From positions 1,024,001 through 1,088,000 of the forward strand of contig CAWIAD010000002.1 in NCBI GenBank assembly GCA_963833985.1: a DNA stretch of 64,000 nt. Reading direction: 5' to 3'. Within the stretch, counting starts at the first letter, position 1. Each line of letters starts with the position of its first letter. Source of the DNA: an uncultured Planctomycetaceae bacterium. Lineage in GTDB: Bacteria; Planctomycetota; Planctomycetia; Isosphaerales; Isosphaeraceae. The translations under genes and the position numbers were made by a program. The notes under the pieces are model-generated. The model did not search any database. It saw only the letters and a program-made list of their open reading frames with translations, and was not told where the DNA came from. Of this stretch, positions 1 to 64,000 are shown piece after piece.

Positions 1-144
1 GTCGGTGGATTCCATCACCTTCGAATCCTCCTCCGCACCGTGCTTCGGTCTGTTCGACCGAAGTAGCGGGGAAGTAACTTCATCGCTCGGTCTTGCTCTG
101 CACGTTTGTCAGTTCCGGCCCGTGAACGGGTACATCAACTGGAA

Positions 145-208
145 GTGACACGATTGGAATCGTGTCCGACGAGAAGCTCGGAGAGGTGACACGATCAGAA
201 TCGTGTCC
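145..208. repeat. Two tandem REP-like palindromes GTGACACGATnnnAATCGTGTCC (145-167, 186-208)
   Basis: Each copy forms a GACACGAT/ATCGTGTC hairpin. On the minus strand they begin GTCG and, once the intron is removed, GTGG, like GTRG-class REPs. Confidence 0.7.
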
Positions 209-1004
209 TTGCGTCAGGAAAGCTCTGGAAAGGAGGAAGAGACTCGAACTCGGAAACCTTTCGTTGAAACCCTGAAACCCTGCGGGTACGGATCCCGCCT
301 GGCAAAGCTGGACCAGCAGCCAGAAGCGAGTCTTGCGTGGTGATGGGGCAACCCATCCTGCGAAGCGTGGACAGCCAGGTCAAAGGTCGTGTGATTGAGC
401 CCCGAAAAATTCTTGACCGCGTGGAGCCTTCGTCGTGGACACAGGCGGGGACCGTGTCAGGCAACTGACTCGTGGTCCACTCAGCCTGGCTGATCCTGCT
501 GGGGTCGAAGAGCACGGACAATGACCACCAGGGTTTCCAGGGAACCTTACTTAGAGCCCCCGACGTCTCCATCGACATTCCGGACGAGGAGCCCGGAACC
601 CCAGATCTCTTGGCCTCCGGTGGGCCGCCCACCACCGAGGGGAGCGAACGACGGGAGGAACGACGGTATCGGCTCGTGAAGATATCGAAACGAGCTGAGA
701 ATGACGGCGGCGAGTCGGAGCGTCCATCGTATCGCCGAAGCAGGGGAACCATCCCGAGGGACCCCGTGGAGAGAAGGGGACGCCATGTCATGACACCGTT
801 GGAGAGAACCATGGCGGGTGCATCGAAACCCTTAACCGTGCCAACAAAACAACAACGGATCGCGGAGTCGGGTACGAGATGGGGCGCTGATTCACTCAGG
901 GAGCCGTCCCGTAGCGATTTCATGATATGACGAGCCGTATGCCCGAGAGGGCACGTACGGATCCGTGGGAGCCCCGGGGGAGCAATCCCCTGGGGCCACC
1001 CGGC
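209..1004 (+). mobile_element. Group II intron, ORF-less (intron-encoded protein internally deleted)
   Basis: 5' end TTGCG. Domain V GAGCCGTATGCCC-GAGA-GGGCACGTACGGATC (932-963) has the AGC triad. Domain VI hairpin has a bulged A998. EBS1 GGACAC (437-442) sits in a hairpin loop and is complementary to the flanking exon GTGTCC (203-208). Confidence 0.9.
811..930 (+). pseudogene. Remnant of group II intron reverse transcriptase/maturase (N-terminus fused to C-terminal stub)
   Basis: MAGASKPLTVPTKQQRIAE resembles an IEP N-terminus and has an RBS (GGAG). It stops just before domain V and has no RT domains or YADD. Confidence 0.75.
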
Positions 1005-1219
1005 CACAAAGAGCGGCCTCCCGGGCATCCACGATCGCATCAACCTGCCGAATGCCTGTCAAAGAATGATTGCGAACCTGCTTGGCTGGCGGCCCGATCC
1101 CGGAGGGCAGGGGCCACGGCTGGTGTTTGAACACGGCGGGCGTTAGCTTAGCTCTCTGCGCGGTCCCTTTTCCGCCGGCCGCGCTGGAAACGGAAGTCTT
1201 GCGATTCGAGGAGTATACG

Positions 1220-4200
1220 ATGAGGCAATGCCGTAGCTGGTGGCCATTGGCGCGGATCACGGACGCGTACCTCTGTCTCGGCCTGTGCGTATCCGTGGTG
1301 GCCTCGCCCGCTGCCCGGGCCATCGACACCAGTGACACGCGGCTGCTGGGATCACCAGCGATCACGGTGGGGAAGATCGCCTTTGTGTATGCGGATGATG
1401 TCTGGACCGCCCAGCCCGATGGGAGCGGTGCGCGCCGGCTCACGTCGCATCCAGGACAGGAGAGCAGCCCCTACTTTTCGCCCGACGGCAGGCACGTGGC
1501 GTTCACGGCAAGCTACGATGGCAATGTCGATGTTTACGTCGTGCCATGCGAGGGCGGCGAGCCGAAGCGGCTCACCTGGCATCCCGGCGAGGATATCGTC
1601 CGCGGCTTCACGCCCGACGGCAAGGTCCTTTTCAGCTCGCAGTGCGCGGTGTTCTCGCGCAGGCATGCGCAGTTCTTCACCGTCGGCATCGCGGGCGGCG
1701 TGCCGCAGGCCCTGCCGGTTCCCTCCGGCGACAAGGGCGCGATCTCGCCGGACGGCAGCTCCCTGGCCTACACGCCCCTGGGCGAGCGCTTTCACCAGTG
1801 GAAGAACTATCGCGGAGGCACGGCCTCGCGGATCTGGGTGCTCAAGCTGGCTGACCTGTCGCACGAGGAGATTCCCAAGCCTTCCGGCGGATGCAACGAT
1901 ACGCAACCCATGTGGATTGGCCAGACCGTTTACTTCCTCTCCGATCGCGATGGTGAGTTCAACCTCTACGCATACGACCTCAAGACCCGGAACGTGGTAC
2001 GCAAGACCAGGCACGAAGCATTCCCGGTCGAAAGCGCCTCGGCGGGCGCAGGGCGGATCATTTACGAGCAGGCCGGATACCTGCACGTCTTCGATCCCGG
2101 CGTGAACGAGTCCAGCCGACTGAAAGTGGCCGTGGCGGCCGACCTGGCGGAGACGCGCCCGCGCTACGTGAGCAATCCCAAGACGATTCGCTCGGCCGAT
2201 CTCTCACCTACCGGCAAGCGTGCGGTGTTCGAATACCGCGGCGAGATCGTCACGGTTCCCGCGAAGAAAGGAGACCCGCGCAACCTGACCGAAACCGCCG
2301 GCGCGCACGAGCGTTCGCCGGTCTGGTCGCCTGACGGCAAGGCGATCGCCTGCTTCTCCGATGCCTCGGGCGAATACGCGCTCCAGATCCTTCCCCAGAA
2401 TGGACGGGCGCAGGGGCAAATCCATCGCCTCAAGGGCGCTGGTTTCTTCGAACGCCCGGTCTGGTCTCCGGATAGCAAGAAGCTGGCCTTCAGCGACAAC
2501 TCCCGTACCCTCTACTGGACCGACCTGGGTTCGGAAACCGTCCAGCGCGTTGCCGCCGAGCCGGTTTACAGTCCCATCAATACACTGCAAGCGGTCTGGT
2601 CGCCCGACTCGCGCTGGCTCGCGTACACCAAGACCACCAGGGCGGGCATCCAGACGATCCAGCTCCACTCGCTCGAGCAGGACCGCTCGTTCCAGGTGAC
2701 CGATGGACTGGCCGAGGCGGCAGAGCCGGTCTTCGACAAGAGCGGCAAGTACCTCTTCTTCCTGGCATCCACGAATGCCGGGCCCGTCAAGAACTGGTTC
2801 GATCAGTCGTTCACGGATATGCCGCTATCCATGTCCATCTACGTGCTCACACTCCAGAAAGCGACACCAAACCCGCTTCTGAAGGAAAGCGATGAGGAGG
2901 GCGCGGAGGCAGCGGACAAGACGAAGGAAGAGTCCAGGCCCGAGACCAGACCGGATTCCGACTCGACGAAGAAAACCGACTCCAAGGAGGCCGAGAAGAA
3001 AGACCCAGGCGCATCCAGAGATCAGGCCTCGGGGAGCGAGAAGCCGGCCGGCGGCAAGGAAGTCGCGAAGGGCAAGAACGTTGAACCAGTCAAGATCGAC
3101 CTTGCGGACATCGCTGACCGCATCATCGCCCTGCCGGTGCCGGAAGGGATGATCAGCAATCTCAACGCGGGGGAAGGCGGCGAGCTTTACTATCTGCGGC
3201 GTCTGACTGCACGACCCGGGCGCGGTGAGGAAGGGATGGGCAAGCCGTCGCTGCGCCGCTTTACCCTGAAGACACTAGAGGAAGAGACGCTGGCCGAGGA
3301 GATCGATGAGTTCCACCTCTCCGCCGATCACAAGAAAATCCTCTACCGTTCCGGCGAAGGATGGGGCATCGTCGATGCCGGCAAGTTCCACAAGGGGGAC
3401 GGAACCCTGGCATCCCTGGGCGCGATCTCTATCCGCATCGACCCCCGGGCCGAATGGGCCCAGATGTTCCACGAAGCCTGGCGCATCAATCGCGATTACT
3501 TCTACGCCCCCAACATGCACGGCGCCGACTGGGACGCCGTGCGCCGGAAGTATGACGCGCTGCTGCCGCACCTGGCAAGCCGCGGCGACCTTGACCGCGT
3601 GATCCGCGGAATGCTCAGTGAGCTTGCCGTGGGCCATAGTTTTCTGGGCGGGGGCGAGCGGCTCTACGAGCCCAGGACCGTACCTGTGGGCTTGCTCGGG
3701 GCCGACTACGAGGTGGCCGACGGGCACTTCCGGTTCAAAACCGTCTACGGTGGAGCCTACTGGGACCCGAGCCTGCACGCGCCCTTGCTGGCGCCAGGAG
3801 TCAATGTCCAGCAGGGCGACTTCCTGCTCGCCGTGAACGGCAAGCCGGTCAGCACCGGCACCGAGGTCTACAGCGCCTTCGAGGGGACCGTCGGCAAGCG
3901 TACCGAGCTCAAGGTCGGGCCCCGGGCCGACGGCACGCAGGCGCGCAGCGTCGTGGTCGAGCCGATTGCCGACGAAGGTGCACTACGAAACCGGGCCTGG
4001 GTGGAGAAGAACCTGCGCACCGTGCACGAGCGGACGAAAGGGCAGGTCGCCTATGTTTACGTGCCGAACACGGCGGACTCCGGCTATGACTACTTCAAGC
4101 GCTATTTCTTTCCCCAGGCCGACAAGGCGGCAATCATCGTTGACGAGCGGTTCAACGGGGGCGGCCAGGTCGCCGATTACTACATCGAGTTGCTGCGCCG

Positions 4201-4681
4201 GCCACTGGTCAGCTACTGGGCCACACGCCACGGCGCGCCCATCCGCACGCCGAACGCGGCCATCCTCGGGCCCAAGGTCATGATCATCGACGAGACAGCC
4301 GGCTCCGGAGGCGATCTCTTGCCCTGGATGTTCCGGAAGTTTCGTCTCGGGCCCCTGGTCGGCAAGCGAACCTGGGGCGGCCTGGTCGGCATCCTGGGGT
4401 TCCCCGTGCTCATGGACGGGGGCCAGGTGACCGCACCCGACCTGGCCATCTTTACCGACGAAGGCTGGGTGGTTGAGAACGTCGGCGTGGCGCCCGATAT
4501 CGAGGTCGAGCAGGACCCTGCCGCCGTTGCCGCCGGCAAGGACCCTCAGCTTGATCGTGCCATCGAGACCGTCCTCGAGGCGCTGGCCAAGAACCCGCCC
4601 CCCCCAGCCCCTGAGCGGCCACCCTTCCCCATGCGCGTCCGCCCCGGTTCGGACATCCGTGCACGAGGGAATGGTCCCTGA
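1220..4681 (+). CDS. Tricorn protease homolog (S41 family, PD40 beta-propellers, PDZ)
   Basis: Signal peptide, repeated xSPDG propeller motifs, DERFNGGG, catalytic GSGGD, GKRTWGG; RBS GAGGAG before ATG 1220. Confidence 0.93.
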   Translation: MRQCRSWWPLARITDAYLCLGLCVSVVASPAARAIDTSDTRLLGSPAITVGKIAFVYADDVWTAQPDGSGARRLTSHPGQESSPYFSPDGRHVAFTASYDGNVDVYVVPCEGGEPKRLTWHPGEDIVRGFTPDGKVLFSSQCAVFSRRHAQFFTVGIAGGVPQALPVPSGDKGAISPDGSSLAYTPLGERFHQWKNYRGGTASRIWVLKLADLSHEEIPKPSGGCNDTQPMWIGQTVYFLSDRDGEFNLYAYDLKTRNVVRKTRHEAFPVESASAGAGRIIYEQAGYLHVFDPGVNESSRLKVAVAADLAETRPRYVSNPKTIRSADLSPTGKRAVFEYRGEIVTVPAKKGDPRNLTETAGAHERSPVWSPDGKAIACFSDASGEYALQILPQNGRAQGQIHRLKGAGFFERPVWSPDSKKLAFSDNSRTLYWTDLGSETVQRVAAEPVYSPINTLQAVWSPDSRWLAYTKTTRAGIQTIQLHSLEQDRSFQVTDGLAEAAEPVFDKSGKYLFFLASTNAGPVKNWFDQSFTDMPLSMSIYVLTLQKATPNPLLKESDEEGAEAADKTKEESRPETRPDSDSTKKTDSKEAEKKDPGASRDQASGSEKPAGGKEVAKGKNVEPVKIDLADIADRIIALPVPEGMISNLNAGEGGELYYLRRLTARPGRGEEGMGKPSLRRFTLKTLEEETLAEEIDEFHLSADHKKILYRSGEGWGIVDAGKFHKGDGTLASLGAISIRIDPRAEWAQMFHEAWRINRDYFYAPNMHGADWDAVRRKYDALLPHLASRGDLDRVIRGMLSELAVGHSFLGGGERLYEPRTVPVGLLGADYEVADGHFRFKTVYGGAYWDPSLHAPLLAPGVNVQQGDFLLAVNGKPVSTGTEVYSAFEGTVGKRTELKVGPRADGTQARSVVVEPIADEGALRNRAWVEKNLRTVHERTKGQVAYVYVPNTADSGYDYFKRYFFPQADKAAIIVDERFNGGGQVADYYIELLRRPLVSYWATRHGAPIRTPNAAILGPKVMIIDETAGSGGDLLPWMFRKFRLGPLVGKRTWGGLVGILGFPVLMDGGQVTAPDLAIFTDEGWVVENVGVAPDIEVEQDPAAVAAGKDPQLDRAIETVLEALAKNPPPPAPERPPFPMRVRPGSDIRARGNGP

Positions 4682-4727
4682 TGAACAGGGTAGAAAATGG
4701 CCATACTCCACATGCATGGCGGAATTG

Positions 4728-4790
4728 GCCACAGATGAACACGATTCACAAGCAATGTGGCTCATTGCCCGAGTTTTGTTCATCCGTGGC
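4728..4790. terminator. Inverted repeat between convergent genes (REP-like/bidirectional terminator)
   Basis: GCCACAGATGAACA (4728-4741) pairs with TGTTCATCCGTGGC (4777-4790), 1 mismatch. Confidence 0.5.
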
Positions 4791-4831
4791 TCATTCGCCG
4801 GATGTGTGGCTCACGGAACGTTCCATGGGGA

Positions 4832-7800
4832 TCAGCGTTTTCCGTGGCTGGTGTGGAACAGCGCTGGCCTGATCGCGGGCGTGTGCACGGCGGCAGGCCT
4901 GGATACGACCTTGATGACCTTCTGCAAGTGCGCTGGCTTCGCTACCGTGGCGCGCACCGGCGTTGCCGCAACCAGGGGATAGGGCTTGAGCTTGCCGTGT
5001 ACTGGGAAAACCTTGATGGGCCTGGTGGCAAGGGTAGGCACCCAGTAGGTCGCCAGCGGCGCGTGCGGGAAGGGGGCTTTACCCCAGGGAACCTGGCCGG
5101 CCACGATGCTCGACACCAGGCTCGGGTAATGCTTGGCGAATGCGGTCGGATCAGTCTGGTACGCGCGCTCGAAGTGATAGAAGACGTTGCCAACGTGGAG
5201 TGCCAGGTCATGCAGCCGGCAGGTCGGCTTCTGGTACTCACCGAAGAGGTAATTCGTCCCGGTGGCACAGCCCGCGACTGCGATATCAACGATTGCTTCC
5301 TTGGTGGCGGTTCCGCCCAGGCTGCCGGCCGTGTTCGTGGAGGCAATGAAGATGGAGGGTTGCGTGCGGATGACCTCGTAGGTGCCCGGACGGAGGCCGG
5401 TAAAGGAATAGACTCCCTCGCTGCTGGTCGTCGTGGTCATCTGGACCGACTGCCCGAGGTCGTTGGTGCCGTCGAGCGAGACCGTCACGTGGGCGATTCC
5501 AATATCGGAGGAATCCATCACCCCGTTCTGGTTGAGGTCGTAATAGACGACTCCGGATATCGAGCTCGGCTTCAGATCGGCGAAGTTGTAACCCGAGGCC
5601 GTCACGCCCGCGGCCAGCGTGATACCGGAAATCACATTGCCGGAAGCTGTGCCACCCGAGTTGCCAGGGATTGTCTTACCCTGAAAATAACCGGCCGGCA
5701 CACTCTCGATGACCGTGTACGTGCCAGCCGCGAGCAGGCTGAAACTGTACGTGCCGTCACTGCCCGTGGTCGTCACCACGTGCACGGGGTTGCCGAGTGT
5801 GTCCATTCCGGCCAGGGTGACCGTCGCACCGGCGATGGGCGTCTCGGTGGCTTGCTGAAGCCCGTCGTTGTTGCAATCACAGAACACCGTGCCACCGATG
5901 GAGCTCACCGATGGACCCGGCGATGGGTTCAGCAGCTCCCCGAAGTTGTAGCTGACCCCGCTGTTGTCGGAGGCAAGGACAATGTGGCTGATGACGTCGA
6001 CGCCCGGGCCGAGCTGACCGACGGCGGTGCCGCCCACCGTGCCGACCGCGTTCGTCCCTTGCAGGTAACCGGCAGGCTGCGTCTCGGTCACGGAGTAGGT
6101 GCCGGGCCGCAGGTCGCCGAAGGAGTAAGCCCCGGTGCTGTCCGTGGTGGTGGTGAGCGGGGAGATGACTCCCTCGTCGTTGCTGCCGGTCAATGTGACG
6201 GTCGTGCCGGGAATCGGCGGCTCACCGCTATCCTTCAATCCGTTGTTGTTGAGATCCACGTAGACGAAGCCGGCGATACTTGCAGGCAAGAGCTCGTCGA
6301 AATTGTAGTTGATACCGCTGCTGCCTGACACCAGCGAGACGTTGCTCAGCACGTCGACGCCCGGGCCGAGCTGACCGACGGCGGTGCCGCCCACCGTGCC
6401 GACCGCGTTCGTCCCTTGCAGGTAACCGGCAGGCTGTGTCTCGGTCACGGTGTACGTGCCGGGCCGCAGGTCTCCGAAGGAGTAGGCTCCGGTGCTGTCG
6501 GTGGTGGTGGTGAGCGGCGCGATTGCGCCCTGGTCGTTCGTACCCGTCAACGTCACCGTCGTTCCAGGGATCGGCGATTTCCCGCTGGACTTCACGCCAT
6601 TGTTGTTCGCGTCGACGTAGACGAAACCGGCGATGCTTGCCGGCAAGAGCTCGCCGAAATTGTAGTTGATGCCGCTGTTTCCAGAGACCAGGGAGACGTT
6701 GCTGAGCACGTCGACGCCCGGGCCGAGCTGACCGACGGCGGTGCCGCCCACCGTGCCGACTGCGTTCGTCCCTTGCAGGTAACCGGCAGGCTGCGTCTCG
6801 GTGACGGAGTAAGTGCCGGGCCGCAGGTCGCCGAAGGAGTAGGCCCCGGTGCTGTCGGTGGTGGTGGTGAGCGGAGAGATCGCGCCCTGGTCGTTCGTAC
6901 CCGTCAAGGTCACCGTCGTTCCGGGGATCGGGGCCTCACCGCTGTCCTTCACGCCATTGTTGTTCGCGTCCACGTAGACGTAGCCGCTGATCTGTGCGGC
7001 CGCCAGATTGGTGAAGTTCAGGCTCTCGGGAACAATCAGCCCCTGAGTCCCGCCGGGAACATTCGTGGATGGCAACCCGTTAAGGTACACGGCCATCTCG
7101 TTCTGGCCCTGTGCCTCGGACAGGAAGTTTGCCGCGTACTGGACCTCAGCGGAGCCGGCGCTCAGCCCCTGAACCGAGAAGCTCCCATTCAGAACGTTGT
7201 AGGTGCCCGAGGTCTCGTACTCGAGCTCCCAGATGGCAAGCTGAAGCCCAGCCTGGAGCGCTGGGGCGTTCGGGCCGGGGTTCGCGCTCAGGACACTCCC
7301 GTAGTGGTTGTACAGGTAGGCGATTTCGCCGGCGTTCTGCGGGTTCTTGACCAGGGGATCGTTTGCCAGCCCCGCACTGAGCGGCTCCATCGCATACGGC
7401 AGGTTGGTATTGCCGGTGAAGATGTCGCGGTAAAAGTCGACACAGAACGAGGGGAAAAGCGGGGAAGTGTAGTTGATTCCCGCCTCGCTGACGGTGACGT
7501 TGAGCTGGCCCACCAGCCCGGTCTGCGTGGTCCCATTTGCCGTGAGCGTGAGCTGTTCCTTGATGTGCGAGGGGTAGGAGAGCTGCAACGCGGACGCGTC
7601 GCCAATCTGCACATTGATCGTGCTGGCGGTCTGACCGAGGATCGGCGTGAGCGGCGAGTTGGGCTGGCTGGCGTAGTTCACGTAGCCGGCTGGGGGCGTT
7701 TCCGTGATCTGGTAGCTGCCGGCGGGGAGGTTCTGGAACAGGTACGCGCCGCTGGTGCCCGTGGTCACCGTCTGGTCCGGGATCGAGGGAGTATCCAGCT

Positions 7801-7987
7801 TGTGGAGCACGACGGTGGCGCCTGCCAGATCCTGCCCGGAGCCGGTCACCGTGACGACTCCCTGGAGGAAATCGGTCGCGGCGAGCAGGATGCGCTGCTC
7901 GCAGAGTTCCAATCTCGGTGCCTCGCTCCGTCTTCGCAAACGCGCTTCGCGGCTGCCCCGCCGCGGGTTGAGATCCGCAGTCATCAT
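4832..7987 (-). CDS. Large extracellular adhesin-like protein: SdrD-B/Cna-B repeats plus thioester-domain-like region
   Basis: N-terminal planctomycete motif LELCEQRILLA; multiple ISGYVYVDANNNG...TTTDSTGAYSFGDLRPGTY repeats; FCVD/LQLAIW/TQGLI motifs. Start placed at the ATG after AAGGA. Confidence 0.85.
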   Translation of the reverse strand: MMTADLNPRRGSREARLRRRSEAPRLELCEQRILLAATDFLQGVVTVTGSGQDLAGATVVLHKLDTPSIPDQTVTTGTSGAYLFQNLPAGSYQITETPPAGYVNYASQPNSPLTPILGQTASTINVQIGDASALQLSYPSHIKEQLTLTANGTTQTGLVGQLNVTVSEAGINYTSPLFPSFCVDFYRDIFTGNTNLPYAMEPLSAGLANDPLVKNPQNAGEIAYLYNHYGSVLSANPGPNAPALQAGLQLAIWELEYETSGTYNVLNGSFSVQGLSAGSAEVQYAANFLSEAQGQNEMAVYLNGLPSTNVPGGTQGLIVPESLNFTNLAAAQISGYVYVDANNNGVKDSGEAPIPGTTVTLTGTNDQGAISPLTTTTDSTGAYSFGDLRPGTYSVTETQPAGYLQGTNAVGTVGGTAVGQLGPGVDVLSNVSLVSGNSGINYNFGELLPASIAGFVYVDANNNGVKSSGKSPIPGTTVTLTGTNDQGAIAPLTTTTDSTGAYSFGDLRPGTYTVTETQPAGYLQGTNAVGTVGGTAVGQLGPGVDVLSNVSLVSGSSGINYNFDELLPASIAGFVYVDLNNNGLKDSGEPPIPGTTVTLTGSNDEGVISPLTTTTDSTGAYSFGDLRPGTYSVTETQPAGYLQGTNAVGTVGGTAVGQLGPGVDVISHIVLASDNSGVSYNFGELLNPSPGPSVSSIGGTVFCDCNNDGLQQATETPIAGATVTLAGMDTLGNPVHVVTTTGSDGTYSFSLLAAGTYTVIESVPAGYFQGKTIPGNSGGTASGNVISGITLAAGVTASGYNFADLKPSSISGVVYYDLNQNGVMDSSDIGIAHVTVSLDGTNDLGQSVQMTTTTSSEGVYSFTGLRPGTYEVIRTQPSIFIASTNTAGSLGGTATKEAIVDIAVAGCATGTNYLFGEYQKPTCRLHDLALHVGNVFYHFERAYQTDPTAFAKHYPSLVSSIVAGQVPWGKAPFPHAPLATYWVPTLATRPIKVFPVHGKLKPYPLVAATPVRATVAKPAHLQKVIKVVSRPAAVHTPAIRPALFHTSHGKR
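5930..7000 (-). repeat. Three near-identical 357-bp (119-aa) SdrD-B domain tandem repeats
   Basis: Anchor gcaggtaaccggcaggctg occurs at 6061, 6418 and 6775 (period 357). Confidence 0.9.
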
Positions 7988-8145
7988 CAAACGTGTCCTT
8001 TGCCGGCTCGGTGGCCGGTTCATCGCGAGGAGACTCAACGTGGCCAGAGGACGTATCGGAAAGTCCGGCCGCCAGGACCGGGGATCAAGTCGTAAGCTCA
8101 GGGGAAGATGTCGGGCCTTTAAAAAAGGTGCGTGTTCCTCGACGG

Positions 8146-9806
8146 TCAGGTCCAGAGCGACCAGCCTCCGGTGATCAGGACGTATCCGGCGATCAGAGCA
8201 TTGGTTGTTGCATGCGCCAGCACGGCATGGCTGAGCTGCCCGCTGCGGCGCAGGGTCAGGGCGTAAAGCAATCCCGCGATCGTTCCAGCCAGCCAGCGTT
8301 CCTGATGCATGGCGCCAAAGAGCAGCGAGGAAATCAGCACCGACAGCAAGGAAAGCCCGGTGGCCGGCACGCGCTCGAAATCGGCGTTCATCAGGCGCCG
8401 CGCCAGGTAGCCGCGGAACGCCAGTTCTTCCGCCAGCGGCACCGTGACCACGGAACCGAACACCCGAGCCGCCAGCCAGCCAGCCGCGGCTGGCACGGAC
8501 ATCCCCGCGAGCGCCTGGCCGAGGGCTTGCCCGGGATCACCTGCCTGGCCTTGGTGAACGGGCTCCAGCGCCATCCAGATGAGGAACGTTGCGGCACCGG
8601 CGGCGACGGCGAACCAGGACCACGCCCCGCTCCAGCAGGCATAGGCGCGGCGAAACACCAGCAATGCGCCCAGGGCCACGACAATCCGCACGGGGTAGTA
8701 CGCATCGAACGGGCCGGCGGAAAATGCCCCGGCGGCCATCGTGACGGCCGTGATGGCCAGTAAAGGGCTCAGGTATGCCGCCGTGGGGTTGGCGATGACC
8801 AGCGGGTAGTCTTCCTCGGGCCGCTCGAGCTTCGAGAACAGGCCCATGCCGCGCGAGGCTGCCACCAGCCCGAGTGCCACCAGGTTGAAGGCCAGCCATC
8901 CGGCCTGGGAGTGGAACCCCCCCAGCGCGACCTCAGGCTGACCCCAGGCCCCCAGCAAGACCAGGCCGGTGATCCTGAGCACATTGAACACCCAGATGAC
9001 CGCCGTCCCTACCGGGATGAGCCAGAGCGCCTGGGGGAACCGGAGGCTGCGCCTGTAGAGCACCAGGTAGCCAGCCAGGAACGCCCAGATCAGGCCGATT
9101 CCCTCGAAGCCGGAGCACTCCGGCGCGATCGTCACCGTGAAACCGCGCATGCCCAGTTCATGGGTACCGGGATTGCAAAGCACGCCGCGGTCGAAAAGAC
9201 TCAGGAGCCGACCGGCGGCGAGAAACGTGCCGTCATGGAACGTGTCCCAGAGACGCCCTGTCGAACCTCCGATCCGGAGGGCCGCGACGCCGACACCGAT
9301 GCCGAAAAGCAGCACCGTCCAGACGCGCCGTAGCAGACCAATCCAGAAAATCGCCGGCCTCAACGCCAGCGCCCAGGTTGCGCCCGTGGCCGCGCCGGTT
9401 CCGATCCAGAGCAGGACCGGCAGGCTCTGCGGCGATGGCCTTCCGAGGCCGCCGATCAGCCAGCCGGTCGCGCCGAAGAAGAGCCCGTAGGCTGCCAGGT
9501 GTGCCCCGACCCATGGTGTTCGCAGCGCCTGAGGAGAACCCTGCTGGAAAAGGCTGGCCAGGTCCTGGCGATACCGTGACGAGCTGAGCAAGACCATACT
9601 CGCCGTGGCCGCGACGCACATGGCCAGCCGGAGCAATGCCGAGGAGTGGCCGATGAGCCGCACCAGCGGGTTGGGATGGCCTGCGACCGCCGGGATGTTC
9701 GTATCGAACGAGAGCGAAAGGGCGATGCCTCCCCCACCAGGATCGCCAGCCAGAACAATCCCCAGGCCATGCGTCCGGGGTATCGACCTCGAACCGGCGA
9801 TGCCAT
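8146..9806 (-). CDS. xrtE: Exosortase E / CAAX-protease fusion (VPEID-CTERM system); apparent frameshift near 9730
   Basis: Multi-TM. Exosortase residues APECSG, NVLRI, FHSQAGW; CPBP motifs AEELAFRGY, FGAMH, HATTN. The N-terminus MASPVR...AILVGE is in another frame. Confidence 0.85.
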
Positions 9807-9979
9807 TTTCAGAACGCAAGGTGACTCGGCGCACGACACGATGAGGTGACCCAGTAAGCAAGCTTGAAAGAGGGAACGAAGGGTCGCGGCCTGATCCACA
9901 CGAAGCAACAGCGCGCACTGTGAGCCTGGTGGTTCCGCGACCCGGATTCGACCGGCACGATGAACCGTCTGGAAGACAA

Positions 9980-10006
9980 CCAGGGGGCGAAAGCGAGTCG
10001 CCCTGG
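9980..10006 (-). terminator. Hairpin right after the VPEID peptide gene (attenuator/stabiliser)
   Basis: Minus strand CCAGGGCGA-CTCGCTT-TCGCCCCCTGG followed by TTGTCTT. Confidence 0.4.
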
Positions 10007-10010
10007 CGGC

Positions 10011-10223
10011 CTATTTCCGGCCGCGACGGCCGGTCAGGATCAACACGCCACCGCTCAAGAGCATGAGAGCGCTGGCCATCGAGCCGGGATCAATTTCCGG
10101 CACGGACACCGGCTCAAACGCCCCTGCGCCGGTGCTCAGGCCGGCAACCACCAGCGCACAGCCCAGGGCCATGGAAAGCCCTCTCAGGACCGAACAGAAA
10201 CGACCGCTCAATGTTCCTGTCAT
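10011..10223 (-). CDS. Tiny VPEID-CTERM sorting-signal protein (70 aa)
   Basis: Signal peptide ending AGA, then FEPVS, VPEIDP, TM helix and basic tail RRGRK; GAGAGGGG RBS; adjacent to xrtE. Confidence 0.85.
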   Translation of the reverse strand: MTGTLSGRFCSVLRGLSMALGCALVVAGLSTGAGAFEPVSVPEIDPGSMASALMLLSGGVLILTGRRGRK

Positions 10224-10545
10224 TCGTAACCCCTCTCGGAAGACCAAGCGTTTAGCTCCCAGCCCCGAATCATGCCGATGGAAAGCGCGATCAAGACTCC
10301 GTCGGGAGCAGGAGGCCCGATGCCGTACGTTTTGCGTACCGAGCATGAGTGAGTTGATGTGCCTGGTGTTTTCTCATCTTACGACCGAATCCCTGGGAAA
10401 TCCATGAATTCATGGCCTATGATGGCTAAACTCATCGGCAATCTCGTCGTTGCTGCTTAAAGTAGACATCACGTCGTGATCGGGCGCTCTTACATAAGGG
10501 AAAAGGGCCTACGCTGACCGTGCGCCGCCCATGACGCTCCCAGCA

Positions 10546-10914
10546 CTACCGGAGCGGGGGATAATAGTATCTCGCCAGATATCGGGTGCCTCCACCCATG
10601 TAGTACCAGGACCATCGATCGTTGGGACTGCCGTAAGGCTGGCCCGTAAAGAAAAACTGGTCACCGGGACCGTACGGCACATAGGTTCGCGCCGGGGCAG
10701 ACGCTGAAACGTAATAGCTGTAAGGCGGGGGCTGTCCCTGTCCCGGGGACATTGTGGAGCCAGAACTCGATGGGGTGAAGCCGCTGCCCGCGCTTCGCAT
10801 GCTCACCGCGGAACCCGTCGTCGGGTTTGTCGGACAGCAATCCTGGGCGCTGGACCGGCAGCTCAGGATAGCAAGTCCCACGAGGACCGCAACGCCTGTT
10901 TGTAGCCGCTTCAT
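10546..10914 (-). CDS. Small secreted Tyr/Pro/Gly-rich hypothetical protein
   Basis: RBS GGAGAGGAG; signal peptide MKRLQTGVAVLVGLAILS; aromatic-rich C-terminus. Confidence 0.65.
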   Translation of the reverse strand: MKRLQTGVAVLVGLAILSCRSSAQDCCPTNPTTGSAVSMRSAGSGFTPSSSGSTMSPGQGQPPPYSYYVSASAPARTYVPYGPGDQFFFTGQPYGSPNDRWSWYYMGGGTRYLARYYYPPLR

Positions 10915-11276
10915 CAATTGCTCCTCTCCTGATTGCAATCGCCAGTCGAATTCACGCTTCGCCGCACACGCACGGCAAATCTTTTCCTGAACCGCATCCC
11001 GACATGCCTTCTGCACGAACCAAAGGTTCGACTGGTATATCCTAGCGAATTTGACTGAACTGCGTAAACTGCCCAGCATGGCGATTTCCGATGTGTCCGG
11101 CGTGAACGAGGTGCCGATCGTCCGGCCTTCAACCTGGATGGACGGCCGGCGTGGAGTCACGGGCATGCCATACCCTGGCCGCGCGTGGTTTTCTCTTGGA
11201 CTGGCGTTTAGGATGAGGGTCGCGAAGAGGCTGCGGTGCGTGGCCGTGACGATCTTCCGCCGATGGTGAGGATGGG

Positions 11277-13138
11277 ATGCTGGGACTTGACTCGCGTGGC
11301 CGGTGTCTTCTTGCGGGATGGATCTGGATGCTGATGATCGTGACTTCAGGATCTGCCGAGCCTGCCGAACCCGTCCGCTACCGCCTCCGCTTTCCGGCGC
11401 CCAGACGCACTACGTCGAGGTGGAGGCGCGTCTCCCGGCTGCCGGACGAGCGGACGTTGAGCTCATGATGCCGGTCTGGACCCCCGGTTCGTACCTGGTA
11501 CGCGAGTACGCGCGTCATCTCGAGGACTTGCGGGCGGTGGCCCGTGGCGGCAAGACGCTCGATGTCGCGCGCGTCAACAAGAACCGCTGGCGGGTTACTA
11601 CTGATGGGGCGGCCGAGGTCATCGTGACGTATCGCATCTACGGGCGAGCCATGTCGGTCCAGGGGAACTGGATCGACGCCTCGTTCGCGCTGCTCAATGG
11701 CGCGGCGACTTTCTTGACGCTGGCCGACCAGGCGCCGCGGCCCCACGAGGTGTCGCTCGAGTTACCCGCTCCATGGCGAACGAGCGTGACCGGTCTTCCC
11801 CGGGCGGCCGGCGAGGCACCCCACCACTACGTTGCGGCCGACTATGACATGCTCGTCGATTGCCCGATCTACGCGGGCGATCCCGCCATTTACGAGTTTC
11901 AGATCGACGACATACCGCATTTCCTGGTCAACGAGGGCGAGGGAGGCGTGTGGGACGGACCGCGCTCGGCGCGCGATGTCCAGGCGATCGTCCGCGCCCA
12001 GAAGGCGTTCTGGGGCTTCTTGCCGTACGAGAAATACGTCTTCTTCAATCTCCTGACCGAGAGCGGAGGAGGGCTGGAGCACAAGAACTCGACGGTCTTG
12101 ATGGCCAGCCGCTGGGCCACCCGCACCCGCAATGGCTACCTTTCCTGGCTGAACCTGGTCAGCCACGAGTTCTTCCACACCTGGAACGTCAAGCGGCTGC
12201 GGCCCGCCGAGCTGGGACCGTTCGATTACGAGAACGAGACGTACACCACCAGCCTGTGGATCGCGGAGGGAATTACCAGCTATTACGACCGGCTGCTGGT
12301 GCGCCGCGCGGGGCTTTGCAGCGTCGAGGAATACCTGGCGGGCGACCCTCCCGCGCCTGGTGCCGATTCCGAGAAGAGCACCAACGACATCGAGCGGCTA
12401 CAGACCACGCCCGGCCGGCTGGTCCAGCCCCTGGAGGCCTCGTCCTTCGACGCCTGGATCAAGTTCTACCGCCGCGATGAGAATACGCCCAACAGCGGCA
12501 TCAGCTATTACGTCAAGGGCGCGGTGGTCGCTTTCCTGCTCGACGCCAGGATCCGCAAGGCAACCGCAGGCGCGAAGAGCCTGGACGATGTGATGCGGCT
12601 GGCTTACAGCCGCTACTCCGGTACCCGCGGATTCACTGCCGCCCAGTTCCGTACGGCCGCTTCCGAGGTGGCCGGGCTCGATCTTTCCTCCTGGTTCCAC
12701 AAGGCGCTCGAGACGACCGAGGAGCTGGATTATACCGAAGCGCTCGACTGGCTGGGCTTGCGCTTCGCCAGGGATGACAAGAAGAAAGACGCGAACAAGC
12801 CACCAAAGGCCTGGCTGGGTCTGGTGACCAGGAACGAGGATGGACGGCTGGTGGTCAGCCAGGTGAAGCGCGGCACCCCCGGGTACGCGGCCGGCTGCAA
12901 CGTGGGCGACGAGATCCTGGCGATTGGTGATGACCGCGTCCACGCCGATGGCTGGAACCGGCGGCTGGAATTCTACCAGCCCGGGGAGAAGGTCTCCCTG
13001 CTCATCTCGCGGCGCGATCGGCTGCGACGGCTGGAGGCCACCTTCGGGCAGGAACCCGCCCGAGAGTGGACGCTGGAGGTCCGTCCCGAAGCCACGGACG
13101 CTCAGAAAGCCGCGCGCAAAGCGTGGCTGGGCGAATAG
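11277..13138 (+). CDS. M61 family glycyl aminopeptidase with PDZ domain; frameshift near 11400
   Basis: MPVWTPGSY, GGGLEH, SHEFFHTWN, WIAEG, SYYVKG and a C-terminal PDZ. The signal peptide lies in the upstream frame. Confidence 0.9.
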
Positions 13139-13186
13139 CCAGAAACGGCGACGGACTCAGTCCGGCTGGCATTTCCTGGCGCGAAG

Positions 13187-14005
13187 TCAGCCTTGCTTGC
13201 GCAGCAGTGGTAGCGGTACATAATAGGTGAGGTAGCGCCGGCCGTCAGAGAAGGGCTCGCCGCGGGGGCTTTCGATCAGCACCGTGGCGCGGCGGGTGAT
13301 GCGGTTGACGCGGCCGTGATAGGTCGAGCCGTCGAGATCGAAGCTGACCTGGTCGCCCACCCGGACGTCGAAGGCAACGGCAGCCTGCTCGCGGGGTGTG
13401 ACCAGGTCGTGCGAGACGCCCTCGTGGGCGAAGATCCGCCGCGACAGGGCATGGAAATTCTCGGCCGAGCAGCTTGATCGGCCCCAGCCCAGGAACTCGG
13501 CGAGGTGCAACAGCTCGTGTTCGAAGATGCGCTGCAAGGCTTCGAGTCGGTCATGGCAGAGCAACCCGCCGACGATCACGTCGCGCTCCACGTTCTGGAA
13601 CGTACTGAACAGGAGTGTGGTGGACACCGAGATCTCGTACTCCACGCGGTGGTTCGTCCTGCCGTCGAGCCGGACCTTCCGAACCTGCCGCATGGTCTGA
13701 CCGGCGGCGCGGGTGAGCCTGCGTGAGAGCCGGAAGCCCATGGGATGGGCCCGGTCCTCCATGAGCATCTCGCCCAGCAGGCCGCGGAAGAATTCCCGGT
13801 CATAGAGTGCGAAGAGGCGCTCGAGGTCATCGCTGCCGATGACCGTGAAGTTGCCGGTGCGGATCTGGGCGGAGTGCTCCAACATGGCCTCGTACACCCG
13901 CCTGCTGCGGGCCAAGACCTCCGGCGCTGGGAACAGCAGCGACGCGAGCTTGGCCTGGCGTTCCCGCCCCGGTCCCGGGGCATCGATCGACATCACGTGA
14001 TTCAT
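13187..14005 (-). CDS. SprT-like zinc-motif protein
   Basis: RLTRAAGQT and HELLHL motifs; KOW-like C-terminus (VRVGDQVSF). Confidence 0.65.
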   Translation of the reverse strand: MNHVMSIDAPGPGRERQAKLASLLFPAPEVLARSRRVYEAMLEHSAQIRTGNFTVIGSDDLERLFALYDREFFRGLLGEMLMEDRAHPMGFRLSRRLTRAAGQTMRQVRKVRLDGRTNHRVEYEISVSTTLLFSTFQNVERDVIVGGLLCHDRLEALQRIFEHELLHLAEFLGWGRSSCSAENFHALSRRIFAHEGVSHDLVTPREQAAVAFDVRVGDQVSFDLDGSTYHGRVNRITRRATVLIESPRGEPFSDGRRYLTYYVPLPLLRKQG

Positions 14006-14011
14006 CCGTCA

Positions 14012-15088
14012 TCACCTTGCGACGCCCCCCCGGACACCTGGCGTCAGGTCGTACAGGAAGATGCCGTATCCCACACCGGCGGCGTCGCGGGACCGCGCCA
14101 TCTGAAAGGCCATGAAACGACCGTCGTCGCTGACCACGGGGTTGGAGGCCTTGTACCCCGGATAACGGGTGAACGCGGTGAGGCGCTCGGAGCGTCCCGT
14201 CCCGTCGAGAGCCAGCTTCCAGAGGTCCACGTACCCGGCGCCCGCCTTGCCGGCGGGGTGGTCGCGGTCCGACTCGACGCAGGTGAACCGGCCGTCCGGG
14301 AAGATCCCCTCGGGCTCATCATACTGGCCGGCAGCCACGGAATAATTCGTGACCTGGCCGGTCGCCAGCTCGATGCCGCAGACCTCCGTGCCCTGGTAGC
14401 CGTACGCACTGAAGGTGAGCTCGCGTTCTTCCGGAGGGCGGAAGTTCTGGGCTTCGAGCGTGCATCGAAACGGCAAGGTCCGGCTGTCGAGAACCAGCCG
14501 GCGGTTCGCCAGCCGAAAAGTCTTGCCATCATCCTGGATGTCGGCCTCGTAGATCCGCGAGCTGCCCGCGGGCATCTCCGCCGGGTACTGGGCACTAACG
14601 TGTGCCCACGCGATGTGCATACGCTTGCGCGAGACCGCAGGGCCCTCGGAGCATTTGGTGCCCAGGGGGATGGGGGGCTCGTTGCCTCCCTTCCTCAGCA
14701 CCGACAGAAAGCACTGCACGCGAGCATCGCCCGGATGCTCCGGATCAAACTTCAATGGTCCAGACAGCAGGACGTCGCCACTGGCCAGGTAGAGCGCCCG
14801 GGTGTAGCCATGATGCGGGTAGAAGCCGGTCAGGAGGCGAGGCACACGCGTCTTGATCTCGACCTCGTAAACATCGCCGAAGGTCTTCTCGACGAACAGC
14901 ACGCGCTGGCCGTCGTGCGAGAAATCGGCCCGTTCTCCGAAGCGCGTCAGCCGCGTGATGTGAGATGGCAGCTCGTGGTCCGGAGATCGTTCCGCGGTTC
15001 CCGGCGGCTCGGCTCCGTGGGCGGGCATGTGCACAAGGGCGGCGAGTACGAAAGCGATCACGCAAGGCATCCACGTGTTCATTTCCAT
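14012..15088 (-). CDS. Secreted TolB-like/PD40 beta-propeller protein
   Basis: Signal peptide; FSHDG, FPDG and VSDDG propeller motifs. Confidence 0.7.
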   Translation of the reverse strand: MEMNTWMPCVIAFVLAALVHMPAHGAEPPGTAERSPDHELPSHITRLTRFGERADFSHDGQRVLFVEKTFGDVYEVEIKTRVPRLLTGFYPHHGYTRALYLASGDVLLSGPLKFDPEHPGDARVQCFLSVLRKGGNEPPIPLGTKCSEGPAVSRKRMHIAWAHVSAQYPAEMPAGSSRIYEADIQDDGKTFRLANRRLVLDSRTLPFRCTLEAQNFRPPEERELTFSAYGYQGTEVCGIELATGQVTNYSVAAGQYDEPEGIFPDGRFTCVESDRDHPAGKAGAGYVDLWKLALDGTGRSERLTAFTRYPGYKASNPVVSDDGRFMAFQMARSRDAAGVGYGIFLYDLTPGVRGGVAR

Positions 15089-15397
15089 GAACCTTTCCAG
15101 GTCGGTTCGACCCGATGCCCGAATCTAGCATGACGGCCAATGCGATTTCCAGAACGCAGTGCCCGTACGTCCCATCAGAGGCAGAGTCCCGGACTCTTGA
15201 AGCGCGGAACAGTCCCGGTGGCCCCGGTCGGGCTGGATCACCGGGTCGCCGCACGGCGCGGGGAACCATCAGGGTCGGCCCAGTGGAACGCCCCAGGGAA
15301 TCACGGCGCGGGCCGCACCGATGCGGGACCAGGCTCCAGATGGCCCACGCGGACGCGCACGGCGTGAGCGGCGAATCCGCGTCTCGGCCATTCCGGG

Positions 15398-16621
15398 TCA
15401 TTCCCCTGCGCCGGGCCTGGGCATCATCTGGATGCAGACCGGCATGGGGATCTGCAAGAGGTCGCCTACCTGCGCCAGGGCACCGCTTGCGGGGTCGATG
15501 CGGAAGACAGCGATCGAGTCGGAGTCTTGATTCTCGGCCAGAAGGTAAGAGCCGCTCGGGTCCATCGCGAAGTTGCGCGGGTTCTTCCCCAGCGTGCGTT
15601 GATGGCCCGCCGCCGTGAGCTTGCCGGTGGCCGCGTCGATCGTGAAGATCGCGATGCTGTCATGGCCCCGGTTCGAGCCGTAGAGGAACTTGCCCGAGGG
15701 ATGCACGTGCACGTCGGCGCAGTAGCTCTTGCCGCTGAAGCCCGCCGGCAACGTGGAGATTGACTGGAGCACGCTCAACGTGCCCCTGGTCGCATCGTAC
15801 GCGAAGGCAGTCACCGTGTTGGCGAGCTCATTGATCACGTATCCGTAGCGGCCGTCGGGATGAAACGCGAAGTGCCGCGGGCCAGACCCCGGAGCGACGG
15901 TGGCGAACCGGGGTTCGCTGGGTGCGAGCACTCCCTCGCCGGCGTCAAACCTGTACACGAAGACCCGGTCCAGACCGAGGTCCGCCACGATGGCGAACCG
16001 GTTGGCGGAGTCGAGATTGATCGAATGCGCGTGCGGCCCTTCCTGCCGGCCCGCGTCGATGCTCTTGCCGTCGTGCTGGAGGAACGACGAGGCCGGCTTC
16101 AAGGATCCGTCGGCCTGGATCGGCAGGCAGGCCACGCTGCCACTGCCGTAATTGGCCACCAGGACGTTCTTGCCGGTCTGGTCCACGGTCAGGTGGCACG
16201 GTCCGCTGCCCATGGAAGACTGCTGGTTGAGGAGAGTCAGCATCCCGCTGGACGCGTCGATCGCCAGCGCGCTCACGCCGCCCCCTTTCTTGCCTTGGAA
16301 CCGGTCGAGCTCGTTGACCGCGTAGAGGAACTTGCGGCCGGGATGGATGGCCAGGAACGAGGGGTCGGGCAGCCTGGCGGCGGCACCCCTGGACGTAAGA
16401 CGGCCCGAGGCCAGGTCGAGCTCCAGCAGGTAAACCCCCGCGCTGGGCGTCTTGCCGTGGGTGTACGTGCCCACATAAAGCCACATCGTCCCGGAGGCTG
16501 CCGGTTCGGGTGCCATGTCGTTCCCCTGGGCTGGGGTTGTGCTCGAGAACGCCAGCGCGGTCAGGACCAGCAAGACCGAAGGCAGGACCGCGCGGCTCTT
16601 GTCATCGCGTGTTGTTTTCAT
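15398..16621 (-). CDS. pgl: Lactonase family protein (6-phosphogluconolactonase/YbhE-like)
   Basis: LYVGTYT, PCH, VANYGSG, PHAH, GPRH, SNRGHDSI, PRNF. Confidence 0.88.
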   Translation of the reverse strand: MKTTRDDKSRAVLPSVLLVLTALAFSSTTPAQGNDMAPEPAASGTMWLYVGTYTHGKTPSAGVYLLELDLASGRLTSRGAAARLPDPSFLAIHPGRKFLYAVNELDRFQGKKGGGVSALAIDASSGMLTLLNQQSSMGSGPCHLTVDQTGKNVLVANYGSGSVACLPIQADGSLKPASSFLQHDGKSIDAGRQEGPHAHSINLDSANRFAIVADLGLDRVFVYRFDAGEGVLAPSEPRFATVAPGSGPRHFAFHPDGRYGYVINELANTVTAFAYDATRGTLSVLQSISTLPAGFSGKSYCADVHVHPSGKFLYGSNRGHDSIAIFTIDAATGKLTAAGHQRTLGKNPRNFAMDPSGSYLLAENQDSDSIAVFRIDPASGALAQVGDLLQIPMPVCIQMMPRPGAGE

Positions 16622-16647
16622 GATCACTCTCCAGGGCCTGAAGCGAA

Positions 16648-18765
16648 TCACGGGTTTCCGGTCCTGACCTGGTACGCCCGTGCGTGAATGGCCCGCGCGG
16701 CCGCGACGAGCTCGGGATACGGCGTGTCGGTGACGGTCAAGAAGCCGATGTTGTAGTTCTCGCCGTCCCAGGCCCGTCCGGTCAAGGGTTCGTCGATGTA
16801 CTGGAACCAGTGGCAGCCCACGAGCGCGGGGTTTTTCAGAACGCTGGAGACATAATCGGCGTAAATCGCCGCACGTTCGTGCTGATCGGCCGCCGAGACC
16901 AGGCCGGGGTGAAACATGCCGCGATCCAGCGCCCCGACGTGGAACTCGCCGATGATCACGGGCCGGCCCAGGTCCTTGAACAACGACCACTTGCCCGGAT
17001 CGACGCGGCGGTCGTAGATGTTGAAGCTCACGACGTCGCAGAACTCGGCCGAAGCCGCGACGGCCTCCTCGGTCCGCCAGGCGAACCGGCAGCCCAGGTA
17101 GAGGTGATCGGGATCGGCGGCCTTGAGGCGGTCGCGCACCGTCCTGAAGTAGGTGCGGGCGAATTCCTTGACGAACGCGCCCAGGTCGGCTTGCAGCGCG
17201 GCTGTCCATGCCGATTGCCGTCCGCCTGGCTGCCACGCGGCCTCGAGCGTGGACCAGCCGGAGAATTGCGTCTGCCAGGCGTCATTGAGCTTGCCGATCG
17301 AGGTGTATTTTTTCTGGAGCTGGTCCAGGAGGGCGCGCTTGGCGGGCGAGCTCGCCGCGGGCAAGTTGAGTGCGCCCAGGGCCAGGCCGTAGCGCCCGTT
17401 CTGCTCACCGAAGCTCCCCCAGCTCAGCTCGTTATCCACGAAGTAGCCCACGCACCAGGGATCTCCCTTGCACCACTGCGCGACCCCGCGGACGCTCCGG
17501 TCCACGTCCTCCGCGAAGCGGGGATCGAATGGGTCGTGCATCTTGCTCCAGTAGTCGGATCCGCTGCTCACGCGCGCATGGCTGCCGCCGATGGAGACGG
17601 TGGCCACGTAGGGAACCTGGCGGGCGCGCCCGACGGGTGTGTTCGACCAGTTGCCGATGGTGTTGAATCCCCAGGATTTCAGGCGGTTCAGGGTGGTGTC
17701 GCGCCAGCGCGTGAGGTACTCGGGGCCGTACGTCCGCTCCAGGTTGGCCGCGTAGAAATTGAACGTCCGGCCTTCCTTGACGGGGCCGGAATGCATGCCG
17801 CGCACCGTGCCGAAGTGCCGAGCCAGGGGGTCGCCGGGGCCGGGCAAGCCCGTGAACATCGACTCGCGTCCGGTGAGGATGGTCGACTCATCGGGCGTGA
17901 CGACGTCCACGCCCAGCGAGAAGAAGAGCGCGCCGTCGGGATCGACGAGCCACCACTTGCCGTTCTGCTGTACGGTGCGGAAGAAGCCCGCGGCCTCGAG
18001 CCTGGGGCCGTCGCGCCAGCCGCCGAAGCGGTCGCGATCGGCAGGTGCGGGGTGGGCCTTCAGGTCGGCGGCCTCGAGCTCGTGCCGATGGACCATGTCC
18101 GATTCGGACAGGACCTTCCCGGGCCAGTCGGCGCTGGCGTACTGCCCGAGCGCATCGACGATCCCCTCCAGCGGCCGCGCCGGCGCCAGTGCGGCCTGTA
18201 CGATCTCCAGCCGGCAGGGACGATCGGGCCGGTGCACGAAGAGCTGGAACGCCACGATATGGCCCAGATTGAACGATCCCTGACCGGCCGCGCTCAGCCC
18301 CCGGGTGCCGGGATACGGGGGCAACCCGCGCATCCCCAGGGCCATGGGGTCCGCCTTCGAGAGCGGAATGGACAGGGTGGTTGACTCGCCCGGATTGAGC
18401 CTTGTCTGGGCGGTCCGGCAATCGCGGCTGCCATCGGACGAGATGTCATCGTCGATGCGGATGCCCAGCTCGAGCGCGTGGCGTTCCGGATTACGTACGG
18501 TGAGCAGCAAGGTTCCGTGATCGTGCCAGTCCCACGCCTGGCCCTCGGGTGCTGCGAGCTTCACGTTGGGCCATTCCGCGCGGTCGAACGTGACGCGGAT
18601 AACGCCGGATCTTCCTGGCAGATGCTCAACCCTGGCCGCGAAGCCAGTGAGCGAGCGTAGATCCAGGGGGCTGGTCTTGAGGTCGGCTCCCGGCGACTTC
18701 GCCGAGGCAAGGCTCGTTCCCAGAAGCGCCCAGGTGGCGACCGCGATGAACGATGGACGACGCAT
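16648..18765 (-). CDS. GH50-like glycoside hydrolase (beta-agarase family)
   Basis: VDALGQYASADWPGK, WWLVDPDG, WGFNTIGNWS, FVDNELSW, IIGEFH, HWFQYIDEP, GENYNIG. Confidence 0.85.
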   Translation of the reverse strand: MRRPSFIAVATWALLGTSLASAKSPGADLKTSPLDLRSLTGFAARVEHLPGRSGVIRVTFDRAEWPNVKLAAPEGQAWDWHDHGTLLLTVRNPERHALELGIRIDDDISSDGSRDCRTAQTRLNPGESTTLSIPLSKADPMALGMRGLPPYPGTRGLSAAGQGSFNLGHIVAFQLFVHRPDRPCRLEIVQAALAPARPLEGIVDALGQYASADWPGKVLSESDMVHRHELEAADLKAHPAPADRDRFGGWRDGPRLEAAGFFRTVQQNGKWWLVDPDGALFFSLGVDVVTPDESTILTGRESMFTGLPGPGDPLARHFGTVRGMHSGPVKEGRTFNFYAANLERTYGPEYLTRWRDTTLNRLKSWGFNTIGNWSNTPVGRARQVPYVATVSIGGSHARVSSGSDYWSKMHDPFDPRFAEDVDRSVRGVAQWCKGDPWCVGYFVDNELSWGSFGEQNGRYGLALGALNLPAASSPAKRALLDQLQKKYTSIGKLNDAWQTQFSGWSTLEAAWQPGGRQSAWTAALQADLGAFVKEFARTYFRTVRDRLKAADPDHLYLGCRFAWRTEEAVAASAEFCDVVSFNIYDRRVDPGKWSLFKDLGRPVIIGEFHVGALDRGMFHPGLVSAADQHERAAIYADYVSSVLKNPALVGCHWFQYIDEPLTGRAWDGENYNIGFLTVTDTPYPELVAAARAIHARAYQVRTGNP

Positions 18766-19079
18766 GGTCCATTCCTTTCCAGCATGACGAGAGGGGGGAG
18801 GGTCTCGCTGAGCGAGCCAGATCGCCGGGCACGTGCACCAGGCCCTTTGCCCGCTCGAGGGTGGGTGAGACTCCAGAACTTTCCACGTTCATGATAACCC
18901 GACCCGGAGGGCGATGTGAGAAATCAGGGTCTCCCGAACAGGAATCCGTCCTGCACCCGGCCCTTGCGAGGGCTGGCGGGCTCTGTTTCCATGGAACCAT
19001 GCGCGACGCTTCCCCCGCCGAAGCCGGAACGGCCGCGCTGCGAATCAGGATTCCAGCCGATTCCGAGGGAGTGCCTCTG

Positions 19080-21139
19080 ATGCGATCACACCATGGCAGA
19101 CAGAACGTGCACCCCGGGCTCGTGAGGCTGGCCATTCTCTCCGCCTTCCTGGCACCGGCACCAGTACTCAGGGCCGCGGACGAGACCGTCACCGTCGAGA
19201 GCCTCCTGCACAAGATGACCGACACGCGCTGGCTGGCGGTGCCGCCTGCCGCCGGTGAGCGTACGGTCCAGTTCTCCAGCTATGATCGGGCCAGCCGGCT
19301 GGAGAATGGCACGATGATCCAGCCCTTCGCCAACGGCGACCGCGGGCATTATCTGCGCGTGGAAGACGCGGGCGGGCACAAGGAATGGGTTCTGGCCGAA
19401 TCCCAGGGGCCGGGGTACGTGTCGCGCATCTGGAGTGCCAATCCTGACGGCGAGCTGCGCATCTACATCGACGGTGCTCCTGCCCCCGCGCTGGCGGCCC
19501 CTTTCGCCACGATCACCAACGGGGAGATTGCTCCCTTCGGTGCGCCATTCGGACATGATGCGTCGCGCGGCGCAATCTCTACTTCCCGTTCCCGTTCGCC
19601 CGCTCGATCAAGATCACCACAACGAAGGGAGACCAGTACTTCCAGGTGAGCGTGACGACCTTACCGTCTGGTACCCGGGTCGAGAGCTACAGCCCGGATG
19701 TCCTGAACCGCGCCCGATCCGTGCTGGAGCAGACGCGGCGCGCGCTTTTGAACCCGCAGCCGCGTGCCTCGAAATCGCAGAGCCGGCGCGACTTTCGCTT
19801 CGCGGCTGCCGCGGGTGTGACGGCGGAGTCCGAGCCCGGCTTCTTGCCCGCGGATCGGCCGGGCTCCATCGAGTCGTTGAGCCTGCGGGTCGACTCGCCC
19901 GACCGCGAGGACGCCCTGGCGCGGACGCTGCTCATGATCACGTTCGACAACGCCCGCGAGCCGCAGGTTGCCCTGCCGCTCGGTGAGTTCTTCGGCTCGG
20001 GCCCGGGCCTCAACGCGTTCCAGTCGGCCATTCACGAAGTGCGCAGCGACGGTACCATGGTGGCGTACTGGCACATGCCTTACCACAAATCGGTCAAGAT
20101 CGGGCTGAGGAACTTCACGGGAAAAACCACCTTCTACACGGGCAGCGTCACCTATGATGATACCGAGCCGCCCGCCGGCGCGCTTTACTTCCACGCCCGC
20201 TGGCGCTACCAGGACGGCCTCCAGACGCGCAAGGCCGCCGGCACCCTCGACTGGCCGGCGCTGCGGGTTGCGGGGTCGACCGGCCGGTACGTCGGGCTCT
20301 TGCTGAATGTCTTCAACCCCACGCCCGGCTGGTGGGGCGAGGGCGATGAGAAGATCTACGTCGATGGCGAGAAATTCCCCAGCACCTTCGGCACCGGAAC
20401 CGAGGACTTCTTCGGTTATGCCTGGGGTGATAATCGCCCTTATATGAATGCATTTCATGCCCAGACGCGGTGCGACGGCCCGGGGGCCAAGGGGAACACC
20501 AGCAACATCCGTTACCAGATCCTCGACAGCGTGCCCTTCCACCAGTCGCTGGGGTTCGACATCGAGGTCTGGCACTGGGAAGCCGTGCCCATCCAGTACG
20601 CCACGGCCGCCTTCTTCTACGCCGGCCCGGGTGCGGCCATCGAGCCGGGCATCCCCGACCTGTCCGACCGGAGGGTGCATGCCAGACCGCCGCTGACGCG
20701 CGAACCGAACGCCATCGAGGCCGAAGACCTGAAGGTGCAGGCCGTCACCTCCGGCGAGGTGCCCAACCAGGACATGCTGCCCTTCGGCGACGCCTGGTCC
20801 GGGGGCCGGCAGCTCTGGTGGCTGCCGCGCGATCCGGGAGCAAGGCTGGATCTCGAGTTGCCCGTGGTGGCCGCGGGAACTTATGCCGTCTCGGCGGCGT
20901 TCACGAAGGCAGGCGACTACGGGACGGTGCAGCTTGCCATCGACGGCATGGACCTGGGCGGGCCGATCGACCTCTTCGAGCCAGCCCCCGCCGTGGTCCA
21001 CACGGGGGCCATCTCCCTGGGAACGGTGAGCCTGGGCGCTGGTGCGCATACGCTGAGCATCCGTCTTGCGGGCAAGAACGAACGCAGCAGCAACTCGCTG
21101 GTCGGCATGGACTGGATCAAGCTGGCGCCGCGGCGCTGA
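19080..21139 (+). CDS. DUF2961/GH172-like glycoside hydrolase with C-terminal carbohydrate-binding-like domain; frameshift near 19570
   Basis: QFSSYDR, GPGYVSRIWSANP, then in the next frame NLYFPFPF, WWGEGDEKIYVDG, GTGTEDFFG. Confidence 0.82.
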
Positions 21140-21151
21140 GCCCGCAGCTTC

Positions 21152-22402
21152 TCAGTACGGGGGGTGCGAGGCCGGGCCGTACCTCCTGTTCAGCAGCTCC
21201 TCGTAAAAATCGACCGTGCGGCGCGCGATGCTCGTCCAGGAGAAGAACTCCTCCACGCGCTTGCGGGACTGCACGCCCATGTCATGCAGCAGCTTGGGGT
21301 TCTCGAGAAGCTGGTTGACGCCGGCGGCCAGGTCGCTGGCGAACCGCTCCGGGTCGCGCGGTTCGAAGTCGATGTTGCTCACTGGCTGGAACGGCACGAG
21401 CACGCCGGTCTCTCCCGGGATCACGACCTCCCGGATCCCGCCCACTGCCGATGCGACCACCGGCGTGGCACACGCCATGGCTTCCAGGTTGATGATCCCG
21501 AACGGCTCGTAGACCGACGGGCACACAAAGACCTTGGCCTGGGAATAGAGCGGGATGATGTCTTCCCTGGGAACGATCTGGGCAATCCAGTTGATCGGGA
21601 CATGCGCCTCGCGCCTGGCCCGCTCGACGCGCGCTTCCATCTCGTGCCCGATCTCGGGCGTATCCGGGGCCCCGGCGCAGAGCACAACCTGCACACCGTC
21701 GTGAATGTATTTGAGAGCATTCACCAGGTGAATGATTCCCTTCTGCCGAGTGATCCGGCCAACGAAGAGGATGTACGGCTTGGCGGGGTCGATCTGGTAT
21801 TTCGCCAGCACCGCGAGGTCGGATGTCGGCCGGTACTGGTCCAGGTCGATGCCGTTATGGATGATCCGGATCTTCTCGTAGGGCACCCCATAGAGCGAGT
21901 GAACATCTTCACGCATCGCCGCGGAGACCGCGACGACGCCGTCGGCGTTCTCGTAGGCGGTCTTCTCAACCCACGAGCTGGCGTGATAGGCAGAGCCAAG
22001 CTGCTCGACCTTCCACGGGCGATGCGGCTCCAGCGAGTGCGTCGTGAGCACGAGCCGCGCGCCGGTGAGCTGCCGGATCAGGCAGCCGGCCAGGTGGCTG
22101 TACCAGGTGTGGCAGTGGATGATGTCGGCGTCGTGCACCATCCCGGTCATGACCAGGTCGCGCAGCATGGTCTCCAGAAACCGCTTGTGCCTGGGGTCCT
22201 GATACGGCAGATCGTACCTCGGCTCGATTCCCCGGACGGTCAAGTTCCGCTCGCGGATGTCCTGGTCGCCGAAGCAGATGACCGTGACCTCGTGAGCACC
22301 GTCATCAATACGGGTGAGCTCCCGCGTGAGGTATTCGACATGGACCCCGGCGCCTCCGTAAACGTGGGGCGGATACTCGTTGGTGAGGATGGCAATCCGC
22401 AT
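21152..22402 (-). CDS. glgA: Glycogen synthase, actinobacterial GT4 type (alpha-maltose-1-phosphate synthase GlgM-like)
   Basis: TNEYPPHVYGGAGVHV, HSLEPHRPWKVEQLG, YEPFGIINLEAMAC. Confidence 0.9.
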   Translation of the reverse strand: MRIAILTNEYPPHVYGGAGVHVEYLTRELTRIDDGAHEVTVICFGDQDIRERNLTVRGIEPRYDLPYQDPRHKRFLETMLRDLVMTGMVHDADIIHCHTWYSHLAGCLIRQLTGARLVLTTHSLEPHRPWKVEQLGSAYHASSWVEKTAYENADGVVAVSAAMREDVHSLYGVPYEKIRIIHNGIDLDQYRPTSDLAVLAKYQIDPAKPYILFVGRITRQKGIIHLVNALKYIHDGVQVVLCAGAPDTPEIGHEMEARVERARREAHVPINWIAQIVPREDIIPLYSQAKVFVCPSVYEPFGIINLEAMACATPVVASAVGGIREVVIPGETGVLVPFQPVSNIDFEPRDPERFASDLAAGVNQLLENPKLLHDMGVQSRKRVEEFFSWTSIARRTVDFYEELLNRRYGPASHPPY

Positions 22403-22689
22403 GCGCGAGCTCCTGCATCGGGCACGGTCCGGAGAGCGGGCGAACCGTTGGCCAGAGACCCGACATCGATCGCCCAGGGTCTCAAGACCTGGACAAGACT
22501 CACCTTGCAAGCTACGAGGCGCTCGGGGGGAAGTCAATGATTCGACGATGCACTCGCCTGGAAGCGTGATTCCGCTGTTTCCTTGCCCAGTAAGCCAGGA
22601 CCGGCAGCTGAACCGATGAGATCCGACCTCTGAAAAGTTCCCCGGGCAACCTGGATACGACGCAGCTCCAGGGGACGATGACCTGCGAC

Positions 22690-23286
22690 TCAGGCCGTGT
22701 GAGCGAAGCGCTCGTGGAGTATGAACGATGGCTGTTCGTCGCCTCCATCGGACGCCCGGATTGCTGCGAGATATTCCTCCCGAATCACGCTCTTCGATCC
22801 GATCGCCTCCTCGGGCCATTGAATGACCGCGTGCCCGTGCCGCTAGAGCCAGATGTTCGCGAGCATGCGGGCCCAGCGACCGTTGCCATTGAGAAACGGA
22901 TGAATCCCCACCGCCCGGTAATGCAGCCTCACAGACTGGTCCAGAAGGGTGTCCTCCCGCATTTCCCAGAAGACGAGATCTTCAAGAAGAGCCTGGAGTT
23001 GCATCGGAACCTGGTGCCAATCACAGCCGAGGTTCAGGTTTGCCTGCCGGAATTCACCGGCCCATTTACATACATTTCAAAACATTTGACAGTGCAGCCG
23101 CTTCGTCCACGTCAGATGAAAGGGCGCAGAGCGCTTGGAGGGCTTCGCCGACAGGTACTTCACCACGACCTTGCGAATGTTCTCGGCTTCTGCCTTGTTC
23201 AACTCCGCACGGGTGTGGATGTCTTTTCGCTTCAATCCAGATCGATCGATGGGGGTTTCACCGGGCTGAAGGATCCAGTCGCTCAC
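22690..23286 (-). pseudogene. Fic-domain 'mobile mystery protein B' pseudogene
   Basis: GETPID, ELNKAEAENI, WAGEFR and the Fic motif HPFLNGNGRWAR; in-frame TGA (23077-79) and TAG (22843-45). Confidence 0.85.
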
Positions 23287-23675
23287 TCGTCGCTCCAAAG
23301 CCTTCGCTTCGAGCCTGCAAGAAGCTCGTGCGTCGTTTGCTCAACCATCGACTCAAACTCTTCCTGTCAACTGCCTGACCTTCGAGCCCGGATGTCCCCT
23401 GGACCATTGCAACGAGCTTCTGTGCCTTCCGCCCGCACCGCCTGCTCGCGTTCCAGATCGCGGGGGTCGACCTTGGAATCAATACGGAGGCCCAGGCCCA
23501 GAGCATCTGCAATGGCCAGGACGCTTGAAAAACTCGCTGCGGCGTGGCGGCCAGACAGGATGCGCTGAACCGTCGGGCGAGAAACCCCACACCGCCTCGA
23601 GAGCATTGCATAGCTAGGTCCCAGGTCCCAGCGGCGTTTGTTCAGGTTCTTGAACAGTTGTGTGTCGCCTGGCAC
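23283..23675 (-). pseudogene. XRE/HTH 'mobile mystery protein A'-like gene, frameshifted
   Basis: HTH LSRRCGVSRPTVQRIL; continues in other frames as AQKLVAMVQGTSGLEGQAV and ELLAGSKRRLW. Its stop overlaps the Fic GTG start. Confidence 0.7.
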
Positions 23676-23710
23676 CTTTGCCCCCCGCCACGAATGCCGC
23701 GGACAAGACC

Positions 23711-23724
23711 GATACGATCGTATC
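23711..23724. promoter_or_regulatory. Perfect 14-bp palindrome, candidate autoregulatory operator
   Basis: GATACGATCGTATC just upstream of the HTH gene; extra half-site GATACGA near 23764. Confidence 0.5.
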
Positions 23725-23896
23725 ATTTGAGAGACGTTTCCAGAGTTTTCCTACATCATATACGATACGAAAGATGCCAGTACAGATCCATAACCCCTGT
23801 GGGGGAATCCACTTAACGTGTTCCAATCGAATCACGAAGTGCCGCCTGAGACCTGTTGTCCCTGCGGACGTTCCACATGGGAGGTAGGAAACTCGA

Positions 23897-25370
23897 TTAC
23901 GCTGCCGCGGCGTCCTCTTGCACGGCCGACAGCGGCTGCGCGATGTCTTCCAGCGAGCTGCGCTCTGCCTTGACGCCGAAGACTGCAACCACGCCGACAG
24001 TGGCGAGCAGCAGCACTGCGCCGAAGAGGTCGCCGTAGAACAGGTAGCGCGGCTGGCCCGAATCGACGATCGCCCCGAAGAGCCAGGGGGCCAGGGTACC
24101 GCCTATGAGCGTGCCGCAGGCGAAGAAGAGCGCGATCACCATGCCCCGCAGTTCCACCGGGAAGATCTCGCTGACGGTCAGGTAGGCGGAGCTAGCCGCC
24201 GAGGACGCAAAGAAGAAGATGGCCGCCCAGAGCACCGTCTGCGAGGTCGCCGTGAGCTGGCCCGCGGCAAAGAGGTAGCCGGTCAGGGACAGAAGCACGG
24301 CCGAGACGGTGTACGTTGATCCGATCATCGGCTTGCGGCCGACCGTGTCGAAGAAACGGCCCAGCAGCAGAGGGCCCATGAAGTTCGAGAGTGCGAAGGG
24401 GAGCAAGTACAGGCCGGCGCGGTCCGGGTGCACCCCGTAGAACTTGCGGAGTACCAGCGGAAACGTGAAGAAGACGCCGTTGTACAGGAACGCCTGCGAG
24501 ATGATGAGCGCCAGGCCCAGGATCGTCCGCCGCAGGTATTTCCGGACCATGACGCCGGCCAGCTCTCCAAACCCGATCGGATCGCGTGGGCGGATGGTGA
24601 TCCAGTGGTCGGCCTCCGGCAGTGCCCCTGCGCCGAGATCGTCCTCAATCTTCCGCTCCAGCTCCTCCACGATCCGTTCGGCCTCGTCGGGTTGTCCGTG
24701 GGTCAGAAGCCAGCGCGGGCTCTCGGGCACGTGCTTGCGCAGGACGATGATCACCAGCCCGAGCGCCGCGCCCAGGCCGAAGGCCAGCCGCCAACCCAGA
24801 TCGACGGGGAGCAGGCTGCGGTCCAGCAGCACCACGCTGGCCAGCGACCCGGCTGCCGAGCCCAGCCAGAAGGTGCCGTTGATTGCCAGGTCCGCCCAGC
24901 CGCGTACCCGCGCGGGTATCGAGCTCGTCGATCGCCGAGTTGATGGCCGAATATTCGCCGCCGATGGCCGCTCCCGTCAGGAAGCGGAAGCAGGCGAAAC
25001 TGAGGAAATCCCACGAGAGCGCGGTCAGGAAGGCGGCCACGAGGTACAGGCCCAGCGTGACGGTGAACAGCTTCTTGCGGCCCAGCCGGTCGGTGAGATA
25101 CCCGAACACGAGCGCTCCGAGAATGGCTCCACAGAGATAGGCCGTGCCCAGAAGGCCAATCTGCGTGCTGCTGAAGTGCAGGCTCTGGGGGTCCTCGATC
25201 ACCGTGCTGACTGCACCCATCATCGTGACCTCGAGGCCATCGATGATCCAGGTGATGCCCAGCGCCGTGATCACCAGCCAGTGCCAGCTCGACCATGGCA
25301 AGCGATCCAGGCGGGCCGGCACGTTGCTCCGGAAGCTCTGACCCGTCGCGTGATTGGTTACCGCCATCAT
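23897..25370 (-). CDS. MFS transporter (sugar/aromatic type); frameshift near 24920
   Basis: PARLDRLPWS, TDRLGRKK, GGEYSAINSAIDEL, PESPRWL, SEIFP. Confidence 0.88.
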
Positions 25371-26502
25371 TCCGTCCGCATACCCCCAGGAACCCCATGT
25401 CCGTATTGGAGTTCCGGTGCAAGCACGCCCCATGCCGCGCCCTGTTCCCCCGCGCAGAAGGACCAAGGCGCTTTCATTTTCAGGTTGGCAGGACCTGGTA
25501 TTCGCTGTCGCCCCTCCCTCGGTGGGCTCGCCGCCCGTGCGATCAATGCATCGGTTCTTTGTTCGATCGTTTGGGGCGATAGCGCCTCTGGTATTTCCAG
25601 GGCTTGCCTCAGGTCAGCCCGTTCCCGTCCAGCTTCAGGGGCCAAGACGGTACGAAAAGCCTTGGCAAGAAAACTGGGAAAATGTGTCCAGGATAATCAC
25701 AGAGCTTGTAGGAGGCGCCGGATCGTCGCGCGCGGCTCCCGGATTCAGTGCTGATATGGAAACTCAGATCCGAGCATGGCCTGGCAGTGGACGATTTCAG
25801 ATGAAGCTCTGACATCTCATATCCGGATCAGGCCGCATCGAGGTCAAATTCGTTGAAGATGCACATCATAAACGCAGCCGGATCAGCAACTTGGCGGCCG
25901 CCAGTCTCCTCTTCGGCGAGGGTTTCCAGAATCGCAAAAAAAATCAGGAGCCGGGTGCAAGGTTTCGAGCAGAGCAGCGTAGTTTGTCGTGGATTCAGCA
26001 ATTCTATGCTCGTCTTCGCTGGTACGCATCCAAGAGCCCCTCGCCATGACCGGGAAAGAATGCTGGTTTTATCTTTCTTCGTTCGAGTCACTGCTGGAGC
26101 CGAAGAGCCACAGTGCGTGGAAGGGATAGTGTTGTGGTTACTTGCTCACGGCCACGGACGGAAACGTCGCGTGGAGCAGACCGAGCGAACCATTCACGAT
26201 CAACTCGGCGGCGGTCTTTGAAAGATAAGCACGAGCCAATGCTCGCGGACCACGCTGGTCGAGTTCTTCCGCTACGACGTCGACAGGGTTCCTGGGGAAA
26301 TCGGCACATTTCCAAGAGTCGATCCTTCGACAGCTCTTTTGCTCGGCGGGAGCATGAATTCTTTAAGAGTGTTGCATTGAATTTGCGCGCTGGATCATGA
26401 AGTACCTTCATGGGAACCAGAGCTTGAGGGTATCCTGTTGTGCCAGTGCTTGACGCGGTTTCCTTTCGTGCCGAGTGTTCTTCTCTCGAGGGGAGATATC
26501 CG

Positions 26503-29058
26503 GTGATTGGCTTGGGCACGACGCTGGGCGAGCGATTCACCCTCGACGAGGAGCTCGGCCGGGGCGGAATGGGCACCGTCTACAGGGCGACCGATCGGTT
26601 GCTCGGAAGGAAGGTGGCCATCAAATTCCTCAAGGAATCTTGCGCCCGTGAGGACGCCGAGCAGATACGCCTCGAGGCCCAGATTCTCGCCCGGTTGGTT
26701 CACGACAGAATCGTGCGACTGTACGATTTCGGTGAGTCGGAGGGGACCTACTTCCTGGTCATGGAAGAGGTAGTCGGACCGAGCTTCGCGAATCGCTGGG
26801 CGGATCTTTCCCTCCCGGATCGGCTACGGATCTGTGGTCAGGTGGCCGAGGCGCTCCACTACGCACACCTTCAGGGGGTGATCCACCGCGACATCAAACC
26901 GAGCAACGTCTTGCTCACATCGGGCGACCAGGCAAAGCTCTCCGACTTCGGAATCTCTCTGCTCACCGGCGGCCCGGGGGACGAGAGAGGGACGATCCAG
27001 GGCACGCCTCTCTACATGAGCCCAGAGCAGGCGCAGGGCCTGCCGCTGGACCATCGCACCGACCTGTACTCCGTGGGAGTGATGGTCTACCAATGCGCGA
27101 CTGGCGAACTTCCGTTCGACGGTGATGCGCTGGCGGTAATCTCCCAGCACAAAAGCGCAGCACCCACTTGCCCGCGGCACAAGAACCCCGAGATCTGGCC
27201 GACGCTGGAGAACTTGATCCTCTCGCTCCTGCGGAAGCAACGAAGCCGAAGACCGGCCTCGGGAAACGTGGTGGCACTCGAGCTTTTCGACGAAGCCGAT
27301 CGCGCGCTGAGGCTACAGCGAATCAATCCGGGACTCAGACGGTCGGTCACTCCCGATCCGCTCTGCCCGCCGCCATCGAGCACGTCGCCTGTCGATAGCC
27401 CGATCACTGGGCATGATGGGGCGAGCAGGTCGGAGCGTAGCGACCCGGAATCCCTGATACGGTTATCGACTCCGCTTCCTCCGTCGTTGCTTCGCCGCAT
27501 CTGGGACGCCACGGGTTTTCCGTCGTCCCCCCATGAAGAGCACCCCAAGTCGTCGGAGAACGGCCGAAAAGCCGGATTGGGATGGCACAGCCACCCGATT
27601 GCCCGGGACATGCTTTCGAAGGTTCTCGGGACGCCGATCGTCGTCTCACCGGAAGAGCGTTATCTCTGCGGTCATTACCTCGCGTACCTCCTGGGGGGCT
27701 CGCACTGGCGGGGAATTCTTTCCCGGCGTCATCTCGACGCGAGGAACGCGGACCGTGCGCGGCTGCTGCTGGCGATGACCTGGCTGTTGAGCGTTGAGCC
27801 GACCCAGGACGAAATCTCGCGCGCTGGTGCATTGCTCGATGAACGCCCCGACGTTCGCGCCGTGCTGAGCCCCGTCGTGGTGATGAAGTACCTGGCCTGC
27901 CGAGATACGCTGGGCAAACGCAGGCGATTTCGCGAGATCCGTGCGCGGCTCAAGGAAGCGAGTTCTCACGCGCGGAAGGCGATGCTGAACGCCAAGGGCG
28001 AGCTGAATCCCGGCTTGATGCCCCGCACACTCAACGATCTCGCGCTGATCGCCCCACCTCGTGATGCGCTGGACGCACACCGAGTCTCCCTCTGGAACCG
28101 CGTCGCGGAAGTCTGGCATCGGGAGGACAGGTTCCGCCAAGCTGTCCTCCGCTACACCACGCGGTCGGACCAGCTCGATACGGTCAGCGCCGATCTTTGG
28201 CCAGAGGTTGTCTATCCATTGATCGAGCGTGCCCACTGGCAGCGCAGATTTCGGCCCCGGTTTGAAGCGCTCTGGGACTATGTTGCGGGCAAACTGCTGC
28301 ATGTCCCGGTACCGGGTGTCCGGCTTGACCAGATGCTGATCATTGCCATCCCGCTGGAGGTTGCCCGGCAACTGCACGAGGATCTGTCCGCGGTCGTCGA
28401 CGAACCTCTCTTCGACGACGGCCCCTCCGCGGTCGTGGAAGCTTTACGGCTTGCCGAGGAAGAGGCAAAACCTCCCGAGGGCCAGGTGAGCCAGGAGCGG
28501 CGACCGATTTACGTCGGCGGCGTGATCCCCCGAGAAAAGGAATTGCGTGACGACGACAACCCTCAGCCCAAGGAGCGGATCCCCCTCTGCACACCCGATC
28601 CTTTCTTGTTCACTCAGGACGCCCTGAGCAAACTGTGGCAAGAGGCGATGAACGCGCGAGACAACTCCACGGCCCCGCGCGTGCGACATCGGACGATCCC
28701 CGTTGGCCCGTACGAGCTGGCCATCGTACCTTCAGGACGTGGTTGGTCGGCCATTCGAGCGGGGTCGGCTATTCGAGCGGTCTTGCAGGGTATGCAGCAG
28801 CGGGGAAAGCAGATCGAGATGTTCACGCCTCCGGTTGTTGCAACGGAATGTGCCTCGCGACCCGTGATCGCCATCTGGATCTATCAGGACGGCAGCATGG
28901 CGATCATCTACGTCGACTTTCAGTACAGAGAACGGTACATCCTCTGGGACGCGCCGGATTCCCGCCAGTTCAACTACGGCTATGCCGAGGAGTTGAGACT
29001 CGCTCTATCGACCATGAACCTGGAGGTCTCCGGACAACTCAAGCAGATCCTCTCGTAG
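26503..29058 (+). CDS. Ser/Thr protein kinase with uncharacterised C-terminal region
   Basis: GRGGMG, VAIK, HRDIKPSN, DFG, GTPLYMSPE; GTG start after GGAG. Confidence 0.88.
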   Translation: MIGLGTTLGERFTLDEELGRGGMGTVYRATDRLLGRKVAIKFLKESCAREDAEQIRLEAQILARLVHDRIVRLYDFGESEGTYFLVMEEVVGPSFANRWADLSLPDRLRICGQVAEALHYAHLQGVIHRDIKPSNVLLTSGDQAKLSDFGISLLTGGPGDERGTIQGTPLYMSPEQAQGLPLDHRTDLYSVGVMVYQCATGELPFDGDALAVISQHKSAAPTCPRHKNPEIWPTLENLILSLLRKQRSRRPASGNVVALELFDEADRALRLQRINPGLRRSVTPDPLCPPPSSTSPVDSPITGHDGASRSERSDPESLIRLSTPLPPSLLRRIWDATGFPSSPHEEHPKSSENGRKAGLGWHSHPIARDMLSKVLGTPIVVSPEERYLCGHYLAYLLGGSHWRGILSRRHLDARNADRARLLLAMTWLLSVEPTQDEISRAGALLDERPDVRAVLSPVVVMKYLACRDTLGKRRRFREIRARLKEASSHARKAMLNAKGELNPGLMPRTLNDLALIAPPRDALDAHRVSLWNRVAEVWHREDRFRQAVLRYTTRSDQLDTVSADLWPEVVYPLIERAHWQRRFRPRFEALWDYVAGKLLHVPVPGVRLDQMLIIAIPLEVARQLHEDLSAVVDEPLFDDGPSAVVEALRLAEEEAKPPEGQVSQERRPIYVGGVIPREKELRDDDNPQPKERIPLCTPDPFLFTQDALSKLWQEAMNARDNSTAPRVRHRTIPVGPYELAIVPSGRGWSAIRAGSAIRAVLQGMQQRGKQIEMFTPPVVATECASRPVIAIWIYQDGSMAIIYVDFQYRERYILWDAPDSRQFNYGYAEELRLALSTMNLEVSGQLKQILS

Positions 29059-29116
29059 AGGCAACCGTAACGGCGTGCCGTCTGAAGGCGAGGCCCAGGC
29101 GAGGGTCGCAAAAAAC

Positions 29117-29432
29117 GCGTGGGTGTCCACGCCCGGGAAGCAGGACGCGCGAACAGGACCTGGCTCATCCTCAGCAGGTCGCGCACCCGTCGCATGCCGT
29201 CGGGGCCATATTTGGGGTACGGCGAAGTCAGCGCGATAGGTTCGCGCTGTCAGCCTGGCGGGACCGTGACCGCCCGAGCGCATGACGTCGATCGCCTCAT
29301 CGAAGGCCGCGACGATCTTCGCCCCTCCCGGTGAGAGGGACCGGTTCGGCCCGCCGACGCCTCACGCTGGACGCGTCCCTGAGGCGGTGAGTCCGACGAG
29401 CTGTTTTTTCGGTCCGGTGTATCCCGTCTCAC
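29117..29432 (-). pseudogene. XRE/HigA-like antitoxin remnant (frameshifted, truncated)
   Basis: AGGAGG RBS; fragments AKIVAAFDEAIDVMR, KYGPDGMRRVRDLLRMSQVLFAR, FPGVDT across frames. Confidence 0.55.
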
Positions 29433-29446
29433 GTCGGTTCCTCCTT

Positions 29447-29554
29447 TCAGCCACCACGCCACCCCCGCTCCAACAGCCCGAACCGTTCCCAGTCGCGGGT
29501 GAAAGCGGGAAAGCACACAAACCGCGGCAAGTCCTCGGGATTGAACGCCTCCAC
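29447..29554 (-). pseudogene. RelE/HigB-like toxin remnant (35 aa, internally deleted)
   Basis: MEAFNPEDLPRFVCFPAFTRDWERFGL resembles RelE/HigB N-termini; sits directly upstream of the antitoxin remnant. Confidence 0.45.
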
Positions 29555-29593
29555 GCAACTCTCTTTACCTGCGCGTCACAGACTGGTTCATGT

Positions 29594-29821
29594 TCATGAT
29601 GACTCTACCACAGAGTGGTAGAGAATGGTAGAGATGGCAACCGTTTCGTAGTGGTGCAAGGCCAGGCCAAGCTGCTTCATGTTGTTCGAGCACTGGATGC
29701 GGCGCGCGGACTCTCGAGCCGCTTGCACGGAGGGCAACAGCAGGGGAATCAGCAGGGCAACGATCGCAATCACCACCAGCAGCTCGATCAGCGTGAAACC
29801 ACGCCGGGCAATCCAGGACAA
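29594..29821 (-). pseudogene. Truncated DUF1559 prepilin-like gene
   Basis: [15 protein letters not shown]...[29 protein letters not shown] then stop; no H-X9-DG part. Confidence 0.8.
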
Positions 29822-30066
29822 GGCGCGCCACCTCTGGACGATGATGAATCTCTGACAGGTGTCATGGTTCCAGTGTCCCCGGTCCTGAATGCCGTGACAA
29901 CCGATGATTCTGGGATTTTCGCCTCGCGCGCTTAGTCAGCGGCCTGATCTCCGGGCACTGCCAGCAGCCTGGCTGCGAGGCATGGCCGGGCCCCTGGCTC
30001 CCCGCAGATTCTCTGCGTCCCTGTTCCCGTCACTCTTTGCCCCTGTTCCGGATACCCTGTTCCGGC

Positions 30067-33029
30067 TCACCGAGCGAACGGGTCGGCGGGGAATCCAAGA
30101 TCCATCATCAGGAGCTTGAAGTCGTCCCGGCCGCGCAACGAGTCAAGATCGTGGTCTCTGTTCATGAGATCGAGGTTGCGATAGCCGGCTGCGACGGCGC
30201 CACGAAGCAAGGTCATCGCCCGGTCGGCCTCCGCTTGCGCCTCCCTGGCGCTCATCTTCGAGCTAGGCATGGTGGCGACGCGGGCGAGCAGGGCGCACTT
30301 GCAGGCAAGGTTATAGCGATCCTGCGCGGTGAGCGCGGTGAGCCGCTGGAGAATCGCTTCGGACTCGCGAATGGCCGCGACCCCCTGAGCAAGCCCGCCT
30401 GACTCCAGCTGGATCCCTCCGATCGAGTTAAGGGTGAATGCCAGCCGGCTCTGGTACCGCATGACACCGGGATTGGCGTCGGCCAGCTTTCTGAGCGTGA
30501 CGGCCGCCTTCTCGAACTCCGCCAGCCCAGTCTGCGCCTGGCCGCTCTGGCGCAGCACCCAGCCGATCATGTTGCTGCACGTCGCAAGGTCAAACTGGAA
30601 TTCGGTGACATTGGGATTCTCGTCAACCAGCCGTTGCAGGACTGCCTGTCGCTCCCGGAAAATCTCCAGGGCGGCAGCGGACTCTCCGTTGGACTGGAGG
30701 GCATAACCGAGCATATCATAACACCACGATAGATCGGCCCGGAGCTCGATGAGTTCCGGGTGCTTGTCGGCGAGTTGACGCCGCAGCTCCACAGCTCTTT
30801 GCAGGAACCCCAGCCCTTCGGCCCTTTTCCCCGCGACGACACAGTGACCGCCCGCGACGGCCAGGGTGCGGGCCAGGTCAGCCTGGCGCTGGATGCTCTC
30901 GGGGTGAGCCTTGACGAGCCTTTCCTGGATGGTCAGCGCCTGGCCGAAGGAACCGATCGCCTCGTCCAGCTTGCCGACATCCCTGAGGACAATGCCAGTC
31001 CGAAGGTGGGTCTGGCCAAGCAGGACCTGGAGCTTGTCCTCGATTCGCGTCGCGAGCAGCTTCTCGAGCGTCCGCTGCGCTTCCACGAGCGACTTCAGGG
31101 CCTCGTCCGGATTGCCGCTATCCTGTTGCGTGGAGCTCACTGCCATGAGGCTGCGGGCCAGATCCGATTGCGGCGACAGCTCGGACTGCGGCCCCATCGC
31201 CAGATCTCGATAGACGGCCAGCGCCTTGAAGCGAAGGCCAAGTGCGTCCGAAATCGTGCCGGTCTTCTCGGTCAACTCGGCCAGCTCGTCGTAGGCGGTG
31301 GCCAGTGCCCGGCGTGAGAATGGATCGGTCTGTCCAGCCAGAAGCGCTTCCAGCTTGATGTAGAAATCGGCTGCGCCGCGGAGCAGCCTGGTACGCAGCG
31401 CCTTGAAAGGCTGCTCTTTGAGCAGGAAATCCCTGCTCGCCTCGCCGTGGAAGAGCCTGACGGCGTCCATGGCCAGGGCGAACCGCGCCCGCTCTCGTTC
31501 ATTGGCGGCAGCCAGGGCCCTGTGGAACGCTCCATCTCGACATTCGCCTTGGCCTGGACACCAAGGACGGCGGTCAGTCCCACGAACGCCATCAGACCTG
31601 CGGCGATGGCAGCCGTGACCGCCGTGCGATGTCGCCGCGCCCATCGCCGCGCTCGTCGAGCCCAGGGCTCGCGCCAGGCCGATACCGGCTCGTCGGCCAT
31701 CCAGTGTTCGATATCCTCCGCCAGCCCACGCACTGTGGCATAGCGGTCGCCGGCTTTCCGGGCCATGGCCCGCAGGCAGATCGCTCCGAGCGCTGGGTCG
31801 AGTGACGGATCAAGCCCTCGTGGGGCCGCGAAATCCCCCTTTTGCACCGCGGCAAGCACCGCGCCCGGGTCGTCGCCCTCAACCGGTGGCCGTCCGATGA
31901 GCAGGCAGTAGAGCGTGGCGCCCAGGCTGTAAACATCGCTGCGTGGCCCAAGGATTTCGAGGTCCCCCACGGCCTGTTCAGGGCTCATGTACGCCGGCGT
32001 GCCGAGGGTGCTTCCCGGCAGAGTCTCGGCGCTACCACTGGAGAGCGATGGGATCAATGTCCTCTCATCAGATCTTGGAGCCGACTCCCTTCGACCCACT
32101 GCCTTGGCGAGGCCCCAATCCACCACCAGCGTTTCGCCGTACTTGCCCAGGATCACATTGGACGGCTTGAGGTCACGGTGCAGGATGCCCCGGGTATGGG
32201 CATAGTCGATCGCGTCGCAGACGGCCAGGAACCGCCGCAGGAGCTTGAGCAAACTCAGGGCGCGCTGGCCGGGATTGGCCCGAAGGGCGTCCGCCGCATG
32301 ATGGGCGACGATTGCCTCCTTGAAACTCTCGCCACGGATGAACCGCATTGCGTAGTAAGGCCGGCCGTCCGGATAAGCGCCCAGGCCGTAGACGGGTACG
32401 ATCCCGGGATGTTCCAGCCTGCCGGTGATCTCGGCTTCCAGCAAGAAGCGGGAGCGGCTATCGGGATCGTCTGCCTGGTTTTCGAGGATCTGCTTGAGCG
32501 CGACCTCCCGTTGCAGCTCGGTATCCAGCGCCACGAGCACCTCACCCAGGCCGCCGCGGGCGTGAGGCCGCAAGATGCGAAACCGCTGGCCATCGCTCGT
32601 GGCTGCGCCCAGCGAAACACTCGCGGTGCGGTCGGGGTCGGGTTCGGGGCCGGGTTCGGGGCAGGGGTCGTTGTCACGGTCAGCCCTGGCGGCGGGGCTG
32701 TCGTCGCGCTGAGTCAGCCAGCCGAGCGACGTCTCGATCTCCTGCTCCTCCGGACAGGCCAGGACGGCACGTGTCGACCGACCGGCCCGAACGGCGGCTA
32801 GCCTCTGCTCGACGTCCCCATGCTTCCGGACATGCAAGGCGACGATCGCATCAATCCCTGCGCGGGCCTCGGCGTCGAGGTCGCCCCGGGTGACCAGTTC
32901 TTCGGCAAGGCTCCCGGCTTTGTTGAGGGTCCAGGCTTGAAACGCGGCGACGAGGGCGCCCTGGTCGATCAGCCCGTTCTGAAGCGCCAGCAATCCGAAC
33001 AGGAGATCGCGGTCGGCGGGGCCAGTCAT
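30067..33029 (-). CDS. Ser/Thr kinase with TM segment and TPR repeats; frameshift near 31520
   Basis: DRDLLFGLLALQNGLI, HARGGLG, HRDLKPSN, DWGLAK, GTPAYMSPE; TPRs ending YNLAC...DLDSLRGRDDF. Confidence 0.88.
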
Positions 33030-33691
33030 GAGAGGGCTCCGATTGTCGTCAACCGGGCATGGGCCCCAGCCTCCAGGGCCCACCCGAACCGCAGGTTGCA
33101 CCGGGGAATTATCGCAAGTGCAGCCTGTACTCGCATCTTTGCACCCGAGCCGGTCGGCCAGAAGCGCTTCTACCAGATCTCCATGCATTTCTCGCAGTGC
33201 GCTGCGTCGCCCGGTCGCTCTTGCGAACTGATCAGGACTTGCCATGCGGCGTCGATCGGCCCGGCCGGTGCGATTCTCTGGCCTGAGCCGATCTTGCCGG
33301 GAGGATCGGCCATGACGATCGCTTGTGTCCGTCTTTGGAGAGCAGGAAGAAGGACGGCAGGATCTGAACCTTGCCCCAAGGGAGCGACACTGCGTTCATC
33401 TCCCAGGCCGATCGGTTCAGAGCCACGACATGGCCGCCACAAAAGCCCCCGGCTTTGTACCGTAGACTGATCATGAAGGTGCGGTGCGCGTGCTCCTTGA
33501 CAATCCGGTGGTTTGCAAAGGGATGCACTGCCCTGGCCAGCGGCACGCGCAGGTCCAACCGGATTTCTACCCGCCTCGATGCGGACCGGCGCGATTTCGA
33601 GTAAAAAGATCCCCAGCGGAGCCAATGAAAAACGCCATTTAAGTCCAGATCACGAAACAGGCAGCGTGCGATGACTTCGTTCCTGGGATAT

Positions 33692-33893
33692 CGAAATCGA
33701 ACCCAATTTTCCGGTCAATGCGGCATGAGCCGGCGATTGAAGCGGCCAGAGGCCAGACCGTGGGTCGCGCCGCGGTGATCGTTCCAGAGTTCTGCGCAAA
33801 ACGAAGCCAACGAAAAACAGGACTTAAATGGCGTCTTGCGAAGGAGTAACGTCGGCTGGCTGCGAGACGATGGACCGAAATCGAACCCAATTT
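33692..33893. repeat. Intergenic short repeats CGAAATCGAACCCAATTT (x2) plus variant GCAAAACGAAGCCAA
   Basis: Exact 18-mers at 33692 and 33876; degenerate copy near 33796. Confidence 0.6.
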
Positions 33894-34000
33894 GCCAGGG
33901 GTTGCACCTCTGGCGTGATGAGCGGGAAGGTGCCGCACGCAGGTTCAGCGAGTGAGGGGTGCCCTTGGGGGAGGATCGGGCATCTGGCGGGATGACTGAT

Positions 34001-34759
34001 CTAGCGTGCACTGGGGTTGATGGCCTTGCTGTGGAAGTCGAGACCGAATTGATCGCAGTACCGCTTGAGGTTTTCGAGCGCAGGTGCGTAGTCGGGCGAG
34101 CACTCCAGGGCGGTGCGGTAATTGTGGTAGGCCGCGTGAACCTGGCCCAGGCACTCATGCAGCACGCCCATGAGGTTGAGTGCCTCGACGCAAAGGGGCG
34201 CCTGGTCAAGCCCCGCTTCCAGCAACCGCTCGGCCGCGGCGAAGTCACGCTCGTTGATGGCGCGCTTCACGGGGGCCAGGTCGATGGCCGGCGGTGCGAG
34301 AACCGCGACCGGCGATGACGACGCGGCGAGCTCCCCGCCTGTCGGTGCATCTGCGGGCGGGCCATGCCCCCTGGGCGGTGCCGGGCGGTTGTGTCGCAGG
34401 ATCACCTCGCTCACTGTCCGTCGGAGGTCCTTCGGCAGGACAGGCTTGGTCAGAAAATCCACGGCGCCGAGCTTCATCGCCGCCACGGCATCGGCAATGC
34501 TGCCGTGGGCCGTCACGATCACCACGGGTGTATCGGCGCCCTGGTCCCGGAGCCTCCGCAACGTCTCCATGCCGTTCATGCCGGGCATTTTCAGGTCCAG
34601 CAGCACCACATCGGGCGCTGCATCATGAACCTGCCCCAGCGCCTGGACACCATCGCCGGCTTCCACAACCTCATAGCCGGCCGACTCGAGTGCCGTGCGA
34701 AACAGCATGCGAATGCTCGGCTCGTCGTCAACAATCAGCACCGACGCAGCGTTCTTCAT
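34001..34759 (-). CDS. Response regulator (receiver plus TPR)
   Basis: LIVDDE, LLDLKMPGMNG, VTAHG, FLTKP; C-terminal EALNLMGVLHE TPR. Confidence 0.88.
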   Translation of the reverse strand: MKNAASVLIVDDEPSIRMLFRTALESAGYEVVEAGDGVQALGQVHDAAPDVVLLDLKMPGMNGMETLRRLRDQGADTPVVIVTAHGSIADAVAAMKLGAVDFLTKPVLPKDLRRTVSEVILRHNRPAPPRGHGPPADAPTGGELAASSSPVAVLAPPAIDLAPVKRAINERDFAAAERLLEAGLDQAPLCVEALNLMGVLHECLGQVHAAYHNYRTALECSPDYAPALENLKRYCDQFGLDFHSKAINPSAR

Positions 34760-34812
34760 GGCACGGGCCTCTCCTGGAGTTCACCAGATCCGGATGTCTG
34801 TCGGAACTCAAG

Positions 34813-34827
34813 GCAAGCGCTGTGCCG
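34813..34827 (-). promoter_or_regulatory. Sigma-54-type -24/-12 promoter
   Basis: Minus strand CGGCACAGCGCTTGC (GG-N10-GC), 54 nt before the response regulator start. Confidence 0.55.
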
Positions 34828-35042
34828 CCCCGCTCGTTATTACGCAAGTACTTGTGAATGATTGACTTGCGATGAAAACACCAGCGAGTCCTGGGTGTCC
34901 TGGCACGGCCGGCGATCATGCGGATTGCAAACCCTGATCGGCAGTTTGCACGGCAAGCGAGTGGCGTCGGGGCGCAGCGTCTGGGTCCGGGTCCATCGCC
35001 TTCGTTGTGCTGGTCGGCCGCAGGGTGGAAGCCGTGGTCGGG

Positions 35043-35648
35043 TCAGGGCCGCTTCATCTCGAACAGGTCCGTGCTGCGGCAGTAGTAGTCGCCGCCCAGG
35101 CGCGCGATGGTGCGCAGCTTGCGCGGGTCAACGTGGCCGGAGGGGTCCAGTACGGAGTCGTCGATATGGATGAGCAGCACCTCGCCGATCACCAGGTTCG
35201 CGGAAATCGGTCCATCGCCGATGGGGAGGATCTGCCGGACCCGGCATTCCATGTGGACCGGAGAAGCCGCCACGCGGGGCGGCCGAACCCGGCTCGAGGG
35301 TTCCAGGGCCAGGTTCGCGAACACGGCCTCGCTCTCGCCTCGGGGCAACTCCCTGGCGGTGAGGTTCATGGGCTCGGCCAGATCTTCCACGGCGGCGCTC
35401 AGGACGAATTCGGGCACGTCGTCAAGGTTCAGCAACGTGTCCTTCTTGGAGCCGTCGCGTCGCAGGCCCGGCGAGAAGACCACGACGGGAGGGTTGGCCC
35501 CGAAGACATTGAAGAAGCTGAACGGCGCCAGGTTCACGCGGCCCTCCCGGTCGACCGTCGTGACCCAGGCGATGGGCCGGGGTGTGACGACTTCCACGAG
35601 CGTCCGGTAGACCTTCACGACGTCGGTGGCGGCGACATCAATGATCAT
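35043..35648 (-). CDS. Flavin reductase-like protein (DIM6/NTAB family)
   Basis: VTPRPIAWVTT, NLAPFSFFN, KDTLLN, IARLGGDYY. Confidence 0.88.
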   Translation of the reverse strand: MIIDVAATDVVKVYRTLVEVVTPRPIAWVTTVDREGRVNLAPFSFFNVFGANPPVVVFSPGLRRDGSKKDTLLNLDDVPEFVLSAAVEDLAEPMNLTARELPRGESEAVFANLALEPSSRVRPPRVAASPVHMECRVRQILPIGDGPISANLVIGEVLLIHIDDSVLDPSGHVDPRKLRTIARLGGDYYCRSTDLFEMKRP

Positions 35649-36816
35649 TCAAGAGATCCAGCTCAAGGGGTACGTCGGATCGTCCAGCTCCATGGCCAGG
35701 CTTGAAAGCCGTAGCGGGCGATGGGTGTCCACCATCACGGCGAGTTCATCGGTCCGGGTGGCCGCGCGGCTGGCGGCGATGGTGCCGGGATGCGGGCCGT
35801 GGGGAATGCCGCGGGGGTGCAGCGTGAGCGACGACTCCTCCACGCCACGACGGCTGCCGAACCGGCCTCGAACGTAGTACAGCACCTCGTCGGCCTGCAC
35901 GTTGGAATGCGCGTAGGGCACCTTGATCGCCTCCGGGTGTGTGTCCAGCATGCGGGGTGCGAAGGTACACACAACGAACCCGGGCGCCTCGAAGGTCTGC
36001 TGCACCGGTGGAGGCTGATGCACGGTCCCGGTGATGGGTTCGAAATCGTCGGCGTTGAAGGTGTAGGGATAGAGCATTCCATCCCAGCCCACGACGTCGA
36101 AGGGATGGCTCGCCAGCGTGTAGCGCGTGAGCCGCTTGCCGTCGCGCACCAGCACCGAGGTTTCCTCTTCACGGTCGATGACTGCGATCTCTCCTGGACC
36201 ATGCAGGTCGCGCTCGGCATAGGGCGAACCCAGCTTCAACTGCCCGTCCGGGTTGAGGTAGCGCGGAGGGATCGTCACGTTGCCCGCTGCCTCGATGACG
36301 AGCATGTCGGGAGGCGAAGCCGGCTCGAATTCCAGCCGGTAGGTCGTGCAGCGTGGGATGACGATGTAATCGAAGTCTCGAAAGGGCAACGGTCCGAACA
36401 TCGTCTGTAGCGTCCCCTTGCCGCTGTGCATGAAGAGAATCTCATCGGCGTCGGCGTTGCGGAAGAGTTCTTGCTGTGGGCGTTCGGGCCGGCAGCGGGC
36501 CAGGCTGACATCGTCGTTGGCCAGCATGACGACGCGGCCGGTGACCGGGTCACCCGCGCGGCAGCGTCCTGGTCTTGAGGTGATGATGGCGGAGCGCCGG
36601 CTGATCGACCAGGTCGAGCGCGAGCGTGCCGGCGGGCTCGACACGGACCACGCGGGTGGGAGGCCGCAGGTGGTACACCAGGCTGTAGGCCCGGGAGAAG
36701 CCGGCAACCGTCACGACTTCCTCGTAATAGATCCCCTCGTTCAGGAAGCCCGGCTCATGCGGGTGGGCGATGTGCCGTTTCCGCGGGACCGAGCCAAGCC
36801 GTAGGTAGGGCGGCAT
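35649..36816 (-). CDS. hmgA: Homogentisate 1,2-dioxygenase; frameshift near 36555
   Basis: GSVPRKRH, RNADADE, HPFDVVGWDG, TGTVHQPP, PYAHSNV, LHPRGIPHGPHPG. Confidence 0.9.
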
Positions 36817-36851
36817 GGGGCATTCTCCGGTTGCGTTGCGTTGCGGTCCGT

Positions 36852-37563
36852 TCAGGGATGAGCGACGACCTGGTTGCGAAGCGTCCCGAGCCGCTCGATG
36901 GAGAGCTCGACGATGTCGCCCGGCCTGAGCCAGCCGCCGGCCGCCTGTGGCGTGAGCTCGAGGATGCAGCCCGTACCCACCGTGCCCGAGCCGAGCACGT
37001 CGCCGGGCTGTAGCGTGGCGTCGCGGCTGGCATGCGCCAGGAGCTGGGGCCAGGTCCAGTACATCGCGCCCGAATTGCCGCGCGAGAGGACTCGCCCGTT
37101 CACCGCCGCGGTCATCTCCAGATGCAGCCGGCCCGCGCGATAGCAGTCCGACAGCTCGTCCAGAGGCACGATCTCGGGGCCGAGCGAGGTGGCGAAGTCC
37201 TTGCCCTTGCTGGGCCCCAGTCCGACAGCCATCTCCGTGCGCTGAAGGTCGCGGGCGCTCCAGTCGTTCATGATGGTGAAACCCGCGACGCACTCGAGCG
37301 CGCGATCGTCGGCAGGCAGGTCGCGCGTGGCCTTGCCGATGACGCAGGCCAGTTCCAGCTCGAAGTCCAGCTCCTGGCTCGCGCGGAGCCCAGACCTCAG
37401 CCTGATGGCCGATGACGCCCCCGGGGTTGGAAAAATAGAAGACCGGAACACGGTACCACTCTGGCACCATGTCCAGACCACGCTGGCGGCGGCAGGTGGC
37501 GACGTGCTGCTCGAAAGCGTAGAAGTCGCGGATGCTGGCAACCTGGGTGACTGGTCGTCGCAT
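36852..37563 (-). CDS. Fumarylacetoacetate hydrolase family protein; frameshift near 37385
   Basis: RDFYAFEQHV, PVFYFSN, LDFELELACVIG, NDWSARD, KGKDFATSLGP, GSGTVGTGC. Confidence 0.88.
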
Positions 37564-37570
37564 GCGTGCC

Positions 37571-38566
37571 TCACCCGACGACATAACAACCAGGCCCCGC
37601 CGCGCCGGGGTCGAACGAGAACTCGACGACAGCCGTCTGCTGCGTGGAACGCTGGGTGACCTGGACCTCGACGCTTGCCTCTCGACAGTTCGCCGGAGGC
37701 CGCAACGCCAGGAGCACCAGCGACGTGCCGTGCATCGGGACCCAGCGACCGATGTTGATCCTCGTCCCCTCGCTCAAACCGCACGAGAGTGATAAGGCCG
37801 ACATGGGGTTGAAGAGCGCAGTCTCCCAGCGCGGGTCCAGACCAAGCAGCTCGAACCGGTAAGCATCCGCGCCGCCCACGAAAAACATGGCCAGGTTGGT
37901 ACGCGCGGGAAGAATACGCAGCGCCGCCGCCTTGTGACGTTCAACGGCCCGCCCGCCGACGAACACATTGAGATTGCCCGCCCAGTAGACGCTTGGCCCG
38001 CTCAACAGATCGAAGGGGCTGGGAGGCAGTTGTGATTCCGGGTGTTCAGAATTCCCGGACGCACGGTGCAAGGGACGAGCCTTGCGGAACAGACCAAGGG
38101 CCCGACTCAATCGGGCTCGGCCCCGCGTATCGGGAGTGCCGGGCTCATCGCCATCGAATCCCAGGGCCGTCACCAGTCGAGCGGGCGGCAGCCGGTCGGG
38201 CATTCCGAGAGGCTCGGGCATTGCGCGCGAGACATTGGTTCGCAACACGGTCGATTCGCCGGGCTGTAGCGCCGGTACCGCCATGACCGTCAGCCGACGC
38301 CAGGCGACGAACGCCCCCAGCGTCGCCGATTGGACCATCGCGAAGTCTTCGTACGACGGGCTCGACCCGGCGTTCGTCACCGTGATGGCGATCTCGACCT
38401 GTCCCGGGGCCACATCCCGGAAGTCGATGTCCTGGCGACGGACCATCAGGTGCGCCGCGCGCTCCAGGCCGGGCCTGGCGGATCCTGTTGCAGGCCCGCT
38501 CCGAGGGTTGAACGCCGCGCGCTCCGGGTCCCGCTGGACTCGTGATTCCGCAATGCTCGTTGCCAT
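37571..38566 (-). CDS. Hypothetical protein embedded in the Tyr catabolic operon
   Basis: 331-aa ORF with an RBS, co-oriented and tightly packed; Ig/CARDB-like stretch (ITVTNAG...LQPGES). Confidence 0.6.
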   Translation of the reverse strand: MATSIAESRVQRDPERAAFNPRSGPATGSARPGLERAAHLMVRRQDIDFRDVAPGQVEIAITVTNAGSSPSYEDFAMVQSATLGAFVAWRRLTVMAVPALQPGESTVLRTNVSRAMPEPLGMPDRLPPARLVTALGFDGDEPGTPDTRGRARLSRALGLFRKARPLHRASGNSEHPESQLPPSPFDLLSGPSVYWAGNLNVFVGGRAVERHKAAALRILPARTNLAMFFVGGADAYRFELLGLDPRWETALFNPMSALSLSCGLSEGTRINIGRWVPMHGTSLVLLALRPPANCREASVEVQVTQRSTQQTAVVEFSFDPGAAGPGCYVVG

Positions 38567-38625
38567 GCCGATACCCCCTCATGTGAAACCGCCGACACCG
38601 ACCTGACCCCGTTGAGGATACGTCG

Positions 38626-39749
<1,124 letters not shown>

Positions 39750-39773
39750 CGGAGCCGATGAAACAAGGGAAAC

Positions 39774-40685
39774 TCAGGTGGTCACAGCGTCCAGGCGATC
39801 TTCCTCGAGGCCGTCCCAGAAGACAGCGATGGCGTCGAGCACCTGACGGGCTCCCTGGAAGAAGCGGGCTTCGTCGAAACCCGGCTCGAAGAACACGCCC
39901 TCGAGCTCGTCCATGGTATGCCCGGCGTGCTGGGCCTCCACGCGGTTGTGCCAGGTGAAGAAGGCGACCTTGAGCGCCGGCAAGCGAGTGGCCTTGATGT
40001 GCAGCAGGCCGTCTTCCAGCTCCTGCCAGAAACCCGCGGCCGCCCAGTTCTCGACGGCAAAGCTGGCTCCTTCGGCAATCTGGCAGTCCTCGTTCCCATA
40101 GAGGCGTTGCAGCTCGTTGCAAAAGCGGAGCGTGTAGGGCCGGCCGTGCTTTCGCTTTCCCAGTTCGTCAAAGCCCAGGCCGAGCGCCTCGCCGACGGCA
40201 AGCAGCCACTCGAAATGCGCTGCCCGAAACCGGAAGACCCCGCCGTCGACGGTCCCTTCCGTGCTGACCAGGTCGGGGTCGCCCTCGCGGTCCCGGATGG
40301 CCTCATCCTCGCTCCGCGCCGGGGCGTTCCTGCCGTCGTGACGGCGGTAGATCACGCCCAGCTCGTTCATGAGGATCTCCTTGGCCGCCCGTGCCTGGGC
40401 CAGGGCCGGGGCGTTGACGACCCGCAGCAGGGCCGCGACCAAGAACTGGTTGGAGAAGACCGAGAACTGGCGCACGAAATGCCTTAGCTCGGCGTCGGAC
40501 GCCTGGCCGGCCTGGAACCAGTGCGTGTAGCGATTGCCGGTGATGATGCGATGCCCGAGCAGATCGTGATCGACGCGATCAAGGAAATCGCGAAAGGCAT
40601 CGACCTGCGCGGTGGTGAGTTCGCCGCGGTGCAATCTCTCCTCGATCCGGGGAGAGATCAGGGCATGTTGTGAAACCGTAGCCAT
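39774..40685 (-). CDS. Heme-oxygenase-like diiron protein (CADD/PqqC/TenA fold)
   Basis: All-helical pattern with a six-ligand E/H set: MNELG, AAHFEW, AVENW, WHNRVEAQH. Confidence 0.65.
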   Translation of the reverse strand: MATVSQHALISPRIEERLHRGELTTAQVDAFRDFLDRVDHDLLGHRIITGNRYTHWFQAGQASDAELRHFVRQFSVFSNQFLVAALLRVVNAPALAQARAAKEILMNELGVIYRRHDGRNAPARSEDEAIRDREGDPDLVSTEGTVDGGVFRFRAAHFEWLLAVGEALGLGFDELGKRKHGRPYTLRFCNELQRLYGNEDCQIAEGASFAVENWAAAGFWQELEDGLLHIKATRLPALKVAFFTWHNRVEAQHAGHTMDELEGVFFEPGFDEARFFQGARQVLDAIAVFWDGLEEDRLDAVTT

Positions 40686-40920
40686 AAGAAGCCCCCTTGG
40701 CGGTGAGAGGTGCGGGGGATGTGCTCTACCTTCATCTTAGGCAGGGGGAAGCTGGTGGTCGAGGGCTCCTGAGCGACTAGCACCCCGAGAGCGGACACGC
40801 TGGGCCGGCGTCCTCACCAGCGTTCCGGCAAGGCAGGCACACGCGCGACCGGAGCGGTTCACCACGCGCTGGAGCCCCGTCTCTGAGGGGTCCGGCACCA
40901 AGGGCATCTCGGCCGCCGAT

Positions 40921-42453
40921 CTATTTTTTCTGCCACACTGCGAGCAGGTCGTCGGAGGCTTGCTGGCGGATGCCGTTGTCGGAGAGGACCTCATCGGTGG
41001 CCTTGAGCGCGGTCTGGTGCTCGAAGACGATCGTCTCCGAATAACGGTCGTCGAAGGAGATGGTGGTGTACTTGTTCCTGGTGTCGCGGAGCAATTCGAC
41101 GAAGTGGTGCAAGTTCTTCACCTTCACGCCGTTGACCTCCTTGACCACCTTCGAGAACGGGTTGTCATATCCCTTGGCGAGGGCGTGCGGGAACATGGGC
41201 GAGGTGATTGCCACCAATTCTTCGCCCTCGAAGGCGGGTCGGTCGCCGCGCCGGGTCACCACGGGGCTGCCAATGACCGCCAGGGCCGCGGAGACCGCGC
41301 TGCCGGGCCGGTCGAGCGCCGAGCAGAATTCACGGCTGGCCGAGGAGAAGACCAGGGGACCGTAGACGAAGTAAGAGGGGTAGTGGCCCTCCAGGGGCTC
41401 AACCAGCATGGGCCAGTGTGTGACGACAGGGAGATCAACCTGCTGGGTCTTCCCCTGGCGGATGATCGTCAGCGGCAGCTTGCCGTTCTTCGCGACCTTT
41501 TGAATCAGGTACTGGAACTGAAGGCGGAGATTGTCTTTGAGCTTCACCATCCCCACATTGTCAATCTCGGCGTCGCCGATCCGGGTGATCAGGTCCCAGG
41601 TCTTGAGCGGGTAATCGGGTCTGGTCTCGGCCGGCCTGTGCACGATCATGCCCTGGGCCTTCCTGTCGAGTTGAAGAAAGCCCCGCAGCGCGGGGTTCTC
41701 GAGCGTCTGGAGCGAGTCATGCAGCGCGGGCTTGCCGTCATAAGTGCCATCGGCGATGTCCTTGAGGAACAGGTCGATCTCCTCAGCGGGGATGATGTAG
41801 CCGATATTGTCGGCCTGGGAGAGCTTGCTGAAGATGAGGCCGACCATCTTGCCGTTGACCAGGGCTGGCCCGCCGCTGTTGCCGGGGTTGATGGCCGCGT
41901 CGACCTGGATCCGCAAGCCGCTGACGCCGTCGTTGTAGCCGGCGAACTCGATCCGCGAGACGATTCCCTTGGTGACCGAGAGGCTCGATCCGCCCTGAGG
42001 ATAGCCATACACCACCACGGTGTCCTTCACTTCCGGCAGCGTCTCCACCCGCTCCAGGGGAGGCCGCTTGTCGAAGAACGACTGATCCTCGAGCTTGAGG
42101 ACGGCCAGGTCCATGCCCGGGCTGACGGCTTCGACGGTGGCTGTCAGCTTGTCACTGGATTGCTGGCTCTCCACGTTGAGCTGGCTGGCGTAGAGGACCA
42201 TGTGCGCGTTGGTGAGGATGCGCTTGCCGGCGATGATCACCCCCGTGCCGCTGGCCTCGCGCGGGCTTTGCTTGGTCCAGGGATGCAGGATGTCCGGATA
42301 GCGCAGGGTCGCCGTGATCTTCACGACCGATTCGCGGATGGCGTTCTCCCGCAGATTGTCGGTTCTCTGGTCGTCCAGAGCCAGGACCGGGGTGGCGAAC
42401 CCCATGCTTGCCAGCAAGATCAGCGGTATCCGTGTCATCCTGATGATCCTCAT
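40921..42453 (-). CDS. DegP/HtrA-like trypsin serine protease with PDZ domains
   Basis: LTNAH, DLAVLK, DAAINPGNSGGP; signal peptide. Confidence 0.9.
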   Translation of the reverse strand: MRIIRMTRIPLILLASMGFATPVLALDDQRTDNLRENAIRESVVKITATLRYPDILHPWTKQSPREASGTGVIIAGKRILTNAHMVLYASQLNVESQQSSDKLTATVEAVSPGMDLAVLKLEDQSFFDKRPPLERVETLPEVKDTVVVYGYPQGGSSLSVTKGIVSRIEFAGYNDGVSGLRIQVDAAINPGNSGGPALVNGKMVGLIFSKLSQADNIGYIIPAEEIDLFLKDIADGTYDGKPALHDSLQTLENPALRGFLQLDRKAQGMIVHRPAETRPDYPLKTWDLITRIGDAEIDNVGMVKLKDNLRLQFQYLIQKVAKNGKLPLTIIRQGKTQQVDLPVVTHWPMLVEPLEGHYPSYFVYGPLVFSSASREFCSALDRPGSAVSAALAVIGSPVVTRRGDRPAFEGEELVAITSPMFPHALAKGYDNPFSKVVKEVNGVKVKNLHHFVELLRDTRNKYTTISFDDRYSETIVFEHQTALKATDEVLSDNGIRQQASDDLLAVWQKK

Positions 42454-43065
42454 CGCAGACGCTCGCTTGTCGTGGAAGTTTCCCCGCGGCCGCGCATCCG
42501 CGCCGGCTGAGCTGACGGGTCGCTCGTGGCAATCATCTTAACTCCGGAAGCCCCGGGAAGGTAGGGCCGCGTCGCACGGTTCAAGCAGCAATCAATTGCC
42601 GGGGTCGGCAGCCGCGACAATCTGCCCTCTTGCCTGCGAACACTTCAGTCGATACATTATGTCTTGGATCATGGCGCCACAAGATATCCATTTATGCCCT
42701 CATCCGCGCATCGATAGCGCGCATGACGGCGTGCGGCCGAAAGTCGAAAATCTTCCTGATCTTTCCTGGTTCCGATGATTGACCAGGGCCAATCGTCTCG
42801 ATGACACCATGAACGGTGATTCCAGCTCGGTGGTCGAGTGCCGTGACCAACCCGTGGTATGATGCCACGAAGCGTGGGTTGCCTCAGAAAGGACTTTCCC
42901 AGAAGACGTCCGCATGGGAGGATCTCTTTCGGGCAACCGGGAGCCAATGGCCAATCGCGGTTTTGCTGGGTTGAGCGCTACTTCAAGCGGGCCCCCGCGG
43001 GCATAATGCGACGACGTGTTCATCGATGATGCGATGCCGTCCCAGGGCGGACAGGGATTAACGCC

Positions 43066-43710
43066 GTGGTTTCCAGGACAAGCCTCTCGAGCTCGGCCGG
43101 TCGCGCTGACCGATCCTGCCGTAAGGCAGCACGCGTCCGCGGATTGCGCGCCGGTCCGTCTCGCGCCCGACCCGGCCGTCCGCGCCATCACGGCGGATTC
43201 GATGCAAGCACGCCTGCCGCGCCCAGCCATGAAAGTCCCTCACGCTCGGTGCACGTTCCGGCTGTGGAGACGCAGGGGCTGCGGCCGAAGCCACGGGTAT
43301 CGCTTCGAGCCCTTGTCGCCGAGGACAACCAGGACCTCCAGTTGATCTTGGCGCGACAACTGAACCTGATGGGGCTCGAAGTGGTCGCTGTCGGCAATGG
43401 CCGTGACGCCGCAGCCCTGGTTCTCGCCGCGCATCAGGCAGGACACCCGTTCGACCTCGTGCTGATGGATCTCGAGATGCCGATCGTCGACGGCTACGAG
43501 GCCACCCGGCGGATCCGCGCAGGCGGCTTTGCCGGACCGATCCTGGCTCTCACGGGACATTCCAGCGACGACCAGCGGCTCGACTGCCTCAAGCTGGGCT
43601 GCAACGATTGCCTCTGCAAGCCTGTGAGCTGGGCTGATCTGACCGATCTGATCCACAGGCTCGTTCCCGGCTGCCCTGCTCCGGGTCCCATCCTCATCCC
43701 GGACGATTGA
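43066..43710 (+). CDS. Single receiver-domain response regulator (start uncertain)
   Basis: LVAEDN, LMDLEMP, ALTG, CLCKP. Confidence 0.8.
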   Translation: MVSRTSLSSSAGRADRSCRKAARVRGLRAGPSRARPGRPRHHGGFDASTPAAPSHESPSRSVHVPAVETQGLRPKPRVSLRALVAEDNQDLQLILARQLNLMGLEVVAVGNGRDAAALVLAAHQAGHPFDLVLMDLEMPIVDGYEATRRIRAGGFAGPILALTGHSSDDQRLDCLKLGCNDCLCKPVSWADLTDLIHRLVPGCPAPGPILIPDD

Positions 43711-43827
43711 GCCCTGAATCCGGCTTGCCCGCCCTTCGCACACTCCCCATGGCCTACCCCGCGCGTGCAAAATGCACTGGATGGGCAAGCGGTCGGAACA
43801 CGGTTCCCGGTTTTTCTCCATCACGCG

Positions 43828-43853
43828 GGAACACAGGCAATCCGTGAGGGTCA
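43828..43853 (+). promoter_or_regulatory. Candidate ECF-type promoter GGAAC-N17-GTCA
   Basis: Lies about 65 nt upstream of the ECF sigma gene and fits the generic ECF consensus. Confidence 0.3.
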
Positions 43854-43917
43854 CTCTATCGGGAAAGAGACCAGCGTGGGGCTGGACTGGTCTGAGGGTC
43901 TTCCCGACGGGGCAATC

Positions 43918-46900
43918 ATGAGTGCTTCAAGCCAGGATGCGATGATTCGCGGTCCGCGCTCCTCGGTCTCCGCGCCTCTTCAGGCGCTCTTCGAGGCCGG
44001 CACCCTTGCGGGGCGATCCGACGGTCAGTTGCTTGATCAATTCCAGCACGGCGGTCACGCGCTGGCCGAGGCGGCTTTCTCGCTCCTGGTCCAGCGTCAT
44101 GGAGCGATGGTGCTGGGCGTTTGCCAGAGCGTCATCGGCGATCCGCATGACGCTGAGGACGTCTTTCAGGCCGTGTTTCTGGTCCTGGCGCAACGCTCCG
44201 GTTCAATCCGGCAGGAGGGTGCCGTGGCAAGCTGGCTCTACGGGGTCGCCCGGCGGCTCGCACTGCGAGCCCGCACCAGGCTCGCGCGTCGCCGTGCCCT
44301 CGAGCAAAGACACAGAGCGGCGCTGGATTCCTCCGAGCCTGCCGGGGGTCCGCCTCCCGAACCCTTCCCTGAGCTTTACGAGGAGCTGGACCGCCTGCCA
44401 GGGCCGTTCCGCGCGGCCGTGGTGCTGTGCGATCTCGAGGGCCACTCCTACGACCAGGCTGCCGCGATCCTGCGCTGCCCGCTGGGGACCATCCAGAGCC
44501 GGTTCGCGCGCGGCCGCCGACGGCTCCGCCAGCGACTGGAACGCCGGGGCTTCGGAACGGCACTGGCCGCCGCTGGCGGCGGACCGCTCTCTCGGGGAGT
44601 TGCCCGCGCCGTGCCGCAGGCGCTCGTGCGGCAGGTGACCGATGCCGCGGTGGCTGTTGCCGGCGGCCAGTCCGTCGCCGCGCTGGCACCGGCTACCGCG
44701 GTCGGGCTGGTCGCCTGGGAGCTGAAACGTCGCGCGGCCGCCGGCATTCTCCTCGCGGTTGCCGGCCTCCTGGGCGCAACGATGCTCACGGTCGTCTCCG
44801 GCTGGCTGCTGGAGAATGGAACCAGGGGACGGGCTGATGACGCGGTGCCAGCAAGGACCGGTACGTCTGAGCAGGCCGAAGCCGCGTCGATTCACGTCCG
44901 CGTGGTCGACGCCCAGGGGAACGGCGTTCCCGGAATCGAGGTCTGCACCAGCAGGCTCCTGGCGGACGAGCTTCCCGGAAGGCTCACGACCGATGCGGCC
45001 GGCGACCTGGTGATTCCCGCGATCGAGAGGGCCGCGGAGAGCATCTCGCTCATCGCCCGGCAAGGAGACCAGTCGCTGGCCTGGCTGCGGGTTGGCGACC
45101 GTAGCGTGCGTGGGTCTCGGGGTTCCAGGGCCAACCCGATCCTCATGCCACTGCGACCGCTCACGCATCGAGTTGCCGGTACGGTCGTCGATCCCCAGGG
45201 AAAGCCGATTCCGGGAGCTCAGGTCGTGGCGTGGGTCCTCTTCCAGGAAGGTGCCGGCACCGCGCATTCGGCGGCGATGTTCCTTTTCAGGTACGACAGT
45301 ATTGCGGCCTTGCCGCGTGCCGTGTCGGACCAGGCCGGGCGGTTTCAGCTCCTGCTCCCCGAGGACGCCACGGCCACCTTGAAGGTACGTCATCCCCGGT
45401 ACATCGGGCCGAATGCTTCGGTGAAGCCGGGCGACAAGTCCATCGAGGCGGTGGTCATGGAGCCGGCCGGAACGATTTCGGGCCGCGTGATCGATGCCCT
45501 GACGGGAGAGCCGGTCCCGCATGTCCTGCTCGGCGCAGATCCTGCTCGCGGGTCAGCGGATCCTCGGCGGCTGGGGGGATGGCCAGGCGGACGACCAGGG
45601 CCGGTTCGCGATCTCAGGGCTGGAGCCGGGCGTATACAACCTGCTCTTCGAGCATGCGCCGGGACGCCCCCACGCGACGGCCTTTGGCGTGGAGGGCGTG
45701 CGCGTCCGCGCCGGCCAGAGCACAGCCGCGCTCCTGAAGGTGATCGAGGGACGACGAGTCCGGGGCATCGTGATCGATCGGCAGACTGGCCGGCCCGCGC
45801 CGGAATTCAGGTCGGCTGCTATGGTCCTGCCCGGCCCCGGTCCGGCGCGGCGGTGCAGAGCGAGTACACCCGGCCGGATGGAGCGTTCACGTTCTTCGTA
45901 CCTCCCGGCGAACAGCACGTTTACCTGATGCAGGGTGATCTCTCCAGCCGGCAGAGTCGGGCCACGGTCGACGTACCCGAGCAGGGAGACGTGGAAATGA
46001 TTAGGCTGGTGCTCGCGGCACAGCCGCCGGACCGCACACAATCCGCATACATGGCCAAGGCCAAGGCCGTTCCGGCTCCGCCCGATGCAGCCGCCGTGAA
46101 TGCGGCAAGGCCGCACGCGAAAGCCGCTGTCGAGCGCCGCACGGTGACCGGCCGTGTCCGCGACCCGCAAGGGCGGCCGCTGGCCGCAGTGCACATCAAC
46201 GTCAGCCCGAACCCGGCCTGGCCCAATGCACCGCTCGATCCTGTCCCTCTGGCCGCCAGCGACCGCGACGGACACTTCGAGCTCGCGAACGTGCCGCGCA
46301 TCCCGCTCGACATCTTCTTCCACAAGGAGGGCTTCCAGTCCCACCGGCTGGAGCTTCCCGAGAACCGCGATCAGATCGACTGTACGTATCCGCTCGCTGC
46401 CGACCCGTCCTCCAGGCAACGCCCCGTGGTTCGCGGCGACGATCCGCTGCCGGAGGCCGAGCGCGACAGGCTCGCCTTCATCGACCTCTCCCGTCATGCC
46501 AATGAGCCGCTGGGCGATGGTCCGGGCGGGCAGGGAAACGACCTGAACCGCCTGGCTCGGGGCATCCGGAATCTCGATGGCCTGTATTTCCGCGTGGGCG
46601 ACGACATGATCCACCTGGCGGGTACCCTGGCCGCCCAGCAACCGCGGAAGGTTGAAGGGATTGCGATCCGTAGCCGCGGGCAAACGCTGCATTTCCTGCA
46701 CGCAGTGCAGCAGGTGGTCGCTCCGGGAACCGAAGTCGGCGCCTACATCATCCACTATGCCGACGGCGTGACCGAGCGGATTCCCATCGTCTACGGCCGC
46801 GACGTGGTGAACTGGTGGCTCTGGGGCCGCGGGTTCCGGGAAGTGCCCAGCGCTGGCCGTGTGGCCTGGACGGGGCTGAACGACAGCGCCGAGTTGAACC

Positions 46901-47058
46901 AGGGCCTGCGGATCCGGCTCTTCGCCACCACCTGGACGAACCCGCATCCGGAGAAGGAACTCGCCACGCTCGATATGATCTCGGCCGGCACGCTCTGCGA
47001 CCCGTTCCTGGTGGCCGCGACGCTGGAGAAGAAAGAGAAGGATCGCCAGGAAAAATGA
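43918..47058 (+). CDS. ECF sigma-70 factor with TM helix, carboxypeptidase-regulatory-like repeats and C-terminal carbohydrate-binding-like domain; compensating frameshifts near 45535 and 45795
   Basis: SDGQLL, HDAEDVFQAVFLVL, SWLYGVA, LCDLEG, GTIQSR; GRVRDPQGRP repeats; IHYADG...IPIVYG...WTNPHPEKE. Confidence 0.85.
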   Translation: MSASSQDAMIRGPRSSVSAPLQALFEAGTLAGRSDGQLLDQFQHGGHALAEAAFSLLVQRHGAMVLGVCQSVIGDPHDAEDVFQAVFLVLAQRSGSIRQEGAVASWLYGVARRLALRARTRLARRRALEQRHRAALDSSEPAGGPPPEPFPELYEELDRLPGPFRAAVVLCDLEGHSYDQAAAILRCPLGTIQSRFARGRRRLRQRLERRGFGTALAAAGGGPLSRGVARAVPQALVRQVTDAAVAVAGGQSVAALAPATAVGLVAWELKRRAAAGILLAVAGLLGATMLTVVSGWLLENGTRGRADDAVPARTGTSEQAEAASIHVRVVDAQGNGVPGIEVCTSRLLADELPGRLTTDAAGDLVIPAIERAAESISLIARQGDQSLAWLRVGDRSVRGSRGSRANPILMPLRPLTHRVAGTVVDPQGKPIPGAQVVAWVLFQEGAGTAHSAAMFLFRYDSIAALPRAVSDQAGRFQLLLPEDATATLKVRHPRYIGPNASVKPGDKSIEAVVMEPAGTISGRVIDALTGEPVPHVLLGADPARGSADPRRLGGWPGGRPGPVRDLRAGAGRIQPALRACAGTPPRDGLWRGGRARPRRPEHSRAPEGDRGTTSPGHRDRSADWPARAGIQVGCYGPARPRSGAAVQSEYTRPDGAFTFFVPPGEQHVYLMQGDLSSRQSRATVDVPEQGDVEMIRLVLAAQPPDRTQSAYMAKAKAVPAPPDAAAVNAARPHAKAAVERRTVTGRVRDPQGRPLAAVHINVSPNPAWPNAPLDPVPLAASDRDGHFELANVPRIPLDIFFHKEGFQSHRLELPENRDQIDCTYPLAADPSSRQRPVVRGDDPLPEAERDRLAFIDLSRHANEPLGDGPGGQGNDLNRLARGIRNLDGLYFRVGDDMIHLAGTLAAQQPRKVEGIAIRSRGQTLHFLHAVQQVVAPGTEVGAYIIHYADGVTERIPIVYGRDVVNWWLWGRGFREVPSAGRVAWTGLNDSAELNQGLRIRLFATTWTNPHPEKELATLDMISAGTLCDPFLVAATLEKKEKDRQEK

Positions 47059-47113
47059 GATCGGGTAGGTTGGGTCAGGGGCAGCGAGGACACACGATCC
47101 CGGAGTCTTGCTC

Positions 47114-48608
47114 ATGGCTCGCAACCGCTTGATCGGCCCGCTTGTTCTTGGCGCCGTGCTATCATCCGCCGCGGCTTCCGGGCCGCCCACTGTGCAATCC
47201 AGGTTACCCGACGGCCCACGCGCCTCGCCAACCATGCTCAGGACATCACCGATGCGGTCTTGAAGCATCACCTCGATCCCCCGGCGCGGCAGCAGATGAT
47301 CCTGGCCGGCATCAAGGCCCTGCACCGGGCCGCCGGCCTTCCCGTGCCGGCGGGGTTGAGCCGGCGCGTCTCCGCGATCACCACGCGCGAACAGCTTGCG
47401 GACCTGCTCGAGGAGCTCTGGCCGGTCAAGAGTTCCGCACCGCAGCAACTGCGCGAGGCATTCGTGAGTGGTCTGCTCGAGACGGTTCCCGGCGGCGCCG
47501 AGATTGCCACGGCGAAGGAGCAAAGCGTTCAGGAACAGATCGACGGCAACCGTTACGTCGGCATCCACATCCAGGTGCGCTACGATTCCAAGGAACAACG
47601 GACCATTGTTGCCGGCATCGTACCGGGTGGTCCGGCCGACCGGGCGGGGATGAAGCCGGAAGACCGGATTGAACAGGTCGATGGAGTGGATACGCAGGGC
47701 ATGACCATCGCCCAGGTCGTGGACCGGCTCCGCGGTGCTGACGGAACCGAGGTCCGGGTGACGGTGCGCCAGCCCGGGGAGAAAGCCCCCAGAACGCTCA
47801 CGCCCACTCGCGGACGGCTGTTCGTCCCATCGCTCAAGGGGGTACGGAAGATGCCATCGGGCGACTGGGATCATCGGCTCGGAGGTTACGGCACGATCGG
47901 CTACGTCCGGCTCACCGCTCTTTCCGGCAGCACGCCGCACGAGTTGCGCAAGGTCGCCGAGCGGCTTGACTCCGAGGGATTGCGAGCCGTCATCATGGAC
48001 CTGCGCGGGCTCTCCTCGATGAATGTCCATGCCGCGGTGCTGCTGGCTGACGACCTGCTCGATGCCGGACCGATCGGCCGGGTGCGCGAGGCCGAGCGCG
48101 TGCAGACCTATGAAGCGGCGTCCGGCGCACTGTTCCGAGATCTGCCGCTGGCGGTTCTTGTTGATGCAGAAACCGCAGGCGCCGCGGAGTGGCTTGCGGC
48201 TGCGCTGCAAGACAATCATCGTGCCAGCGTGGTCGGCAGCCCGCCACAGAGCTCCGCGCCGGGGCTCCGCGTCGTGGATCTCCCTGGCGGACGGCCGATC
48301 TGCGGTCCGCGGTGCCGGTGGGAAACGGCGAGTGTTATCTGACGCTGGCGACCGGCCAGCTCGAGCACGGCGATGGCCGCCCGCTGGCGGACTCTCCCAC
48401 ACCACGCACCGGTGCTGGTATCTCATTGGACCGGCCGGGCGGAGTGCATCTGGACCGCCGGGTCAACCCTCGCAAGGTTGCTGCGGCCGCGCCGCGCCGG
48501 CCCGGTATGGACGTCTTCGGGTTCGACGACGGATCAGTGGATCTCTGGGCTGATACGGCGGTGACGGCGGCGATCGAGGTCCTGAACGCGAAGATCAAGA
48601 GCTTCTGA
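47114..48608 (+). CDS. S41/CtpA-like PDZ protein with degenerate active site; frameshifts near 47220 and 48300
   Basis: YVGIHI, GGPADRAG PDZ, IGYVRL, IMDLRG, LAVLVD; TAGAAE where TASAAE is expected. Confidence 0.75.
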
Positions 48609-48646
48609 CCTCGACCCGCGGCAGCGGAACCCGGGAGAGAGCACTC

Positions 48647-50441
48647 ATGTCCAGAAGCGCCGCGGCTTTCACCTGCCTGACGCTGACACTGGCAACGCCC
48701 TGGTGCCCGACCGCCCTGGCTCAGAAGGAGCCACCGCCGCGAGACGCCGTCACCACGCTCGCGGCAAGGTGCCGGCAGCCGGCGGCCCTGCTGCTCGCCG
48801 ACAACGACACGCGGCTGCTGGTGGCCAACCGGCAAAGCGGCAGCATCTGCGTGGTGGATACCGGCACCCTGCACGTGCTGGCCGAGCATGAGGTTGGCCG
48901 TGGACTGGCAGACCTCGCCACGCCGGGCGATGACCGCCAGCTCGTCGCCGTCGATCAGGCCGCGGGCCAGATCCTGCTGCTCCAGAGGAGCGAAGACTCG
49001 CTCTCGGTGCTCGACCGGGTGGCCGTGAGCCCCGACCCGGTCCGGATCGCGATCCTGCGGGACGGCCGCTCCCTCGTGGCGGCTTGCCGCTGGTCGCGAA
49101 AGCTGACGTTCCTGGAGCTCGCGCGGGGACGCAGCTCCCGCGGCACGAGTGCCTTGAGAGTGACCCGCAGTGTCGATCTGCCGTTCTGCCCGCGTGAACT
49201 GCTCGTCTCGCGGGACGGCTCGAGGCTCATCGTCGGTGATGCCTTCGGCGGCAAGCTGGCCCTCGTGGACGTGCCAGCGCGGTCGCTCCTGTCTGTCCGG
49301 TCGCTGCCGGCGCACAATCTCCGGGGCCTTGCCTTCAGCAGCGACGGCCGGACGCTGATCATGGTCCACCAGTTGCTGGATCCCCTGGCACAGAGCACGT
49401 TCGATGACATCCACTGGGGGCTGCTCATCGGCAATGTGCTCCGTGTACTGCAACTCGATGCCGTGCTTGATCCCGCTGCCGATCTGCTCAGGTCAAGCGC
49501 CCGGTTCGAGCTGGGCGATGTGGGGCAGGGGGCCGCTGATCCTGCCGGCCTGGCCGTCGCTCCGGACGGATCTTTCATCATCACGCTGGGAGGAGTGAAC
49601 GATGCAGCCATCACCAGGGGACCCGGTCGACCGGTGCACCGGATCGCGGTGGGCCGGCGCCCGGAAGCGCTGGTGATCGGCCGGGACGGCAAGGCCTTCA
49701 TCGCCAACCGTCTCGACGATACCGTCTCGGTGATCGAGATTGCCGGCCGCAAGAATCTGGGCTCGATTGCTCTGGGCCCTGCGCGGGCCAGCGCACTTGT
49801 CGAGCAGGGTGAGCGCCTCTTCTTCGACGGCCGACTCTCGCATGACGGCTGGATGAGCTGCCAGAGCTGCCACAGCGACGGCCACACTTGCGGCCTGAAA
49901 AGCGATACCCTGAGTGACGGATCGTACGGCGCTGCCAAGCAGGTCCCTTCACTGCTGGGAGTCGGCGGTACGGGACCCTGGACATGGATCGGAAGCGTTG
50001 AGCGGCTCCAGGACCAGGTGCGGGCATCGATGCGCTCCACCATGCACGGGCCGAACCCCGAACCTGCCGCCGACCAGGTTGCGGCATTGACGGCCTATCT
50101 TCAGTCACTCCCGGCACCCGCAGTCCTCGCAGATCCGCACAACCTGGACGAGGCTGCCGCGCGTGGCCGCAAGATCTTCACCTTGAAGAAATGCGATGAG
50201 TGCCACATTCCCCCGCTGTACACGTCGCCCGGGCGGTATGACGTGGGGCTTACCGATGAGGTGGGCAATAACCGCTTCAATCCACCGTCGCTTCGAGGCG
50301 TCGGCCAGCGCTTCGAGCCTGCTCCACGATGGCCGGGTGCAGGATCTGGAAAACCTATTCCAGCGCGTGCGGCATCCCCGCGGACTCATTCTTTCGAGCG
50401 CCGAGGTTCGCGACCTCGAAGCGTTCCTGAGAACGCTCTGA
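48647..50441 (+). CDS. YVTN beta-propeller plus di-heme cytochrome c (peroxidase/MauG-like) protein; frameshift near 50320
   Basis: Signal peptide, propeller repeats, CQSCH, CDECH, PSLRGV, then LLHDG in the next frame. Confidence 0.82.
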
Positions 50442-50560
50442 GGAGTGGAGAACGCCTCGAACAATCGTCCTCGGCGGAAACCGGCTGACCGGCTCAGACG
50501 GCATCGTCCCAGGACGTCATACGGCGTCTCCGGTTCGGCGCACGCAAGGCCCTGCCAGCC

Positions 50561-50590
50561 GGTGGGTTGCGCTACGCTGACTCACCCTAC
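50561..50590 (-). repeat. GTAG-class REP element
   Basis: Minus strand GTAGGGTGAGTCAGCGTAGCGCAACCCACC; a partial relative GTAGGTTGGGTCAG lies at 47065. Confidence 0.6.
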
Positions 50591-50703
50591 GGTCGGCGCG
50601 CCGTGGCCATTGTGGGACGATGCCGCTCAGTCCGATGACGTTTGGCTGCAAAGGACCTCGTACACAGAGGATGCCGCGAGCTTGTTGTGGCCGGTCTGGC
50701 ACC

Positions 50704-50718
50704 TGGCATGGCGGTTGC
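50704..50718 (+). promoter_or_regulatory. Sigma-54-type -24/-12 promoter
   Basis: TGGCATGGCGGTTGC (GG-N10-GC) upstream of the DUF1003 gene. Confidence 0.55.
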
Positions 50719-50860
50719 GGGAGAACTGCCTGCCCAGATAGCACCAGATAGCACCCGATGGCACGCGGCGTGAGCGGCTCTTCACTGGCCCAGAGCGTGT
50801 CGTCAACCGGGCTTTGCCGCCTGACGAACTGAACTCTCCACGGCCATGGAGTGAATAGCG

Positions 50861-51427
50861 ATGGATCCGATGCGCTCAATCGACGAGCTGACTCAGCGGA
50901 ACGTGGCCATCATCGCCGAGATGGAAAGGGCGGAAACCAACATCCGAACCCGCGGCGAGCGGATTGCCGATCGGTTGGCATCCTGGGTGGGAAGCTGGAC
51001 CTTCGTCATTCTCCAGACCGTCCTTGTCATTGGCTGGATTCTTCTGAATTTCCTGGCCTGGACGCGGCACTGGGACCCCTATCCATTCATTCTTCTGAAC
51101 CTTGCCCTTTCCGTTCAGTCTGCGTATGCCGCGCCAATTCTCATGATCAGCCAGAATCGGCAGGCCAAGCTCAATGAGCGGCGCAATCACCTGGACTTGC
51201 AGATCAACATGTTATCCGAGCAGGAGACCACGGAGATCTTGCGTTTGCTTCGCCTGCTGTGCGCGCATTCGGGCCTTCGTCTCACGGATCTGGCCGGCCG
51301 GCGTGGTCTCGAGGAAGAAACCCGGCATGTTGAGATTGTCAAGCAGATACAGGGCGAGATTGAAGCCCAGACCAACAACGAGACCGACGTGCTGGCGGAA
51401 GCACCCGCCCCGGCCGTTCAGGCTTGA
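50861..51427 (+). CDS. DUF1003 membrane protein
   Basis: GSWTF, WDPYPFILLNL, AAPILMISQNRQ. Confidence 0.9.
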   Translation: MDPMRSIDELTQRNVAIIAEMERAETNIRTRGERIADRLASWVGSWTFVILQTVLVIGWILLNFLAWTRHWDPYPFILLNLALSVQSAYAAPILMISQNRQAKLNERRNHLDLQINMLSEQETTEILRLLRLLCAHSGLRLTDLAGRRGLEEETRHVEIVKQIQGEIEAQTNNETDVLAEAPAPAVQA

Positions 51428-51547
51428 TTCTCGAGCTTCGCACGTGCCCGAGTGGGGAGGCTTGATCCATGCTTGCAAGTGCCCATCTTTCGGCGTCCTC
51501 GACTTGGCCTTTCGACCGGGGCGACCTGCGGCTAAGATATCGCCTCC

Positions 51548-53290
51548 ATGGTCGCGGAGCGAAATGGAGTGTCCACGCCGTCGCCGTCGAGGAAGGATCC
51601 TGTGAGTACGGCCATCACTACCACAGCCGGGTCCAGCACCCGCGCACTCCCGCCTGTTCTGGGACGGCTGCTTTCCGGAACATTCTGGCTGGCCGTACGG
51701 GTTCCGCTCCAGGTGGTCTTCGCCCTCTGGACCACCCGGCTGATCTTGCAGGCGATCGGGCCCGGATTCAGCGGTGCCTACAAGTTCGCCTGGGGCTTCG
51801 GCTTCTTCCAGATGCTCTTCGAGTTCGGGATCAGCTCGGCGCTGCAACGGCAGATCTCCGAATCCTGGACGCGTGGCGATAGCCAGGGCGTGGACCGCGC
51901 GGTGGCATGCGGCCTGAACTTCTACGCGGTGATGGCCTTGGTCCAGGTGGCCGCGTTGCTCGGTGTGGCCTACGGGGCGTTGCCGTACTCCAATTTCGCG
52001 GTCCATTCCCAGGCCCAGCTTGCCAGCATGATCGGGCTTCAGGTGATGGGAGACCCGGGGCGAGGGGTCTCGGCCGTCGTGGCGGGCATCGTCGAGCAGC
52101 ATCAGTACGCGTTCATCGTCAAGCTGCTCTGGCTGCAAGTCTTCACGGCTCCGTGCTACGGGCTCTCGGTGGTCGTTTCCAGCGTGCTCCAGGCCGCCCG
52201 CCGGTATGACTTCATTCCCCGTTTTGAGGTGGCCATCACCATCCTGCGGTTCGTGGTCCTGGTGGCCGGGGTCCAGCTTGGAGTGAACTTCTTCTACGTG
52301 GTTGTGACCCAGACGGCGGTGCAGGTCTTGCTCTCGCTCGGCCCCGGGCTTTGGGTGATGGTCCACGATCTGGGCCATCTGCCCAGGTTCCGCGGCGCCC
52401 GGCTGGCCGATTACCAGGCGCTGGTGCACATCAGCTTCTTCATGGCCCTGATCCAGATCAGCGTGATCATGGCCGACAAGGTGGATACCACGGTCCTCGG
52501 TTTCCTGCATCCGGATCCGGGCCAGGCCAATGCGGTCTATGACGTGGTCAGCAAGCCGTTTCTTCAGCTGCGGCAGACCGGCTGGATGCTGGCGTACATG
52601 GTCATGCCGGCCGTGGCCAGCCTCGCGGCTGCGCGCGACCTGAGAGGCCTGGAACGGGTGAAGTATGACGGGACGCGGCTGCACATCGGCGCGCTCTTGC
52701 CGATTGGCCTGCTGGGCTGGATCTACGCCGGCCCGTTCCTGTCGCTCTGGGTGGGTAGCCGCCTGGGATACGACGCCGCCAACGAGGCCTACCTGATGCA
52801 GCTTTTCCTGACCGCGGCCCTGCCCTTGATCCTCTCGGTGCCCGTCCAGATGGCCATCGGCATCAACAAGATCGAGGTCATCGCGCTGGCCGCACTGGCG
52901 GGATCGATCTTCAACCTGCCCATCAGTTGCTACCTGACCCCGCGGATCGGCGTGGCGGGCGTGATCTGGGGCACCGTGCTGACCACCTTCTTCTCGAACC
53001 TGCTGGTCCCCGGCCTTTATGTGTTCCGTGTGTTGGATATTCACCTGAGCACCTTTTTCAAGCGGACGCTCGGCCCGCCGCTCGCCGGCGCGGGGGCCCT
53101 GGTTGTGACCACCTGGCTGGTGCGTCATGTCCTCCCCGTCAGCTACCCGGGCACCGCGCTCTACACACGGGCGTTCCCTCTGCTCATTCACCTGGCGGCC
53201 GGCACGCTGGCCTACGGCCTGGGCTATCTGAGCGTGCCGGCGGGCAGGGGCGATCTGAAAGAGCTGTGGGGCAAGCTGCGGCCGAGATGA
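51548..53290 (+). CDS. Polysaccharide flippase-like (Wzx/MATE-like) membrane protein
   Basis: Many TM helices; FEFGISSAL, ADKVDTTVLG, PRIGVAG. Confidence 0.75.
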   Translation: MVAERNGVSTPSPSRKDPVSTAITTTAGSSTRALPPVLGRLLSGTFWLAVRVPLQVVFALWTTRLILQAIGPGFSGAYKFAWGFGFFQMLFEFGISSALQRQISESWTRGDSQGVDRAVACGLNFYAVMALVQVAALLGVAYGALPYSNFAVHSQAQLASMIGLQVMGDPGRGVSAVVAGIVEQHQYAFIVKLLWLQVFTAPCYGLSVVVSSVLQAARRYDFIPRFEVAITILRFVVLVAGVQLGVNFFYVVVTQTAVQVLLSLGPGLWVMVHDLGHLPRFRGARLADYQALVHISFFMALIQISVIMADKVDTTVLGFLHPDPGQANAVYDVVSKPFLQLRQTGWMLAYMVMPAVASLAAARDLRGLERVKYDGTRLHIGALLPIGLLGWIYAGPFLSLWVGSRLGYDAANEAYLMQLFLTAALPLILSVPVQMAIGINKIEVIALAALAGSIFNLPISCYLTPRIGVAGVIWGTVLTTFFSNLLVPGLYVFRVLDIHLSTFFKRTLGPPLAGAGALVVTTWLVRHVLPVSYPGTALYTRAFPLLIHLAAGTLAYGLGYLSVPAGRGDLKELWGKLRPR

Positions 53291-53455
53291 AGCCGCATCC
53301 GTACAAATCAAGCCTGTCCGCCCGACGGAGCGTTGCCGAACGTCTTGCCGACGGTCATACTCGTTCCTTTCGATGCCCATCCAGTGCGGCAGTGCGCCTC
53401 TCCCTCGCTCTGTCCGTTCCATCCTCCACCTTTCCCAGCAACCCGGGATCGCACC

Positions 53456-55091
53456 ATGAAATCGCCACGATACCTCGTTCTGGCATGTGCCGTCTTCGTC
53501 GTGCTTGAAAGCCACGGGTGGCGCGTTGCGGCCCTGGCCCAGGAACCCGGTCAGCCGCCGTCAGCGCGGCAGAAGGCCGGTTCGTCCGCTACGAAGAACG
53601 AACCGAGCGTCGAGGTCAAAGCGGTCACGCAGGCCCTGCTTGCCGAGATCGACAAGAACTCGGAGCTGATGGTCAACATGGAGTATCTCTGCGACATGAT
53701 CGGCCCGCGCCTTACTGGCTCACCGGGATTGACCCGCGCCAGCGAGTGGACGAGGGATAAGTTCAAGCAATACGGGCTGGCCAATGTCGCACTCGAGCCC
53801 TGGAAAATCCACCAGGCCTGGACCCGGGGTGAAGCGTGCGGTCGAGTGCTCCAGCCCGCGCAGCATCGGTTGCTGCTGGAGTCGGCGGGGTGGGGTCCCG
53901 CGACCAAAGGCCCGCTCCGCGGACCGGTCATCCACGTCAAGGCGGAATCCGCCGAGGAACTGTCACCCTACAAGGGCAAGCTGAAGGGTGCCTGGGTGTT
54001 GCAGCAGGCCGTCTCGGTGCAGCCCTCGCCCAGACAGCCTGGCCCGGCATCGGAGCTCGCCAGCCTGGCGCTGCCGGATGCGCGATTACCAGAAGATGAT
54101 GCGATTCAACCAGGAGCTCAAGACATTCCTGGCGAGCGAGGGAGTGGCCGGCCTGCTGCGCGACTCGAACAAGGAGCACGGACTGGTGAACATGACCGGA
54201 GCCACCAGCAATTACACCGTTGCGCCTTTCCCCGAGGCTTTTCTGACCACCGAGTCCTACGGGTTGGTCTGGAGATTGCTCAAGCGCGGGCCGGTTGAGA
54301 TCGAGATCAACATGCAGAATTCCTTCAGCAGCGAACCGGTCGAGGTTCATAACACGGTCGCGGAAATACCAGGCACCGAGAAGCCCGACGAGGTCGTGAT
54401 CATCGGCGGGCACATCGATAGCTGGGACCTGGGTACAGGCGCCACCGATGATGGCACGGGGATCATGGCCGTGCTCGAGGCTGCCCGGGCGCTCAAGGCC
54501 GTGGGCGTCAGGCCCAGGCGGACCATCCGCTTCGTGATGTTCTCCGGCGAGGAGCAGGGATTACATGGGTCGCGTGCCTATGTCAAGGCGCATGCAAAAG
54601 ACCTCTCCAAAGTATCCGCGGTGCTGGTTCACGACATGGGGACAGGCCGTGTCAAGAGCATTGGCCTGCTTGGCCGTTACGACCTTCGCGAGATCATGGA
54701 TCAGGTTGTCGAACCGTTCAAGGATGCCGTCAAGCTGGACGAACTGAGCCTGCGGGGCATGGCCGGTGGCACCGACCACGCCTCGTTCCTGCCTCATGGC
54801 GTGCCGGCTTTCGCGGTGATCCAGGACGAGGCTGAGTATCGCAAGACTCACCACACCGAGAGCGACACGTTCGACAAGATCTATGCGGATGAGATCAACC
54901 AGGGAGCCAAGGTGCTCGCGGCCTGGGCCTACAATGTGGCCATGCTGCCAGGCTGCTTGCCGCGCAATCCCAAGCCCTTGAGCCCGGGAATGTTCGACGC
55001 CCCCCAGTTCCAGCAGCCAGGCGAGAAGGGGACGCCTCTCCCGGCGACATCCACACCTCCTTCGAGGACCGCCAGCACGGGTGATCGCTGA
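53456..55091 (+). CDS. M28 family peptidase (carboxypeptidase Q-like); frameshift near 54060
   Basis: IGPRLTGS, GGHIDSWDLGTGATDDGTG, SGEEQGL, TDHASF, HHTESD. Confidence 0.88.
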
Positions 55092-55327
55092 AGCGGCAAC
55101 CCCCGGTCTTGCCGGTCCTGCCGGAGCCGGAGTGCGCTGCGCACCGCGGTTCCCAGCCGTCATCTGGAACGCTTTCGCGGGCTTCGGGAGGTTCCGTACG
55201 TTTCCTGAGCGGCAACCATCCAGGTGACGTGTGTCGACTCTCTTTCCGCGTGGTCGCCGATGCGGCCACGCCGATTCTTCCGTGCGCGCGCTGAGTTTCC
55301 GGCGAGCGCACCGAGCGTCGCCTTTCT

Positions 55328-55343
55328 GGGCACCCGGTTTGCA
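55328..55343 (+). promoter_or_regulatory. Sigma-54-type -24/-12 promoter
   Basis: GGGCACCCGGTTTGCA upstream of the lipoprotein gene. Confidence 0.55.
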
Positions 55344-55417
55344 CAAGCAATCCGGCTGGTCTTCATGCCGGCGTCGCACTGCCGTCGGCGAGTTTGGCAG
55401 CCAGGCCAGGAAACACG

Positions 55418-55951
55418 ATGATGATCAGACAACGATGCACTTTCAGGAGCGTCCTCGTCCCGGGTTTACTCAGCCTCTCTCTCATGGCGGGATGCGGCCA
55501 GGAAGGCGATGAGAATCCCGGTGGCGGAGTGGGTGGAACCGGCACCGTTCCCGATCGCAGCCGGGGCGTCACCCCGAGCCCGGTCACGCCGGGGCCCGGC
55601 GACATGGGCACGAAAACCGGCACCAAGCCCCTCAGCCCCCACCCCGAATCGGGTGCCGACGCCACCACGAGGACAGGCACGCATTCCGACGTCCACCCGG
55701 GTACCGGCAGCTCCGTGGGCACGGGCAGCAGTCCGAGCGAGCCGACCGGCGCGACACCGGCTCCCCGCTCGGATCAAGGCACCGGCTCCACGGGCGCGAA
55801 GGCACCAGGCGCACCGGCGGCGGGCTCGGACGCCGACCATAACGAGACCAGGTCGGGCAGCGCGGGGAATTCGGGTACCACGAGCGGCTCGGGGACCGGC
55901 AACGGCACCAGCGGCGGAACCACCAGCAAGGGACCGGGCCCGCAGCAGTAA
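55418..55951 (+). CDS. Gly/Thr/Ser/Pro-rich disordered lipoprotein
   Basis: Lipobox MAG-C after a hydrophobic stretch; low-complexity hydrophilic body. Confidence 0.7.
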   Translation: MMIRQRCTFRSVLVPGLLSLSLMAGCGQEGDENPGGGVGGTGTVPDRSRGVTPSPVTPGPGDMGTKTGTKPLSPHPESGADATTRTGTHSDVHPGTGSSVGTGSSPSEPTGATPAPRSDQGTGSTGAKAPGAPAAGSDADHNETRSGSAGNSGTTSGSGTGNGTSGGTTSKGPGPQQ

Positions 55952-56018
55952 CGGGCCGGTCCATGAGCCTGGACGAGGCACCGAACAGCGGAGCCGGCGG
56001 CCGGTACGGATCGAGACA

Positions 56019-56034
56019 CGGCACGTTTCTTGCT
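56019..56034 (+). promoter_or_regulatory. Sigma-54-type -24/-12 promoter
   Basis: CGGCACGTTTCTTGCT upstream of ybdK. Confidence 0.55.
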
Positions 56035-56176
56035 GTACCTGGCTGTACTCGGATGACGTTTGAGCACCTCGATCGAACCGTGATCAGGTCTTGCATGGTG
56101 CCCGACGCCTCCATTGCCGCGGGCCGCCGACGCCCGGCAGCCGCGCCACCGGACCGAGACACGAAGAACACTTCTC

Positions 56177-57389
56177 ATGTTTGAGAATCGATTCCGGGGC
56201 GGACATCTGCCGACGGTGGGCGTTGAACTGGAGCTTCAGCTCGTCGATGCCAGCACCCTGGCCTTGCGCCCGGGGATTGACGCGATCTTCGCCGAGCTGC
56301 CAGTCGAGCTTGCCAGCTCCGTCCGGCGTGAGTTCCATACCTGCTGTGTGGAGATTGCCACGGAGGTCTGCACCAGCGTGGACCAGGTGCGGCAAGACCT
56401 GAAGGCGAAGCTGCGCTGGGTTGCCGGGGCGGCCGCCCAGCGCGGGCTCTTGCTGGCCTGGGGGGGAAGCCACCCGTTCTCCCACTGGAAGGACCAGGTG
56501 GTCACCAGCGATCCGCGTTACCAGGCCCTGGCCGAGTCGTACCAGGAGACGCTGCGCAGGCAGCTCACCTTCGGGCTTCATGTCCACGTCGGCGTGGAGT
56601 CTGGCGAGGTTGCGGTCCAGGTCTGCGATCGGATCCGCGATCATCTGCCCGTGCTGCTGGCCCTCTCCGCCAACAGTCCGTTCTGGTGCGGTCGGGCCAC
56701 GGGTCTGCATTCACACCGCATCGAGGTCATGGCAAGCCTCCCCGTCGCGGGAATTCCTCCGTGGATGGGCGGCTGGAACTCCTACACGAAGCTGGTGGAG
56801 GACATGGTTGCCTGCGGGATGATCGAGTCTCCCAAGGACCTCTGGTGGGACGTGCGACCCAGCCCCGCCCACGGGACCGTGGAGGTCCGCATCTGCGACA
56901 TGCCGCTTGGGCTGGAAGCCGTGCTGGGCCTGACAGCACTCGTCCAGTGTCTTGTGCACTTCCTGGCGCAGCGAGAGCGATGAGCCGGACGCGCAGGCTT
57001 GCCAGGGCGTTCAACTTTCGGATCAGGGCCGCCACCTGATCCTGCAACAGAATCGCTGGCTGGCCGCGCGGCACGGGCTGGATGCCCTGCTGATTGATGG
57101 CCGCACCCAGCGCAAGGCGCCGGCCCGGGTTCTGGCACGCGAGCTGGTCGATCGCTTGATCGATACCGGCCAGGACCTGCGGTGCGTGGAACACCTGCAA
57201 AACTTGAGAATGCGGACGCGCACCCCTGGCGGCGCGGTGACTCAGCTTGCCACGTACGCCCGGACGAACAACGTCGAGGATGTGGTGCGGCTGATGACCC
57301 GTGCCGATTCCTCGGGCCACCGGCAGCCCTCGCTCTCTCCGCTGCTCAGCCACGGCTCGATGCTCGACCCGATCGAGGCCGGCCTGTGA
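56177..57389 (+). CDS. ybdK: YbdK-family carboxylate-amine ligase (glutamate-cysteine ligase 2); frameshift near 56975
   Basis: TVGVELELQLVD, FGLHVHVG, SANSPFW, WWDVRP, TVEVRICD, then NRWLAARHGL in the next frame. Confidence 0.88.
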
Positions 57390-57509
57390 GGTGGCCGCAT
57401 TGATCGCACAATGGCTTCTCGACCGCGCGGGCTCTGTATACACTCGCAGTATGAAGGACTTCAACGGTCATCAGGAAGCCCCGGCGCGCGACGGCACCGC
57501 TTTGATGAT

Positions 57510-58054
57510 CTGGCATCGACACAGGTCCGTGCGCCGGCTTCCGGTACTGGCTCCGCGGTTCCGGAACGGCTCCATTCGGGCCGCCGGCTGGTCCTGGTCG
57601 CCGGGGCCGTCATCCTCTTTCTCTGGGGATGTCTTTATCTCGCATTCTTTCAATGGCGCGTGCGCTATCGCGAGCGGACGGCGTTCGGTGTCACGCAGGT
57701 GGCTCCGGAGATCGATCGCCTTGCTGAGGTCGTTCCTCCCGGAACCAGCCCGGAGGACTGGCGGACAGCCGTGCATCAGACCCATGACATGCTGGTCGCC
57801 GTGCTCAGCGCGAACCTGCTGGATGTGTCCCGGATGAAATCACTCCGCGACGAGCTGAGGCAGTCCGTGGAGCGGCGCAGGCCCATCCGGAGACGGCTCG
57901 CGACGAGCTGGCCGGCATCTGGAACGCCATGGCCACCCGCGCTGAGTTCGTGCTCCAGGAAGGGACCTCCGGGCGCCGCAAGGCCCATGCTCGGCCCGCG
58001 ATCTTGCCGCCACGGCCGGTCAAGAACCTGGGGCCGCACCAAACCGCTCCCTGA
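57510..58054 (+). CDS. Hypothetical single-TM protein; frameshift near 57875, start uncertain
   Basis: TM segment LVLVAGAVILFLWGCLYLAF followed by a helical domain. Confidence 0.5.
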
Positions 58055-58929
58055 GCGCATGGGCCAGGGTCTGAAGCTGCCCCACGTCCAGTGCCTCGGC
58101 GCGCTGTTGACCATCGAGGCCCAGCGCGAAGCCAGGCCTCCACCTCGGTCTTGCTCCAGCGCTCGCGAAACAGGTTCTCGAGCACGTGACGCAGGCTCTT
58201 GCGGCGGTACAGGAACAGCTTGCGGACGACGTCGTGGAACCAGGCCACGTCGAGACCCGCCCGGCGGTCTGCGTCGGGCCGGATCGCCACGATCGCGGAC
58301 TCCACCTTGGGCCGCGGCCAGAACACGGAAGGGGGGAGAGTACGCACGATCGCAACCTCCGCGAGCGACTGCACCATCACCGCCAGAGCCCCGTACTCCG
58401 GCGAGCTGGGCAGTGACATCATGCGCTCGGCCAGTTCGCGCTGGATCGTCACCACCATCAAGGCGGGGCAGAGCCGTGGGTGCACCAGCAAGTTCATGAT
58501 GACCGGAGTGGCCACGCTGTACGGCAGGTTGGCCACCAGCTTGAAGGTCTGCGAGGGAGCGCCGGCTCCGGCCTCCAGGAGTGTCTCGACCACGGCGGGG
58601 TTCAGGGTGTTCTTGTTCGCCAGGACATCGGCACGCAGTACCCGCACGCCGGCAAGGGCCGCCACGGCTTCCTCGGTCAGGCGCGCCATGTCCGCATCAA
58701 GCTCGACCGCGACAACCTTTGCACCCTGCGCGGCAAGCAGCGTGGTGAGGGCGCCGGCTCCAGTGCCGACCTCGAGGATCAGTTCACCGGGCCCCACGGC
58801 GGCCTGCTGAACGATCAGCTCATGCAGATTCAGGTCGATGAGGAAGTTTTGACCCAGGCTGCGCCGGGGTGAGATGCCTCGTCTGGCAAAGAGGCTGCGC
58901 AGGTAGGACTGGGTCTGCCGAACCGGCAT
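58020..58929 (-). CDS. rsmA: 16S rRNA dimethyladenosine transferase; frameshift near 58130
   Basis: LGQNFLID, LEVGTGAG, VANLPY, FWPRPKVESA. Confidence 0.93.
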
Positions 58930-58954
58930 GGAAGACTCCATCGTGGCCTCGGCC

Positions 58955-59545
58955 TCAATCTTTCCCCAGCAGCCTGGCGACGTGCTTGGCCAGGATATCG
59001 ATCTCGATGTTCACGCGATCTCCGGGCCTGAGGAGCCCGAGAGTGGTCACGGCCAGCGTGTGGGGAATGAGCATCACCGAGAAGCCGTCTGCCCCGACCT
59101 CGACGAGCGTGAGGCTCACGCCGTCCACGGCGATGGAGCCCTTCGGAACCAATAGCCGGGTCCAGGCCGGGTCGAGCTCGAACGCGAGGAACTCCCATTC
59201 ACCCTCTGGCCGACGCTGGCGAAGCGTGGCTGTCAAGTCGACATGCCCCTGAACGAAATGCCCGCCCAGACGGTCGCCGGCGCGCAACGATCGCTCGAAG
59301 TTGACGCGGTCTCCGGCAGTTTTGTCTCCCAGGTTGGTCCGGACGAGTGTCTCCGGCCCCGCCTGGACCTGGAACGTCGTATTCTGACTGGCCACAACCG
59401 TCAGGCAGCACCCATTGACCGCCACGCTCTCACCAATTGCCAGCGGTGCATCAAGGCCAGGCCAGCAGAGCGTGAGCCGTTGCCCGGCGTTCTCCGTGGC
59501 GATCGCCTCGACCTTGCCCAGCGCTTCAACCAGCCCTGTGAACAC
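58955..59545 (-). CDS. ribE: Riboflavin synthase alpha chain
   Basis: MFTGLVE, SVAVNGCCLT, LGGHFVQGHVD, KGSIAVDGVSLT, VNIEID. Confidence 0.95.
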   Translation of the reverse strand: MFTGLVEALGKVEAIATENAGQRLTLCWPGLDAPLAIGESVAVNGCCLTVVASQNTTFQVQAGPETLVRTNLGDKTAGDRVNFERSLRAGDRLGGHFVQGHVDLTATLRQRRPEGEWEFLAFELDPAWTRLLVPKGSIAVDGVSLTLVEVGADGFSVMLIPHTLAVTTLGLLRPGDRVNIEIDILAKHVARLLGKD

Positions 59546-59788
59546 GCTTGCAGACTCCTTCGAGCTCTGGTCCCGAGTCCCGGAAAAACCGAACCGGGGC
59601 TGGCGGCCAAACCGTCTATGGTAGCATCGCAAACCGGAAGGTAGAATGCGATCCGGTCGCGCAGCCGTGCTCCGTGCAGGGCCTCACGCTGCGCGGGCCA
59701 CCTTTGCGGGAGACCGGGCGGGTCAGCCTGCGGACTCGAACGGCTTTCACGTCTTCCAATGACCCACGACCCACGGGAGAGCACGTGC

Positions 59789-60694
59789 ATGACACCGCCC
59801 CTGAATCGCCGTGAGTTCCTTGCCCAGGCGACGGCCGCATCCGCGCTGGCCGCCACGGCCACGACCTCCATGGCCGCCACGACCCGCGCCGGGAACGCGC
59901 TTCCGAAGACCCCGACCGACAAGGTTACGCTGGGCCATTCCGGCATCCAGGTCTCACTGGTCGGCATGGGGACCGGCAGCGTGGGCTCCGGCCAGGCCAG
60001 CAACCAGACTCGCCTGGGCGTGAAGGGATTCACCAAGGTCGTGCGGCACGCGCTCGACCAGGGGGTCTGCTTCTTCGACGTCGCCGACCAGTACGGTTCA
60101 CACACGTACCTCCGCGAAGCCCTCAAGGGCGTACCCCGCGAGCAGTACGTGATCCAGACCAAGACGCACGCGACGAACGTACCGGACGCCCGCAGCCACC
60201 TGGAACGTTATCGCATGGAGCTGGGCGTCGACTACATCGACATCGTGCTGCTGCACTGCATGACCAAGGAGGGCTGGCCCGCCGAGAACCAGGGGTCGAT
60301 GGAATACCTGATGCAGGCGAAGCAGGAAAAGATCATCCGCGCCCACGGCACGAGCTGCCACGGCATGGACCCCCTGCGTACCTCGGCCAGGAACCCGTTC
60401 GTGGAGATCGACCTGGCGCGGATCAACCCCGAGGGCCTGATCATGGACGACCGCAAACCCGATGAGGTCGCCTCGGTCCTCGAGGAGATGCACAACGCCG
60501 GCAAGGGAATCGTGGGGATGAAGATCCTGGGCGAGGGCCGGATCAAGACGCCCGAGCGGAAAGACGCCTCGCTGCGCTACGTGCTTGGGCTGGGAACCGT
60601 GAACGCCTTCATCATCGGCTTCCAGACCACCGAGGAAGTGGACGACCTGCTGAAGCGCACGGCCGACGCACTCGCGTTCCTCAAGTCAGCCTGA
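59789..60694 (+). CDS. Aldo/keto reductase with Tat signal
   Basis: NRREFL; FDVADQYG, IQTK, DYIDIVLLH, GMKILG. Confidence 0.88.
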   Translation: MTPPLNRREFLAQATAASALAATATTSMAATTRAGNALPKTPTDKVTLGHSGIQVSLVGMGTGSVGSGQASNQTRLGVKGFTKVVRHALDQGVCFFDVADQYGSHTYLREALKGVPREQYVIQTKTHATNVPDARSHLERYRMELGVDYIDIVLLHCMTKEGWPAENQGSMEYLMQAKQEKIIRAHGTSCHGMDPLRTSARNPFVEIDLARINPEGLIMDDRKPDEVASVLEEMHNAGKGIVGMKILGEGRIKTPERKDASLRYVLGLGTVNAFIIGFQTTEEVDDLLKRTADALAFLKSA

Positions 60695-60715
60695 TCAATC
60701 ACCGCGCAACAAGAG

Positions 60716-60749
60716 GGGGAGGGCCGAGATCTTGATCTCGACCCTCCCC
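60716..60749. terminator. Hairpin between convergent genes
   Basis: GGGGAGGGCCGAGATC-TT-GATCTCGACCCTCCCC. Confidence 0.65.
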
Positions 60750-60798
60750 GGAAAAGCCTTGGCAGATTGCGCTGGCACTGGGTCGCGGCCCTTCCCGA

Positions 60799-61923
60799 TC
60801 AGGGGGCCAGCGCAGCCCTGGAGCGCCGGGTCAGCTTCACCTGCTGGAACCGGCTGGGAATGTGCGTGGCGTGCGGATCATTGTCGAACGTCACCACCAG
60901 GTGGACGGGGCTGTTCTCGGCGGCAGCCGCGGTCTGCGGCAGCACACACACGCCCTCGGCTTTCATCGCGGACTCGAAGACCCAGAGCTTCTGGGCCTGG
61001 GTCTGGCCTCCGGCGCTGATCTGCTGATCGCTCACGAACCAGAGCGTGTTCCCGTGGAAGGCGTTCTGCTCATCCTCGGTTGCGGTGACCACCAGGAAGC
61101 CCTTCCAGGCCGGCAGGTACTCCATCGCGGTGAGCTGGCAGCGAACGCCCTCGCGCTCGCCGGCATCGAAGGCAAAGAGCCGCGTGAGCGGCAGCTCGGC
61201 CTCGGCGGCTGGCGGCACGGTGATGTCGGCGGCAAAGACGCGGACGAGGTCGTCCGGCTGCCGCAAGCCGAAGCTCAGCTCACGGCGCACCCTTCCATCA
61301 GGCCCCGGCAGCTCGCGCAGGGCCAGGCCCTCGATCTTCCGCTCGGCCACGGCCTTGGTACCCAGACCTTCGTGCTGGAGGGCCCGTACCAGAGAGGCCG
61401 CCAGTTGCCACGAGACGACGGAGTCCTCGTCGATCGCCACCGCGTCAATCGCTCCGCCGGATCCTCCTTGAACCTTCAGCCGGAACCGCACCAGCCTGGC
61501 GTGCTCGTCGCGCTCGCCCTGGGTCTTGCCGGAGTGCGATCCGACGACGTAGTAATTCCCATCCGAGTCGCGGGCCATCCCTTCCCACTTGGATGACTTC
61601 GGCGTCTCCGCCGGGAACTTGCCGCAGGTGAGCAAGGGCCCGACCTGGCGGCCGGTCTCCCTGTCGATGACGCGGAGCGGGACCTTCTTGTCGTGGGCCA
61701 CCAGCAGGAGGCGCCCGTCGCCAATGGGCTGGACCCCGGAAGCCTCGAGCACGTTGTCCAGATGAGGAGTGGTCTGGCCCGAGCCAGAGGCCTCGTAAAA
61801 CGGCGCGGGGAACGTGACCGGCTCGACGATGATATCATCGGCCCGGACCGTCCAGGCCGGTGCCAGGGCCAATGCCAGCGTCAAACCGATGGCAAAGCAT
61901 CGGAGAGAATCCGCGACCTTCAT
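60799..61923 (-). CDS. Secreted DUF3616-like protein
   Basis: Signal peptide; LEASG, KWEG, VVGSHS, KIEGLA, FGLRQP, KAEG. Confidence 0.65.
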   Translation of the reverse strand: MKVADSLRCFAIGLTLALALAPAWTVRADDIIVEPVTFPAPFYEASGSGQTTPHLDNVLEASGVQPIGDGRLLLVAHDKKVPLRVIDRETGRQVGPLLTCGKFPAETPKSSKWEGMARDSDGNYYVVGSHSGKTQGERDEHARLVRFRLKVQGGSGGAIDAVAIDEDSVVSWQLAASLVRALQHEGLGTKAVAERKIEGLALRELPGPDGRVRRELSFGLRQPDDLVRVFAADITVPPAAEAELPLTRLFAFDAGEREGVRCQLTAMEYLPAWKGFLVVTATEDEQNAFHGNTLWFVSDQQISAGGQTQAQKLWVFESAMKAEGVCVLPQTAAAAENSPVHLVVTFDNDPHATHIPSRFQQVKLTRRSRAALAP

Positions 61924-61952
61924 GGGTGCTCCTTGGTTCGAGAGCCGTGGGC

Positions 61953-62360
61953 TCACTTCAGATCAAAGTTGAATTCGGTCTTTTCCGGTGTGACGTCCGC
62001 TGTCAGCTGGGACGTGTTCGGGCTCGTGTACTTCTGGAACGCCCGATCCCTTGCAAGAGACTTGTCCACCTGGGTGATCGAGATCCGGTGGCTCCCCGCG
62101 ACGACTCCATCGGCCGGTTGCAGGGTGCTCAGCTCGTAGGTTCCGTCGGAATGAAGCTCGCCCCTGGCGGGCCGGCCGTAGCCGTCAGGCTCGAACTCGA
62201 TCTGGCCCTTGTTCAGGGGCTGGCCCTTGTAGGTGACCTTCCCCTTGACGTGCAGCAAGGGGGTTGGGGCACTGCCAGTGGTGCTGGAGCCACAACCCCA
62301 GCACGGGAGTCCGAGGAGGGCCGCCAGCATGACCCACGTGGGAGAGACAACTCGTGTCAT
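61953..62360 (-). CDS. Small lipoprotein typical of DUF1559 partners
   Basis: Lipobox WGC; VKGKVTYKGQPL, DGTYELST, KYTSPNTSQL, FNFDLK. Confidence 0.8.
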   Translation of the reverse strand: MTRVVSPTWVMLAALLGLPCWGCGSSTTGSAPTPLLHVKGKVTYKGQPLNKGQIEFEPDGYGRPARGELHSDGTYELSTLQPADGVVAGSHRISITQVDKSLARDRAFQKYTSPNTSQLTADVTPEKTEFNFDLK

Positions 62361-62422
62361 GAATGAATTCCTGAACGATGGTTCGGCCGACGAGGCGTCG
62401 CGACGAAGGGTGGACGTATGAA

Positions 62423-62457
62423 GGACCAGAGGGGACCGCGCAAGTCCCCTCTGGTCC
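62423..62457 (-). terminator. Perfect 14-bp stem-loop between DUF1559 and lipoprotein genes
   Basis: GGACCAGAGGGGAC-CGCGCAA-GTCCCCTCTGGTCC. Confidence 0.6.
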
Positions 62458-62523
62458 GCCCATGGGCTGCTAAGGCGTACCCGCTCATCCGAGCGAGCGG
62501 CCGCGAATCGAATGGACGTCGCC

Positions 62524-63681
<1,158 letters not shown>

Positions 63682-64000
63682 CAGGATGCTCGTCTGAAAA
63701 GGAAAGATGGAAGCTTCGTTGCTTGCACAGGCTTGTTATCAAGCATGCCAGGATATAGAACGCTAAAATCATGAAGATTTCATGAGAACGGATTGAATAT
63801 TGCGAGAACGAACGAATCGTAAGAATTGGATTCTTGCGAACAATTTGAAGTGCTTCTGCCAAGATATTTATGATATCTTAAGTAGACTTGATATTATTCT
63901 GGTTTACACATGCGGGCTGCCTGGCGTCAGGCGCAAAGGCAGAGCCGACCGGCGCCACCGGCATCACTTGCCGGCAGACCCTGGACGGGCAGCATGCCAT

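What the first reader, a model, noticed from the sequence alone, without database searches (positions are those of the whole stretch)
145..1010. ORF-less group II intron whose EBS1 targets a REP-like palindrome
Seen: a 796-nt element with intact domains V and VI. It has non-canonical ends (5' UUGCG, 3' CCCGGC rather than AY) and only 39 codons of its RT gene left. EBS1 GGACAC (437-442, in a hairpin loop) is the exact complement of the flanking GTGTCC. Removing 209-1004 restores GTGACACGATCAGAATCGTGTCC-CAC, a second copy of the palindrome at 145-170. Established: IIC introns insert after hairpins, whereas IIA/IIB introns use longer EBS-IBS pairing. Inference: this is a non-autonomous, MITE-like intron that homes into a multicopy intergenic repeat family, is mobilised in trans, and may combine both targeting modes (it also has a short 32-nt domain V).
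Basis: partly seen in the sequence, partly recalled or inferred. Interest (0 to 1): 0.78.

Follow-up and report, generated by a model that had tools for sequence, protein, structure and literature searches.

The report
Gene-less intron hopping between DNA repeats
A group II intron (a self-splicing-type mobile RNA) that has lost its own enzyme gene sits in a small DNA repeat between genes, which it likely found by ordinary RNA-DNA base pairing after a one-letter retuning of its guide sequence; its two unusual end letters change together across the lineage, giving a natural test of a predicted contact between intron ends.

Summary
Window 209-1004 is an ORF-less bacterial class E group II intron inserted precisely in a repeat family (147 units, 64 clusters in this genome).

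The UUGCG/GGC ends are lineage features, not damage. Of 84 introns with both ends called, 76 are U…G, 7 are G…A and 1 is G…G (that start is doubtful).

Targeting is IIB-type. EBS1, EBS3 and a short EBS2 covary with the flanks. This copy's EBS2 differs from a 95%-identical full-length relative by one base, matching a one-base target difference. I found no support for IIC-type hairpin targeting; the 32-nt domain V is a shortened 33-nt class E domain.

The same double-deletion junction occurs 13 times in 6 congeneric genomes at different sites, so the ORF-less form spread, probably in trans. Here it is single, somewhat decayed, and its only class E protein donor is non-cognate.

Several relatives target the terminal repeats of Y1/HUH transposase genes; that link was not shown for this window's repeat.

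Precedents are TeI3 and RmInt2. The scan noted similar systems in other genomes, and a second intron in this same repeat.

The parts
145..170 (+). Empty repeat unit (imperfect palindrome), first of two tandem units
   Evidence: sequence; family of 147 units
186..208 (+). 5' part of the invaded repeat unit (5' exon); IBS2 AGAAT at 197-201, IBS1 GTGTCC at 203-208
209..1004 (+). ORF-less class E group II intron, 796 nt, 5' UUGCG, 3' ACCCGGC
214..553 (+). Domain I (approximate bounds); private 8-nt duplication near 265 and 4-nt duplication near 548
   Evidence: RNAalifold consensus of 66 introns
310..315 (+). alpha (GGACCA), complementary to alpha' (TGGTCC, 473-478) in the terminal loop of the second DId3 stem
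   Evidence: 4.83 of 6 WC pairs against 4.31 shuffled (max 4.51 of 500)
409..413 (+). EBS2 (AUUCU), complementary to exon -12..-8; the 95%-identical full-length relative L281 has AUACU
437..442 (+). EBS1 (GGACAC), complementary to IBS1
507..507 (+). EBS3 (G), complementary to C1005
   Evidence: 91% WC pairs among 58 introns, best column for exon +1
554..783 (+). Domains II (554-716) and III (720-783); J2/3 GGA at 717-719 (gamma G717 would pair with C1004)
   Evidence: gamma assignment inferred
784..930 (+). Domain IV with three-piece IEP remnant: 811-866 (start), 867-888 (from RRVRDG), 889-925 (C-terminus)
932..963 (+). Domain V, 32 nt, AGC triad 933-935, GAGA loop
965..1004 (+). Domain VI, bulged A998, penultimate G1003, last C1004
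1005..1083 (+). 3' exon: end of the repeat unit (CAC) plus the conserved ~80-nt right arm of the repeat element
   Evidence: 30 other copies

Best explanation
This is an ORF-less bacterial class E group II intron, inserted precisely in a multicopy intergenic repeat, that likely arrived by retrohoming with a reverse transcriptase borrowed from a full-length relative and is probably now decaying. Shown: class E ancestry; six domains; EBS1/EBS2/EBS3 complementary to the flanks and covarying across the lineage; the same double deletion of the ORF at different sites in 6 congeneric genomes; U…G versus G…A ends. Inferred mechanism: (1) a full-length IEP splices the ORF-less RNA in trans through the retained DIVa region; (2) the RNP reverse-splices into DNA where 6+5+1 bases pair with EBS1, EBS2 and EBS3, with no need for a hairpin; (3) with no endonuclease domain, cDNA is primed at the replication fork, as for other En-minus introns (PMC4424553, passages); (4) small EBS changes move sub-lineages from one repeat family to another, here one EBS2 base (AUACU to AUUCU) tracking one target base (AGTAT to AGAAT); (5) U1 and the penultimate G likely form a compensatory version of the contact between first and penultimate nucleotides. 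Repeats, including terminal repeats of Y1/HUH transposase genes, would supply renewable non-coding landing sites.
For: Class: IEP tree groups the lineage with the class E S.me.I4 piece (SH-aLRT 96), sister to class D, apart from g1/g2/g3 anchors. EBS1-IBS1: 5.47 of 6 WC pairs over 127 introns against 2.92 shuffled (max 3.28 of 5000); 5.09 against 2.02 over 43 EBS1 types. The best-covarying column for each of exon -6..-1 is 442..437, and for +1 is 507. EBS2: best run 3.25 against 2.74, 0 of 500 shuffles as high; control exon windows not significant. One-base EBS2 difference from L281. Shared junction: 13 matches in 6 of 121 genomes, with at least four different 3' flank types. Targets repeated locally: 20 of 48 against 8 of 96 controls. 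Ends: 76 U…G, 7 G…A, 1 G…G of 84, switching several times on the tree. A published CL1 intron also has UUGCG..GU ends (PMC7923331, passage).
Against: No mobility or splicing was observed. One complete copy in this genome although 26 empty units carry GTGTCC|C and 14 also fit EBS2. The copy has more broken conserved pairs than 52 of 66 introns and more changes at near-invariant columns than 58 of 66. The only class E IEP in the assembly is non-cognate: 74% RNA identity, 62-65% protein identity to the cognate IEPs; cross-mobility between RmInt1 and RmInt2 (72% identical) failed at the natural target (PMC4615759, passages). L281's 5' exon is missing, so its target family is inferred from 8 nt of 3' flank. 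The window's repeat flanks none of the 7 Y1 genes in the genome and scores at background against 36 Y1 loci (12 of 21, control 10). Over all 70 targets the Y1 excess is small (26 against 17 at 13 or more of 21; 9 against 2 at 17 or more). Class E rests on one anchor and a quick tree. Some relatives target non-TIR sequences.
Confidence: 0.75

Rival explanations
1. Dead relic that never moved as an ORF-less RNA: a full-length intron homed here, and the ORF-less domain IV was acquired afterwards by recombination or gene conversion with another copy. The shared junction then reflects recombination rather than trans-mobility of this copy.
For: The window's 369-868 region is 94-96% identical to full-length L281 but only 79-91% to other ORF-less copies with the same junction. 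Mosaic ORF-less introns exist in the lineage: L035/L039 share DIV at 0.92 but DI at 0.79; L017/L064 share DI at 0.94 but DIV at 0.47. Single decayed copy.
Against: Conversion still needs an ORF-less donor that had spread. G005 holds four junction copies plus one variant at different sites. Contigs from RNA libraries of two studies bridge both junctions (X17 record 9, X20 record 25), although these are contigs and not shown to be transcribed.
Confidence: 0.15
2. Hybrid targeting: the RNP recognises a DNA hairpin, as class IIC introns do, in addition to EBS1.
For: The invaded unit is a palindrome that folds at -11.2 kcal/mol as DNA. DV is 32 nt. EBS2 pairing is short in many repeat-targeting relatives.
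Against: IBS1 lies inside the stem, so the hairpin would compete with EBS1. Median z is -0.38 and only 10 of 76 exons have z below -2. EBS2 and EBS3 covary with the exon. The triad is AGC or AAC in all 57 DVs parsed, and 46 are 33 nt. The IEP is class E; no class C anchor was in the tree.
Confidence: 0.06
3. Chance landing: the intron recognises only a short motif and the repeat happens to contain it, so there is no specialisation on repeats.
For: GTGTCCC occurs 812 times in the genome. 28 of 48 relative targets show no close local second copy.
Against: With IBS2 added, 14 of the 22 genomic matches lie in this repeat family. Relatives' targets are multicopy families: 60 and 38 copies in G005 and G010, 16 in G004, 46 in this genome. 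Three of these families flank Y1 genes.
Confidence: 0.04

Closest known systems
Bacterial class E (IIE) group II introns, e.g. S.me.I4, Cl.be.I2 (PMC3753933, Introduction and passages; PMC3552965, text parts 1-3 of 4 and Table S2; PMC5894124, passages)
   Same: IEP clade; RT-maturase with no endonuclease domain; alpha' in a DId3 terminal loop; 5-nt DV loop in most relatives; compact RNA; EBS1, EBS2, EBS3.
   Different: U1/penultimate-G ends; 32-nt DV with a tetraloop in this sub-lineage; frequent ORF-less derivatives; preference for small repeats.
ORF-less TeI3 introns of Thermosynechococcus elongatus (PMC2882425, passages)
   Same: Shared deletion breakpoints with N- and C-terminal ORF remnants; families with diverged EBS sequences; mobilisation in trans (shown there); one family sits in an IS200-family element.
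   Different: TeI3 is class CL/IIB1, 17 copies in one genome. Here the form is class E, spread over several species, single and decayed in this genome, with altered ends.
RmInt2 (class D) homing into the inverted repeats of ISRm17 (PMC4615759, passages)
   Same: En-minus intron that uses a transposon's inverted repeats as multicopy targets through EBS1-3 with relaxed EBS2.
   Different: One IS family and a full ORF. Here several non-coding repeat families are used, three of them terminal repeats of Y1 transposase genes.
TIRYT terminal inverted repeats with the GGGGWSAS motif (PMC3733652 and PMC6006769, passages); IS elements that target REPs (PMC1525189, search listing only)
   Same: Most target junctions in the family resemble the reverse complement of GGGGWSAS; the window unit matches 7 of 8 positions.
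   Different: Those papers' passages describe no intron in such repeats. No Y1 gene was found beside the window's own repeat family.
Class IIC introns (PMC4424553 and PMC7923331, passages)
   Same: 32-nt DV length (recalled as IIC-typical); palindromic DNA at this site.
   Different: 6-nt EBS1 plus EBS2; AGC triad (CGC in IIC is recalled); insertion within the stem's 3' arm; class E IEP.

Membership tests
Group II intron | Six-domain fold with catalytic DV and bulged A in DVI | tested here: met
Group II intron | GUGYG…AY boundaries | tested here: not met
   UUGCG…GC, shared by 76 of 84 introns with both ends called; variant boundaries are known (PMC7923331, PMC4238363 passages)
Group II intron | EBS1-IBS1 and EBS3-IBS3 pairing with precise insertion | tested here: met
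Group II intron | Self-splicing or retrohoming activity | not testable with these tools
   searches gave only contigs of relatives; no spliced junction
Bacterial class E (IIE) | IEP groups with class E | tested here: met
   clade with the S.me.I4 piece, SH-aLRT 96. One anchor, identified as the disrupted intron on pRmeGR4b. Tested on full-length relatives because this copy has no IEP. No g4, basal-F or class C anchors.
Bacterial class E (IIE) | alpha' at the terminus of a DId3 stem-loop | tested here: met
Bacterial class E (IIE) | 5-nt loop in DV | tested here: inconclusive
   33-nt DV in 46 of 57 relatives, but this copy and 9 others have 32 nt with a 4-nt loop
Bacterial class E (IIE) | Additional bulge loop in DId3 | not tested
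   not scored separately
Bacterial class E (IIE) | IEP without endonuclease domain | tested here: met
   P0001, 449 aa, only RVT_1 in Pfam
Class IIC | No EBS2 and a 3-4 bp EBS1 | tested here: not met
Class IIC | Insertion downstream of a stem-loop | tested here: not met
   10 of 76; here IBS1 is in the stem
Class IIC | CGC triad in a 32-nt DV (recalled) | tested here: not met
   AGC 43, AAC 14 of 57
Non-autonomous (trans-mobilised) intron | Same ORF deletion at different insertion sites | tested here: met
Non-autonomous (trans-mobilised) intron | Cognate IEP donor in the same genome | tested here: not met
   only a 74%-identical relative; assembly 96% complete
REP/TIR of a Y1 (RAYT/TIRYT) transposase, for the window's repeat | Multicopy, intergenic-type, in inverted pairs or clusters | tested here: met
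   distance to genes not computed genome-wide
REP/TIR of a Y1 (RAYT/TIRYT) transposase, for the window's repeat | Flanks a Y1 transposase gene | tested here: not met
   0 of 7 Y1 genes in this genome; background score against 36 Y1 loci

The most novel reading that the evidence does not exclude
A widespread class E sub-lineage has replaced the near-universal G1·A(penultimate) contact by a compensatory U1·G pair and switched back several times, always at both ends together. In Isosphaeraceae it lives as a specialist parasite of HUH-transposase terminal repeats and similar small repeats. There, ORF-less satellite introns hop from one repeat family to the next by single-base changes in their exon-binding sites and by swapping 5' halves with full-length helpers.
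Probability: 0.45. Interest if true: 0.65.

Novelty: new variant of a known kind. Interest (0 to 1): 0.48.

Why it matters
The contact between a group II intron's first and penultimate nucleotides is predicted from mutants and has a spliceosomal parallel. In RmInt1 (GUGYG-type start assumed) a penultimate G strongly impairs the second step (PMC4238363, passages). A lineage in which U1 goes with G and G1 goes with A provides natural compensatory pairs, testable with four constructs.

[quoted passage not shown] Here 16 of 84 introns with both ends called are ORF-less. The sample was seeded with an ORF-less query, so this is not a frequency estimate.

The case also shows retargeting between repeat families at one-base resolution, and two unrelated introns sharing one repeat on opposite strands.

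Each behaviour has a precedent, so the gain is in the combination and in the end-pair covariation.

Tried and rejected
Hairpin (IIC-type) targeting: rejected. The hairpin test used 40 mononucleotide shuffles per exon; two z values of -10 are small-variance artefacts.

Boundary shifted by one base: rejected. The relative in the CTGACA|CC repeat is unambiguous, and head-to-tail copies agree.

Class F/g2 guess: rejected by trees; both are quick trees, and the careful search did not finish.

EBS3 near 497-500, and EBS2 pairing at -13..-20: no covariation.

A Y1 gene for the window's repeat: none in this genome. The repeat was not found in 60 other family genomes, only 2 of them congeners.

Y1-flank versus control test: weak, and the control windows contained repeat copies.

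A candidate U…A counter-example (L177) and L176: the 5' calls did not look like domain I, so they were set aside. Four U…AT calls (L121-123, L170) and L016 had replaced or disrupted DVI; their 3' ends were set aside. L133 is counted as G…G, although a UAGCG start 5 nt downstream pairs better with its EBS1.

Rows dropped before the counts: 2, 8, 11 listed (miscalled start, no flank, or 5' flank being another intron). End calls used regexes and HMMs trained mostly on U…G introns.

Sequencing runs: none holds more than 0.16 of the words. Laid contigs are relatives and show neither splicing nor expression of this copy.

Single-sequence folding of domain I was uninformative (z -1.31). The first alpha/alpha' count used wrong coordinates and was redone.

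Literature not seen: Simon et al. 2008 is not held; the class-specific boundary figure of PMC4028801 (Figure S1.doc) was not read, as one search returned the command table instead; Chanfreau and Jacquier 1993 was seen only as cited. These could already record UUGCG/GC ends for class E. Nine paper searches returned no listing on class E introns homing into REP/TIR repeats or on U1/penultimate-G coupling; only listings and selected passages were read.

Full report
Observation. Window 209-1004 carries Rfam matches to group II domains I-IV (RF02005, 95.5 bits) and V-VI (RF00029, 36.6 bits, E 2.6e-5). It begins TTGCG and ends ACCCGGC. The window lies in a 10.2-Mb, 96%-complete genome. Named holders of the closest related proteins are mostly Isosphaeraceae and other Planctomycetota. 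The flanks belong to a repeat. The downstream arm has 30 other copies, all empty at this junction, and the palindromic unit has 147 copies in 64 clusters against 1 for a reversed control. A 24-letter unit pattern was not found in 60 other family genomes, only 2 of them congeners. The 39-codon frame is a three-piece remnant: 19 in-frame N-terminal codons identical to the IEP of L270, 22 nt from the RRVRDG motif, and the last 11 codons in another frame. Contigs of full-length relatives break off at 866 and resume at 889.

Copies and donor. This genome holds one complete copy, an internally deleted relic (C2:509292, 88% over 176 nt), two DVI-like stubs, and one full-length relative (C2:4727520, 2016 nt, 74% identical, 449-aa YADD IEP, P0001). 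The other RT matches appear to belong to a second, unrelated intron family. P0001 is 62-65% identical to the IEPs of the closest full-length relatives, one of which (L281) is 94-96% identical to window 369-868. So no cognate donor is present in this assembly.

Class. Two quick IEP trees place the lineage away from the g1, g2, g3 and class D anchors taken from Table S2 and S1 of PMC3552965. It groups with the disrupted class E intron S.me.I4 of pRmeGR4b (SH-aLRT 96), sister to class D. Class E/F RNA features given in the Introduction of PMC3753933 fit: alpha' lies in a DId3 terminal loop and covaries with alpha, and 46 of 57 parsed DVs are 33 nt. Ten, including this one, are 32 nt, and the triad is always AGC or AAC.

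Targeting. Relatives matched in 27 of 61 genomes searched, this one included. With named genomes and metagenomes I catalogued 127 introns with a 5' flank, 84 with both ends (dropped rows are listed under Tried and rejected). EBS1 pairs with IBS1 at 5.47 of 6 against 2.92 shuffled, and at 5.09 against 2.02 over 43 EBS1 types. Among 88 representatives under 95% identity, the best complementary column for exon positions -6..-1 is 442..437 in order. For +1 it is G507 (91% of 58). For -10 and -9 it is 412 and 411, and for -11 column 413 ties for best, giving a short EBS2 (0 of 500 shuffles as good; control windows negative). The window's EBS2 AUUCU pairs with AGAAT. L281 has AUACU, which would pair with AGTAT of the GTATGGTGTCC|CCGGAACT family that its 3' flank indicates (its 5' exon is missing). 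That family has 60 copies in G005, 38 in G010 and 1 in this genome. I infer a one-base retuning onto a locally abundant repeat. Hairpin recognition is not supported: IBS1 is in the palindrome's stem, and only 10 of 76 exons fold better than z -2.

What the targets are. Targets have a near-copy within 400 nt in 20 of 48 cases against 8 of 96 controls. Three target families are the inverted repeats beside Y1/HUH transposase genes: AACTGACA|CC (this genome's full-length intron), GCAATGTCC|CC and GTATGGTGTCC|CC. They resemble the reverse complement of the GGGGWSAS motif of TIRYT repeats (PMC3733652 and PMC6006769, passages). Against generalising: the excess over control is small for all 70 targets (26 against 17 at 13 or more of 21), the window's repeat scores at background and flanks none of 7 Y1 genes, and some sub-lineages use other sequences.

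Spread without an ORF. The exact double junction occurs 13 times in 6 of 121 family genomes, all in the same genus, plus one variant. The 3' flanks differ, and where the 5' end is present EBS1 is GGACAC, GGACAT or a variant. Sixteen of the 84 introns are ORF-less and are scattered over the RNA tree. Some are mosaics of one domain I and another domain IV, so the number of independent ORF losses is not resolved. Contigs from RNA libraries of two studies bridge both junctions, which is only a hint. Mobilisation in trans is inferred by analogy to TeI3 (PMC2882425, passages).

State of this copy. It breaks 6 of 171 conserved pairs (52 of 66 introns break fewer), differs at 10 near-invariant columns (58 of 66 differ at fewer) and has two micro-duplications. 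Relatives' contigs show the consensus letter at several of these places. It occupies 1 site while 26 empty units carry a perfect IBS1 and IBS3, 14 of them also fitting EBS2. It is probably inactive or weakly active; this is untested.

Ends. Of 84 introns, 76 have U first and G penultimate, 7 have G and A, and 1 has G and G with a doubtful start. Hand-read plasmid and reference introns agree: L320, L321 and L322 are U…G; L319, L323, Ni.ha.I1, Rh.js.I1 and Sr.me.I2 are G…A. On the IEP tree the state appears to change at least three times (quick tree, several forks open). A CL1 intron with UUGCG..GU ends is in print (PMC7923331, passage). The first-penultimate contact is predicted, and a penultimate G impairs the second step in RmInt1 (PMC4238363, passages). 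I infer a compensatory pair. Whether class E UUGCG ends are already recorded could not be checked in Simon et al. 2008 or in Figure S1 of PMC4028801.

Comparison and verdict. It works like TeI3 (trans-mobilised, EBS-diversified) and RmInt2 (homing into inverted repeats; PMC4615759, passages), and it is a class E intron by the tests available. It is not IIC-like. Earlier notes of this scan describe similar class E, repeat-targeting, ORF-less systems in other genomes and the second intron of this repeat; these are unchecked leads, not support. Novelty: new variant of a known kind. Interest 0.48, carried mainly by the end-pair covariation and the one-base retargeting.

Noticed in passing
G000 C2:1391320, C2:2152285 and 10 more 5' ends: A second, unrelated group II intron (canonical ends; groups with Ni.ha.I1/g3, SH-aLRT 99) sits in the same repeat family on the opposite strand, in the palindrome loop: 11 of 12 5' ends follow a repeat unit and one lies in the element's left arm. 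Already noted by the scan (e1-8770752, e1-9195349).
   Followed up: partly
G000 C1:773979-778100 and similar copies: Most RT genes of that second intron are split at profile position 188 by a ~2.0-kb insert with a 626-aa serine-recombinase-like frame (one copy read; name by resemblance). Already noted by the scan (e1-8385481 and others).
   Followed up: partly
L003 (G000 C2:2428030): A domain VI-only stub of the class E intron lies inside the repeat array beside a Y1 transposase gene, partly duplicated within the array.
   Followed up: no
L002 (G000 C2:509292-509100): Relic of the same sub-family: the first 176 nt joined directly to a shortened domain VI.
   Followed up: partly
L004 (G000 C2:6249915-6249955); L032: The domain VI hairpin occurs alone as a near-perfect inverted repeat, resembling a terminator; it may be a recruited remnant or a chance look-alike.
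   Followed up: no
L082-L087 (G020); A sub-lineage with EBS1 CUUCGU inserts after GGAAACGAAG, a multicopy sequence (16 matches in G020) that also resembles the domain II loop of these introns; one match lies within intron L022.
   Followed up: partly
L143, L149, L159, L239, L310: Head-to-tail intron junctions (3' end directly followed by a 5' end).
   Followed up: partly
L220 / G026 C16:299300-303800: An intron-Y1 transposase-intron nest: a Y1 gene with its terminal repeats lies inside one intron, and an intron end lies next to a repeat.
   Followed up: no
L121-L123, L170; L036: Copies whose domain VI is replaced or interrupted by other sequence; L036 carries another intron's DV-DVI-like end.
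   Followed up: no
L022, L136, L254, L309, L316 flanks: More distant relatives sit in other short tandem-like motifs that I recall from beside GxxExxY and four-helix-bundle genes; recalled, not tested.
   Followed up: no
window 932-963 and relatives: The G of the AGC triad faces A (GGAUC) instead of the usual U in most class E relatives examined.
   Followed up: no
window 1220-4681 (+): Tricorn-type S41 protease gene directly downstream, same strand as the intron.
   Followed up: partly
window 145-1083: The repeat element here lacks the left arm and inverted units seen in most complete copies.
   Followed up: no
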